Of a stretch of DNA of 64,000 nucleotides, positions 1-64,000 are shown piece by piece. Each line of letters opens with the position of its first letter. The stretch's first letter is position 1. The notes under the pieces were generated by a model. It worked only from the letters and a program-made list of their open reading frames with translations. It was not told the DNA's origin and searched no databases. The stretch comes from Mytilus edulis (taxonomy: Eukaryota): NCBI RefSeq assembly GCF_963676685.1, contig NC_092349.1, positions 82,956,001 to 83,020,000 on the forward strand, read 5' to 3'. The translations under genes were made by a program, and so were the position numbers.

Positions 1-481
1 GTGTATGTAAAATTCCTTAAAACCTTGGAGTCATGTTTCCATGAAAAACCAGATGCTCCGCAGGGTGCAGCTTTATACGACCGCAGAAGTTGAACCCTGA
101 ACGGTTGGGGCAAGTATGGACACAACATTCAAGCTGGATTCAGCTCTAAATTTGGATTGTGATTAAATAGTTGACACAGCATAGGTTTCTGACACAGAAT
201 GAATGTGGTCTAATGAACTTAAAAAGTAAAATATTTTTTTGCCTTTGAGCATTTCACTTTGCTGTTGAATATTAATCCTCTCAAAAAAATGTTTGAAGAA
301 ATTTTCTTTTTATTTATGATATCTGAGATGAGAAAAAATTTACCCCCCCCCTTTTTTTTCACATCCCCCTTTCCCTTTTTCCAAAACTAATCTCAATTCA
401 AATTTCTAATGGAGTTTGCAACAATAACAACTCATTTAAATACATCATAAAATATTAAAATGTAAAATAAAGTGCTTGTTA

Positions 482-2039
482 GGCCAACTAAAATTAATTA
501 GTAGATTTTCATCCAAATTTTTGAAAAAAATGGGGCGGGTGGGAGGATTTTATTTTTTAAATTTTATTTCATATGAAACCTTCTGGTCACGTGTTATTCA
601 TATATGCAAGTGTAATAATAAGCTTATATCATGCAAATACATCCATAAGGTGTCTTGTATAAGACAATAACAATCAAAACCAAGAAGTAACCAAAGACTC
701 ATAAAACCAAAAGACATTTACATCAACAGTTACAAATAATAAGTAGGAAACAACACGAACTCCACTAAAAACCAGGAGTGAAATCAGGTGCTCCGGAAGG
801 GTAAGCATTTCCTGCACCGTATACGGCACCCGTCATGTTATTTCTTTGTTCAGTTTGGTAATGATGGAAGGTTATTATGACTGAGGAAGAATATCACTGA
901 GATATGATTTCTGACACACTTTTGTCATAATGGCCAATCAGCTCATGATGGCGACCATAAAATTGCTTGAGTGATGACCTTAATTTGATTGATTCATAGC
1001 CCTGTCTTAGCAACTTTTGAGAAAGCAGTATTCCTCGTTCAACAAAATCAACGTACTTTGAGCTAGCTCTAGAGTAAAGTATCAATTGAGACACATATAC
1101 TCCATATGCTGGTGCCGCTTTTTCAAATTCGTAAATATATATCTCTGATTGGCAATCACTGTTATTCATGTAATTGCCGCTTTAGAAACCTATTTTATAG
1201 TAAACAGCAGAAATGTGGAGAATGCTCTCTTCAGTTGGACTACCTACATCAAATGTATTATGCTTTCTAAGCAATGTTTTGTTGTCCTAATAAAATGAAG
1301 CTAATGCATTGGTATGCAACACGAGTACGATAAGTACAGATTAAAATGAAAACTCAAACAGTGTTTAAATAATAGGGTTGGTCCTTAGTATGCAAGATGC
1401 AAATATAATTACAATGTAAAACATAAAGTTGTTTAATGACTCTATCGTGGGTATTGTGACAGAGAATGTTTGCTGTTTTTCTACAAAAAACGAAAGGCAT
1501 GGCTAAATCTAAGAGCTTGCTATAAATTAATAAATGCGTATGTTTGTCGATTTTCTGAACTCAATATACGGTCACCAATCTAAAAAGTTCATGCTTGTGT
1601 CAATTTTTTTATTCCAGTCAAATGTGTTCCACGATTCTTACGCTTTTGGGTTTCATTCACAGTTCAAATTTCTTGACACAAAGTCATTGTATAAATAAAT
1701 AAAATAAATCCAAGGTGTTTTATTCACAAACATTTGTGTCATGTTGCGTTCTTGGACACACAGCGTATTATTACTCGTAACCCGAATATTTCATGCCCTT
1801 CTCGTAATCAATCTCTATTCTCGGTAAATGATGTTGTCATCATAGATCAGAATATATCGACTTAATGATTTCAGTTAGAATACTCTGAGAAATTTGAAAC
1901 AGGAAGTTTTACATGAAGCGAAATTATCGACGGTTACCGGTAACGGAAATGAATAAAATCCGGAAATCATAATTTTTTCAAAAATAAAAAAAATCAGGGC
2001 GGGCGGGGATGAAAATCTATCAATTAATTTTAATTGGCC
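482..2039. mobile_element. PIF/Harbinger-like non-autonomous DNA transposon
   Basis: ~33-bp TIRs ggccaactaaaattaattagtagattttcatcc / ggatgaaaatctatcaattaattttaattggcc; TTA target duplication at 479-481 and 2040-2042. Confidence 0.8.
666..1119 (-). mobile_element. Penelope-like retroelement 3' fragment (RT C-terminal/thumb region plus 3' UTR)
   Basis: ORF 894-1169 contains APAYGVYVSQLILYSRASS...LLSQKLLRQGY..KLRSSLKQFYGRHHEL, typical of PLE RT C-termini; followed by the tgcttacccttccggagcacctg motif also seen near 55710. Confidence 0.7.
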
Positions 2040-2619
2040 TTATCACTGAATGGTAAAGATTGTTTTAATTTATCAATTGGTAGTAAAAGTGAATATACAT
2101 TGTATTTTGTATAAAACAATGACTAAAGTTGATTCAACTACTATTCTGGACAAAGAAAGATAACTCCAATTGAAAATTTCTTGCTATTGCACAATATTGT
2201 GCAATTAGATATTTCTTACTATTGCGCAATACTGTGCAATTGAAAATATTTGCTATTGCACAATACTGTGCAATTGAAGATTTCTTGCTATTGCGCAATA
2301 GCAAATTTCTTGCTATTGCACAATACTGTGCAATTGAAGATTTCTTGCTATTGCTGAATACTGTGCAATTGAAAATTTCTTGCTATTGCACAATCTTAAT
2401 ATAATAATTTTGGATCCTGATTTGAACCAACTTGAAAACTGGGCCCATAATCAAAATCTAAGTACATGTTTAGATTCAGCATATCAAAAAAGCCCAAGAA
2501 TTCAGTTTTTGTTAAAATCAAACTTAGTTTAATTTTGGATCCTTTGGACTTTAATGTAGACCAATTTGAAAACGGGACCAAAAATTAAGAATCTACATAC
2601 ACAGTTAGATTTGGCATAT

Positions 2620-4634
2620 GGACCATAATTTGCTTTTCGGCTCGTTTCCTATAACTATAGAAAAGTGATAAAAATGTGTATTACTGTAAGAAAAGTTGTA
2701 ACTACATCTAAAGATGCCTTTATTTTTATCAACATACAAGTGTATGCTACTCTTCCCTAGAAAAAAATTGAAATTAACAAATTTTAAAGATTATAAATAC
2801 GACCGTATTTTTGTGTCGTTTCTCGCGTTACTTTTCGCTTCCGAAGTGCATAACGCCGACTGATTTATAGATAATCGTCACCGGCAAATTCGTAACTTTT
2901 GCTTTCAAATAATAAAGAACATCGACCAATAAGAATAGTCCGAAGAAAATGCCGAGAACTATAAGTATTTCTGTAGCAGGTGTAAGAACACTAGCGTTAC
3001 TTTGGTTTCCAATTTCGTAACGCAAATTTTAGATGATGTAATCTGCTTTGTTGTAATAGAATTCTTTATAACAATATACAAATATGAACTCTCGCGAGAT
3101 GTTCAAACAGGTAAATCAGAGATGATTTACATTCTAGTTTTGTTCTTTGTAATAATTAAGTTAGAAAATGACGTTATCGTTATGCATTACATTTCAAACG
3201 AAACAGATGTCCAGTTATTTCCTTTTTTTTTATTAAAATTGTTTTTGTCGTTAAGTTCTAATCATTTCCGGTCATATGTGAAACATGTGACTAACATGTG
3301 ATCACGCCCTTACAGCCGGATGTATGAAATACTAGGTATAAACATTGTTTTTGTTTCCAACGGGATGTTAGCAAACATAATCTGTAGACTTGTTTCGTCT
3401 TGTTTAAAAAAGGAAAATACAATTTTCAAAGAGATTGCGCGGGGGGGTCTATTATTTTTCCTTTGTGCATAATGTTACATACGATCTTGTGTGAAAATAA
3501 ATGCCCAATGACTTGACAAATCGATTTCAGATTTGACAGACGTTATAACACACTTTGTTTCCTGATAACGATGTAAAGGGTCCTTGGAAAATTCAATAGA
3601 CATTACGTCTCTTATCATTGTGCCGATGCTCATTCGATTGATTTTGCTTCAGCAGTAAATATTATTGGACATTTTAGGTGAATAAAGATAATTTAATAAA
3701 AAATACATGTTAATATACCGTTACACTTGGAATGTACAAAGTTGGTATCTTTGTCACAATTTTTAATTATTTTTTTTTTATTCTATTCTGCAAAAACTTT
3801 TCAGAAACGCAATAAACTTGTCACAGGAGAAGTAAACTTTTACCATGCATGACTTGAAAGGAAGTACTTTATTGATTTTAGCCCACTAAAGTAGGTTAAA
3901 ATGTGGAAACCATGTAGATGGTGTACAGGTCACAAATATCACATGGTGCCTATTTTAAAGATTTTAATTCCAAGTTAAAAGTTTTTTTCTTTACTGGATT
4001 TAAAGAATTTTACATTGCCAATGATTTGGAATAAATTGTATATAACTGGAATTTCAAAACCAAATATAATTACATTTTTTTGGCTAAAACATCAAGATAC
4101 AACGATTATGGTATCCTGTATCAATGAAGAAAATATGGAAATTTCTGAATAAATTGTACTAATTGTTTTCAAAACAAGCACATATTTAGTAGTTTTATAA
4201 TACTGTTACATTTAAGATGGATTTTAAGAAAAAGTATACTGTTCAGATTATTTTAAGCAGATTTGGCAATAAAATAAAACTAAAAAAATGCTTTCGGTTT
4301 CTTATGGTTTCCTGTCGCGTTTAAAAAAAACTTTAATTTAACATTGAAAATAGATTTTAAATATTAACATGAAGCAAGTAACACTAGTAATGGTGTTCAT
4401 TTATGTCTTTTGAAATATATTGTGCAAAATAAAGAAAATAAAGATTGGTTTCCTGTTTGGTTTCCTGTCACGTAAACGGTGAATCAAAATGTATTATTTT
4501 TTTCTTGAAAAACTCAATTGTTCCATTAATACTATTCTAACACCAACACAACCCACAGAATAAAAGTTAAAGTTTTAGAACTTATAAAAAAGGATACAAA
4601 AAGAAACCAAAGGCCGAATACCAAATTATGGTCC
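2620..4634. mobile_element. Non-autonomous TIR DNA transposon with 4-bp TSD (possibly Sola-like)
   Basis: TIRs ggaccataatttgcttttcggc / gccgaataccaaattatggtcc; ATAT duplicated at 2616-2619 and 4635-4638; host repeat ggcatat|caaagaacccc is restored on removal. Superfamily is inferred only from the AWWT TSD. Confidence 0.75.
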
Positions 4635-5907
4635 ATATCAAAGAACCCCAATTATTCAATTTTTGATGAAATCTAACAAAGTTTAATTTTGGACCCCAAT
4701 TTGGACCAACTTGAAAACTGGGCCAATAATCAAAAATCTAAGTACATTTTTAGATTCAGCATATCAAAGAACCCCAAGGATTCAATTTTTGTTAAAATCA
4801 AACTAAGTTTAATTTTGGACTCTTTGGACCTTAATGTAGACCAATTTGAAAACGGGACCAAAAATTAAGAATCTACATACACAGTTAGATTCAGCATATC
4901 AAAGAACCCCAATTATTAAATTTTTGATGAAATCAAACAAAGTTCAATTTTGGACCCTTTGGGCCCCTTTTTCTAAACTGTTGGGACCAAAATTCCCAAA
5001 ATCAAACCCAACCTTCCTTTTATGGTCATAAAACTTGTGTTTAAATTTCATAGATTTCTATTTACTTATACTAAAGTAATGGTGCGAAAACCAAGAATTA
5101 TGCTTATTTTAGGCCCCTTTTTGGCCCCTAATTCCTAAACTGATGGGACCTCAACTCCCAAAATCAATCCCAACCTTCCTTTTGTGGTCATAAACCTTGT
5201 GTTTAAATTTCATAGATTTCTATTTACTTATACTAAAGTTATTGTGCGAAAACCAAGAATAATGCTTATTTGGGCCCTTTTTTGGCCCCTAATTCCTAAA
5301 CTGTTAGAACCAAAACTCCCAAAATCAATCCCAACCTTCCTTTTGTGGTCATACACCTTGTGTCAAAATTTCATAGATTTCTATTTACTTAAACTAAAGT
5401 TATAGTGCGAAAACCAAGAAAATGCTTATTTGGGCCCTTTTTGGCCCCTAATTCCTAAAATGCTGGAACCGAAACTCCCAAAATCAATCCCAACCTTCCT
5501 TTTGTGGTCATAAACCTTGTGTTAAAATTTCATAGATTTCTATTCACTTTTACTAAAGTTAGAGTGCCAAAACTCTAAGAATTCGGACGATGACGACGAC
5601 GACGACGCCAACGTGATACCAATATACGACCAAAAAATTTTCAATTTTTGCGGTCGTATAAAAATGTTCCAATCTATAAAATTTGAAACTCCAAATGAAT
5701 TTAAAATAACTCTCTCAATTTGGTTTCATGGAATGAAATTAATAACAAATAAACCAGACATAATCTTACGGAAAAGCAAAATAGAATAGAAACTGAGATC
5801 AGTTGAGGTTTGAAATTCAAAATAAAATATCACTATTTCATGTATAATTTCCTCCCTGTAAAACCAAAGAGTGCTGTCCTTAGCCTCCTGTCCCAGAGTG
5901 TCCCTAC

Positions 5908-6015
5908 CTTTATATCTGCTTGCCACATTCTTTTATCATATGATATTGAGGCATTAAATTTCTCCATGATAGGATCAGTGGCTCCAGTAAACCTGCCACC
6001 CCATAACTTGTTACC
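5908..6015 (-). CDS. ASL: Argininosuccinate lyase, second coding exon
   Basis: Hand translation [36 protein letters not shown] matches the ASL N-terminal signature (KLWGGRF...[10 protein letters not shown]); flanked by tttccAG and GTaggg; 108 nt, phase 0/0. Confidence 0.93.
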
Positions 6016-6419
6016 CTGGAAACAAAATAATACATTGTATAAACAACAGTTCTATCTGCACTTTTTCTCTCTCTCACTTGTCTAAATTATCATCACCATA
6101 AAAATGCTGAATAAGTGTAATTTGATATTCTTTTTATCTTTATTAGGTATTAAATCAATTTGCATACACTTCAAATTTTATATTTTTTATTTTACCAAGG
6201 ACTCTTATATTTACAGGTTTCTATTTTGAAACTTTAAACAATTTTGAAAGTGAAATGAGGCAATATTTAAAATTCAAAGTTCCCGGGATATCTAATGTAC
6301 TTTAGATATTTTCAAGTTCTATATTTCATTACCTCATAACATTAGGAATTAAAAGCTTTCTACATGTGTTTTCCCCCTTTTACATAATACAATTTATTGT
6401 ACATGTATGAATAACATAC

Positions 6420-6443
6420 CTCTGTCATTGTTTTGTCTGCCAT
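6420..6443 (-). CDS. ASL: Argininosuccinate lyase, first coding exon (MADKTMTE); exon begins at 6472
   Basis: ATG at 6443-6441, donor GAG|GTATGT, upstream acceptor ttttcAG at 6474-6473; splices in frame to the 5908-6015 exon. Confidence 0.8.
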
Positions 6444-8738
6444 AGCTTCACAACAGTCTCAAATCACAATTGCTGAAAATATTTGTTTTAGCTATTATAT
6501 ACTATACATTTTATGATATAATATATACATGTACTATCATTTAATTTCACATAAATGTCCAACTTATGCTTTTTCATTATAGTCTTAACTTTATGACAGT
6601 TAAAACAGTGTTAGCTTATCAAATTAAAAGATATCTAAGGGGACGACCATTTGATATTCTGGGGGGGAGGGGGGAGGAGGATTTTGAAAAATAAATAACT
6701 CAGCCTTGATAATCACAAAAATAAATGTTTTGTTCTGTGGTAGTTTGAAAATAAATTACCTGACTTGCAATGTATTGAAAATAAATAACTCAGCAGGTCT
6801 AATCAAAAGTATAAGATGGCACCAGATTCTTCATAAATTCATCTTTTTTCCCAAAACAAATCGGGAAACACTTCCCAATTTTTTTAATAACAAAAGTATA
6901 AATATTATTTAAATATACTTGAATTGTCTGAAAATTAGTTTCATTTAATTTGAGGTATATTGTCTCAGGAAACCTTACCTCACTTTTATTTTAACAGGGC
7001 CGTAACTACATTGAGGCAAATGCCTCATGTAGGAAATTTCAAAACCAAACGCTTGTCTCTATATTAAATTGTGTTCACGGCGAGTGCCTGGCAAGAAGCA
7101 AGTTCTGTTTAACCTCAGAGGTAGCACTGATTTTTTTGGATCAATGCTTCTTATTTATTTGTCTTTTGTTCATTGATTGCCCTTCTGTATATATTCTGTT
7201 AGTGTTGCATTCCTTTTGTAATCTAGTAATTTTGTTATGAACTTGATTATGAGTTTTAAAAAAACCAGCAGCCACAGACTTAACTATGTGAATTCCATTT
7301 TTGTTATATCATGCACATTGGTCTTTTGATGTTGTCCCTAGAAACTTAAGTCTTACACTGAATTTATACATTTTGCTTTGAGACCAAAATATTGTCAAAA
7401 TTATTAAAACAAAACTTGCATTTTCAGATTAAGAAAGGGTCTTCGGAACACCCAGAAAGCATGATTTTGCATCATTTGTTCATAATAGCTTCTAAGATTA
7501 ATTTCTGCAGAGGATGATGATTAATTCTCATTAAATGGTACATAATGACTTGACTATACATGTATTATTTATATTAAACAAATCATTTAAAAATTGTATG
7601 TTTTCGAATATCATAAAATATATAGTTGTGAAAATGAATAACCAGTCCCTTGCTTAAATGAAAATGAAAAATCTTGCTTCAATAGTGAAATTACACTGCT
7701 GAAAAATTTGGGTCATGAGTTTTAAAGTAAAGTAGTGATTTGTTCCAGCTGAAAAAGGTTACAAACTAGTACTTGTCATGAGCTGTCAAAAGGATTAACA
7801 TAAAATTGTCCATATGCTTTGAGTTAGAGCTGATGAAGTTTTCTATATTTTTTTATATAATTTGTACCAAAAGTAGTACACCACACTATAAAAAATATTA
7901 TCATGGTTATTGAGAAAGAACAGGTGAGATTTTTAAATTTTTGTTTTATGTCTATTAAAAAGTGAAAGTGGAACAGGATGGAAATTGAAATTTTCAAGTG
8001 CGAGCCATAGTGACCTACGATCGAGCAAGGATTTGTATTTTTACTATACAAATCCTTGGATCGAGTAAAAATGTGCTCTTATTTAATGGGATTTATGGTG
8101 CTGGGACCCTGCGAATGCCCATCCAAGTTAAATCTACATTTATTTATAACCTACATGTATTTCCAATGCTCTGTCTTTTCCCGCAAAATTTTTATAGAGT
8201 TATTGTTCTTTCTCAGGGGACGCAATCAATAATCAGATATATACAATTTATGTCCTACAGGCCCCGGTTTTGTGTTATTAAGGTCTTCAAAATATTCCTA
8301 CTGCAGTAAAGGCGATCTTTAGATCTATTAAAAACCACTAATGGATATAAACATATAAACATGTAAACTCAACTTATACAAAGTAGCAATATAATACCAA
8401 CATAAACAAAACACATGCAATACACCTGAGTGAAAACCAAAGCAGCACATCATGATATACATAAATACAATACATACAAAAAGAAAATTTTCAAAAAAAC
8501 TAAGCTCGTACAAGAACTATAGCAATGACTTGATTTGGCATTGCAAGCAAGTGAGGCTTCAATACAAAGCAGTCAAATGAGCCAAAGGTAATGCCGCAGT
8601 AAGCAACTCAGTCAGAAAAAAAAACTTGAGTATTGCCGGAGTATAATTACAAGGATTTGTATATTAAGAACTTAGTATGACTATATAAATACTTGATTAT
8701 TATAAATCTTAAAAAGCTAAACATTGCTAAAAAGAACA

Positions 8739-9031
8739 TTTTTCTGCCCCACCTACGATAGTAGAGGGGCATTATGTTTTCTGGTCTGTGCGTCCGTTCG
8801 TCTGTCTGTTCGTTCGTCCGTCTGTCCCGCTTCAGGTTAAAGTTTTTGGTCAAGGTAGTTTTTGATGAAGTTGAAGTCCAATCAACTTGAAACTTAGTAC
8901 ACATGTTCCCTATGATATTATCTTTCTAATTTTAATGCCTAATTATATTTTTTATCCAATTTCATGGTCCATTGAACATGGAAAATGATAGTGCGAGTGG
9001 GGCATCCGTGTACTTTGGACACAATCTTGTT
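8739..9031 (+). mobile_element. Helentron/HINE (pearl-like) non-autonomous element, family 2
   Basis: Terminal hairpin gccccacctacgatagtagaggggc, (cgtc/cgtt)n microsatellite, core repeat, terminal ggggcatccgtgtact..ggacac stem-loop; homologous copies at 9288, 25717, 32516. Confidence 0.75.
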
Positions 9032-9082
9032 TATATTATTATTCTGTAATTATGTTGATCGAGCCCTAAACCTAACCCTAAC

Positions 9083-9233
9083 CAGGCTCGGATCCAGAGG
9101 GGGGTTTCCGGGGGTTGGAACCCCCCTTTTTTTGGACGATCAATGCATTTGAATGGGGACATGTAATTGGAACCCCCCCTTTGTCCTGGGTTAGGAACCC
9201 CCCCCCTTTTTAAAATGGCTGGATCCGCCCCTG
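9083..9233. mobile_element. MITE with 5-bp TSD (hAT-like CAGG ends)
   Basis: TIRs caggctcggatccag / ctggatccgcccctg; ctaac duplicated at 9078-9082 and 9234-9238. Confidence 0.7.
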
Positions 9234-9287
9234 CTAACGTACACTAAACATAAACGTAACCCTAACAAATAATAAAATATTATTAAA

Positions 9288-9919
9288 AACAAGAATGTGT
9301 CCAAAGTACACGGATGCCCCACTCGCACTATCCTTTTCCATGTTCCATGGACCGTGAAATTGGGTAATAATCTAATTTGGTATTAAAATTAGAAAGATTA
9401 TACTATAGGGAACATATGTACTAAGTTTCAAGTTGATTGGACTTCAATCAAAAACTACCTCGACCAAAAACTTTAACCTGAAACTCCCACTTTCATTTTC
9501 TATGTTTAGTGGACCGTGAAATTTGGGTCAAAAGTCTAATTTGGCTTCAAAATTAAAAAGATTATATCATAAGCAACAAGTTTACTAAGTTTCAAGTTGA
9601 TTGGACTTCAGCTTCACCAAAAACTACCTTGACCAAAAACTTTAGCCTGAAACTCCCACTTTCATTTTCTATGTTCAGTGGACCGTGAAATTGGGGTCAA
9701 AAGTCTAATTTGGCTTTAAAATTAGAAAGATCATATCATAAGCAACAAATCTACTAAGTTTCAAGTTGATTGGACTTCAGCTTCATCAAAAACTACCTTG
9801 ACCAAAAATTTTAACCTGAACGGACGGACGCACGGACGGACGCACGGACGGACGCACAGACGAACGGAGCCACAGACCAGAAAACATAATGCCCCTCTAC
9901 TATCGTAGGTGGGGCATAA
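9288..9919 (-). mobile_element. Helentron/HINE element family 2, copy with three core repeats
   Basis: Reverse-complement homolog of 8739-9031 with ~160-bp core repeated about three times and an (acgg)n microsatellite. Confidence 0.75.
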
Positions 9920-10941
9920 TAAGCCACTTAAAAACTCACGGTTTAAGTCAATGACTTGATTAACAGGCAGCCGGTGAAGAAACTCATTGCCATGCATGCT
10001 ACCAAATATTTGTGTATATACATGTCGATTTTCAGGGGGAAAACACGAAGTAGACATACAGTTTTGAAATGACTAAAACAGAAAAAGCTAACAGTCATCT
10101 TGCCTCATTTGGTCAGGAGTTCCATTTTCTCTCTCTCATGCTATAAGTTCTTTTGCTGTACCTAAGAATGTTTCAACATTGTCTCTGGCACAACATTGAC
10201 GCAGCAAAGGTATTCAAATAAAGAATTTCTCATTGTGGAAGAAATCATTGAACTTGTCGAATTTTCCTAGAAAACACATATGTGCATGTGTCTGTCTTCA
10301 TAAATCGGGAAATGTTACACTAAAGTTTAACTTTCAACCACAAAAATTATTATAATCAGATTCGGTCAAAAGTTTTACCACTACTATAGTATAAGGTATA
10401 TATTCTATTTCGTGTAGGTATAATGGGACAAACTCATCTTGTTTAGAAATGGAAATGCAAAAACGAAGTTTACTTCGGGAACACAGAAAAAACTAAATAT
10501 GTAAATTTTGAATATAAATTTAAATCCAAGTTTAACGCTACATACCGTTACATTTATATACCTACACATCTATGATACAATAATATACAATAACCTATAC
10601 ATACCCTTAACAGTCACCGTGAAGGTATCCGTTCAATATATTATTTCTGGCATCAAACGAGATCAATACTCTTTGGCAGTTTTATTGGAGTGTTTGTTTG
10701 CATCAGTCCAATAAAATACCCATAGATTTTCTGATATTGGATTTAACATATGGTCTCCACGTTAAACTAATACTTTAAGACAAACATGCCGCGACAAAAG
10801 TGTTTGCAATAGGGTTTGGTATTCCGTCCTCTCTTAATTCCCCCCCCCCCCCTCAGTTTTGCAAACATCAATGTCATGACATGTGTTATTGTGTAGCGCT
10901 GCTGTTGATAATGCTTTGTATATCAGTGCAACTTAACCTTT

Positions 10942-11265
10942 GACTAATTTATGGTTCAGGAGACGGCATAATTAACGTGACAAGAACGACTAATTTATGG
11001 TTCAGGAGACGGCATAATTAACGTGACAAGAACGACTAATTTATGGTTCAGGAGACGGCATAATTAACGTGACAAGAACGACTAATTTATGGTTCAGGAG
11101 ACGGCATAATTAACGTGACAAGAACGACTAATTTATGGTTCAGGAGACGGCATAATTAACGTGACAAGAACGACTAATTTATGGTTCAGGAGACGGCATA
11201 ATTAACGTGACAAGAACGACTAATTTATGGTTCAGGAGACGGCATAATTAACGTGACAAGAACGA
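10942..11265. repeat. 46-bp minisatellite, 7 identical copies
   Basis: Unit gactaatttatggttcaggagacggcataattaacgtgacaagaac at 10942, 10988, 11034, 11080, 11126, 11172, 11218. Confidence 0.95.
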
Positions 11266-12460
11266 GTTAAATTAGTTTTATTAAAATGATTCTGAAAATG
11301 TTTGCCTTTTTTTCTTCTTCGAATATTGTTGGATACAATTTAAATTAGATGTAATCTAAGAATGCGGTTTATTACTTATGGCGTCAAACGGAGAAAGGAC
11401 ATGTGAAGTTTGCCCCCTGAATGTTTTCACACCAGAGCCATTTATTATTTAAAACAGAGAAAACTCACAGAATCACGAATGCCCTTAAATACTTTGAGAT
11501 CCTAAAACTGTAACCAAAATTTATATGCCATATCACAATCATGAATGAATGAAGATTCCAACTGCAAAGGTCTGCAAAAAGGTGTAACGCTAAAAAGATG
11601 GCAGTCATATATCATAGATTAGTATTTCAATTTATTTATGCAATTCCTGATCTTTATTTTTGACACTGAAGCTTGGAAATGTGATGAAAGAGGAAACTTT
11701 AATATTCTACTCGATTTTCTGCCTGAAAGAGAAGACATTAACTTGAGTTTTTGTAATTTAAAACAACTTTGTATTAAAACGTATAAAACTGGCAATGATG
11801 TTTTAATATTGTCTACAATTGCCATGTGAAGTGCTGCATAGCATTTTTCTATTGTCTGAGATTTATCTTAACATGTTGATTATCCTTTTTTTTTCTTCAT
11901 TAGATTCAGCTTCAAATGATGAAATAAAGGTTAATGGAGTTGTCAGTTTATTTTCATTCTATGAGTTTGACTGTCCGTCAGGTAGCTTTCGCCCCTCTCT
12001 TTAGGTATTAAAGAGTATTTTAAGTTTGAAACATATATTGGCGCTTCGAACATGAAACATCCCCTTCCCTGTTGTTTCTTTGAAACGTCTTTATTATTTC
12101 AGCTTATTTCCATGTATTCAAAATGGGATGATTCAAAATGCCAACACAATCCTAAAATCTTATAAACTTCTTAGCATATGGTAAAAGTGTTTATAAGTTT
12201 AACAGTATTTGGTAAGGTCGATGCAAAGTTTGATAAGCAAAATTTAACATAAGTAATATTTCACTTGCACAACTGATGTTTGCTAAATTGAAATATAGTT
12301 GACATTTATCTATAGTAATTGAGAAAATAATAAAATCATGAAAATGTAATATTTAGTTTTATAAGTTACTTAATCATGAATGTGATGCCAAGGGCAACTT
12401 GCAGTTACGTACGGACCGCTCAAAGTGTTGCCGATCACTATGAATAAGGATTCTTAACGT

Positions 12461-14261
12461 GCAGAGAGCGTGACACTCTCTCTATGTACACATATTGACC
12501 ACATGTGGCTGCAGAGAACATGACATTCTCTCTATGTATACATATTGACCACACGTGGCTGCAGAGAGCGTGACATTCTCTCTACGTACACATATTGACC
12601 ACACGTGGCTGCAGAGAGCGTGACACTCTCTCTATGTACACATATTGACCACACGTGGCTGCAGAGAGCATGACATTCTCTCTACGTATACATATTGACC
12701 ACACGTGGCTGCAGAGAGCGTGACATTCTCTCTACGTACACATATTGACCACACGTGGCTGCAGAGAGCGTGACACTCTCTCTATGTACACATATTGACC
12801 ACACATGGCTGCAGAGAACGTGACACTCTCTCTATGTCCCCATACTGACCACACGTGGCTGTAGAGAGCGTGACACTCTGTCTACGTACACATATTGACC
12901 ACACGTGGCTGCAGAGAGCGTGACACTCTCTACGTACACATATTGACCACACGTGGCTGCAGAGAGCGTGACACTCTATCTACGTACACATATTGACCAC
13001 ACGTGGCTGCAGAGAGCGTGACACTCTCTCTACGTACACATATTGACCACACGTGGCTGCAGAGAACGTGACACTCTCTCTATGTCCCCATACTGACCAC
13101 ACGTGACTGCAGAGAGCGTGACACTCTCTCTATGTACACATATTGACCACACATGGCTGCAGAGAACGTGACACTCTCTCTACGTACACATATTGACCAC
13201 ATGTGGCTGCAGAGAGCGTGACACTCTCTCTATGTACACATATTGACCACACGTGGCTGCAGAGAGCGTGACACTCTCTCTATGTACACATATTGACCAC
13301 ACATGGCTGCAGAGAGCGTGACACTCTCTCTATGTACACATATTGACCACACGTGGCTGCAGAGAACGTGACACTCTCTCTATGTCCCCATACTGACCAC
13401 ACGTGACTGCAGAGAGCGTGACACTCTCTCTATGTACACATATTGACCACACATGGCTGCAGAGAACGTGACACTCTCTCTACGTACACATATTGACCAC
13501 ATGTGGCTGCAGAGAGCGTGACACTCTCTCTATGTACACATATTGACCACACGTGGCTGCAGAGAGCGTGACACTCTCTCTATGTACACATATTGACCAC
13601 ACGTGGCTGCAGAGAACGTGACACTCTCTCTACGTACACATATTGACCACACGTGGCTGCAGAGAGCGTGACCCTCTCTCTATGTCCCCATATTGACCAC
13701 ACGTGGCTGCAGAGAGCGTGACACTCTCTCTACGTCCCCATACTGACCACACGTGGCTGCAGAGAGCGTGACACTCTCTCTATATCCCCATACTGACCAC
13801 ACGTGACTGCAGAGAGTGTGACACTCTCTCTACGTACACATATTGACCACACGTGACTGCAGAGAGCGTGACACTCTCTCTACGTACACATATTGACCAC
13901 ACGTGGCTGCAGAGAACGTGACACTCTCTCTACGTACACATATTGACCACACGTGGCTGCAGAGAGCGTGACACTCTCTCTATGTCCCCATACTGACCAC
14001 ACGTGACTGCAGAGAGCGTGACACTCTCTCTACGTCCCCATACTGACCACACGTGGCTGCAGAGAACGGGACATTCTATGTCCCCATACTGACCACACGT
14101 GACTGCAGAGAGCGTGACACTCTCTCTACGTACACATATTGACCACACATGGCTGCAGAGAACGGGACATTCTCTCTATGTCCCCATACTGACCACACGT
14201 GGATGTAGTCTAGAGAGCGTGACATTCTCTCTATGTCCCCATTCTGACTACAAGTGGCTGC
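12461..14261. repeat. 50-bp minisatellite, about 36 copies
   Basis: Unit gcagagagcgtgacactctctctatgtacacatattgaccacacgtggct with recurring variants. Confidence 0.95.
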
Positions 14262-14964
14262 AAATTGTACATACTGCAGCCAAACGGACGATCACCTTTA
14301 TCAAAGGTGATACTGGTGCGCTGCTTGTCGGAAGAAGCTAGACTAATGATTGACTATAATTCTATACCATAAGTCAACCCTCGGGTTACATGGTAATTGA
14401 AGCTATAATGTATCTGAGTTCTAGATACATGTTTCTTAGTACATAAACCAGATCATTTAACTTTGACATACATTTCAAATATATGTTCAGTACCGTAAGG
14501 GCAAACATATATGGCATTTGATGTCATGAAAGCAACAAGCATGAAAAGAAAAAGAAAAAACACTCGACAAATTTGCCATATATAGAATGTAAGGTAAACT
14601 AGGATCATGTGAAGGCGTAGGCATCAACTATTTGCCACTAGATAAAAACACACAAGCATGTAAAGGCATACGCATCAAATGTTTGCCACTGGACGTTCAT
14701 ATGATACTTTTCTAAAAGTAAGAGATGTCAACAGTGCAAGACAGATTATGTGCAGCAATAGGATATAGTAGTAACAACTGGTAAACATTCACAAGATTCA
14801 ATGAAACAAAACTTAAGCTGAAATACATAATGGAATAAGAAAAGAACATGTTCATGACTGACTGAACCTATTAGTAACATGGCAGGATCCAACAGTAGAA
14901 TAGGAATTGCCTTCACTTTCTTGAGAACATAAGTTCAACTCAATCTAGTATTTGTTTGTGTTAA

Positions 14965-15590
14965 GAGAGACAGACGGTACTAAATGGATATCAAACGCGT
15001 AATTAAAAAATGTTGGCAATGCAATAGCGAAAAATTCTCAATAAACCAACATCATTTCACAACATAGAAAAGTTAAGAAGTAGCAAAGCAAACCACCTAA
15101 AAACAGGGGCGATCTCGTGTTCTGGAAGAATAAGCAGATCCTGGACTGCACGTGGCATCCATCTAGAAGATCGTGTAAATACAGTCACACCCTGTGATAA
15201 TTCAAATTCCGTAGTCCACTTTCGCGGAAAAGGATACATATTTAATGTTTCAAACAATTAGAACAGATCTGTCATTATCTGTGAAAATAATACTTTAAAA
15301 CAATCAAACAAACTTGAAATGGTGTCTGTAAAACCTTTGGAGGGATAATTTTAACTTCACCACTTGAACCTCTTGGTTAAATAGCTTCCTTGTTAGGAGC
15401 AGTTCTAGATCAAGGAAATCATAAAAGGAAATAAAAGCCTGAGAATATCATATCAACTGAGAGATATATGGTAAATATGCAGGCTCTGATGGACTGCTGC
15501 TTCATATAAATGGAAGGAGCAGAGTGCTGCTTCATAGAAATGGAAAGTTCACAATTGGGAAACTGAAATCATCTCTTCTGTCCTAAAGTT
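14965..15590 (-). mobile_element. Degenerate Penelope-like 3' fragment
   Basis: Collinear similarity with 55538-56110 and 62455-62960 (e.g. agaaatggaaagttcacaattg, aacttcaccacttg). Confidence 0.55.
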
Positions 15591-16414
15591 ATTATTCTCA
15601 TCTGTTAAATGTTTTTTAACCATAAATTTTCTGTGTTTTTGTGTTTTGTGGATTTTCTTCTTGTCCTTTTTGTATTTGCCAATGGTGTTGTCAGTTTTTA
15701 TTAGACTTTTGGTTCTTTATTGTCTCCTTTGTATTGTTTTCTTTATTTTTTCCCCATGTCATTGGCATAACAAATGTTAAAACCATTTACTGTAAATTCA
15801 GAACTAATTGCATGCATCTATTACTGTTATTTTGCTATAACAGACCAAAATGCAAAATTAATTATTGCCATAACTTGAAAAGCTGAATACAAATTAATTT
15901 GTTTGCTTTCAGAATGAGAATTATTGCAGTACTCACCAAAGTCACATAATTTGCAATAATCTTATGAAATTGCAGAAAAAAATGGTGTTGTCTCAATATT
16001 CAGGTATTGATAGCTACCCAAACTTTGTACAATACAAGAACAAACAGGAAACGGATATGGACAAATAAACATATTTTTTTTACAAATGATGTTTTATTAG
16101 CTCAATCAGTTAAAATTTACATCTTTATGCATGATTGTTTACAAATAACATTACTGTACCAACTTTGTTTATTACAATACAGATTCCTTAGGCATAACTG
16201 TAAAGTTAACTACTCCATAATACACATTCATTATATAGAGGACTTTGTTTTGTCCTAATCTTAATCTTCAAAGAACTGTGCATAAGGGAGACTACTTAAA
16301 AGAACAAAAATAAACTCTTGCATTGCACTATACTTGTCTGGTTCGTTACAATAGCAAAGCAGAGATAAAATAACATGGTAAAATAAATCAATACAATTCT
16401 ACTTGTTTATATTA

Positions 16415-16599
16415 CAGTGTAACCTGCTTAATCCAACACCAGAGTATTACAACAGTTACATCGAGCTTTAACCCAACACATTTTTATGGTCCAAAAAACA
16501 AATGCCTATCCATGCAAAAAAACCTGAGAGTTCAGACACCCTGCTTAATTCAAAATTTTTCCTGGTCTCCTAGTGTGTTGGATAGTACAGGTTACACTG
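16415..16599. mobile_element. Tc1/mariner (pogo/Tigger-like) MITE
   Basis: TIRs cagtgtaacctg..atccaacac / gtgttggat..caggttacactg, with TA on both sides. Confidence 0.7.
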
Positions 16600-19159
16600 T
16601 ATTTCAAATAACAATAACACTTTATTGATATCAAGTATTGGAAATTTTTGTAAATTATTGTGTCTACATGATGTTTTCATTATTATGAAGTATGTAATCA
16701 GATGATAGTCACTCAATAAGAACTCACATTCTGATATCTGATACATTATTAGTACACAGATTTTCCTCAAATCACAATAATAAATCTGGCATTGTTGTCC
16801 TTTCTACAAAAATCGCAAAAATAAATGCACACAATAATTTCTTCTTTCAACTGTTTTTGCCCCTAAATCTCTACCAAAGCATGTACCCTTAACCATTAAA
16901 TCACTGAATATCGTGGTATGATATACTATCAACTTATAAACTGAATTTTACAGGACAGATTTGTTATGTTTGAAAAATACAGCAAACAAAATAAAGCAAA
17001 TGTATCCCAAACGAACCAAAATAATGGACAACAATTTACATGGAAATAATAAATTTTGTTTACCAAGTTGAAAGGCAACACAAAATAAATGACTGTCTGG
17101 TAATACAGGATAACTAAGCAAAAGCTTTTCCTACAAGGATTAAAAGATACTTGAGCCATACTTGAGTTAAAGGGAATAATATTTACAGTGCACCATATGT
17201 GTAATGTTATTGACCAAATGTAATCACTAAAATGAGTTTCTGGGTGTAGGCTTTTAGGCAATAAAACGTAGAAATTAAAAATTCACAAAATTTCCAATTT
17301 TCTCTAAAATTATGAAAATTAGTGCACACACAAATAAACAGATCCACAGAACTACATGCTTTTTTCAAAGTTTTTAGACTTGTGATCCTTTCAATACTAA
17401 TAACATAGTCTTTTAGTGTACTAGTGCGTAAGTCTTATGTTTTACTTAGTTTTACCAAAAGTTTAAAATGCAATTGTACAGAAAAAAAAAGCTTTATAAA
17501 TTCATGGAATGAAGAAAAAATGTATGCAAGACTATGTCTAAGCATAATTGCAATAAAAATTAGGAAAACAATTCTATTACAAACTTTCTTATGTATATGA
17601 ATGATTGTAGTTTAAGTCATCTTATAAAATTTAAATAAAATGTTTAATACTGTTTAACTGTCAATCTTTTCAAAAGACTGTTGACTTGTATTTCAGTGTG
17701 TTTTTGTTAATTCTAAGCACTTATTTGTCTTAATTATGTATACAATCTTAATGTTCTGGTGTTTGCAAAAAAAAATCAAATCTTCTTTTGTTTTTTCTTG
17801 GCAAAATGTGCCATCTTCTTTGTGCTTTTTTTCCAAGTTAAGCATTTAGCTTATGATTAACAAACTGGTGGATAAATTTAATGGTGATGTATATGTTCTG
17901 TTCCCAGTCAAAAAATGGGAATTCAGTGTTAAAAACACGATTCTAGTCTTGTCAATAAAAAAGAAAACAAAATCAAAATGACTAGCAAAAATATCACATG
18001 ATAAAAATGATATATATGAAAAATAATTCACAGTTTAGACCAATATCTTGTTCTCAGACACAACATTTAGAATAAATATCTGAGAAATACATAACTAACA
18101 AGGTTTTAAGCAACATAAATTATAAATCTCTGCAAAAGCATCTATGTTCTGGGTTGAACAGTACTGATATGCATTGATGTAATTAATGCCAGTCAAGATT
18201 TAAAATGATTGAAGTTGAGGAAGCATGCTCAAAATTGTCAAAGATGATACACATTTTTCAGCAACTTTACAACTTTGGAGGCTCATGAGTGAAAATTTTA
18301 TGAGAATTTAATACAATGTAAAAAGTGGAAAGTATTTAGGGCTTTTCCATAATTAATTGTATGGAAAGGGGGAGGCACTTTTATTAAAATTTAAAAGATG
18401 GTGGATATTTAAGAAAGGTTGCTTGTATATTTAAAGGAAATATCCAATTAAAAATAAATGTATGGTGGGGTCAAATAGAAAGTGCCTCCTGACACCCCAC
18501 CACCCCCACATACATTTATTTTTGGAACAGCCCTTTGCAAAAATAGAAGTGAGCTATAATGAAAAAAAATAGTGCAGGCTGTAGATACAAAACTAATGCT
18601 TCTCGACTGATAGTTCTTAAAATAATATGGTAAACAATTTGTATTAGCAAGTGCAATTGTAAACAATATAATTTGTATAAGAAGCACAACTGCAAACAAT
18701 ATAATGTGTATTAGCAAACAATATAACTTGTATTATCAAGCACAATTGCGCTAACAATATAATTCTAATAGCAAGCATAATTGTAAACATTTAAAAAAAA
18801 TAGTAATGTACATGTATCACATCTGTCAAAAAACACTCAATATATGGTCAAAATACATAAACACAAAACACTGATATTGATCCATAATACTAAATATTGA
18901 TATTAGGGCAAATGTAAGACAATAATTGATCTGCTTGAAACTATTTTAGAATAGGATAAAACATTTAATTTCTTTGTCGTTACTTTAAATATGACTGAAA
19001 TTCATATGTGTTAAGTAATACTCATTATGAAAGAAGTGAACTATTTTGTAAATAAACATCTATGATTAAAAAGATGTTTGACTATCATACCTGTCATGTT
19101 TTAAGGCATCTATGTAACCAGAGAATCAGTTATATTCTATACAACCTGAGACATGTACC

Positions 19160-19558
19160 ACTGTGGATTCATTAAAATTCGTTGGATACCAATTTTCTTG
19201 GGTTTCATTGGTCAAATGTTTAACGAATAACAAACTTTCTATAGGCTTTGTATGAAGTGATTGGCAAAACCACAAAATCAAATATCCACAAAAACACAAG
19301 TTTTTCTTAGTATTATTTATTTGATTGCATTGTATCATGTTTGGGGAAGGTTAACTTTCTGGTAATAAGACCCGTCACGGCCTGGCTGGGGAATTGGGTA
19401 GGCAAATGCTCACATTAATCTGTACCAATGCTGGCTCCAAATGTCCTCCTTTATACGCCATTACTCATGGTGGTGCTCCTATTTAAAGGAGGTTCATACG
19501 GAGACAAGACAAGACAATCCACAAAAATTGACACCCACGATAATAAATGAATCCACAG
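19160..19558. mobile_element. MITE, with an unrelated GC-richer insert (~19360-19517) ending in (agaca)n
   Basis: TIRs ctgtggattcatt / aatgaatccacag. Confidence 0.5.
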
Positions 19559-20677
19559 TAACTTATTCCTGCTGATAGCAACATGAATATCAAATACACT
19601 GAATTCTAATATTGAACGTGTTATTTTTAATATGTGATCAAAGCAAATACATGTATGTAGCAGGCATATGTACATACAATACAAGTTTTCCTTCCATTCA
19701 CAAGTTTTTGTACTCAGAACACTCTACATTAAACATAACAACCGATACATTTTCTACACTATCAGAACACATTCACTTTCCTGAGAATCTGAAAATGGAA
19801 ACCCTTTCTCAAAATCTGGTATTGTATTTCATTACAAAACAATGTGTTATAATGGGACAAAAATTGTCATATATAAAAAATGAAATCATCTCACCCGGAA
19901 TCACTGATGTTATAACTTAATCAACGTAATTCCAGAGGGGCACATGAGACACAAACATAGTTAAGGGGAGACAAGTAGTTATAGTTTCTGCAGTCAAATG
20001 AGGTGGGAATTTTTAGGGTTCAACAGGTCAAGGAAGCACTTTAAGCTAATGAGAAATCTGTGATTATGAAAAGTAAAATTGGCAATTGTAAAAATAAACT
20101 GAAAATATTGTAATGAGATCTTTAGACTGTCTGTTCGTCTAATTAAAAAAAAAATGTAGTATACTTGTTGGATTTCACAGTTGGAAAATTTTTGTCCAGA
20201 ATGGATAGTCTGAGACATTTTCACGAGCCTTTAGTGATGAGTACAAGTGTTTCTAGACATTTTATATCATACACAGAGAAAATAAAGGTCCACAATGACC
20301 AACAACTGGACCATCTTAAACATATGGCACAACAATAAAATTATCATAATCAACATTAATAACTTTAACAAAGAGCTAAAATATATTAATAAACTCCATC
20401 AGTAAATAAGTAAGAACAATTCTTATAAAAAAGACTATTATTGAATTAAAATAACATATTACCATTTAGGCCATTGTCTTTAAGCATAGGAGTTTGAGAC
20501 GACTGTAACAGTACGAGAGGTTGTCAATGATAATTATCTATTTACAATTTGTTGGCTTTGAGTCTTTTCTTCATCAGATAATTCATTAACTTGACCTGTA
20601 TGGTGATACACCTCCATACCAAAAACAACACCTGTCTACTCTAAAAGTTACAAAATAGCAGCCTCACCAGGTTGTAT

Positions 20678-20924
20678 AAGATTGATTGGTGTTTAACGCC
20701 ACTTTCAGCACTATTCTGCTATTTAATTGCGGCCAGTTTTAATTGGTGTAGGAAGCAGCAGTCAAAGAAAACCACTGACCTTAAATAAGAAATGTAACAA
20801 TTCTAGTCAATGAAGATTAGAGTTGAATGCACACGCACGAGAAGGGTTTGAACTCAAAATATCAGTGTAGACTGGCTAATGATAACAGAAGTTAAACTAC
20901 TAAGACAACTCTCACATAGGCCCC
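20678..20924 (-). mobile_element. tRNA-derived SINE (degenerate)
   Basis: Minus strand starts ggggcc, carries B-box-like gagttcaaaccc, ends in an (aatc)n-like tail; gttgtat repeated at 20671-20677 and 20926-20932 (candidate TSD). Confidence 0.6.
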
Positions 20925-23052
20925 AGTTGTATGGGAAGACCATTAAATGGATGAAATCATTCTTAAACTATGTCTCTCTTATCTGGAGGAGAGAAATAAT
21001 AGAATAATGTCTAGTTAACGTAAATTTTATTGGATTGTCTCATGTAAACAAAGCTTTTTAAAAGCAAACTTTTATTTAATGTTTAATTCTATCAATTATA
21101 TGTTTGATAAGCAATATGTTGCCATCTTATATAATGTAAGCTTGTTAAATTTTATATATTGTATATAATGTTAGTACATTTCAACATGATGAATAAATAT
21201 ATAAAGTAAAACAAAAAAGTAACAAATTTATACATCTATCACAGGAAACTGTGTCACAAATAAAAATCTACCAGTACATGTGTTATGAATGAAAAATGTA
21301 TTTCTCTTTCACATATGCAAATGCAAAATTGTTGAAAATATGGCTGCACTGTAGCAATACATTTACAGCATTAAGATTAACTATAAATGATGTACATTAC
21401 AAATCATAGCTTGAAATATTTAACTAAAGTAAAATGTTTAAGCATATAATAAGTAGCAATATTTCAAGATACTATCTTTAATTAACACATTTTTGACAAA
21501 CTTGCCCTCATTTATATGTTGAAAAGCTGACATAATATGATTGATTTACCATTTTAGGCATATACACTTCTTTAAAAATTATAAAATGTTGAAGTTTAAA
21601 ACAAACCAAAAAAGAATAACACACACACAATTTGGCACAATGCTATGATTGTATTCTCATTGCTAAGGCCAAGAAAAAATTATGTCTGTTTCAAGATAAC
21701 CTATATACATGTATTCTAATTTCAATAAAAGTCTAGTCTGTTTAACTAAAGTTTTTTTTACAACTCTTATTATAAAATTTGGTGCTTTAATTGAAAATTT
21801 GGATCTTTAAACATATAATCTCTCACAAACAGTTTTCCACAACATGATTTTTCCAATCAGCTTTTAACAACTAAACAATCACAATCTTACTGCAATAAAA
21901 TTGTCTAAACATCAAACATGATAAAACAAAATCTTATGCATCCAATTTTTTTCTAACATACGTGTATCAATAACAACATCACCTTAATCTTAAACTTCTT
22001 TAACATTCTATGTTATGTTGCACCATGTTCTAAAATTACAGCTAAACATATTGAGAGCGTAAATTAATTTTTACTTTTGTGTATACTAGGTGAAACATGA
22101 GTGTGGATGTTTTTTCTTTCATTTCTGTATTCCTTGTATTTTGCCACCCCATTTTTCTTTATTCTTTATTTTCATGCCATATTTTTTTATTTTTTGCTCA
22201 TTTTATAGTTTTAATTTCATTGTCCAACTCGGAAGCAAACAAAACTTAACATCATTGTTTTATGTACACACTTAAGAATATTTGCTGTAAATTCTTCATT
22301 CTATTTACTTTTTACAACTGAGCATTTACACGACCTAAATAAAGCAAATTTAACAATGAGGTATATTTGTCTATCACAAACTTAACAATAAGTTAAAGAA
22401 CAAAATATGCCGCAAATGAAATCTCTTAAGGATCAGTGGAAATTTAAATATTGCTTCTGACAGGAAAAGCATCATTACATCAATAGTAAAATTTGACAAC
22501 CTTGGATGCAGGCTATAGTGTTGGTATACAGATTTATGTGTAATAAGTCTGAAAGTATAAACATTAACAGACACAAAATTTGCACTATTCTATGCTTTTG
22601 TTAAATTTTTCTACAAAAACAAAAAATTAAATTAAAAGTGATATATTTAGATTAAATAATTATTTTTAACTATGAATTTACAAGGGAAAACTTTCTTTGA
22701 TATGAGAGAAGCAAAAATTACAGCTTTTTATTTAAAAGTTATTTTCTTTGATAAAATTGTCAGAATTGATATTCTAAGATGAGGCAGGATAAAAAAAAAA
22801 TTAAATGTGATAGAAAAAAGACATTCATTAATACTTAATCTTTTCAAAATACTGAAAAAAAAAATTGGCAAAACATACTTAAACTACAAAATCTTGAAAT
22901 CTATACATAAACAATGTATATTGTTAAAATTCAACAAAAGGTACATTTACAATAACATCATGTACTCATTAACAAGATATAAAATTTGACTCCCTGAGTC
23001 ATAATTTTTTTGATTTTTCAAAACAATCTACATGTATATCAGATTGCTTTTA

Positions 23053-23384
23053 GGCCATAAAAAAAATTTATTAGCTTCTCTGTTCCTTAGTACCTGTTTT
23101 GTCTGTTTACTTTTACAAAACTCAAAAAATTCTGAAAATTCTTTCACATTTGATGACTGTTTCAAAATAAATCACGATTAGGTATAAAAATTAATCATTA
23201 TTTTAATTGATTGAAATTTCAAATTTGAATGTGAAATTTTAATTTGAAAAGAATGTGACCAAACTTCATGGATTTGCTGATGTCAAGAATACTTCTGTAG
23301 AAAAGATAGAAAACCCCCACCTTCATGTCTAACCTGATGTGTTTAATTTTGGCATGAGAAGTTAAAAACATTTTTTGTATGGCC
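23053..23384. mobile_element. PIF/Harbinger-like MITE overlapping the RNF34 stop codon
   Basis: Imperfect TIRs ggccataaaaaaaattt / acattttttgtatggcc; flanks tta and taa. Confidence 0.6.
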
Positions 23385-23577
23385 TAACTTCTAAAGGTAC
23401 GGACAACTCTAACAACATACTGTCTACAAATTGGACATTCTGAGAGTCTTTTACCACATTCTGTGCAGGAGACCATGTGACCACATTCTAACAGCACACA
23501 ATCCACCATTGCATCCATACAGATCTTACAAACTTCATCTTCAGGGGTTTTACCATTACTCGTTCCACCACTACCTT
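23384..23577 (-). CDS. RNF34: RNF34/RFFL-like E3 ubiquitin ligase, last exon (C3HC4 RING)
   Basis: [48 protein letters not shown]; acceptor ttttAG at 23579-23578, phase 1. Confidence 0.93.
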
Positions 23578-24080
23578 CTAAAATGAAGAAAATAAAACAT
23601 TTTAAAATCAGAAATTCAAAATTCAAAGAATCATATCTTACAGACACAAAAACAAACCCAGAAATGACTTGTCTTTCAAAATATACCACAATCTTTATAA
23701 GATATATGGACATACAAGTTGATCATGTTGATTCCAATATGTTACCCCCGCCCCCAGAGTGGTATTATAAGTTGATTTATACGTAGGATTTTACAAGTCT
23801 TTTTCCATTATCTTTGGTATCTAGGTAAAAAAATGAATAATACAAAAATCTTATATCATTATTATCAGCCTTTTTTCAGATTTTGGTAGTAGTTTGTTGA
23901 TTGAAACACATGTACATGTGTTTCAGCCAATTTCAAACTTGAAAACTTTAATTTCATAGTTTTGTTGGAGTTGCATCAATAAATGTTGTACTTCTATAAG
24001 CATTTAACATTCTTTTTATTTCTGATTCCTTTACTATGAAAGAAAAGAAGAAATGGATTTATACAGTACATTAAACTTAC

Positions 24081-24098
24081 CATCTGCCATCTTTTTGG
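24081..24098 (-). CDS. RNF34: RNF34-like 18-nt microexon (A-K-K-M-A-D)
   Basis: tttacatttcAG|ccaaaaagatggcagatg|GTAAGT; phase 1/1, preserves frame between neighbouring exons. Confidence 0.7.
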
Positions 24099-24657
24099 CT
24101 GAAATGTAAAATAATGACAATGATAATAGAATAAGCCATAATAAATATCTATTTATAAAAAAACTGTGTTACTGAACTTAATCTAATACAGCCTACAAAC
24201 TCATGTTGTAAGGAATATTAAAGTGACTTTTATTTTGTAAGAACGGATAAAAAGTGAGAAAAAATTTCAAGGCGCTTTCCTTTGGTGAATTGTGTTTAAT
24301 TCAAAAGTATATTTGGCTTGATAAGGATAGATAATCATATTTTTTACACATTGATATTGTTAAATATTAGCTACTAATTATAGCCCTTTTATAACAATAT
24401 CAGTACGTAGAAAATCTGTTAATCTGTTTATTGTTGTATCACTGATCTTTTCCTTTCTTTTAGACAGTTAAAGACAAAAGTAAGACTGATAATGTCTCCT
24501 TACACACTGAGATGTGGATGATAATTTCTCCTCAGACACTGTGATGTTGCTGATATCGGCTGCTCACCTTTCAATGCAGTGAAACTAGTATAATATCATT
24601 AATGGAGCTACTGAACAGGGAGATTTAGGCAAGGGCAATCAATGCGATAAAGTACTT

Positions 24658-24847
24658 AGATATAGGAAGATGTGGTGTGAGTGCCAATGAGACAACTCTC
24701 CATCCAAATAACAATTTATAAAAGTAAACCATTATAGGTCAATGTACGGCCTTCAACACGGAGCCTTGGCTCACACCGAACAACAAGCTATAAAGGGCCC
24801 CAAAATTACTAGTGTAAAACCATTCAAATGGGAAAACCAACGGTCTA
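24658..24847. repeat. Dispersed short interspersed repeat (gatgtggt..gccaatgagacaact family)
   Basis: Homologous copies at ~26965-27152 (inverted), ~37735-37830, 48598-48860 and 58446-58856. Confidence 0.65.
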
Positions 24848-25092
24848 GTGTCTTGATAATATCTGATTGAGAACATTCACAGAACATGTCTAGCACACTA
24901 ACATTGGCATCATATATCTTATTACATGGCTAAAGAACTGAAGGTTTACAAAATATTCTTTAGTCATAAAAGAATTAACAAATATATCAGACAAATAACA
25001 GGCGAGTCATACAAAGTTATTATTCTAAAACGGGTTTAAAAGGTAAATGATTAATTTTGAGATGATATATAATTCAGAATATAATTATTTAC

Positions 25093-25297
25093 CCTTTTCT
25101 TCGTTATTTTTATGTTCCTTCCATAATCTAATGACTTTATTCTTCAGTTCCTCTTTTTCTACACAACCTTTGTAATCAACAAAACTTCTAAATAATAATT
25201 CTTTCATTTCCTTCACACTAAGATTGTCTATTGCTTCTAAAGTCTCTATATCACTTATATTCATTCTTTTGGTCTGGTTAGGATCCTTTTTATCTTT
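25093..25297 (-). CDS. RNF34: RNF34-like exon (second SAP/HeH-like helical motif)
   Basis: KDKKDPN...LSVKEMKELLFRSFVDYKGCVEKEELKNKVIRLW; ttttcAG acceptor, G|GTAAAT donor. Confidence 0.9.
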
Positions 25298-25716
25298 CTG
25301 AAAATTCAAATATGAATCATTTTATATGTTACACTTGAATTATTGATAAATGTTCCAACTTCCATAAACAAAACAAAAAACTTGCGCATTAGGAAAGATA
25401 GCAGACACACCAAAAAAATATTATAGATGTGCTGGCTTGCACTTTGACAGAAACAGCCTACATAAAGACATACTCAGACATAATATTCTGAATACATGTA
25501 TTTCTAAATTCATGTTGTTTATGTAGTGACAATTTTGACATTTTACTATGGAGAACATGTTTTAGTGATTGTTACATGGTGTTTTAGTTTGTTATTTTTT
25601 GTTTCAACTTGTTTTTGGTGGTTTTCGAACTCATTTACATATTACCCATACATTATATTTCCTTTGTTTTCTGTTACGGATAAAGCACCGAAATCTAAAA
25701 ACGAAATGAATTTACA

Positions 25717-26003
25717 AACAAGAATGTTTCCATAGTACACAGATGCCCCACTCACACTATCATTTTCTATGTTAAGTGGACCGTGAAGTTGGGGTAAAAA
25801 ATCTAATTTGGCATTTAGATTAGAATGATCATATCATAGGGAACATGTGTACTAAGTCTCAAGTTGATTGGACTTCACCTTCATCAAGAACTACCTCGAC
25901 AATTTTATTTTTTTAACCTGAAGCCGAACAGACGGACAAACAAAAGGACCCACAGACCAGAAAACATAATGCCTCTCTACTATCGTAGGTAGGGCACATA
26001 AAA
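25717..26003 (-). mobile_element. Helentron/HINE element family 2 in RNF34 intron
   Basis: Homologous to 9288-9919 with one core unit. Confidence 0.7.
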
Positions 26004-26104
26004 AATTTGCTGGTTTTACAGTTTACAGATTTTTTTAAATACATGTAATACGGTCAATAGCTCAGGATTTTAATATCCTCTTTTTTTAAGTCATTAGTAT
26101 TTAC

Positions 26105-26338
26105 TGAATGATCAGGATCAGCATTGATTACTGGACGTAAAACCTCCTCTGATTGTCTCAATTCTTCATGCTGTCTCTGTCGTAACCTTGCTGTCCTATC
26201 TTCATCTGTTTCCTGTCTTGGTGAAGTGGTCCTCTGAGGAACCTGGCCTGGTATTCCACCATTGGTAGGGACGGAAGATGACTGAGGTGGTCTTGGTGTC
26301 TGACCTGGGTTATCTACTGATATTACACTTTCAGTATC
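26105..26338 (-). CDS. RNF34: RNF34-like low-complexity linker exon (donor ambiguous: exon end 26105, 26132 or 26144)
   Basis: attttAG acceptor then open phase-0 frame DTESVISVDNPGQTPRPPQSSS...RQETDEDRTARLRQRQHEELRQSEE; three in-frame GT candidates. Confidence 0.75.
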
Positions 26339-27164
26339 CTAAAATAGATAACAGTCCTATTTGAAAAAGCATGTTGAAATGTCCTATTGTAATGTTTATT
26401 TGTGTATTTCTCTGTCCTGAATGTTCTTGCATTTATTTGTACTGTAGTCCTGTCATGTAATGTTGTCATTTTAGTGTTATATTTAACATTGCCATAAAAG
26501 CGTGAGGTTTGGCTAGCCACAAAACCAGGTCCAACCCACCATTTTTTCTTAAAATGTCCTGTATTAAGTCAGGAAAATGGCAGTTGTTATCTTATAGTTC
26601 GTTTCTGTGTGTGTTGCATTGTAGGTTTGGTTTTTTGATGCACTTCAGTGTTTCTGTTGTTTCTTATAGTTGATGTGTTTACGTCAGTTTTAGTAAGTAA
26701 CCCAGATTTGTTTTCTCTCAATCAATTCATGACTTTTAAACAGTGATATACTACTGTTGCCTTTATTTGCACTTACATGTATCAGTATTTGGCAGACAAT
26801 AACTTTAAATTAATGTTTCATTTTTTTTATACACGTAATAAAATGTGATTATTTTTAAATTGCTTTATAAATTGAAATAATCTGTTCAGTTAAGAATATT
26901 GGATGATATTGTTTTTAACTTTTAATCCAGATTCATGAAGTGCCACTAAAAAAATAACCGCTTACCAAACTTTTTCCAGTTTGAATGGTTTTACTCTAGT
27001 TACGTTTGAGGCCCTTTAAAGCTTGCTTTTTGGTTTGAGCCAAGGCTCTGTCTTGGAGACCGTACTTTGACCTTTAATGGTTTACTTTTACTAATTGTGA
27101 CTCGGATGGAGAGTTGTCTCATTGGCACTCATACCACATCTTCTTATATCTATTAAATACTTAC

Positions 27165-27452
27165 ACTTCTTTCTTCTACGTCATCATTCCGAGTCATGTG
27201 ACCAAAATTTATCACAATGAGATCAATTAGTTCCTGTTTTTCTCTACAACCATCGGTAGAAATATTTCGTTTCATTAGTAAACATTTTAAATCTTTAACT
27301 TTCCACTTAACAAGTTCCTGTCGTGTAAAGGTACCAGTCAGTAAGATACGACATTTCTTACACTGACGAAATGTCTCCTTATTCTGTCCTTTAAGTGATA
27401 ATCTATGTACACAATTTGAACAAAAACATCTTTCACACTCTCGACAAATTTT
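27165..27452 (-). CDS. RNF34: RNF34-like exon (FYVE-like zinc finger, first SAP-like motif)
   Basis: KICRECERCFCSNC...CKKC...WKVKDLKCLLMKRNISTDGCREKQELIDLI; ttttcAG / GTAAGT; 288 nt. Confidence 0.92.
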
Positions 27453-27926
27453 CTGAAAAACAAAATTTAACATACAATTACATTGTATTCTTTTATCTGT
27501 AATTATGGTTGTTATGCAAATGTAACTATAACATGTATAATATAATGATAACATAAATTTTACGATGGAATATGTCTGTTTAAAGAGTCAAATACATGTA
27601 TGGATGTGCTGACACTACTGAATGTGTTTAATAAGCCACTATTTTGTTTCTGAATTCTGGATTTTTTTATATGAGCCAACTTAAAAGTATCATCTAATTA
27701 TAACAATCAAAATGTTCACCAACAATGTTAAGTATACACAGTCACAAGAAAATAATAGAAAATAATCATAAATGGTTCTGAATACGTGTATACAATAATG
27801 AACTTAATACATGTTTGTAATATAAAACCTAATAATTAAAATTGTAGTTGCTCAAGCATGAATTGTAGGTCGTTGCAACAAAATATTATTTAATTGTTTT
27901 ATATTGAGTGAATTAAGTTGCATTAC

Positions 27927-28103
27927 CTTTCTTTTGAATATATTAAAATTCACATTACATGCTTCACATGCCATATCTTTTGGAGAGTTAGATGGATGAG
28001 CGTTTGAGGTAAATTGATTATTTGTTGTGTCTCGTTGTCCTGGCATTGGAGAAAACATGAACACATGTGTGCCTTGTTGACTCCTCACAGCAGCAGCACC
28101 CAT
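27927..28103 (-). CDS. RNF34: RNF34-like first coding exon (exon begins at 28130)
   Basis: MGAAAVRSQQG...MACEACNVNFNIFKRK then AG|GTAATG; supplies the first CxxC of the FYVE-like domain. Confidence 0.88.
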
Positions 28104-28535
28104 ATCAACTTCCTGTCACCAACTCATCTCCTAAAATATAAACAATTAGTTCAAGGTCTCTATACATCAGCATCACCCATAACAGCTTCCTGTCACCAAC
28201 TCATCTCCTATAAAAAACATTAACAATAAATTTAAGGTCACTTTACAGCAGCATCACCCATAACAGCTTCCTGTCACCAATTCATCTCCTAAAAAATATA
28301 AACAATTAATTTGAGGTCTCTATACAGCAGCAGCATCCATAACAGCTTCCTGTCACCAACTCATCTCCTAAAAAAACATGAATAATTAGTTCAAGGTCTT
28401 TATACAGCAGCACGCATATCAACTTCCTGTCACCAACTCATCTCCTGAAAAATATAAACGATTTATTCAAAGTCTCTATACAGCAGTACCCATATCAACT
28501 GCCTGTCATCAACTCATCTCCTAAAAATATAAACA
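28088..28535 (-). repeat. ~78-bp tandem repeat x6 spanning the RNF34 splice acceptor and start codon
   Basis: Unit cagcagcacccatatcaacttcctgtcaccaactcatctcctaaaatataaacaattagttcaaggtctctata with variants. Confidence 0.9.
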
Positions 28536-28836
28536 GTGTGTATAAGTTACATAACATTTGGTTAAGGCAAACTTAAGTTGGAGAACGTAAACTGAAAATT
28601 TTGCATTTTTTTTCCATTTATAAAGGGGCATAACTTTAGACCTTTTAAAGTGACGTCACCAAAACTCAAACTCTGTCTGTGTTTTGTAGACTGGTAATAA
28701 GCATTGTGTATAAGTTTCAGAACATTTGGTGGATACAAACTCAAGTTAGAGTCTAATAGAGAATGGAAACCAATTTCACGACGTACAGATGGATATGGGT
28801 AAAACTTAAATGCCCCCTATGGTGGGGGCATAAAAA
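28536..28836 (-). mobile_element. Truncated Helentron/HINE-like fragment
   Basis: Repeated tgtgtataagtt core motif and terminal hairpin tgccccctatggtgggggcataaaaa like the other HINE ends. Confidence 0.5.
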
Positions 28837-29735
28837 CTAATTAATTTCAGGTCTCTATATATTTGTATAGGTCCAAGATTACTCTGGTGTCCAATGGCTG
28901 TTTTGCCAGACAACTTAGTGAACATCATAGTAATCAAAGACTATATATATACTTATATGTAAGGCATCATAAAGCAATCTTTTTAATTATCACCTTTACT
29001 TTTTTCATGTCATTTCCTTGAAGTTGGACAGGTTCTTTTGTAGTTAATTATAGCAGGTTGTTTTCATGATATTCTATGAAAACTTTATAAACATTGTGTA
29101 ATTCTTCATCATTTTTATCCTATTCATAAATGCACACCAATCATACATACATGTATTTTTTATAAAACATTTTTGTTTTTCAAAAACTTATTATAATATG
29201 TAAGATTATAAAGACAAATAAAGAAGAAAATAAAGAGTATACATTGTACATGGTATATCATGTATATAAGAATATTACTACAGGTTCTTGAAATGCAAAA
29301 GTTTTGTATACATACATGTATTGTACAGTCTCATCGTTAAGCTAGCAAGCAATCAGTCATTTCTAATTTTCTAATTGATTTAATACAGAATGTAGTATTC
29401 AGGAAACTTTTCTAATTATATACATGTATGTATGTATCACAGTTCTTTTGGGTAGTTTGCTTTTTCATGTGTAAACATAATTTTTAAGTATATATTCATA
29501 AACACAATTTCTCAGCAACAAAGCAGGTACTGCACACCACTTGTATCATTTCTAATATATCAAGGGTAAATACAAGTAGTTCTGACAGAAATATTTTTTT
29601 CATTGGTGCGATATAGCACTCATTTCATTATTTTGATGATGTTAACTTTTATATTTTGTTGCTTAGCTATTGGTTTTATAGGCGTTTAATTCAAATAGTG
29701 TTATCCCATATAATCCCTGTAAATACTTTGATTCA

Positions 29736-30442
29736 GGGTCCGTTTGCCCTAGTACATGTATCTGTTCACCCTGAAATCTGTTCGTCCCCGGGTCCATTGG
29801 CCCTGATTTTTATTTTTTTCTAATTGTTGTCTAGTCGCATAATTTTAAGTATTTGAGCAAAATATGTTAAAGTTTGTTGAAAAATTAACGGATATTTATA
29901 TTGCCGTAATCAATTTATCATTTTCCCTTTCATTTGAAAAGTAGAATACTGGAATACAATGTATTTATCTGTTTATCTTTATTGATATTTGTTAACAAAA
30001 TAATTGTATTCAGTCAATCACGAATGTTTGCAGTATAACTGAGACTAGTCATAGTATAATAATAAATGAACTTGTAAATCTGTTTCATGATTTACATGTA
30101 CAGTTTCATGATTTACAGTTCATACATCATAGTTTTTAAATAATTTCAAGCTGAATATTTTATCAAAATAAAACGTTTTTATTATTAATCCATCAAAAGA
30201 CAAGTATCACAATAATCAGTGATCCAAATTATTTTGTCATTGAACAATTAATGATCCTAAACAAGCCATAAACTTTTAAATATTTCCATGTTTCCATAAA
30301 TTTCAAGAATATATATAACATAGAAATATCTGAATAAGTTTATTCAACTTCAATGCCCTGAATATTAATATTTTTAGTCGGTCTAATGGATTCTATGGGC
30401 GAACGAACTCAGGGGGAACATGTTATTAGGGCGCACGGACCC
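29736..30442. mobile_element. Non-autonomous TIR element
   Basis: TIRs gggtccgtttgccctagta / tattagggcgcacggaccc with subterminal gttcgccc-like repeats; no clear TSD. Confidence 0.55.
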
Positions 30443-30931
30443 AATACCAAACACTTAGATGCAAAGCATGACGGACAACTAATAAAAGTGTTTTCTATTT
30501 CTAGATAAGACGACTTTCAAATTTGTGCATTACCCTGTGCATTTCCTATGTCACTGTACAATTTGACTGTTGAATGACGACATTTACATCAAATCAACGT
30601 TCTCATTCATCGAAAAAACAACATAAGACTTGACCAACACTATAAATATGATAGATATATTTTGGCCATTTTGGGGTGAGGAGTGGAGAAATACCTGCAG
30701 TTTTCATATTGCTTTCTTTTTAACCAAATGAAATCTTTATATAAATGTCCTGACCATTAAATAACCAATTTTAAGATATATTTTGAGGGCCATTCAAAGT
30801 TCTATATTCCATAAGGTTGACGTCAACATTATTTCATAATGTGCACATTGATGACCGTCCTTGGCTTTTATTTTTCTGAATAAAGACCAGATTTAAGACT
30901 AGAATGTCCTATCACATTTATTCGTAATTAC

Positions 30932-31080
30932 CATTTTCTAATGACAGACTAAAATAAGAAGAAAGAAGAAGAAGAAAGACACATCAACTACCAGACTGCA
31001 GACAGACAAATGTATTCTACTTCCTGTAACTACGTAAATCGTCTGGGTCATTCACACGCTCTTGACAGGTGCGCGATAAA
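30932..31080 (-). promoter_or_regulatory. Candidate RNF34 promoter / non-coding first exon
   Basis: Non-repetitive segment with ETS-like caggaagt (31026-31019) and candidate donor ATG|GTAATT at ~30931; an upstream exon is required because the ATG exon has an acceptor. Confidence 0.3.
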
Positions 31081-32515
31081 GATGTTCCGAATGACAGAAG
31101 TTTGTTAAGCGGGAATATTTAAAAAAAATAACCTTCATGCACATAGACAATTGTCTCTGAAAAAAGAGAACTTGAAGTGTCTGTCTGCACTGAGTTGAAT
31201 TATCTATAAAATATAGCTTTTGTTAGTTTATATAGACGTCTATGCCTTAACCTTGCAGGTCACTCATCATTTTGGGGTGACCAAGAAATCGCATTTATAA
31301 ATCACTGTATTATGCAAATATAATCCAGCCAGGGACTTTCTATTCTATATTTAGTATAGAAAGTCCCTGTATAATCACATAACCATTAATCATTTTTAAA
31401 CAAGATAATCAAGGAATGAAACAAAAAAGTCCTAGATTATCAGATAACCAAGTAATCATAAAATATTTGGTCCGGTAATCAATAATCCCTTTAAAAACCG
31501 CCAAGTACTCACATAATAAATTCAAAAAACACACGAGGAAGCACTGTCATGGGGGATATTTCTTTACTATTACTTAGTGATAAATTTACAAGATCAATTT
31601 GATTCATCGTGTGAACCAGAAGAACCAGAAGTTATCTTAGAATCTCTTAATATCTCTAAAACGAATTTTCTTATCCATGTAAACTACCAGGTCTTATTAT
31701 CAACTAGTACATTGTAAATCTGGTCTATCTAACAGTACCCATTATTAGCCTATTCAAGTTTGTAGAGGAATAGAAAAGGTGGGATGGGCAAACTAGGGGG
31801 TTTGTTATTTAACATGTTAATAACACCTCGATTTTGGCAAACTGAACAGTTAACAAATGCAAAAACCAGTGCTGATAACAGTGCACAGTGGGTTGAAAAC
31901 AGTTAACAGTTTAGATTTATCTCAGATGACAGTTAACAACGCCTTAAAAAAAGGCCAAAAACAAGTTAACATAAAAAGGTATTGCCCCCATCATGGAAGT
32001 TAGCCTACATACATATTAAAAAAAGTTCTTATCTTTAATATCTAAAGGTAGAATGATAAGTTAACAGATGTGAAACTGAGATTATTTTAAGACGTGAGTA
32101 ATTTTATTCTCGGTGTGACTATATCTAGATTGAATGATGTAGAAAGGTATAGTTTATTTGCTTGCCGTTTTCAGTTTTGAGATCATTGGGATATTTCCTC
32201 AGCTGATTTTCATAAAGTTATCTCCCTCTAGTGATGTACACTAACTTATGACATACTGTTGCATGAACACCAGCCTGCATTTTCTCCAATCGAATTTTCT
32301 TATACCTGGGAATAGTATTTATCTACCAATATATATGTTCCTGCTTATGCTAGTTTTTACCCTGATTTTTCCAAAAATTATATACTAGTACATTGTCTAT
32401 AGTTTTCATAAATTATACAAGAAAATCAACGTTTTGTGAATATAAAGAAATCTATGATAGAATTTTAAAGTGAATATTAAAAAAAAACATTTCAAATATG
32501 ATAAATTTATAAGAA

Positions 32516-32825
32516 AACAAGAATGTGTCCATAGTACACGGATGTTAATTGGACCGTGAAATTGGGGTCAAAACTCTTAATTGGTATTAAAACTAGAAAG
32601 ACCATAATAGCATAGGGAACATGTGTACTAAGTTTCAAGTTGATTAAACTTCAACTTCATCAAAAACTACCGTAGTTTTTGATGAATTTGAAGTCTAATC
32701 AACTTGAAAAGGCTTGACCAAAAACTTTAACCTGAAGCGGGACAGACGGACGGACGAACGGACGAACGGACGGGCAAACGGACGCACAGACCAGAAAACA
32801 TAATGCCCATAAATGGAGTATTAAA
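32516..32825 (-). mobile_element. Helentron/HINE element family 2 with internal inverted duplication
   Basis: Homologous to 9288-9919; extra fold-back segment 32672-32709. Confidence 0.7.
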
Positions 32826-33307
32826 AATGGTGTAACTAACACGTTTCTTGCTAGAAGTGGAAAATGAAAATTTCATCATTTTTTTTACTAGAATGGTTAT
32901 CTCCCCGTTTATTTCAATAATAGAATCAAACAAAAACTTCAATTTTAAATTTGTACTTGTGAATAAAGTATCAAAAAGGACACAATTCACTATTTTTCAT
33001 GATAATAAAAGTCTTACAAATTAATTGATAATTTCTTTCAAAATTTGCAGACTTCAACAAGGAACAAGACTGATTATTTACAGCTGAGACTACTATAACA
33101 CATAAGTAGTCTCAGTTTAGAGCAAAGTTATAACCCAAAATGGTGGTATACTGTTTTTCTAAATTATGCATATATTCCACCTACAGAAACACCAGTCTGC
33201 GTTATTTTACGGTCTTTTACGGTTTACAAATAAAGTTTATACTGTTGATGAATTTGAGAATTGACAAATACTAGGCGTATATATAAATCTTTTACATCAT
33301 CGTATCA

Positions 33308-36300
33308 GTTGTCAGATTAAAGAAGCTAGACTCCTAAAAGGAAAAAGAGGAAAAGAGGATGTAAATAATTTTAATGGTAAAAAGGTTTTTAAAAATGTAA
33401 AAACAGATAATTTTACAGTTTTACCCAAATTGAGCTGTATATACACAAATGCAGACCAGTTATTTAACAAGCTGCCTGAACTAACAGTACGAACACGAGA
33501 TGACAAACCAAAAATAATTGGTATCACAGAGGTTAAACCAAAAAATAATCGTTATAAACCAGGTATCTCAGAATATTCTTTAGCCGAGGTATCTGACTAC
33601 AACATGTTTGGTAAAAACCTAGACGTCGACACAGGCAGAGGTCTTTTATTGTACATAGATAAACAACTGGACGCATCACAGGTCCATATGAATACAGAAT
33701 TCCAAGAAAACTTATTTATTAAGATTAATTTAAATCAGTCAGACCAGCTATTATTAGGCTTGATATACAGGTCACCATCAAATAGATCACAAGAGTACAC
33801 TAAACAATTAAATTTACTTACTACTGAAGCGTGTAATAAAGGCTACTCACATATCTTAATAATGGGAGATTATAATTATCCAGAAATAAACTGGGATAGT
33901 TGGAATTCACCAGGTGATAGTACAGAAAGTAATGAATACAGATTTTTAGAAAATCTACAAGAAAATTTCTTATTTCAACATGTTACAAGACCAACAAGAT
34001 GGAGAGGCACCAATACACCGCATACCCTGGACCTGATTTTAACCAATGAGGAGAATATGGTCTCAAATTTAGAATACCAAAGTCCACTAGGGAAAAGTGA
34101 TCACTGTACCATGAAATTTGACTTCAATTGCTACACAAATATTAAAAGCAAACCTAAATTAATTAAATTATTCAGTAAAGGAAACTACATAAAAATTAAA
34201 GAAGAATTAAATAAAATTAAATGGCCAGAATTACTACAGAAAGAAAATGATATAAATGAAAACTGGAAATCAGTTTTAAGTATAATCCAAGATATGGACA
34301 AAAAGTATATACCAACAAAAGAAAGGAAACAAATCGGTAGAGGGAAAAATAATTTCCCAATGGACAAAAACACCATAGATAAAATTAAAAGGAAAAACAT
34401 CCTGTCAAAAAAGATTACCCATAATAACGACCCAGAAGTAAGGAAGGAATACAATAAGATAAGGAATCAAGTAAAAAGTAGGGTAAATAAGTTGAAGAGG
34501 GAATATGAGAAAAATCTATCAGAAAAAGCTAAAGAAAACCCTAAAGCTATCTGGAGCTATATCAAATCAAAAACAAAAACCAAAGAAGGAATTGGGGACT
34601 TACATTTGGATCCAGAAGACACAAAATCAGATAAAAACGGAAGATAACAGCAAAAAGGCCAAATTACTAGTAGAATACTTTTCCAGTGTCTTCACAAAGG
34701 AACCTGACGGCAAGGTACCATCACCAACGCCTGTATTAGTAACTAATGATATGCCATATCAAAAAATTAAGGAAGAAGTAGTGCTGAGACATTTAAATGC
34801 ATTAAAAATAGACAAATCTCCAGGGATGGATAAACTACACCCCAGACTGTTAAAAGAGATCGCTGAATCATTGGCAAAACCTTTATGTATCATTTATAAT
34901 CAATCACTTGAAAGTAAGACTGTACCTAACGATTGGAAGAATGCTATGATAAGTGCAATATTTAAAAAGGGTAATAAGTCACTAGCCAAAAACTATAGAC
35001 CAGTCAGTTTGACATCAGTAGTATGTAAAATAATGGAGAAAATATTACGTGAATTTATAATAGAGCATATGAAAAAGAACAACCTATTCTCTAAAAAGCA
35101 ATATGGATTTATTGCAGGAAGGTCAACTGGTCTCCAATTATTAGAAGTGATTGATAAATGGACAGAGGCACTAGATCAAGGATTAGACATAGACTGCATT
35201 TATACAGACTTTATGAAGGCCTTTGATAAGGTACCACATAAAAGATTAATAGCCAAAATCAAAAATCTAGGTGTCCACGAGGATATAGTAGGGTGGATAA
35301 CGAGCTTTTTAGAAGATAGGAAACAAAAGGTCGTAGTGAATGGTGAAGAGTCAGACTGGGCTAACGTTACATCTGGGATACCCCAAGGATCAGTATTAGG
35401 ACCACTACTATTTGTTTTATATATAAATGATCTCCCAGACCAAGTAGATTCTGATGCATACCTATTTGCAGATGACACTAAGATCTTCAGAATAATTAAA
35501 ACACAAAATGACAGACAAATTTTACAAGAAGATCTAAATAAGATGGAATCCTGGAGTGACAAATGGCTACTAAAATTTCACCCAGAAAAATGTAAATATA
35601 TGAAAATAAGTAAGAAATCTAATAGCACTGACCATCCACCAATCTATAACCTACTAAATCAGCCTATAGCACAAGTTAAAGAGGAAAAAGATATCGGAGT
35701 CCTCATTGATGCAGAACTCACATTCGAAAACCACATTAGTGAAAAAGTGAACAAAGCAAACTCCATATTCGCAGTTCTTAGAAGAACATTTAAATACCTG
35801 GGAATAGAAACATTCATGCCACTATACAAAACCATGGTTAGAACACACCTAGATTATGCCAGCTCAGTCTGGTCCCCATACAAAAAGAAAGATATAGACA
35901 AAATAGAAGGTGTTCAAAGAAGGGTAACAAAACAACTACCAGGGCTGAAAGACATGAGCTACCCAGAGAGACTAAAAAAACTAGGCTTACCTACATTATC
36001 CTATAGGAGAATAAGAGGAGACATGATCGAAACCTTCAAAACAATGAATGGATACTACGACAAAGAAGTTAGCTCATTTTTAAGAAAGGCAGAAGATTCT
36101 CAACAAAGATGTAGTAGTAGGACAAACAGCAATAAAGTAGTTCATCAAAGATTCCAATCTAATATCCGTAAACACTCTTTCTCTGTTAGAATTGCTAAAA
36201 CCTGGAACAAACTACCAGATAAAATAACAAAGTCACCATCGATAAATTCATTCAAAAATCGACTAGACAAATATTGGTCAGACGAAGAATTATACTATAA

Positions 36301-36430
36301 TGACTATAGAGCAGAAATATCCGGAAGTCACGGTCAAAATAGTATAAGAAACACATTAAATTACGAGTCTGGTGAAGAGGAACCTTGAGGGATCCTGTAC
36401 TGGAAATCAACTATAAGTAACTATAAGTAA
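33308..36430 (+). mobile_element. CR1-clade LINE, 5'-truncated (no ORF1), ORF2 APE endonuclease + RT split by one frameshift
   Basis: APE motifs (YTNAD, GITEVK, MGDYNYP, LDLILTN, SDH) in 33430-34647; RT motifs (DFMKAFDKVPH, SGIPQGSVLGP, LFADDTK) in 34505-36388; 3' tail (aactataagt)x2; candidate TSD gtatca 33302-33307 / 36431-36436. Confidence 0.92.
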
Positions 36431-36649
36431 GTATCATTAGCTTCCTATACATAATTTTCCGTTCACTGATGTTTCTATATACGATCATCAGATAATAAAG
36501 TTAAGAATCATTGGTAATTCGAAAAATAATTAGATCTTGGTCATGAAAAATTTAAAATTTTCAATAATCTAGTCAAAATTATATATAATGTCGTGTCTTT
36601 AATACTAGTCTAAATAAATTTGAGTACAAGCATTGTCACAATCGGGTGT

Positions 36650-37005
36650 TTTCACTAAGGTCCGCGTGTCCTTCGTGTTTCCGATGAGGTCCCGCCGCCT
36701 GTCATTTTACATAGTTTTTCAAAGTGTTTTCATTGATGTTAATAGTGGATAGAATAATTTTGGAATAAACTATAATGTTTTCTGTTTACGTTTTAGTCGA
36801 TATTATGAAATGAGCTATAAACTAAACCCGCCAGCTTTTCATGATCCTGACAGTGTTTTTCGATCAGCGGGTTTATAGATTGGCGAATCTAGATCAAGAC
36901 GAAGCTTGTAAAAACGTGTGTTTTCATATTCACTACCAGAGAAGAATATAGATTTGCAATCATTTTCTGCGCTCTATCCACCTTCTATACAAGATTTTGA
37001 TAATG
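36650..37005 (+). promoter_or_regulatory. Candidate promoter / non-coding first exon of the zinc-finger gene
   Basis: Locally CpG-richer unique sequence ending in ATG|GTAAGA (GT at 37006-37007); the ATG exon has an acceptor at 45403-45404, so an upstream exon is needed. Confidence 0.4.
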
Positions 37006-38924
37006 GTAAGAATAAATTACATATATCTGCGCATTAAAGCATCATTTTATTATTTTTAACAGCATAAATTCATGGGAATCTCGACAGCCTTGTACTTTGT
37101 TTATCTGTTTATCTACTTCCTTAGTGGAAATATATCAATCATATTATAGATGATTTATGCGAAACAGACGAACAATAACTATTATTTAAAATTAATATGC
37201 AATTTTTGTTTCTATTGACAATCGTGCTAGTCGCACAAAACTCATAATTAATGTGTTTATTAGGACTTACAACATGTACAAATTCTATAAGTGTTCAGCA
37301 GATGCACTCTTATTGACTTCAACTTGATAAAACAGATCATAGATGTAATATTACATCTATGAACAGATGAAATAGAATAATAATCCCTTTTGGAGAAATT
37401 TTCTGATTTTGCCAGCCAAGCAAAAGACACAGAATTTCAAAAGGGATAAGAAGAATACCAATTTAAACTGTCACATGGTATTCTATTCAGTGAAGCAAGA
37501 GTTGCTCTGCTCTGTCAAAACCTTTAAACACATAATGACAAAATTATATGGTTAACTAATTTGAAAAAAAAAATCAATTTTCTTGAACATGTAGAGACCA
37601 GTTGCTCAAATGCATCACATTATGACATGTATGACACATTTATAGGAATATATTTTTTTACAAAAATTTGTTATTTTGAATTTTTAAACAAAAAAGATAT
37701 AAAGTAAAAAAACTTTAATTTTTGATTTTTTCATATTTGAGCCCTTTACAGCTTTGTGTTTACTAATTGTAACGGATGGAAATTTGTCTCTTTTGCACTT
37801 ATAACATGTATAATACATCTTTTAATATCTAGCTCTGTTTCATGTCCCCTTCCATTCTTAAATTTTCTAATCAATATAAATGTAACAATTTTTATATTAA
37901 TAAATTTGGTTAAGCACTGCAAGCCTTAAACAAGTTCAGAAATTTTTATGTAGGAACTATAAACAGGTAAAGATTGATATTCAGAACTAGGTCACCACTG
38001 GTGTTCCAATTAATGGGTATTGAACCATAGACCAGGTCTGGTATCACATAACATTTGGTTATTTGTTGTGTAATAAAAAATTCATGATGTGCAAATAAAT
38101 GTGAATAGCAACAAATTCCCTTTTAAGACCATAATTTGTAAAAGAACTCAATAAAAGTTGATGACCTCATGTCTAAAGATTATATATTTCATAAGTTCAT
38201 TAACTTTTCTTTTGATGATATTTAGTCATGTCTAGAGGCAAAATATGTTGGCTTTACATCCTCGGCGCCATACCAGCGATATTCTGAAATCCAAAACTTT
38301 AAGTAGGACAATATAAATGATACATGTGTTTCCTCTAATGTGTTTTAAAAAAATATGTTAGGTAGATAGTTTTTTATTTTACAAACATCTTTTAGCTGGT
38401 TACTATAATGGAATCAGTCTGACTTTAACAGTGCTTGTTTAAAATGGCATAAATAATGTTAGGGTAGGCACTTTAAATTAGGATATGTATGCATTTGGTA
38501 GGGTTAGAGGAAACACATGTATTATTATTACATGCATTGGATATTGATAACTGATTTGGGGTAAAATACACATGTTCAAAATATATCTAAAAATTGGAAT
38601 AATTCCTGTTTATGTGGAGAGTACACAACTTGATAAAAATCCAGAATATTTCCCTAATCTATTTGAAATGATTTTGCAGTTAAAATAAAGTCCATTTGTA
38701 TGTTAGAATTTATTAATTGAGAAACAAGTTCAAGTTCTTTGGTTCAGGATGTATCATGATATCTTCCTCCTTCAAGGGAGCACCATTTAGTGCCAACCAA
38801 TGTACATGTATCTATTGTTGAACTGTATTTTATTATCAGTGTTTGTTTCCATTTCCTTTTTAAAAAAATATGCTATTTTTGTCGGTAGAATTCTAATATA
38901 TATCAAAAAGAAATTGTTATCTTG

Positions 38925-39029
38925 GGAACATGTGAAGCTATTGTGATTATAAAACATAATTCCCTGGTAAATTCCCTGGTAAATTACCAGGGAATTATGT
39001 TTTATAATCACAATAGCTTCACATGTTCC
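38925..39029. repeat. Perfect inverted repeat, 46-bp arms, 13-nt loop
   Basis: 38925-38970 is the exact reverse complement of 38984-39029. Confidence 0.95.
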
Positions 39030-39630
39030 GTAAAGGATAAATTGTTAAATAATTATCTATTAAAAGGAGATATTTCAGAGGAAACTTATATATTGAAAGT
39101 GGACAAAATGAACTCGTCAAAAGTTTCAGAGTGTATAAAAGACAGTAAAGAAATGGGTCAAAATTTGGATTTTACATACATGTACATTGTACATGATATT
39201 TGGATTTTGAAAGAACTCCAAAAGACAATAACCCTGAAATCTGATATATATTAATTTGTGCACCTCTTAATGAACATGAGGAAGTACATTTATATTTATT
39301 GTTGTTAAATTTAAATCTCTATGTGACTTTGTGTTAAAGGTGCATATTACCTGTAAACTTAGGAGAAGCCATACTTAAAGGAACACAATCTTTGCCTCCT
39401 ATCTACCTGTGTACTTTTTTTTGTAATTGTCAAGTGTTTCCCAAAATAGCATGTTACTTATATAATGACCTTTAACTACATTTCGGGGTTTCTCTGGATT
39501 TAACCAATGTATATGCAGGTCAAGGATAGATACAGAATAAAGATAAAAATACTAACATTGTGATAATTTGGATGTAATTGTTGTTTTCAATAGTAGTTTT
39601 ATACCAGACGGCATAAACTAAACAGGAGAC

Positions 39631-40474
39631 CAGTGTGAGCTCTTATGTATTTTACCTCCCACCAGAATCTCTTAGTATATGATTTGTGGTTTTTCACCAA
39701 GGCAAGTCCTAAGTACATGTATTTCTAAATCAGAAGGGTAAAAGTTGAAATTTGCATTTGTATATTGCAGTACAAATGAGAATTTCAGATTTAGATAGTA
39801 ATTTAAACTTTGTCATTTAAACACTATTTACCATGTTTACTGGATAGTTATATTACTCCAAGTGGAGATAACTCAATATTTTTGAAATGCCAGAACTGTC
39901 TTCATTTAGAAATGAATTTTCTTTGTTTTATATATTAGCACCTATATATATATTAGCACACTTAACAACAGGCACATGAAATTTGACATAGCATTGGAAT
40001 TTCTCTACTGGTAATACATTTGTATCTCAAATATGTGGTTTTTCCTATTAATATACATGTATATTGATTCACAATGTAGATTAAAGCCATAATTTCAGAA
40101 AAAAGTTTATATTTATAACAGCTTTCTCTGTAAGGATGGGCAAACAAAAAGTATGACACATTTACATTATATAGATTAACTAGACATATGTACTAAATAC
40201 CTTTTATGTTCAGTTCAAGAAAGTATTTAAAGAGAAAGTTGTAAAAAAATAAATGGCAAAAAACTTGACCAGTAGGTAGGGTAAATATAGGAAGCCTAGG
40301 ACATAACCCTGAAAAAATACACAATTTGAATAAAATGAAAAATTTCATTCAGTATATTACTTGTTCTGAACAACACCTGTTCAAAGGTCTCAGGTGTGTC
40401 ATCTGTTTCATACCTGCTAATTATTTATAATCATTGATTAGTATAAACACCATACAGAAATCAAAATATTGATG
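39631..40474. repeat. Left copy of ~850-bp direct duplication flanking a LINE
   Basis: Collinear with 43775-44654 from cagtgtgagctc to aaatattgatg. Confidence 0.95.
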
Positions 40475-43400
40475 AATGAATGAATGAATGAATCTTTATT
40501 TTCTCCATGTATATGAAGATTTTGCATACAAAAAGAAATTAATAATTACTCACACAATAAACAAAATATCATACATTTTTTGATAAATACCCAATGAAAA
40601 AAAAAAAAAACAAAAAAAAAACCAACAACATATTTAGATAAACACACAATACACATATTCCAGTAAACACAACAAAAACACAATGTTTTTCAATCAAAGT
40701 CTATTCAAAATTCAAAATTCAACCTGTTTTCAAATAATACATGTCTGAATTTTTTAAACATGTGGTAAACATGTTTTGCTATGTAATACATCATTCAAGA
40801 CCAATCTATAGGATCGAGATCGTATACTATATCATTAACAGCTCCTAATAGTACTTCAAGAAGGTCATCGTCGTCTAAATTGAAAATGTCCACAGATTTT
40901 TGAATGGGAAGTTCATCTACAATTTTATAAAACATAACATTTCTCTCTGTTAATAGAACATGACACTCCATGATTAAATGTTTAATGATATCAAGAGACT
41001 GTTTGTTACATAGAGTACATGTAGCTTTCTTAATGGCTGCCGATCCTAAAGTCACAAGTACTAGCAGTTCGAGTTTTGCATCGGGATATAAAACTGTCAA
41101 CCGAATTAATCTATGTTCACAGAGGGTAGGGTGAGTTTTGGAATACCTTTTGAGTTCATTTCTATTTTCTAAATTACTTTTCCATCTGTTCTCTTCATAA
41201 ATTTCAATAGACTGACGGACAATTTTCGACCACAGCACTTTTTCTGGTATGTAATCCTCATTTACATAGGTTAGAAGAAAGGAAAGAAAATAGATCGTAT
41301 TTAACCAGAGTTGTTATAAGATTATAGGTTATAGAGTGTTCGGCATTTTCATCCAGAATAAATTGACTGATGCACATGTTGAACAATTTTTTATGAGTTG
41401 TGCCCGATTTACTCCTACATAATCGCCCAAAGAATAAAAGTTTGAATTTGTCGATTACAGCTTCCAATGACCATAAACCAAGGTTGCTTGTAGTTGAGTC
41501 CGTTGGTGAATATTTGTCCATACACTGTATATATCGCGCAACATATCGTTGTGTTCTTTCTAAAAGTTCTATTTCAGAATTAGAGAGTTGTCCCCATACT
41601 TTGTAAGAGTACAATGCTGTAGGAAGAACAAAACGCTTCCATATTAACGTGTTTGTAATCGGCGTAAGGCCTTTCGGGTTTACTCCAGCACTATACAATG
41701 AATGTAGATTTTTCTTCAACTTCTTAGCGGCATTTTTTGTCCTTTCAAACGTTTTATTATTGTTAGTTATCAATGTACCAGCATAAATTGTATCCGTTTT
41801 ACACGCTATTTTTGTATTTCCAAGCTTAATGTCAACATCTGTATTATTATTAAAAGCCAAGACACAACTTTTTGTTCCGTTATATTTAAGTCTCCATTTA
41901 CAAGCATAAGTTTGTACACAGTCGAGAAGACCTTGTAGACCTTTTGGCGACGCACTAAGAAGGGTTGTGTCGTCCGCAAGAAGAATGGCAGGAATGTTCA
42001 AATAACCAATTCGTATTCCACAATTTGTCGAAATCAGCTGTTATATTAAGTCATTTATGTACAAAGAGAATAGCCAAGATGAGAGTACTCTCCCTCGCCC
42101 TACACCCTGAGAAATGGAGAAATTGTCACTAGTAAGTCCATTATATTGTACATGTGCACTAGCAGATTTGTAAGACATGAAAAGTATGTTCCATAATTTA
42201 CCAGTTACACCGATTTCTTTTAATTTCAGAAAAAGTCCATAGTGCCAGATCTTATCAAACGCTTTCTCGTTATCTAGAAAACCAACATAAAGTTTAGATT
42301 TACTTTTCATAAACACGTTAATACATTCTTTGAGTGTGTATAAAGCGGGGATAGCACCATGTTCGGGAACAAATCCAAACTGTAAAGGATCAGGAAAAGT
42401 CTTATCAAGTGCAGTAAGCATTTTATTTATTCGACGAAGGACTGTTTTGTCATGTAATTTTCCAAATACGGATGTTAGGACAATAGCTCTGTAACTGTTC
42501 GGATTACTCTTGTCTTTGTTATTTCCTTTATATAACGGAATAATTATGCCATGTCGATATAGTAATGGAATATATTCGCATTTAAGTATAATATTAAAAA
42601 TATAACAAATCCATTTCAACAAGGTATTACCACCGTATATAATATGTTCGTTGCATACATAGTCCAGTCCTGGAGCCTTACCACATTTTAAAGTTTTAAT
42701 TTTGCTCATATATTTCATCTTCAGTGTAGGGCACATCGAAAAAAGCATTAAACGGTTTTCTAATTTGACTGCTATATTCACGATTTTTTTTTTTTTTCTG
42801 TGACATCCATATAAAAAGGTTGATCAAAATTGTCATTTTCATGTTCATTAGGAGTATACAAATCACTAAAATAGGTACTCCACAACTTGCAAATATCCCC
42901 GTGATTAGTAGCTGTATTTCCATCATAATTCAGACAAGTTGCTGGCGATTTTTGTTGTCTATCCTTTGCACTACACGATAAAATTGTCCTATGTCCATTT
43001 CGGCTGCTTTTTGCACATCAGCAAATTTTTCAGATTCCCATAATCGCTCTGTATTACGTTTATGCTTTCGAAATTCTCTTTTCTTATCTTTATACTGTTT
43101 ATAAGAAATATTGTCGTTGTTTCGTGTTTGTCCCATTGACAGCCACGTTTTACGAGCTTGTCGTTGCTCATTATGGTAATAATCTAAGTTGTTACTTTTC
43201 CAGTACGGTTTTAAATAGTGTCTAAATTTTCCAGTGGGAATACAAGAATTTGCAGCAATATGCACAACATTTTCAATATTTGAGTTTATATGTTCTATGT
43301 AATTTTCGTTTATTTCACACGAGTTCAAAGGTAAAACTTCAAAATTTAGTAATTTGTCTAGTTCTGTTTGATAATATTTCTTCTCCCATTCATCACATCT

Positions 43401-43774
43401 CGACCACAATAGAACTTTACGATAAAGATGAAATTTATTTGATGTATTACATAGCAAATTCATATCTAAGAAAATCAAAACAGGATAATGATCTGAAACA
43501 TTAAATGGACAGTCATTTCTGACTTCTAAATTTGTAAAGCCATTACAAAAGAATTCTGGAATGAAAATAAAATCAATCATAGTTTTACGTGTCATGTCTT
43601 TAGACCTAAATGTAAAATCAGGGCCTTTACGACCGGACATCAATGGGACAGGAGATAAATTATTTTTTGTAATGAAGTCTTTGACATTTTTTGATTTACT
43701 ACTTAAACTTGTTACTGCAATATCAGTATTAAAATCACCACCAATTACTGTTACACAATCAACTGACATTCTAT
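40475..43774 (-). mobile_element. 5'-truncated, disrupted LINE (RTE-X-like; partial APE + RT + C-terminal zinc knuckle)
   Basis: IGGDFNTD / IDFIF / SDHYP (APE); KAPGLD, QFGF, FLDNEKAFD, QGVGRGRVLS, LLADDT (RT); CTLC..H....C; AATAAA then (ATTC)n tail at 40500-40472; several stops and frameshifts. Clade is inferred. Confidence 0.88.
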
Positions 43775-44654
43775 CAGTGTGAGCTCTTATGTATTTTACC
43801 TCCCACCAGAATCTCTTAGTATATGATTTGTGGTTTTTCACCAAGGCAAGTCCTAAGTACATGTATTTCTAAATCAGAAGGGTAAAAGTTGAAATTTGCA
43901 TTTGTATATTGCAGTACAAATGAGAATTTCAGATTTAGATAGTAATTTAAACTTTGTCATTTAAACACTATTTACCATGTTTAGTTTGTTTACTGGATAG
44001 TTATATTACTCCAAGTGGAGACAACTCAATATTTTTGAAATGCCAGAACTGTCTTCATTTAAAAATGAATTTTCTTTGTTTTATATATTAGCACCTATAT
44101 ATATATTAGCACACTAAACAACAGGCACATAAAATTTGACATAGCACTGGAATTTCTCTACTGGTAATACATTTGTATCTCAAATATGTGGTTTTTCCTA
44201 TTAATATACATGTATATTGATTCACAATGTAGATTAAAGCCATAATTTCAGAAAAAAAGTTTATATTTATAACAGCTTTCTCTGTAAGGATGGACATTTA
44301 TAACAGCTTTCTCTGTAAGGATGGGGAAAACAAAAAGTATGACACATTTACATTATATAGATTAACTAAACATATGTACTAAATACCTTTTATGTTCAGT
44401 TCAAGAAAGGATTTAAAGAGAAAGTTGTAAAAAATTAAACAGCAAAAAACTCGACCAGTAGGTAGGGTAGGAGGCCTAGCACATGACCCTGAAAAAATAC
44501 ACAATTTGAATAAAATGAAAAATTTCATTCAGTATATTACTTGTTCTGAACAACACCTGTTCAAAGGTCTCAGGTGTGTCATCTGTTTTATACCTGCTAA
44601 TTATTTATAATCATTGATTAGTATAAACACCATATAGAAATCAAAATATTGATG
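43775..44654. repeat. Right copy of ~850-bp direct duplication
   Basis: Matches 39631-40474 with scattered substitutions, a 9-bp insertion and a ~29-bp internal duplication. Confidence 0.95.
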
Positions 44655-45442
44655 TATTGATGACAACTCAAGTCTAGGAATTGATGCATGAGAAATGAAG
44701 ACATATATATTGTTATGTTCAGTAGATTATAGATTTCTGTTATTTTGACACATTTTGATGTTTGTTTCTAATAAAGTAAAATAATTACTAGTTTTGACAT
44801 GTTTAAATATAATTATATAATAAAGCTCATTGATCTCTATTGATTATTGGAGTAATTTAAAGATTAAAATTTTGTTGGTATATTAAGATGAGACATTTTC
44901 TTGTACCATATATGGTAGGTTTTCAATACAGATTGGAGTTTCTAAAAATGCATGCCAAACTATGTTAATATTTGAAGTTTTCAGATACATGTACCAATGA
45001 AATTTGATATCTGAGAAGAATATATCATGATGAATGTATTTTTGATATTAAACGATTATCCGTAGACTCCTATTTCCAGATCTGTTTGCCCCATTTTCTA
45101 AATGACATGGTTTTAAGGTTGTTACCTTTATAGAACTAAATAAAAAGTATGTATTTCCTTAGGCATGTTAGGCAATTGATTTCATGTTTGGCCTGTAACA
45201 CAAAATCCATAAAAATTGACACTCCTGGAAACTGAATTGCTTTGTTTGCATCAGTATTACTTTTTTCTTCTTCTGAGGCTTACAGAAAAAAGTGCTTGAG
45301 AAGCTTGTTGACATGTCAGATTTTAGTTGGTGTGAAAATAATTTTAACATTTACCCACAGTATGACAGTATCACTTTAAGTGCAATTTTCTTGATTTTTT
45401 TCAGGAATTGAAGCCATGATATGATAACAAGAAACTGTAACC

Positions 45443-45655
45443 ATGGAAAATACACAAAATATTGGTCTAACAACAGTTACCAACCCTTCACCTGGACAAG
45501 TGACAAATTATAATGCTAAACCATATCATATGCAGCCCGTCCAGACTAGTGGTGGGCGTGACCTGGCTTCTGATTTAGTATGGCAGCGTGATCCAGACTG
45601 TTCTAGGGATCCTAATGTTGGTAACCATGGTAATCCAATGATGGTTTCACAAGGG
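45443..45655 (+). CDS. C2H2 zinc-finger protein, first coding exon (exon begins at 45405)
   Basis: Kozak-like accATGG at 45443, acceptor ttttttcAG upstream, donor GGG|GTATGT; 71 codons, phase 0. Confidence 0.8.
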
Positions 45656-46267
45656 GTATGTAAACATAAACAATTTATACAAACCATTGATCAGTATCAC
45701 TTTACTTTATATTTTTGGCTCTAGATTTTATAAGAACATGATTGAGACAGATAGTGCTTGGAAGGGATTTTTTAGGTAACCTGCTTTAGTAATACAAGAA
45801 AATGCATTTGCTACCCAGATTTGACTATGGCTCCTGCTGTTAAGCTCAGCCACTTAGAGTTAGACCAAATCTTAGCAGTTTGGTTTTGTAAAAGGAGGAT
45901 GCCTTTTGTATGAGCAGAGTAATAATCACAACCAAGGATTTAAGAGTCAAATTTCAATTAAAAAATATATACACATTTGTATTTCAGGAGTGTAACAACA
46001 TTTGGAAAAAAAAGGTGATTTGGTGAAGGACAGTAGACTTTAACAGACTAAAGAATTGGTGAAATCACAAAAATACGCTGAGGAAAAATCAAGATGGAAA
46101 GTCCCTAATTGAATCGCAAAATCAAAAGCTCAAACACATTAAACGAATCGATTCTAATTGTATTCCCACTTAGTTGAAATCTATTATAACATATGATTCT
46201 CTAAGGTCTGTTCTAGAAGATAAGTTTAGCATATATATCGTATGTTAATATTTGAATTGTATTTTAG

Positions 46268-48464
46268 GTACATGTTCCAGTAAACCAGACACAAATGATG
46301 CCAATTAATCAACCACATGGTGTTCATCAGATGCAGGGAGTACCAATGAGTCAGCCACAATCAGTTCCAGTAAACCAGTCACCATCAGGGTACCCTGTTT
46401 CTAATGTTAATAATACTCTACCTCATAATCCTGCAGGTTACCAGTATCAAGGGCAGACAACTACGGTCCCAAATGCCTCTGGCGATCATGCTCATGTTGG
46501 TATGGGTCAGCCATTTCAGATGCCACAGGGAAATGTTTACCCTGGGATGAGACCCCAAGGTTTAGGGAATTATTTGCCAGTCACAAGTCATCAGCAACTC
46601 ATGATGGATACTGACGGAAATAGAATTCAACAAAATAACATGATGCAACAGAACATGGCAATGACAGGGTACCAGATGCCTCCTCAAAATATGGTACCAG
46701 TACAATACAATCAAAATTTTGTACAGGGAGGTAATATGAATGGCAACACACAGTATATGAATATGCGCCCCCCTACAACAACTGTTCAGCACCAGCAACA
46801 GCATCAACCACAGCACCAACATCAGCAAGCTAATTACAATCATCCACGTCTCGTACCATATAATCAGCAATTAATGAATGCTCCGAGAACACAGTATAAC
46901 AACCCTAGACCACCAGTGGTTCAAACACCTACTTTGAATATAATGGCAGCCAACCAGATAGCTCAAAAACCAACAAATCTTAATTTACCATCTAGTACTC
47001 AAGTTTCTTCACCAGACACAGGTTATCCAACTGTCCAATCACCAACTGTCGCTTCACCAGGGACGGAAAGTGTTAAATCACCAACATATGTTTTCATGTG
47101 TAATAAATGTAACTATGTGACACCACACCGCAGCTCATTTAAAACCCACTACAGTAGTCATATACAATACAAACCGTATCAATGTGCCTACTGCGATCAC
47201 GCTACTATTATGAAACAGCCAATGCAAAAACACGTCAAAATGAAACATGCTATTGAGGATTCCGAGGGATTCTCTTATGAAAGTGATTCAAAAAAAGAAA
47301 ATATCATAGAATTCTTCAGCAATCAATGTAGGTCAACTATGAATTTGGAAGAAGCTAAAAAATACCTGGATAAGTATGAATCTGGTGAAAAACTAAAAAG
47401 CGGACCAGCAAAGCGTAAACTGTCTATGGAAGAGAGAGAGAAGGATTCTTCAAAGAGAAAAAAGTCTTGGCCTGAAGCTGGAGATGAAAGTTATCAAAGT
47501 GAGGCTTCATTAGGTCAATCAAAATCTCCAATTAGCCCAAGAAAACTCACACACTGGAAGCAGGGCGTTACATTTGAACATAAAAATCAGGATACAAAAA
47601 CTAAAGTAGGACGTGGTCGATCTATAAAATCTTTTACCAGTTTTGCAAAACAGAAAAAGTTCATTACTTCAGGTGTTATGAAATGTCCATTTTGTGAATT
47701 CAAATCTGGATCACAGAAAGGTTTGAAAAGACATTGTAATTGGCGACATCTAGAGAAAAGATATAGATGTAACAATTGTGACTTTTCTACCTTCTTTCTA
47801 GAGGAGATGGAAGGTCATATCCAAAGAGATCATTGTGAAAGTTACCAGTTACATAGCAACGAAACAAGGAAATCTCCTGAAAAAACTGTTGGAAGACCGA
47901 GAAAGAACCTATCCAGTGCAGAAGAGACAACTCCTAAGACAGTTACCATTGACAGGTTTGCTGAAGATAATGCAGACGACAGTGGAAATGATGACATGCA
48001 GTTAAATTGTCCACACTGCAATTTTTCTTCAAATCCATTTGCCCTCAAGAGACATTTGTTCTTCTATCACAAAGAATGTGATTGGAAATGTAAGATTTGT
48101 GGATTTATTTCTGGCAGTAAAAAAGAACTTGTACGACATTCCAATAAGGCACATCCAAATACTCAACCAAACATTGTTCAAACATTTGCCGATATTTCTT
48201 CTCTGTTACCAGACAATGCTTCAGAGCAAGAGAAGGGAACTCCCCCTGATAAGGATATTGATGAAAATGAAAAGGTAGTGGGTAAACATAAACTAATTGA
48301 CCGTGATTATATCAAAACAAACAAGAAGCGAATGGTGTTAGGGAAAAAACGGGTTTCTAAGATCATCAATGATACCAGTGGTGAAGACAGACTACAAATT
48401 ATGAAAATTATAAGTGAAAGAAAGAAACAGAAACGTGGTAGAAAAAGGGAGGAAACAAAGAATG
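46268..48464 (+). CDS. C2H2 zinc-finger protein, main exon (Q/N/P/M-rich region, three pairs of fingers)
   Basis: ttttAG acceptor in frame with the 732-aa ORF; fingers CNKC, CAYC, CPFC, CNNC, CPHC, CKIC each with a His pair; donor G|GTAAGG, phase 1. Confidence 0.9.
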
Positions 48465-48924
48465 GTAAGGAAAATAGGAGACATTCCAGTTAAAGGTCAT
48501 GGACTTCAGAAATTTATATAAGTTTGCTATTCCATTTACTTCTAGTGCTAAGGATTTTAGAATAATAATTATTACAAAATGTAAATAGATATAAGTCTAG
48601 AAGATGTGGTATGAGTTCCAATGAGACAACTCTCCATCCAAGTCACAATTTGTAAAAGTAAACCATTATAGGTCAAGTACTGTCTTCAACACAAAGTCTT
48701 GGCTCACACCGAATAGCAAGCTATAAAGTCCCCAAAAATGACCAGTGTAAATCTATTCAAACAGGACAACTATCTAATTATTTAATCTATCATGTCTATA
48801 TAAAAAAAAACTAGTAACACTTATGAACCACATCAACAAAAGACAACCACTGAACATCAAGTTTTTTTTATGGCTATGCTTTATCTTGTTGATTCAAATT
48901 AAGATAAGCAAATCATTCAGAATC

Positions 48925-49210
48925 AATTATTATTGCATAGCAATATAATATTTCCCACAGAAAGTAACCAAAAGTTCTATTATTGCACTAGTGTAATAAA
49001 TCTTCAAAATTCATGACGTCATCAAAGACAAAATCTTAGTTTAAACCAGTTTTTACTTCAAATATCATATTGCTATACAATAAAAGGGTTATTGCATGAA
49101 TATTGGGGAATATTGTCTCTCGTAGAACATATATTGCACTCGCAAGCTCGTGCAATAAAAAATTCTACTTGGGACAATTTTCACCAATATTCATGCAATA
49201 ACCCTATATT
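48925..49210. repeat. Small palindromic non-autonomous element in intron
   Basis: Internal inverted repeat ggttattgcatgaatattgg (49088) / ccaatattcatgcaataacc (49184) with central tattgcac..gtgcaata hairpin. Confidence 0.45.
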
Positions 49211-49618
49211 ATTGTAATTTATCATATACTTAGTAGTTAATACAGATAAATTGCAACCATTCTGTATCAGCCATCCATCATAAATCGAGATCAGTCACGA
49301 TTGCAAACACCTTAATTGTATTACGTCATATCACTTGAAAAAACATCTACTTTAGGTTCTAATGTATATAATACAGTGTACAATTATGATATCGCAGAGC
49401 TCTTGGGATTATATTGGTGTCCCAGGCTTTGAGCAACAAATATGTTCGTCACAATATTTTTTATTACCACTAAAGAAATCACTACATGCATACATGCTTG
49501 TTTTCAGTTACAGTTATGATCAGTTTTATTAGCATTGGCACATCTCATTTAACAAGAAAGCAACCAAGTTATATTTACATATGAATAACATCATATACCT
49601 TTGTTTTCTAAATTTTAG

Positions 49619-50589
49619 ATCAGAACTCTTATGTTGTACGTCCAAAGAAACTAAAGATTGCCAGGATAGGATTTAGTTGTGTATACTGTACCTACGCTGC
49701 TCCTCTTAGGCATCAGTTACGACTTCATTGTTACGAAAAACACACTAAACATCCAGCTTGTTTGATGGAGTTTATAAATAGTACAATGGCTTTGGAAGAA
49801 CAAGAAGACTATGCTAGAGATAAGACAGAAGAGAAAAAGAGTCCGGAGAAGACGGGTAGTACTTTGGAGATAAATGCGAATAAACATGTCTCGGAGGATA
49901 TGGTAGTAAATTCTAGCAGTGAGAAGCAGGTAAAAGATATACAAGATTTTGAAGAAAAATCTGTCGAGGAGGGGGAACAAGACTCCAGTGAGAAATTAGA
50001 AGGAAAGAAAATCCAATCGATTGAAGCAGCAGATACAGTCAAAGAGAAGAAAAACAAATTAGAGGAATCTGTAATTGAAATAAGCTCTGCAGATGAAACA
50101 GAACTAGACATCACAATAGAAGATTCTGATTGTGAAAAGAAGACTGAAGGAGAAACAACCAAAGACCTCAAAGACAAGAGTAAAAATGAAATACAAAATC
50201 TTCCAGAAAACCCAAATACAGGAACAGATAACTCTATATCAAAAGTAGATGAAGATCAAAACAAAGAAGTTTTGACTTGTATGGAGAACATTCTTGCCAA
50301 TATTGGGAATGCAGACAATACTACAACAGAAAATGGTGCTAATGATTACATTTTACAAACTGATAAGTTTAATGGTCACAAATTTTCAAATCCTTTTTCT
50401 ACGCTTATCGTACAACTTAATTCCACCCAGTTATTAGTTAAAGATGCCTTTGAAGGAACACTTGATGATGTAGATATATATTTAGAAAAATATGGAGTTC
50501 GTACTCTTAACATGGATTCTCTTACTCCTAGACAGTTTTCATTGTTCATGAAAAAGTTTGGAAGTAATTTGCAGCAAATTGCAGCATGA
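49619..50589 (+). CDS. C2H2 zinc-finger protein, last exon (seventh finger, acidic region)
   Basis: ttttAG acceptor, phase 1 gives DQNSYVVRPKK...FSCVYCTYAAPLRHQLRLHCYEKH, continuing in frame into ORF 49762-50589; total about 1126 aa. Confidence 0.88.
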
Positions 50590-53500
50590 ATTTTCTAATG
50601 GATCTTGACTATTGCTGCTAAGGTTTATATTTTTTTAATTTACTGTATGGTTTGTTATATATGTAAAGTTATGGGTATTATTTCCATTCTTTATGGAAAT
50701 AGTGTTACTTGTATCAGTGATTTAGAAAATCACTCATTTAAGTAAGTCCCCTGACTGTTAAAAGTTTTTGTTATAAAAATGTCTGTAAAAGTACAGTTCT
50801 TCTCTTATTGATAATTCTCAAGAAAATAATGTTAGGGGGCCTGCCAACCCTCAGCATGTGTCCAAGACACTAATCACCCAGTCTTTTCTGTCCCTTTCTC
50901 TAACCTTCTTTCTACCACTATCTGTGTTTTCAAAAACAAAAATATGACTTAATTTATAAAGTGCAAAAATAAAGTTTGCTATCATGTTTGGCCATTTTGG
51001 ATTTGTTTTACCAAAGTTCTTTGTGGGTATCAGAAAATCTGAAAAGGTCGTTCATTTTATTTATAAATCAAATTAACTTGTATTGTTTTTCTTCATTTTA
51101 TACAGTTTTGACATTAGGGATTTAATGCTCCTATTAAAATATTAAGGTTTGTCATTACAGTAATAGATAGGATTGAATTATTAAAATTGTGAGAGGTTTT
51201 TCATTCTTTCATTACACATAAATGGCTTTTTATGGGAAAATATTTATATTGTATTTAGGGGTTTATGTAGCTTATATTCTTTTCTGCCTCATTCCTACTT
51301 TCTCTTTCTGAATTTTCCATTTTAATATTTTCGACAAGTACTTCATACTTACACTTGCCTTAAACATATTTTCTAGTGTGGATTTAATACATGCTTGAGC
51401 AGTTTACATGATTCATGTGAAACACTTTATATGGGTCCTTGTAACACAAGTTTTTTTATGGGATTTTGGTTGTGCTGATTTTCTAATGGTAAAGGTGTGA
51501 TTGTTTTTTTTGTAATTTTATAAAGCATGATTTTTATCAAACACAGTTAAGGTTAACAAGACTGAATGTACAGTATGAGCAGTAGAGAGAATAAGGGTAT
51601 ATGTTTGTCATTTGGTATATTTGATATATATCCCGTCTTAGTTTTTACAGTGTGGGTCACTCTTTACAGAAGCTATTTTGTTTCAACTAAAAAATGAGCA
51701 AAACTTTACAAAAGTTTTATTTTTTTTCACTTACATCCTTTACTTTTTAAGTAATCACATGGTCACAATTGGGAGGAAAAACTTTATAATTTAAAGAATT
51801 ATAATCACAAATCATGTACTTACATCCCCCCTTTTTTATAACTTTAATATGAATTATCTCCCTTAAAGTCAGTAATTGTAGTAGTTGAATATCTTAATTT
51901 TGAATATCTCAACTTGTATTACAAATTATGTTGCAAAGTTGATGAAAGTGTTGGTTCCTCTAAAGAATTGTTTTTCATAGTGTCACAATTACATGTAGAG
52001 CATAATATGATATGATAATGTGCATTCAATTTCCCCAAGTTAGAGATACAGGAATAAGTAATAAAACAAACCAAATGACACAAATAATGAGTACAGATCT
52101 TCCTCTCTTTGTAATGTATAATAGCAGTAGTTGTTTGATCATAGCCATCTTGTGACTTTGTTGTTTTTGTGTAATTGTAGAAGGAATACAAGCTCAAAGG
52201 GTTGTTTGATAACTATTTTTGAAGTTATCTGATTAAGTGTACAATGCACTATAGACTTGCAAAAAAAAATCAATAAGTTGGGACACATGATTTGTTTTAA
52301 ATGTATATTTTCAGTTTTTTTGTCTCAAAATGAATTTTAAGAAAGAAAAAAATCCCCATGTTGTTTATGAATTCCAATTCTAGAAAGTAGTTTGCTGAGT
52401 ATTAATTTTTGTGGGTTGAGTAAAATATATATGATGCTTGTTCTTTGAGGTTTTTACATAAAATTCTACATCAAAAGTGGAAAAAAAATTGCAATTTGTT
52501 GAACATTCAAAATTGTGCTTCAATTCTATCCACAAAATTAGGACCTAACAATTGTTATGAATCCACAGTACATTCTCTCTGTTTGTATAGTGCTACATAG
52601 ATTTATATCAACTATATTCCATTGTTTTTCTTAAAGAGTTCTTTATATTTTGTTGTACAGATTTGTTTCTTTACTAATGTTGATTTCTGTTGTAATTTTT
52701 ATTTTGTTGAATCATGTTATATAAGGTTTAAATTTTTCCTAATGTTTTGTTTTTCACTTACAAGCTTGATATTGATTTTAGTAGATGCTTAAATTTTTAA
52801 TGCATCCAATATGTTGAAGTTATTATTCTAAGATCATGGTATTCCATTTTCACATCATGTTTGTATTTGCAAGATTTAGTTTTTACAAACCTCTGATAAA
52901 TTTGTAGTTTATCTTTCAAATTTTGATCCATAGTTCAAAGTTTAGAAATTGGTCTGAAATCACTGTAATGTAAAAATTTAAATGGTCAATAATAACAGAA
53001 ATTTCAAGTTCCCTAGAATAGATTATCCAATCAGAAAGTATTAAATTGAAGATATTAGAAATGACCATTTTCTCCAGATTTTGACTTTTTGGGTGCATTA
53101 GCAGTTCAAAGTTTTTTGTCAACCTGTACAAGCCTATAAAGTAAGATTATAATGATCAATTAGAGAACACCAGTCTTACTTTTATTAAAAACTCCAGATT
53201 GGGACATATTTTTGGTGAGAAACTATAAATTTTTGATGATAAGAGGCAATGTACAGGAACCATTACTGTATATCAGTTTTCCCTGGAAAAACTATCTTTG
53301 ATGATGCTTCTTGTTGAAATTCGTAGTGTTCATCAGCTTAAATTGGTATCAAGCTCTTTACTTAAAATGGCAAGTTTCTCGTTATTGTGAGAGAAAATTA
53401 AGACAATGTATGTTAAAGTTCTGAAAAATATTTTTATATGGTCACAAATTTATCATGATTTTTACAAAGATGATGTTTTTTTTTCTTAATTCTTGTGAAT

Positions 53501-54293
53501 GATTATTATAATTTGTATGTTTTGAAAAATGTACAAGAGAAATAAATGAATAAGGAAAAACAGGACAATCACATGCATTTTCTCTCATCAGAACCTAAAT
53601 AAAGAAGATTTTTTTTTGACCGAAACAAAATAAGATAATTTTTGGTAACAGGAACTTATAAAAACTTTTTTTTTCATGCTAAAAATTATTGAAAGAAGTA
53701 AGTTGTACATAAGGAAAATTAATGAATTTTGTAAACTTTCTATAGACATGATAATTTAACTTGGAACAGTTTTGAAGAAAAAAAATGTATTTACCTGTAC
53801 AATTGGTTTTAATTCATCAACAAATTAAGTAAATGTTTAAAACTTTTATATAAAGATAATTGAATTTTAGAAAGAGCAGTGCTATCATATTCTCTTCATT
53901 CCAACTATTTAAATGCTCATGAATAAGTTTCTAGCATATCCACTGACAATTGGTACCAAAAGTACTGTCAATCCACTGAAGGTATCGGTCATAGAAAATA
54001 TATTTTTCATCATTGTTCATATGTTCTAAATATATATTAATTGTCTAATTCTTATGTTGTTTCTTTTTGCACATAAAAAGGGGTTTTGTAATTTGATGTT
54101 ATAAATGTCTACAAATGGAAATAAAACTATGCATATTCAAAATACTTTCTTCAGGCCAAAATTAATGACTGCATCGATTGAATATTCAGATGATTCTGTT
54201 TAAAATGCCTTTTGATAGGAAGATCAAAAGAAGTGTACACAAAGTACAAGTATCAATAAAGGAGAGTTTGACATACCGTCTGGTCTATTGATG

Positions 54294-54460
54294 AATACTG
54301 CTGCTGACCTCTTTAACAGGGGCAGATCTAGGTTCAGAGGAGAGAGAGGTCATAATTTGTGTAAATAATAGAAATACTGCTGCTGACCTCTTTAACAGGG
54401 GCAGATCTAGGTTCAGAGGAGAGAGAGGTCATAATTTGTGTGTAAATGATAGAAATACTG
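54294..54460. repeat. ~79-bp tandem duplication
   Basis: aatactgctgctgacctctttaacaggggcagatctagg...gtcataatttgtgt occurs twice. Confidence 0.85.
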
Positions 54461-55459
54461 CAGAGCATAGTAAGGCTTAAAAACATTTGATGAATTAAAG
54501 CTATAAATGACACTTTAAAGTTTTAAGCTGTTGGTCCAGATTTATGTCTTACAAGGATAGTTGGTAACATTTACTAGAAGAACTTTTGCATTTTTTTGTT
54601 TTTTTGAAACATGTTCAGAACAGGCAACATAATTTCGATAAGATATAAACTGCAGTTTAAATAAAATTGTGCAAATTAAGAGACCCATATTATTTAATTT
54701 GAGCTCATTTTATCCTCATACTGGAAAAGCAAGTTTCCTTCTAAAGACCTGCTGTAAATGCAATTTTCAGCAATAGTGCTTTATAAATGTTCATTTTTCT
54801 CCACCATACCTTAATATGAAATAATTCAAACTACTCTTCTAATCTTTCCATGAGTGATTTCCATCACTTTGATTTTGTCATTCTTTACAGAGAAAACAAA
54901 TCATAGTTATTTGTTATAAAGATCTGTCAGTTGTCAATGGTTTTTAGAAATGCTAAATATACGACATTACAAGAATAATGGTTTATAGAGCAAGTGGATA
55001 CAACTTTAAAAATAAAGTTCGACAAAGCATAACATTAAAACTGGGGGTGGGAAAATATCAAAAAAACATTTGAATTTATTATCTAAGGGAGTCTTTTATT
55101 AGTTTAATGAGTGGCCTGCCTGTGGATTGTTAGAATATTCCTCAGGATGCAGACTATATATGTGTCTAATTGTAATCCTGGTATCTATGATGAGTGTATT
55201 GTATATGTGTATGATTGGTGGTATGTTGGTTCTTGCCTGTCAGATGTGTCCACAGCTTTATGTTCTATATGACGCCAGTCTTTGGTCTTTGTAGATCTAT
55301 TGAAATTTTGAATTTCAATTCTTTCAATTATTAAGAAATCTTGCATGTGCTTGGCTTTCAAACTTTTGGTTTTATATTTTACATGGTAAAGGTTAATACA
55401 GAAACACTTCCCAAGCTCGAGGAAATCTGTGATAAAGAAATAAAGAGAAATGGTATGAT

Positions 55460-56880
55460 AACAGAAGGCAATAGTTGTATAACGCTGTTCGAAAGTCATA
55501 AATCGATTGAGAGAAAGCAAATCGGGGTTACAAACTAAAAGAGGGACGAAAGATACTAGAGGGACAGTCAAACTCATAAATCGAAAATAAACTGACAACG
55601 CCATGGCTGAAATTGAAAAGGACAAACAGACAAACAATAGTACACATGACATAACATAGAAAACTAAAGAAAAAGCAACACGAACCCCACCAAAAACTAG
55701 GGGTGATCTTAGGTGCTCCGGAAGGGTAAGCAGATGTAACCCGTTGTGTTGCTTATGTGATGCTAAATCCGGTAAATAGTCTTAATTTGATAGTTCACAT
55801 TCATGAAAGGGAAGGGGATTGTAGTTACGACGTACGGAACATATCCGATATAATTTATGAAACGGTTATTCCAAAACGGTCAACCAACTCGTGATGGCGT
55901 TCTTTAAATTTACGAAGAGATTATTTCAACTTCACCATTTGGAACTCTTGATTTAATAGCTTCTGTGTGAGCAACAATCCTCTATCAAGAAAATCATGAT
56001 AGGAAGTGCAAGCACGGAAATATTGTATCAATTGGGAGATATATACACCGTATGCAGGTGCTGCTGGAATGTTGCTACTTAGAAATGGAAAGTTCACAAT
56101 TGTAAAGCTAAAACTTGGACAAACGCATCAACTATGAGAGGGAAACAACAGAAACACTGAAGTGCAACAAAAAACCAAAACGACAATGCAAGACATACAG
56201 AAACGAACTATAAGATAACAACTGCCTTATTCCTGACTTGATACAGAACATTTTAAGTAAACATAGTGGGTTGAACCTGGTTTTGCAACTAGCCAAACCT
56301 CGCGCTTTTATGACAATGGTTAATATACCACTAAAATGACATGACAGGACTACAGTACAAATAAATGCAACAACATTTAGGACAGAAATAAACATTACGA
56401 TAGGACATTTCGACATAGGAATCAAAAGTACCACGTCCAGGCCTAAAATTTAATGGACCTTATGTGCGTTTCATCTACATAAGACTATCAGTGGCACTCA
56501 AAATAGTACTACAGTACAAATAAATGCAACAACATTTAGGACAGAAATAAACATTACGATAGGACATTTCGACATAGGAATCAAAAGTACCACGTCCAGG
56601 CCTAAAATTTAATGGACCTTATGTGCGTTTCATCTACATAAGACTATCAGTGGCACTCAAAATAGTAAAGAAAGCCAAACAAGTTGAAAAGCGTTGATGA
56701 CCAAAGAGTCTAAAAAGTTGTGCCAAATACGGCTAAGTTTATTAATGCATTGGATAGGAAAATCCTTAGTATTAAGAATAATTCGAACTTTAGCAAACAG
56801 TAAATTTATAAAAAATAACCATATGTCAACACCAAAGTAGGAATAACCACAGAATAAAAACGAACACCACGTAAAAAAAA
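55460..56880 (-). mobile_element. Composite Penelope-like/retrozyme-like remnant
   Basis: aagagggacgaaagata... module (also at 60054, 62455, ~11940), PLE thumb remnant 55860-56110, module homologous to 26460-26770, and degenerate hammerhead motifs at 56462 and 56621. Confidence 0.6.
56462..56660 (-). ncRNA. Two tandem degenerate hammerhead-ribozyme motifs (159-bp duplication)
   Basis: Minus strand gagtgcca-CTGAT(-)A-gtc ttatgta gat-GAAA-cgcacat; resembles CUGANGA-stem II-GAAA but lacks one core G. Confidence 0.45.
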
Positions 56881-57141
56881 AATAGTTTTACAATTTAACA
56901 CTGACAGTTGGTCACTATGTAACTGTAGGCCTTGTCGGTAAATGATGAACAACTCCGACACATTTATTTTCTCATCTCAAATGGAGGAAGAACTTAAGAT
57001 TACTAATAAATCTAGTTGAAGACCAAAAAAAACCGAAACGTGCCAGTCAGATAAACCATAACTAGTAATTATATCTGAAAAAAAACAATGCTGTTAAGTC
57101 ATGGATTTAGAAGGGCATTCAAAATCTACGATGTACAACGA

Positions 57142-59310
57142 GTCTTCTTCTTCTTCCATGTAAGAGTTGGGTTCCTTGAATGAAACGTTTAAACTCTACG
57201 GCACTACGCATGGTGACATTACATATCTAGTCCCCTAAGGCTATTATACAGTATTTAGAATAAAATCAGGTTGTTACGGTTGAAATTATGTACAATCGTT
57301 GAGTCTGGTATTAATGTGTTGTCTGTAGCCCTGTGCGGAAATCGTCAACTGATCCAGCTTCAGCAACCCTGGCAGGCAATGTATTTCATTCCATGATTGT
57401 TCTTGGAAAGAAGGAGTTCCTGTAGACATCAATGGTGACGCTCTGTTGGTAAAACTTGAGTCCACCACGAGTTCTACTGTCGCCACCTTTTAGGTAAGTA
57501 TTCTTGTTGATGTCTATCAGCTCATTCTGGATACGATAGAGCACGCATAGCCTGTTGTCACGGCGTCTTGTCTGTAATGTGTCCCATTTTAGATCTTTTA
57601 ACATTGTAGTGACACACCCTTGTGTGCGTGATGTGTAGTAATTAAAGACAAATCTAGCAGCTCTTCTCTGTATGAATTCTAGTGTGTTGATGATTGCTTG
57701 GTTGGTTGTGTCCCATATATAATAGAAGCATACTCTATGACAGGTCGCGCGAAAGTTGTATAGCCAAGATCCTTTTACTTTCCTTGTACATTTTTTCAGG
57801 TCTCGTTTAACAAAACCAAGTGTTCGGTTACCCTTTGCTGTAACGTTCTGGATATGTTTGTTCCATGAGAGATTATTTGATATTGGCACTCCCAAGTACT
57901 TGGCACTATCTACTGGTTCTATTGTGTGTCCATGTAAAGTGTATAGGTATAGTAAAGGTTCTTTGTTCTTTGGTGGTATGCGGGTAACACTGCTTTTTGT
58001 TGGATTAAATCTCATCATTCATGTCTTTTCCCACTTTTCTAACGCTTCAATGTCTATCTGCAGTTGTTCTGTATCTTTGGGGTTACTAATTTCCCTGTAC
58101 AGTAGACTGTCATCAGCAAAGAGACAGACGTCTGATTGAGTATAAGCGGACATGTCATTGATGTATGTTAGGAACAATAAATGACCTAGCACTGTGCCCT
58201 GTGGCACTCCCGACAGAACATCGTCTTGTTGAGATCTAGCCCCTTCCAATACTACCTGTTGTATCCGGTTTGATAGGAATGAACAGATCCAGGAGTTTGT
58301 CCGGCCACTTACTCCATAAAATTGGAGTTTGTACAGTAGCCTTGAATGAGGAACCTTGTCAAATCCCTTTCGAAGTCCAGGAGTATGATGTCAATCTGGG
58401 TTTCATTTGAAATATTCTTGGCTGTACGATCGAAGGTGATAATAATATAAAAAAAGAAGATGTGATATGATTGCCAATGAGACAACTGCCCACAAGAGAC
58501 CAAAATGACACAGACATTAACAACTATAGGTCACCGTACGGCCTTAAACAATGAGCAAAGCCCATACCGCATAGTCAGCTATAAAAGGCTCCGATAAGAC
58601 AATGTAAAACAATTCAAACGAGAAAACTAACGGTCCTACTTATATAAAAAAAAATTGAACGAAAAACACATATGTAACACATAAACACACGACAACCACA
58701 GAATTACAGGCTCCTGACTTGGAACAGGCACATACGGGTTAAACATGTTAGCGGGATCCCAACCCTCCCCTAACCTGACACAGTGGTATATCAGGACAAC
58801 ATAAGAAAGAACTATAAAAATCAGTTGAAAAAGGCTTAATTCATCAGATGGACAAAAATAAGCTGGCTTTCACATGATCTGTGTTTCCTGAAACCATGTT
58901 AGTTGCCACCTAGTATATTTTGTTGATCAAATGCTTCTGTGATAGCTTACAAGTGATAGAGGTAATTAAGGGAGACTGGGCGATAATTGGCGCTAGGTGA
59001 GTATCCCCTTTCTTGTATAGTGGAATTATGTTGGCATCTCTCCAATCTTTTGAAACTTCTCCTCTGTCAAGTGAAAACTGAAAGATTCTTGTAAGAATTG
59101 GTGATAATTCTGCAGCAGTTATTTGCAGTCTATTTGTTGGTATTTCATCTGGTCCTGCTGCTTTGATGGTGATAAGGTTTTTAGCAGTTTGAATATCCCA
59201 TGTTCAATTACTGCTATGTCATTCATTGAATTGGTGTTACTAGGACCTTTATCGGGAATGGTGCTGCCATTTTCTTTGGTTAAAAAACCGAGCAAAACTG
59301 TTCATTTAAG
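57142..59310 (-). mobile_element. Decayed CR1/L2-like LINE RT fragment, interrupted by a short repeat insertion
   Basis: SGVPQGTVLG, LFADDSL, MRFNPTK, KYLGV, SFFPRTI; HGFRKHRSCESQL at ~58900-58862; (GAA)n tail at 57156-57143. Confidence 0.85.
58446..58856. mobile_element. Short interspersed element inserted in the LINE RT
   Basis: aataa duplicated at 58441-58445 and 58857-58861; removal restores RT reading SQL-IITF. Confidence 0.7.
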
Positions 59311-59931
59311 ATAAGATATTTACTCTAGCTGTCGTTTTTAAGGAAGCCTTCTTTGTATACATTTGAGTGTATTTGTATATTCTTATGCCATACACTGTAT
59401 ATAAATATATTAATTAAAGTACTGTTGTCGAAATTCAGTATTGAATGGTCTCTGTAAATCTCTGAATTGGTTTATGTTTTATGATATTTGACCATCGATA
59501 AACTACTGTTTCAGTCTCGTATGGTATCTGGTAGCAAGTGGTTCAATGGAAGTCGTCCATGACAAACATTGCCCATTACCGCCCTTCATCTAAATATCAG
59601 AGTGTATGACCTTAAACGCTATCACCAGGAAAACCCAACTGAAATGTCCAGTGGTAGATCTTGTGTTTTCTCATTTTAAAAATCACTAATCTTGCGATAT
59701 GGATTTCCGTTTTTTTTTAATTCCAAAATTTATGCGTCAGTAGTAGATTTGTCATGCATTTTTAATGATACAATGATATCAGTTTGTTAGTTGTCAGCGA
59801 CTGGTTTTCATAGGATTGGTGTGATTATGTTGATGTTGAGATAGCTTGTGGTTCGAAGTGTCCCATAACGGCACTGGTGATGATATACACATTGCAATTT
59901 TTTTGTATGTTCTTTCATTATGTTGTATTTA

Positions 59932-62222
59932 GGTAGATCATAAGTATAGACTTTTTTCAGACAGAATTTTCTTATTATTTGCCAAAATGTAGATTTTACT
60001 ATGCTTTTTTCAAAAATATAATAAAAAGTATGGATCACCGTGCTATTTTTCAAAAGAGGGACGAAAGATACCAAAGGGACAGTCAAACTCATAAATCTAA
60101 AACAAAATGACAACGCCATGGCTAAAAATAAAAAAAGACAAACAAACAGCACACATGACACAACATAGAAAACTAAAGAATATCTGCCGTGTCAGCTTTG
60201 AGTCGTTGAAAATTGTCAAAAAGAATAATGGTACCGTTAGGTTGTTCATGAAAAAAGACAGTTGTGTGCATAAAAAAAACATTCTATGAGATTGAATTTG
60301 AAATAAATTGTGAGAAGATACGTTTAATTATATGTTTTACGAAAATAAAAAGAAAAAATGGTGTCACCGAATTTGATTTCTTGCTACAAGTAAAACTAAA
60401 AATAATCCCTAAAAGTCCAGTATAACTTTTTTACTAAAAGAGTTATCTCCCCTTAAATGGCTCGTTTGAAAAATGATTTTATATATATGTTGTGTACATT
60501 TTATTATTTTGTACAGGTTATTACCTGTACAAAAACTTTGTAAGAGTAATTACTTGTATGATGGCATCATACAAGTTATTACTTGTACAAATATAATTGT
60601 ACGAGTAATTACCTGTACAGTTTTTGTAGAGAAAAAGATAATAACTTGTACAACTCGCTATCTTTTAGATTTATTTGTTTCTTCCTTCTATCTGCTTTTC
60701 ATAACTTCAGCAAACATGACACCTTTGAGCATATTGGATTGAAAAACTAGGTGCCGATAAAATACGGACTACTGAGTACTGGTGCAAAGTGACAAAGTCA
60801 TTGAAAGGAATAAATAAAATGAAACTCTTCTTTTAATTATTTTGATTTATTATTTTTTTCAATGGAGGGAAATATCCAATTATTCCCTGACAGTTGAGTT
60901 TTAATTATAATAATTAATTTACTTTTCTTTTTTTTTTCTTTCTTTTTTTTATGGAATTACACAATTCTTAATCATTCAGACCAGCGTCAGTTATTCTACT
61001 GTGTTCATGTAATCATCATACTCTTTAAGTCAGCGTTCTACATTTGTACGGACACGTTGAGGTGCAAGTGGTCTATCATACATAAATTAAAGTTCTAGCC
61101 AAAGAAGAAATTCCCTTCAATTAACACTATGCAGGTTATGTGGAGCTCCAAAAATAAAAACAAAGTCAGTGAGTTGGTAAGCCACTTCTGCCTTTAACGG
61201 GCGCAGTCCACTGAATTTGGTACAGTGATCCTGATAGTACATGATTGATAATCAACATGGTCTTCCTGACAGTAACATCTTTAACTTTGACTTCACTATA
61301 AGCATTAAAGACTGTAGTAATGATAGGAGGAGCGACCTTTTCAAAATATTCACACATATGAGTGAAAATCCGGATAATTTCTCTTCTTATATTGACAATT
61401 TGTGTGGTTTTTTTTAACTCCTTATAATTATTATTTGTATGCCTCCAGAGTGTGCTGTTCTAATCAGAGGGTAAAGTTGATCAACTTTACAATAATAAAT
61501 AATTTTGTCTCCTTTGCAAATGAGTTTATTAATTTAATTCCTGCTACATTCAAAACATCATGCCATCTTAAGAATTATTTTTGAAGTGCTGTCTTTTTTT
61601 TTTAACTTGGCTTCCTTTACATAACTTAAAGTATCTCTTTATCTTCCACAAGTGAATACTGAATAATTAGAAGATTTTATTTGATATTTTCCATTTTTAT
61701 CCTTTAATACCCTACTCAACTGTACAAATTTGCTACCATATTTATCAAATAAAAAAAAATCTAAAATGTTTCAAGTTTATACTGATGCACTTAATAAATT
61801 ATTTGTTTAAAGGGAAAGTTTTATTGTAGTCAGGAAATAGGCCAAGGTAGAATAATGATTTGTACAAGTTATTATCTTTTTCTCAATAAAAATTGGACAA
61901 GTAATTACATGTACAATTGTATTTGTACAAGTAATAACCTGTATGATGGCGTCATACAAGTAATTACTTGTACAAAATGTTTGTACAAGTAATAACCTGT
62001 ACAAAATAATAACATGTACACGACATATATAACAAACGAAAATGATATTTTTTTGAATATTTTGAATAATACAATGAATCACCAAGTTTTTCTTTATATG
62101 AAGAAACAGGTTAATCAATAAATTGCAAATCTGTCTCCAAATTTGCTGATTTGGGCAAGGAAATATACCGATTTTGAACTGTGAGTATACAATCCAAGAC
62201 GGCGGTTTACCATGAATCTACC
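59932..62222. mobile_element. Kolobok-like non-autonomous element with nested insertions
   Basis: Ends ggtagatcat / atgaatctacc; right flank TTAA, left flank TTTA. Confidence 0.45.
60489..62024. mobile_element. Foldback-like element with ~170-bp modular TIRs
   Basis: 60489-60655 is the reverse complement of ~61858-62024; TIRs built of tgtacaagtaattacttgtaca-like palindromes; inserted in a (TA)n run. Confidence 0.75.
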
Positions 62223-62454
62223 TTAATGCATTAAATAATGAAATAGAAAGTCAGTACTAATACTGTTTCAGTGCAAACGCATTGTAACGTTAGTTTATAT
62301 TCGTTACCCTTTGTGATGCTTGTTTTGCACTTTTCTGGGATTATACATTTATCTGCAGCTTTTATTCATTGTTCTGATTCGTAGAAGTTGGAAGATAGAA
62401 TAGACTGTATATGTTTTATTAGAATGTTGATTTTGCCGTTGATTAAGAAATAAG

Positions 62455-63900
62455 AGAGTCGAAAGATAGCAAAGGGATGAGTCAAACGCGTACGTCAACA
62501 CCAAGGGACAATGGCATGGCAAAAAACAAAAGAAAAAAATTAAAACAACAGTTTACAGATTTCATTGTATAGAAAACAAAAAATTGAGCAACAAAAAAAA
62601 CACCAATTTCAGGAGTGAATTCAGGTGTTCAGTAAGACCTAGTAGACCGTTCTCTACATGTTTCACCATTCATGTTGCTCATGTAAGTGCACATTTGGTG
62701 ATTGGAGGAAAAGAGAACAGGATTATGGTTACGACAATTGGAACATATCCATTGTCATGTGTGAAACCGATATTCAATAACGGTCAACCAGCTCATGAGA
62801 GCGACAATGAAATTGTCGAAGGGATGATTTCAGCTGCATCATTCAGCGTACAGAGTTATATACTCCGTATGCACGCGCTATAGGAATGTTGCTATATAGA
62901 AACGTAAAGTTCACAAGTGGGAAGCTTAAATCATTTTAATTTTTTATCGTAAAGTTTAGTTCTCGACCGACCTTCATTATATATGCAGATATAATTAAAG
63001 TTATAAGACAGACTTAATTATCTGTATCTGTTGTATCCTTTGTTTCAAGTTCGATAGCATAGAGGCACTCGACATGGTCAACAAACTTTAAATTATTTAA
63101 TGAGAGGACACCATGTATATAGCGGCAGATGAAGTTAAAGAATAATGCTAACTCCTTCATCATGTTCATAAGAAGCTCCTATATGGAGTCAGTCTCATAT
63201 GGATAAAAGAACTAGTCGACACGAAGAAGAGAACAGTTGGTAATGTCGAATTTTTGTTAGATAGACACATATTGCTCTGTATTGAGAGGGGTATTTTCGA
63301 GTGATTAGATTTTTAATGAAGGATATTGTCTAAGATGGTGACATCGACACATTTGTCGGCAATGAAAAGTTTTAGAAATGATCTTATCTCCTTTTCATCT
63401 TTTCCAATGCAATCTGGTCTAAAAAGTCTGTATCTGGCAACATCCGAGCTGATAGATTTGTATTGCTTTAAATGGGGAGTTGTTACAGTGGTTTCCAATC
63501 ATAAGCTGTACAGATAATGAAGTTTTGAAAGGGGTAGTAAATTCAACTGTGTCAAATGACGACTATGACTGCGTCTACGCCGATGTGCAGAGTTGAAAAA
63601 GTTCATTTCATTCACTGAACTACGGGAAGAACTGGTAGAATATATATTCTAGCAACTTTGTCATTGGAACCATCTGGTGTTTCAGTTCCCAATTTCCGAA
63701 TACAGAAGTCTTCCTTTTGTCAACCGAGATACGTTGCAGGATGAATATATTTTTAGACAATTGCTTTATTAGGCTAATTGTTTCTTTTACGGAATTCTTC
63801 TCTATTGTTGTCCTTTTTTGCTGTTGATAAAGGCCCAGGAGCAGTTTGAATTGTTGTGGATTGTGGTGATATTATATTGGGGATGAAATCATTTTTAGCC
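62455..63900 (-). mobile_element. Degenerate Penelope-like RT and 3' end
   Basis: Minus-strand remnants of FSTL (~63600), TNC.LL..D (~63240), RYI..VLS (decayed YIDD, ~63120), ELE.KDTTDT (~63040), then thumb and 3' modules shared with the other copies; left-to-right limits approximate. Confidence 0.6.
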
Positions 63901-64000
63901 TAATTGCATTTGGTGCAGTTGAATTGGTTCCGTTTGCGTTATCATTTTGATCTCCATGCAGATTTACTGTGTTGGTATCTCATCTTTCTGCATGTTTCTC

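Follow-up and report, generated by a model that had tools for sequence, protein, structure and literature searches.

The locus analysed here raises the question of why a LINE in the Mytilus edulis genome lies between two copies of a host segment of 844 and 880 bp, when the target-site duplication of a LINE is usually 7–20 bp. The window, that is, the whole stretch of 64,000 bp that was analysed (NC_092349.1, positions 82,956,001 to 83,020,000), carries the following features at this site:

39631..40474, no strand: copy 1 of the duplicated target segment (844 bp), which adjoins the 3' tail of the LINE
39666..39701, plus strand: candidate 36-bp micro-exon with an AG acceptor and a GC donor, spotted by eye
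40475..40495, minus strand: (ATTC)n tail of the LINE, with the 3' motif of the clade just before it, identified from the sequence
40475..43774, minus strand: 5'-truncated, disabled Proto2-clade LINE, 3.3 kb out of a 5.46-kb element
43775..44654, no strand: copy 2 of the duplicated target segment (880 bp), which adjoins the truncated 5' end of the LINE

The alignment agreed with the original prediction that the segment at 39631–40474 adjoins the tail and restarts at 43775, exactly at the truncated 5' end. The earlier estimate by eye of about 20 substitutions and small indels needed a correction: the alignment lists 20 substitutions, 3 of which lie beyond the end of the repeat, leaving 17 within it together with 4 indels (+9, +1, +32 and −6 in copy 2 relative to copy 1). 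No differences were found in the first 203 bp, which include the candidate micro-exon and its second copy at 43810–43845. Copy 1 has 3 bases in common with the register of the minus-strand tail at its junction, and copy 2 meets the truncated 5' end through a 2-base microhomology. Self-comparison of the window gave a single long direct repeat around the element, and there are no N bases in the window. A search of the 1.37-Gb genome with very common words skipped returned two matches to the segment, both at this locus. The possibility raised earlier that the 850-bp segment is a dispersed repeat or an LTR pair was rejected, as there are only these two matches and every element copy has its own flank repeat.

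Exons of a C2H2 zinc-finger gene are located downstream of the insertion (45405–50589, plus strand) and an RNF34/RFFL-like exon upstream (27153–27587, minus strand), divergent from the zinc-finger gene; the insertion site may be a 5' intron of the latter. The window also contains a minisatellite with 36 copies of a 50-bp unit (12460–14262), 7 perfect copies of a 46-bp unit (10942–11265), and a MITE-like long inverted repeat with a central 12-bp tandem, seen by eye (38925–39030). A nearly intact CR1-type LINE with one frameshift lies at 33265–36388 on the plus strand, and 20 loci related to it served as a control.

The longest copies of the focal family were 5.46 kb and encoded a 485-aa ORF1 with no Pfam hit and a 1,190-aa ORF2 with the domains PF03372 (AP endonuclease) and PF00078 (RT). 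The focal copy begins at position 2,173 of this element, inside the AP endonuclease, and retains the RT and a C-terminal Cys/His (zinc-binding) motif, with its reading frames interrupted by stops and frameshifts. Proto2 was first described in Repbase Reports and subscription journals. The RT of the focal family matched M.edulis_265_LINE in the published alignment of PMC10294476, where the tree-based class of that sequence is Proto2 of the RTE superfamily (Table S7), and the length of 5.46 kb fits the mean of 5.7 kb given for Proto2 in the available text of the same paper. Annotations of Mytilus species include close homologues of the RT. Dualen/RandI, which has two endonucleases, was rejected as an assignment: Pfam found only the AP endonuclease and the RT in ORF2, with no restriction-like endonuclease domain at E 0.1, and the clade is Proto2. 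On these sequence comparisons, the focal element was classified as a Proto2-clade non-LTR retrotransposon.

Flanking repeats were measured across family members, as the original prediction had proposed. The tail pattern, exact or with 1 mismatch, occurred at 33 places in the genome, which together with 5 more tailed copies gave 38 loci, all from one assembly. Flanking duplications of 80–4,652 bp were found at 10 of the 38 (9/37 when the focal copy is set aside); among the 16 youngest copies, 7 had one. By a strict test, in which the repeat had to start at the tail and end at the 5' end, 8 of 38 own flank pairs were positive versus 1 of 1,406 mismatched pairs. The other two cases were accepted by inspection: L086, with a duplication in two pieces (about 450 bp), and L068, an intact full-length copy with a 4,652-bp duplication at 99.94% identity (3 mismatches) that ends 9 bases before the 5' end. 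Two of the ten, L055 and L076, are weak cases with an identity of only 80%.

No long duplication was present at 28 of the 38 loci, and none of the 38 had a clear duplication of 7–20 bp, with one possible imperfect case of about 15 bp. Counted as negative in the family and sister surveys were L062 and L078, which lie in tandem arrays, and L056, L057, L117 and L118, whose repeats did not clearly abut the element. In L057, the 5' part is inverted and a 37-bp repeat lies further upstream. No longer duplication was found in the upstream 27–38 kb of L059, L073, L074, L061, L064, L083, L053 and L069. Genome searches with four duplication-free loci, one of them a sister copy, gave no nearby second flank copy; three of the flanks lie in other repeats, and two of the searches covered the best 40 candidates. 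The downstream flanks of L059 and L073 belong to other young repeat families (96–98% copies on many contigs) in which the elements were inserted. Of the sister copies described below, 10 of 20 were likewise without a long duplication, and insertion thus often ends otherwise.

Twenty loci of related families, with 28–58% ORF2 identity, were collected by protein search from the same assembly. Duplications of 107–3,335 bp were found at 10 of these 20 sister loci, eight of them at least 98.3% identical, and one further locus had a duplication of 34 bp. L113 was counted as positive, although a gap of 800 bp, occupied by repeat-like DNA, separates its repeat from the 5' end of the element. Two extra loci were also inspected, one of which had a duplication of at least 1,345 bp. 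The RT motifs of four sister families matched M.edulis_235, 154, 260 and 270, all classed as Proto2 (PMC10294476), while those of L113/L114 and L123/L129 had no hit in that alignment. A quick tree placed all sister families, including L113/L114, L123/L129 and L131, in one clade apart from the controls (SH-aLRT 95). All sister loci except L120, which is interrupted, carry a common 3' motif. This motif precedes differing microsatellite tails in L113–L132, L215, L216, L220 and L222, at a protein identity of only about 30–40%, and also occurs in metagenome contigs. The duplicated segments of L125, L127 and L132 contain parts of other LINEs (open frames of 295 and 874 aa) and, in addition, an open frame of 355 aa that carries Cys/His motifs. 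A metagenome scan of other species gave 80 loci, the best 11 of which were on contigs of 1.9–5.7 kb, too short to tell.

By the same method, a long abutting repeat was found at none of 20 CR1-type loci and at 1 of 20 L1/Tx1 loci, and 10 of the 20 L1/Tx1 controls had duplications of 9–17 bp. The difference between 10/20 sister and 1/40 control loci had a Fisher p of 2e-5, the loci of both groups being top-ranking protein hits and not random draws, with only about 1.7 kb of upstream DNA in view for full-length L1/Tx1 copies. The one positive control, L184 (G000:C9:7354841-7369840), is a full-length L1/Tx1 copy of the M.edulis_23 type with a 1,490-bp duplication at 99.8% identity; a spacer of 1.6 kb separates its two ORFs, ORF1 and ORF2. 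The duplication at L189, a truncated sibling, measures 16 bp; a 146-bp repeat beside it was rejected as a tandem repeat of the target. L184 indicates that the host permits long duplication outside Proto2 too, and it speaks for a reading in which long duplications are a host trait, produced by mussel germ-line repair on any long-lived insertion intermediate. However, the ratio of 1/40 to 10/20, and a pattern shared by Proto2 families whose protein identity is about 30%, make a host trait unlikely. Long duplications were present in 6 of the 8 Proto2 families sampled. The suggestion that this LINE family generates local duplications therefore holds in a stronger form than was proposed, and long duplication is likely a trait of the Proto2 clade, not a one-off. 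Proto2 elements likely duplicate host DNA as a routine part of inserting.

Seven different runs, all short-read contigs, were compared with the focal locus, and the following refers to the matches listed. A contig of run X17 joins 40255 to 44442, which corresponds to one segment copy without the LINE. The unique upstream flank continues into the segment in contigs of X2, X3, X10 and X18 (4/4 runs), and contigs of X15, X17, X1, X2 and X3 lead from copy 2 into unique sequence downstream. The expected empty allele was thus recovered: in other animals the allele is a single copy without the LINE, on the evidence of contigs of which no single one covers both flanks. The junction between segment and tail was found in 1 of the 7 runs, X18 (read to about 53%), which is possibly the source animal and hence not independent. 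In X10, one contig terminates precisely at 44654, possibly the site of a branch.

At least 5 of the 17 differing sites carry both letters among other animals (39869, 39909, 39978, 40183 and 40455 with their partners), two of them being heterozygous in X2 or X1; sites at 44435–44485 were omitted from this count, since the depth in X3 suggests a repeat there. The 2% divergence of the focal copies is therefore partly allelic and is no clock. The copy differences had originally been used as an argument against an assembly echo. They neither date the duplication nor exclude a haplotype mosaic. An assembly artefact, in which two haplotypes were joined through the LINE and the flank appears twice, would account for copies that differ at sites variable among animals, and it fits with the 5' junction (43774/43775), which was seen in none of the 7 runs among the matches listed. 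Against it, the repeats stop precisely where each copy is truncated, a point that differs from copy to copy, none was seen at 20 young CR1-type copies, divergence tracks element age, and there is no N gap. Moreover, the paired copies of young siblings are only 0–0.4% apart, below allelic levels and below the 2% of the focal pair. We regard an artefact as very improbable.

Copies derived from two alleles would also be given by unequal recombination between two independent insertions 844 bp apart or by insertion where the units of an older tandem duplication meet. However, the family numbers only a few tens of copies in the 1.37-Gb genome, and across its first 3 kb the focal LINE differed from one sibling at 1–5 positions per 300 bp, with no chimeric switch. 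A joint from the segment end back to the segment start, as in an older tandem, occurred in none of the 7 runs among the matches listed, and 20 further loci would be left unexplained. These events were judged the least probable explanation, with next to no weight. Since young siblings are 0–0.4% apart, the homologue is not as a rule the template at birth, and focal copy 2 was likely exchanged later with the empty allele, by crossover or conversion, which would explain the allelic letters. We consider it most likely that the focal 844-bp repeat is a giant target-site duplication made by the insertion itself, as around other Proto2 copies.

Duplication length rose with insert length. The Spearman correlation was 0.89 in the focal family (n=10, p=0.0005), 0.89 in its 6 young copies (p=0.02) and 0.74 across 21 loci (p=0.0001), age and length being partly confounded in this comparison. 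The median duplication was 2,617 bp in 9 full-length copies and 207 bp in 12 truncated copies. With a view fixed at 10 kb, long repeats are easier to find beside short inserts, which acts against this trend. The comparison of copy–copy with LINE divergence that had been proposed showed a correlation: the divergence of the paired copies tracked the distance of the element to its nearest sibling (Spearman 0.81, n=10, p=0.005), as is expected if paired copies start identical. Among nine truncated copies with a reference, six shared 1–5 bases at the 5' junction and three had none or a few extra bases; this level is close to chance for AT-rich DNA, and the microhomology is a weak clue. By inspection, the target sites loosely resemble the tail.

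The length scaling points to two processes on one clock. In the proposed mechanism, the element would nick one strand and reverse-transcribe from the nick, and it would make no second cut nearby. As the cDNA lengthens, host synthesis (likely replication-coupled or break-induced) would carry the reciprocal DNA end over the target. Both cDNA and end extension would stop when the ends join via 0–5 bases of microhomology, and one clock for both would yield the length correlation. As judged from the data at hand, the host-synthesis step by itself stands at about even chances. A second reading keeps the same insertion origin and supposes a long-lived cDNA intermediate, during whose lifetime the target is opened, by a helicase or by strand displacement, as far as an unrelated distant nick. 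Such a nick has been proposed for L1 in NER-deficient cells, where duplications have a median of 1,495 bp (PMC5223499), and it would likewise permit a link between time and length. On the other hand, mussel L1/Tx1 elements mostly keep 9–17 bp, which makes a general host defect unlikely, and the Proto2 protein would have to be the source of the trait. The sequence does not separate the distant nick from end extension; we hold the nick to be a credible but less favoured possibility. Returning to end extension, a broader proposal, placed slightly below even likelihood, is that Proto2, an old clade expanded in bivalves, would lack a coupled second-strand cut, with reverse transcription racing host copying of the target and longer duplications accompanying longer inserts. 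In molluscs, Proto2 would then be a permanent source of kilobase duplications in the germ line, cleanly excisable by flank recombination.

For the step in which LINEs cut and join the second strand, the duplication length of Proto2 is a measurable readout, and intact young copies exist for an assay. The 21 measured loci duplicate about 25 kb, a possible mechanism for part of the structural variation in mussels. Element loss via recombination between flanking copies is predicted. Annotation tools that seek duplications of 5–25 bp would call Proto2 elements duplication-free. Full-text literature searches gave no report of long duplications for Proto2/RTE-X or of scaling with insert length, their scope ending before Repbase Reports and subscription journals, where a prior remark is possible. 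The same holds for the available text of PMC10294476, which reports no LINE target-site duplications, and of PMC12477816, PMC5753468, PMC7846101, PMC11481361 and 10.64898/2026.02.10.705023.

Long target duplications are found in other LINEs. R9 is a site-specific rDNA element with another endonuclease type and a fixed duplication length. In bdelloid rotifers, R9 has a 126-bp target duplication as a family trait, as cited in PMC9977147, whereas mussel Proto2 has variable duplications of 34–4,652 bp and no fixed site. In the same text, more than half of the new insertions of Dualen-4b_cRei in Chlamydomonas reinhardtii had duplications of more than 50 bp, with a median of 900 bp and variable length, ascribed to two endonucleases, RLE and APE. 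Dualen thus resembles mussel Proto2 in its long flanking duplications of variable length. However, it represents one family in mutation-accumulation lines of an alga, whereas the mussel trait extends over at least 6 families in an animal germ line, with an AP endonuclease and an RT only; a link between duplication and insert length, as shown by mussel Proto2, was not found for Dualen in the parts of PMC9977147 available. Human L1 is an AP-endonuclease LINE with duplications of 0.1–6 kb, the same proposed mechanisms and a predicted loss by flank recombination in the available portions of PMC5223499 and 10.1101/2024.12.14.628481; giant duplications are known from cancer or engineered clones (10.1101/2024.12.14.628481). 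In these sources the human outcome is rare (no more than 10% in HeLa) or depends on a defect of the host, whereas for mussel Proto2 a long duplication is the commonest recognisable outcome in an ordinary genome in which L1/Tx1 is mostly normal. Giant LINE duplications are already known from Dualen, R9 and human L1 in repair-deficient or cancer cells.
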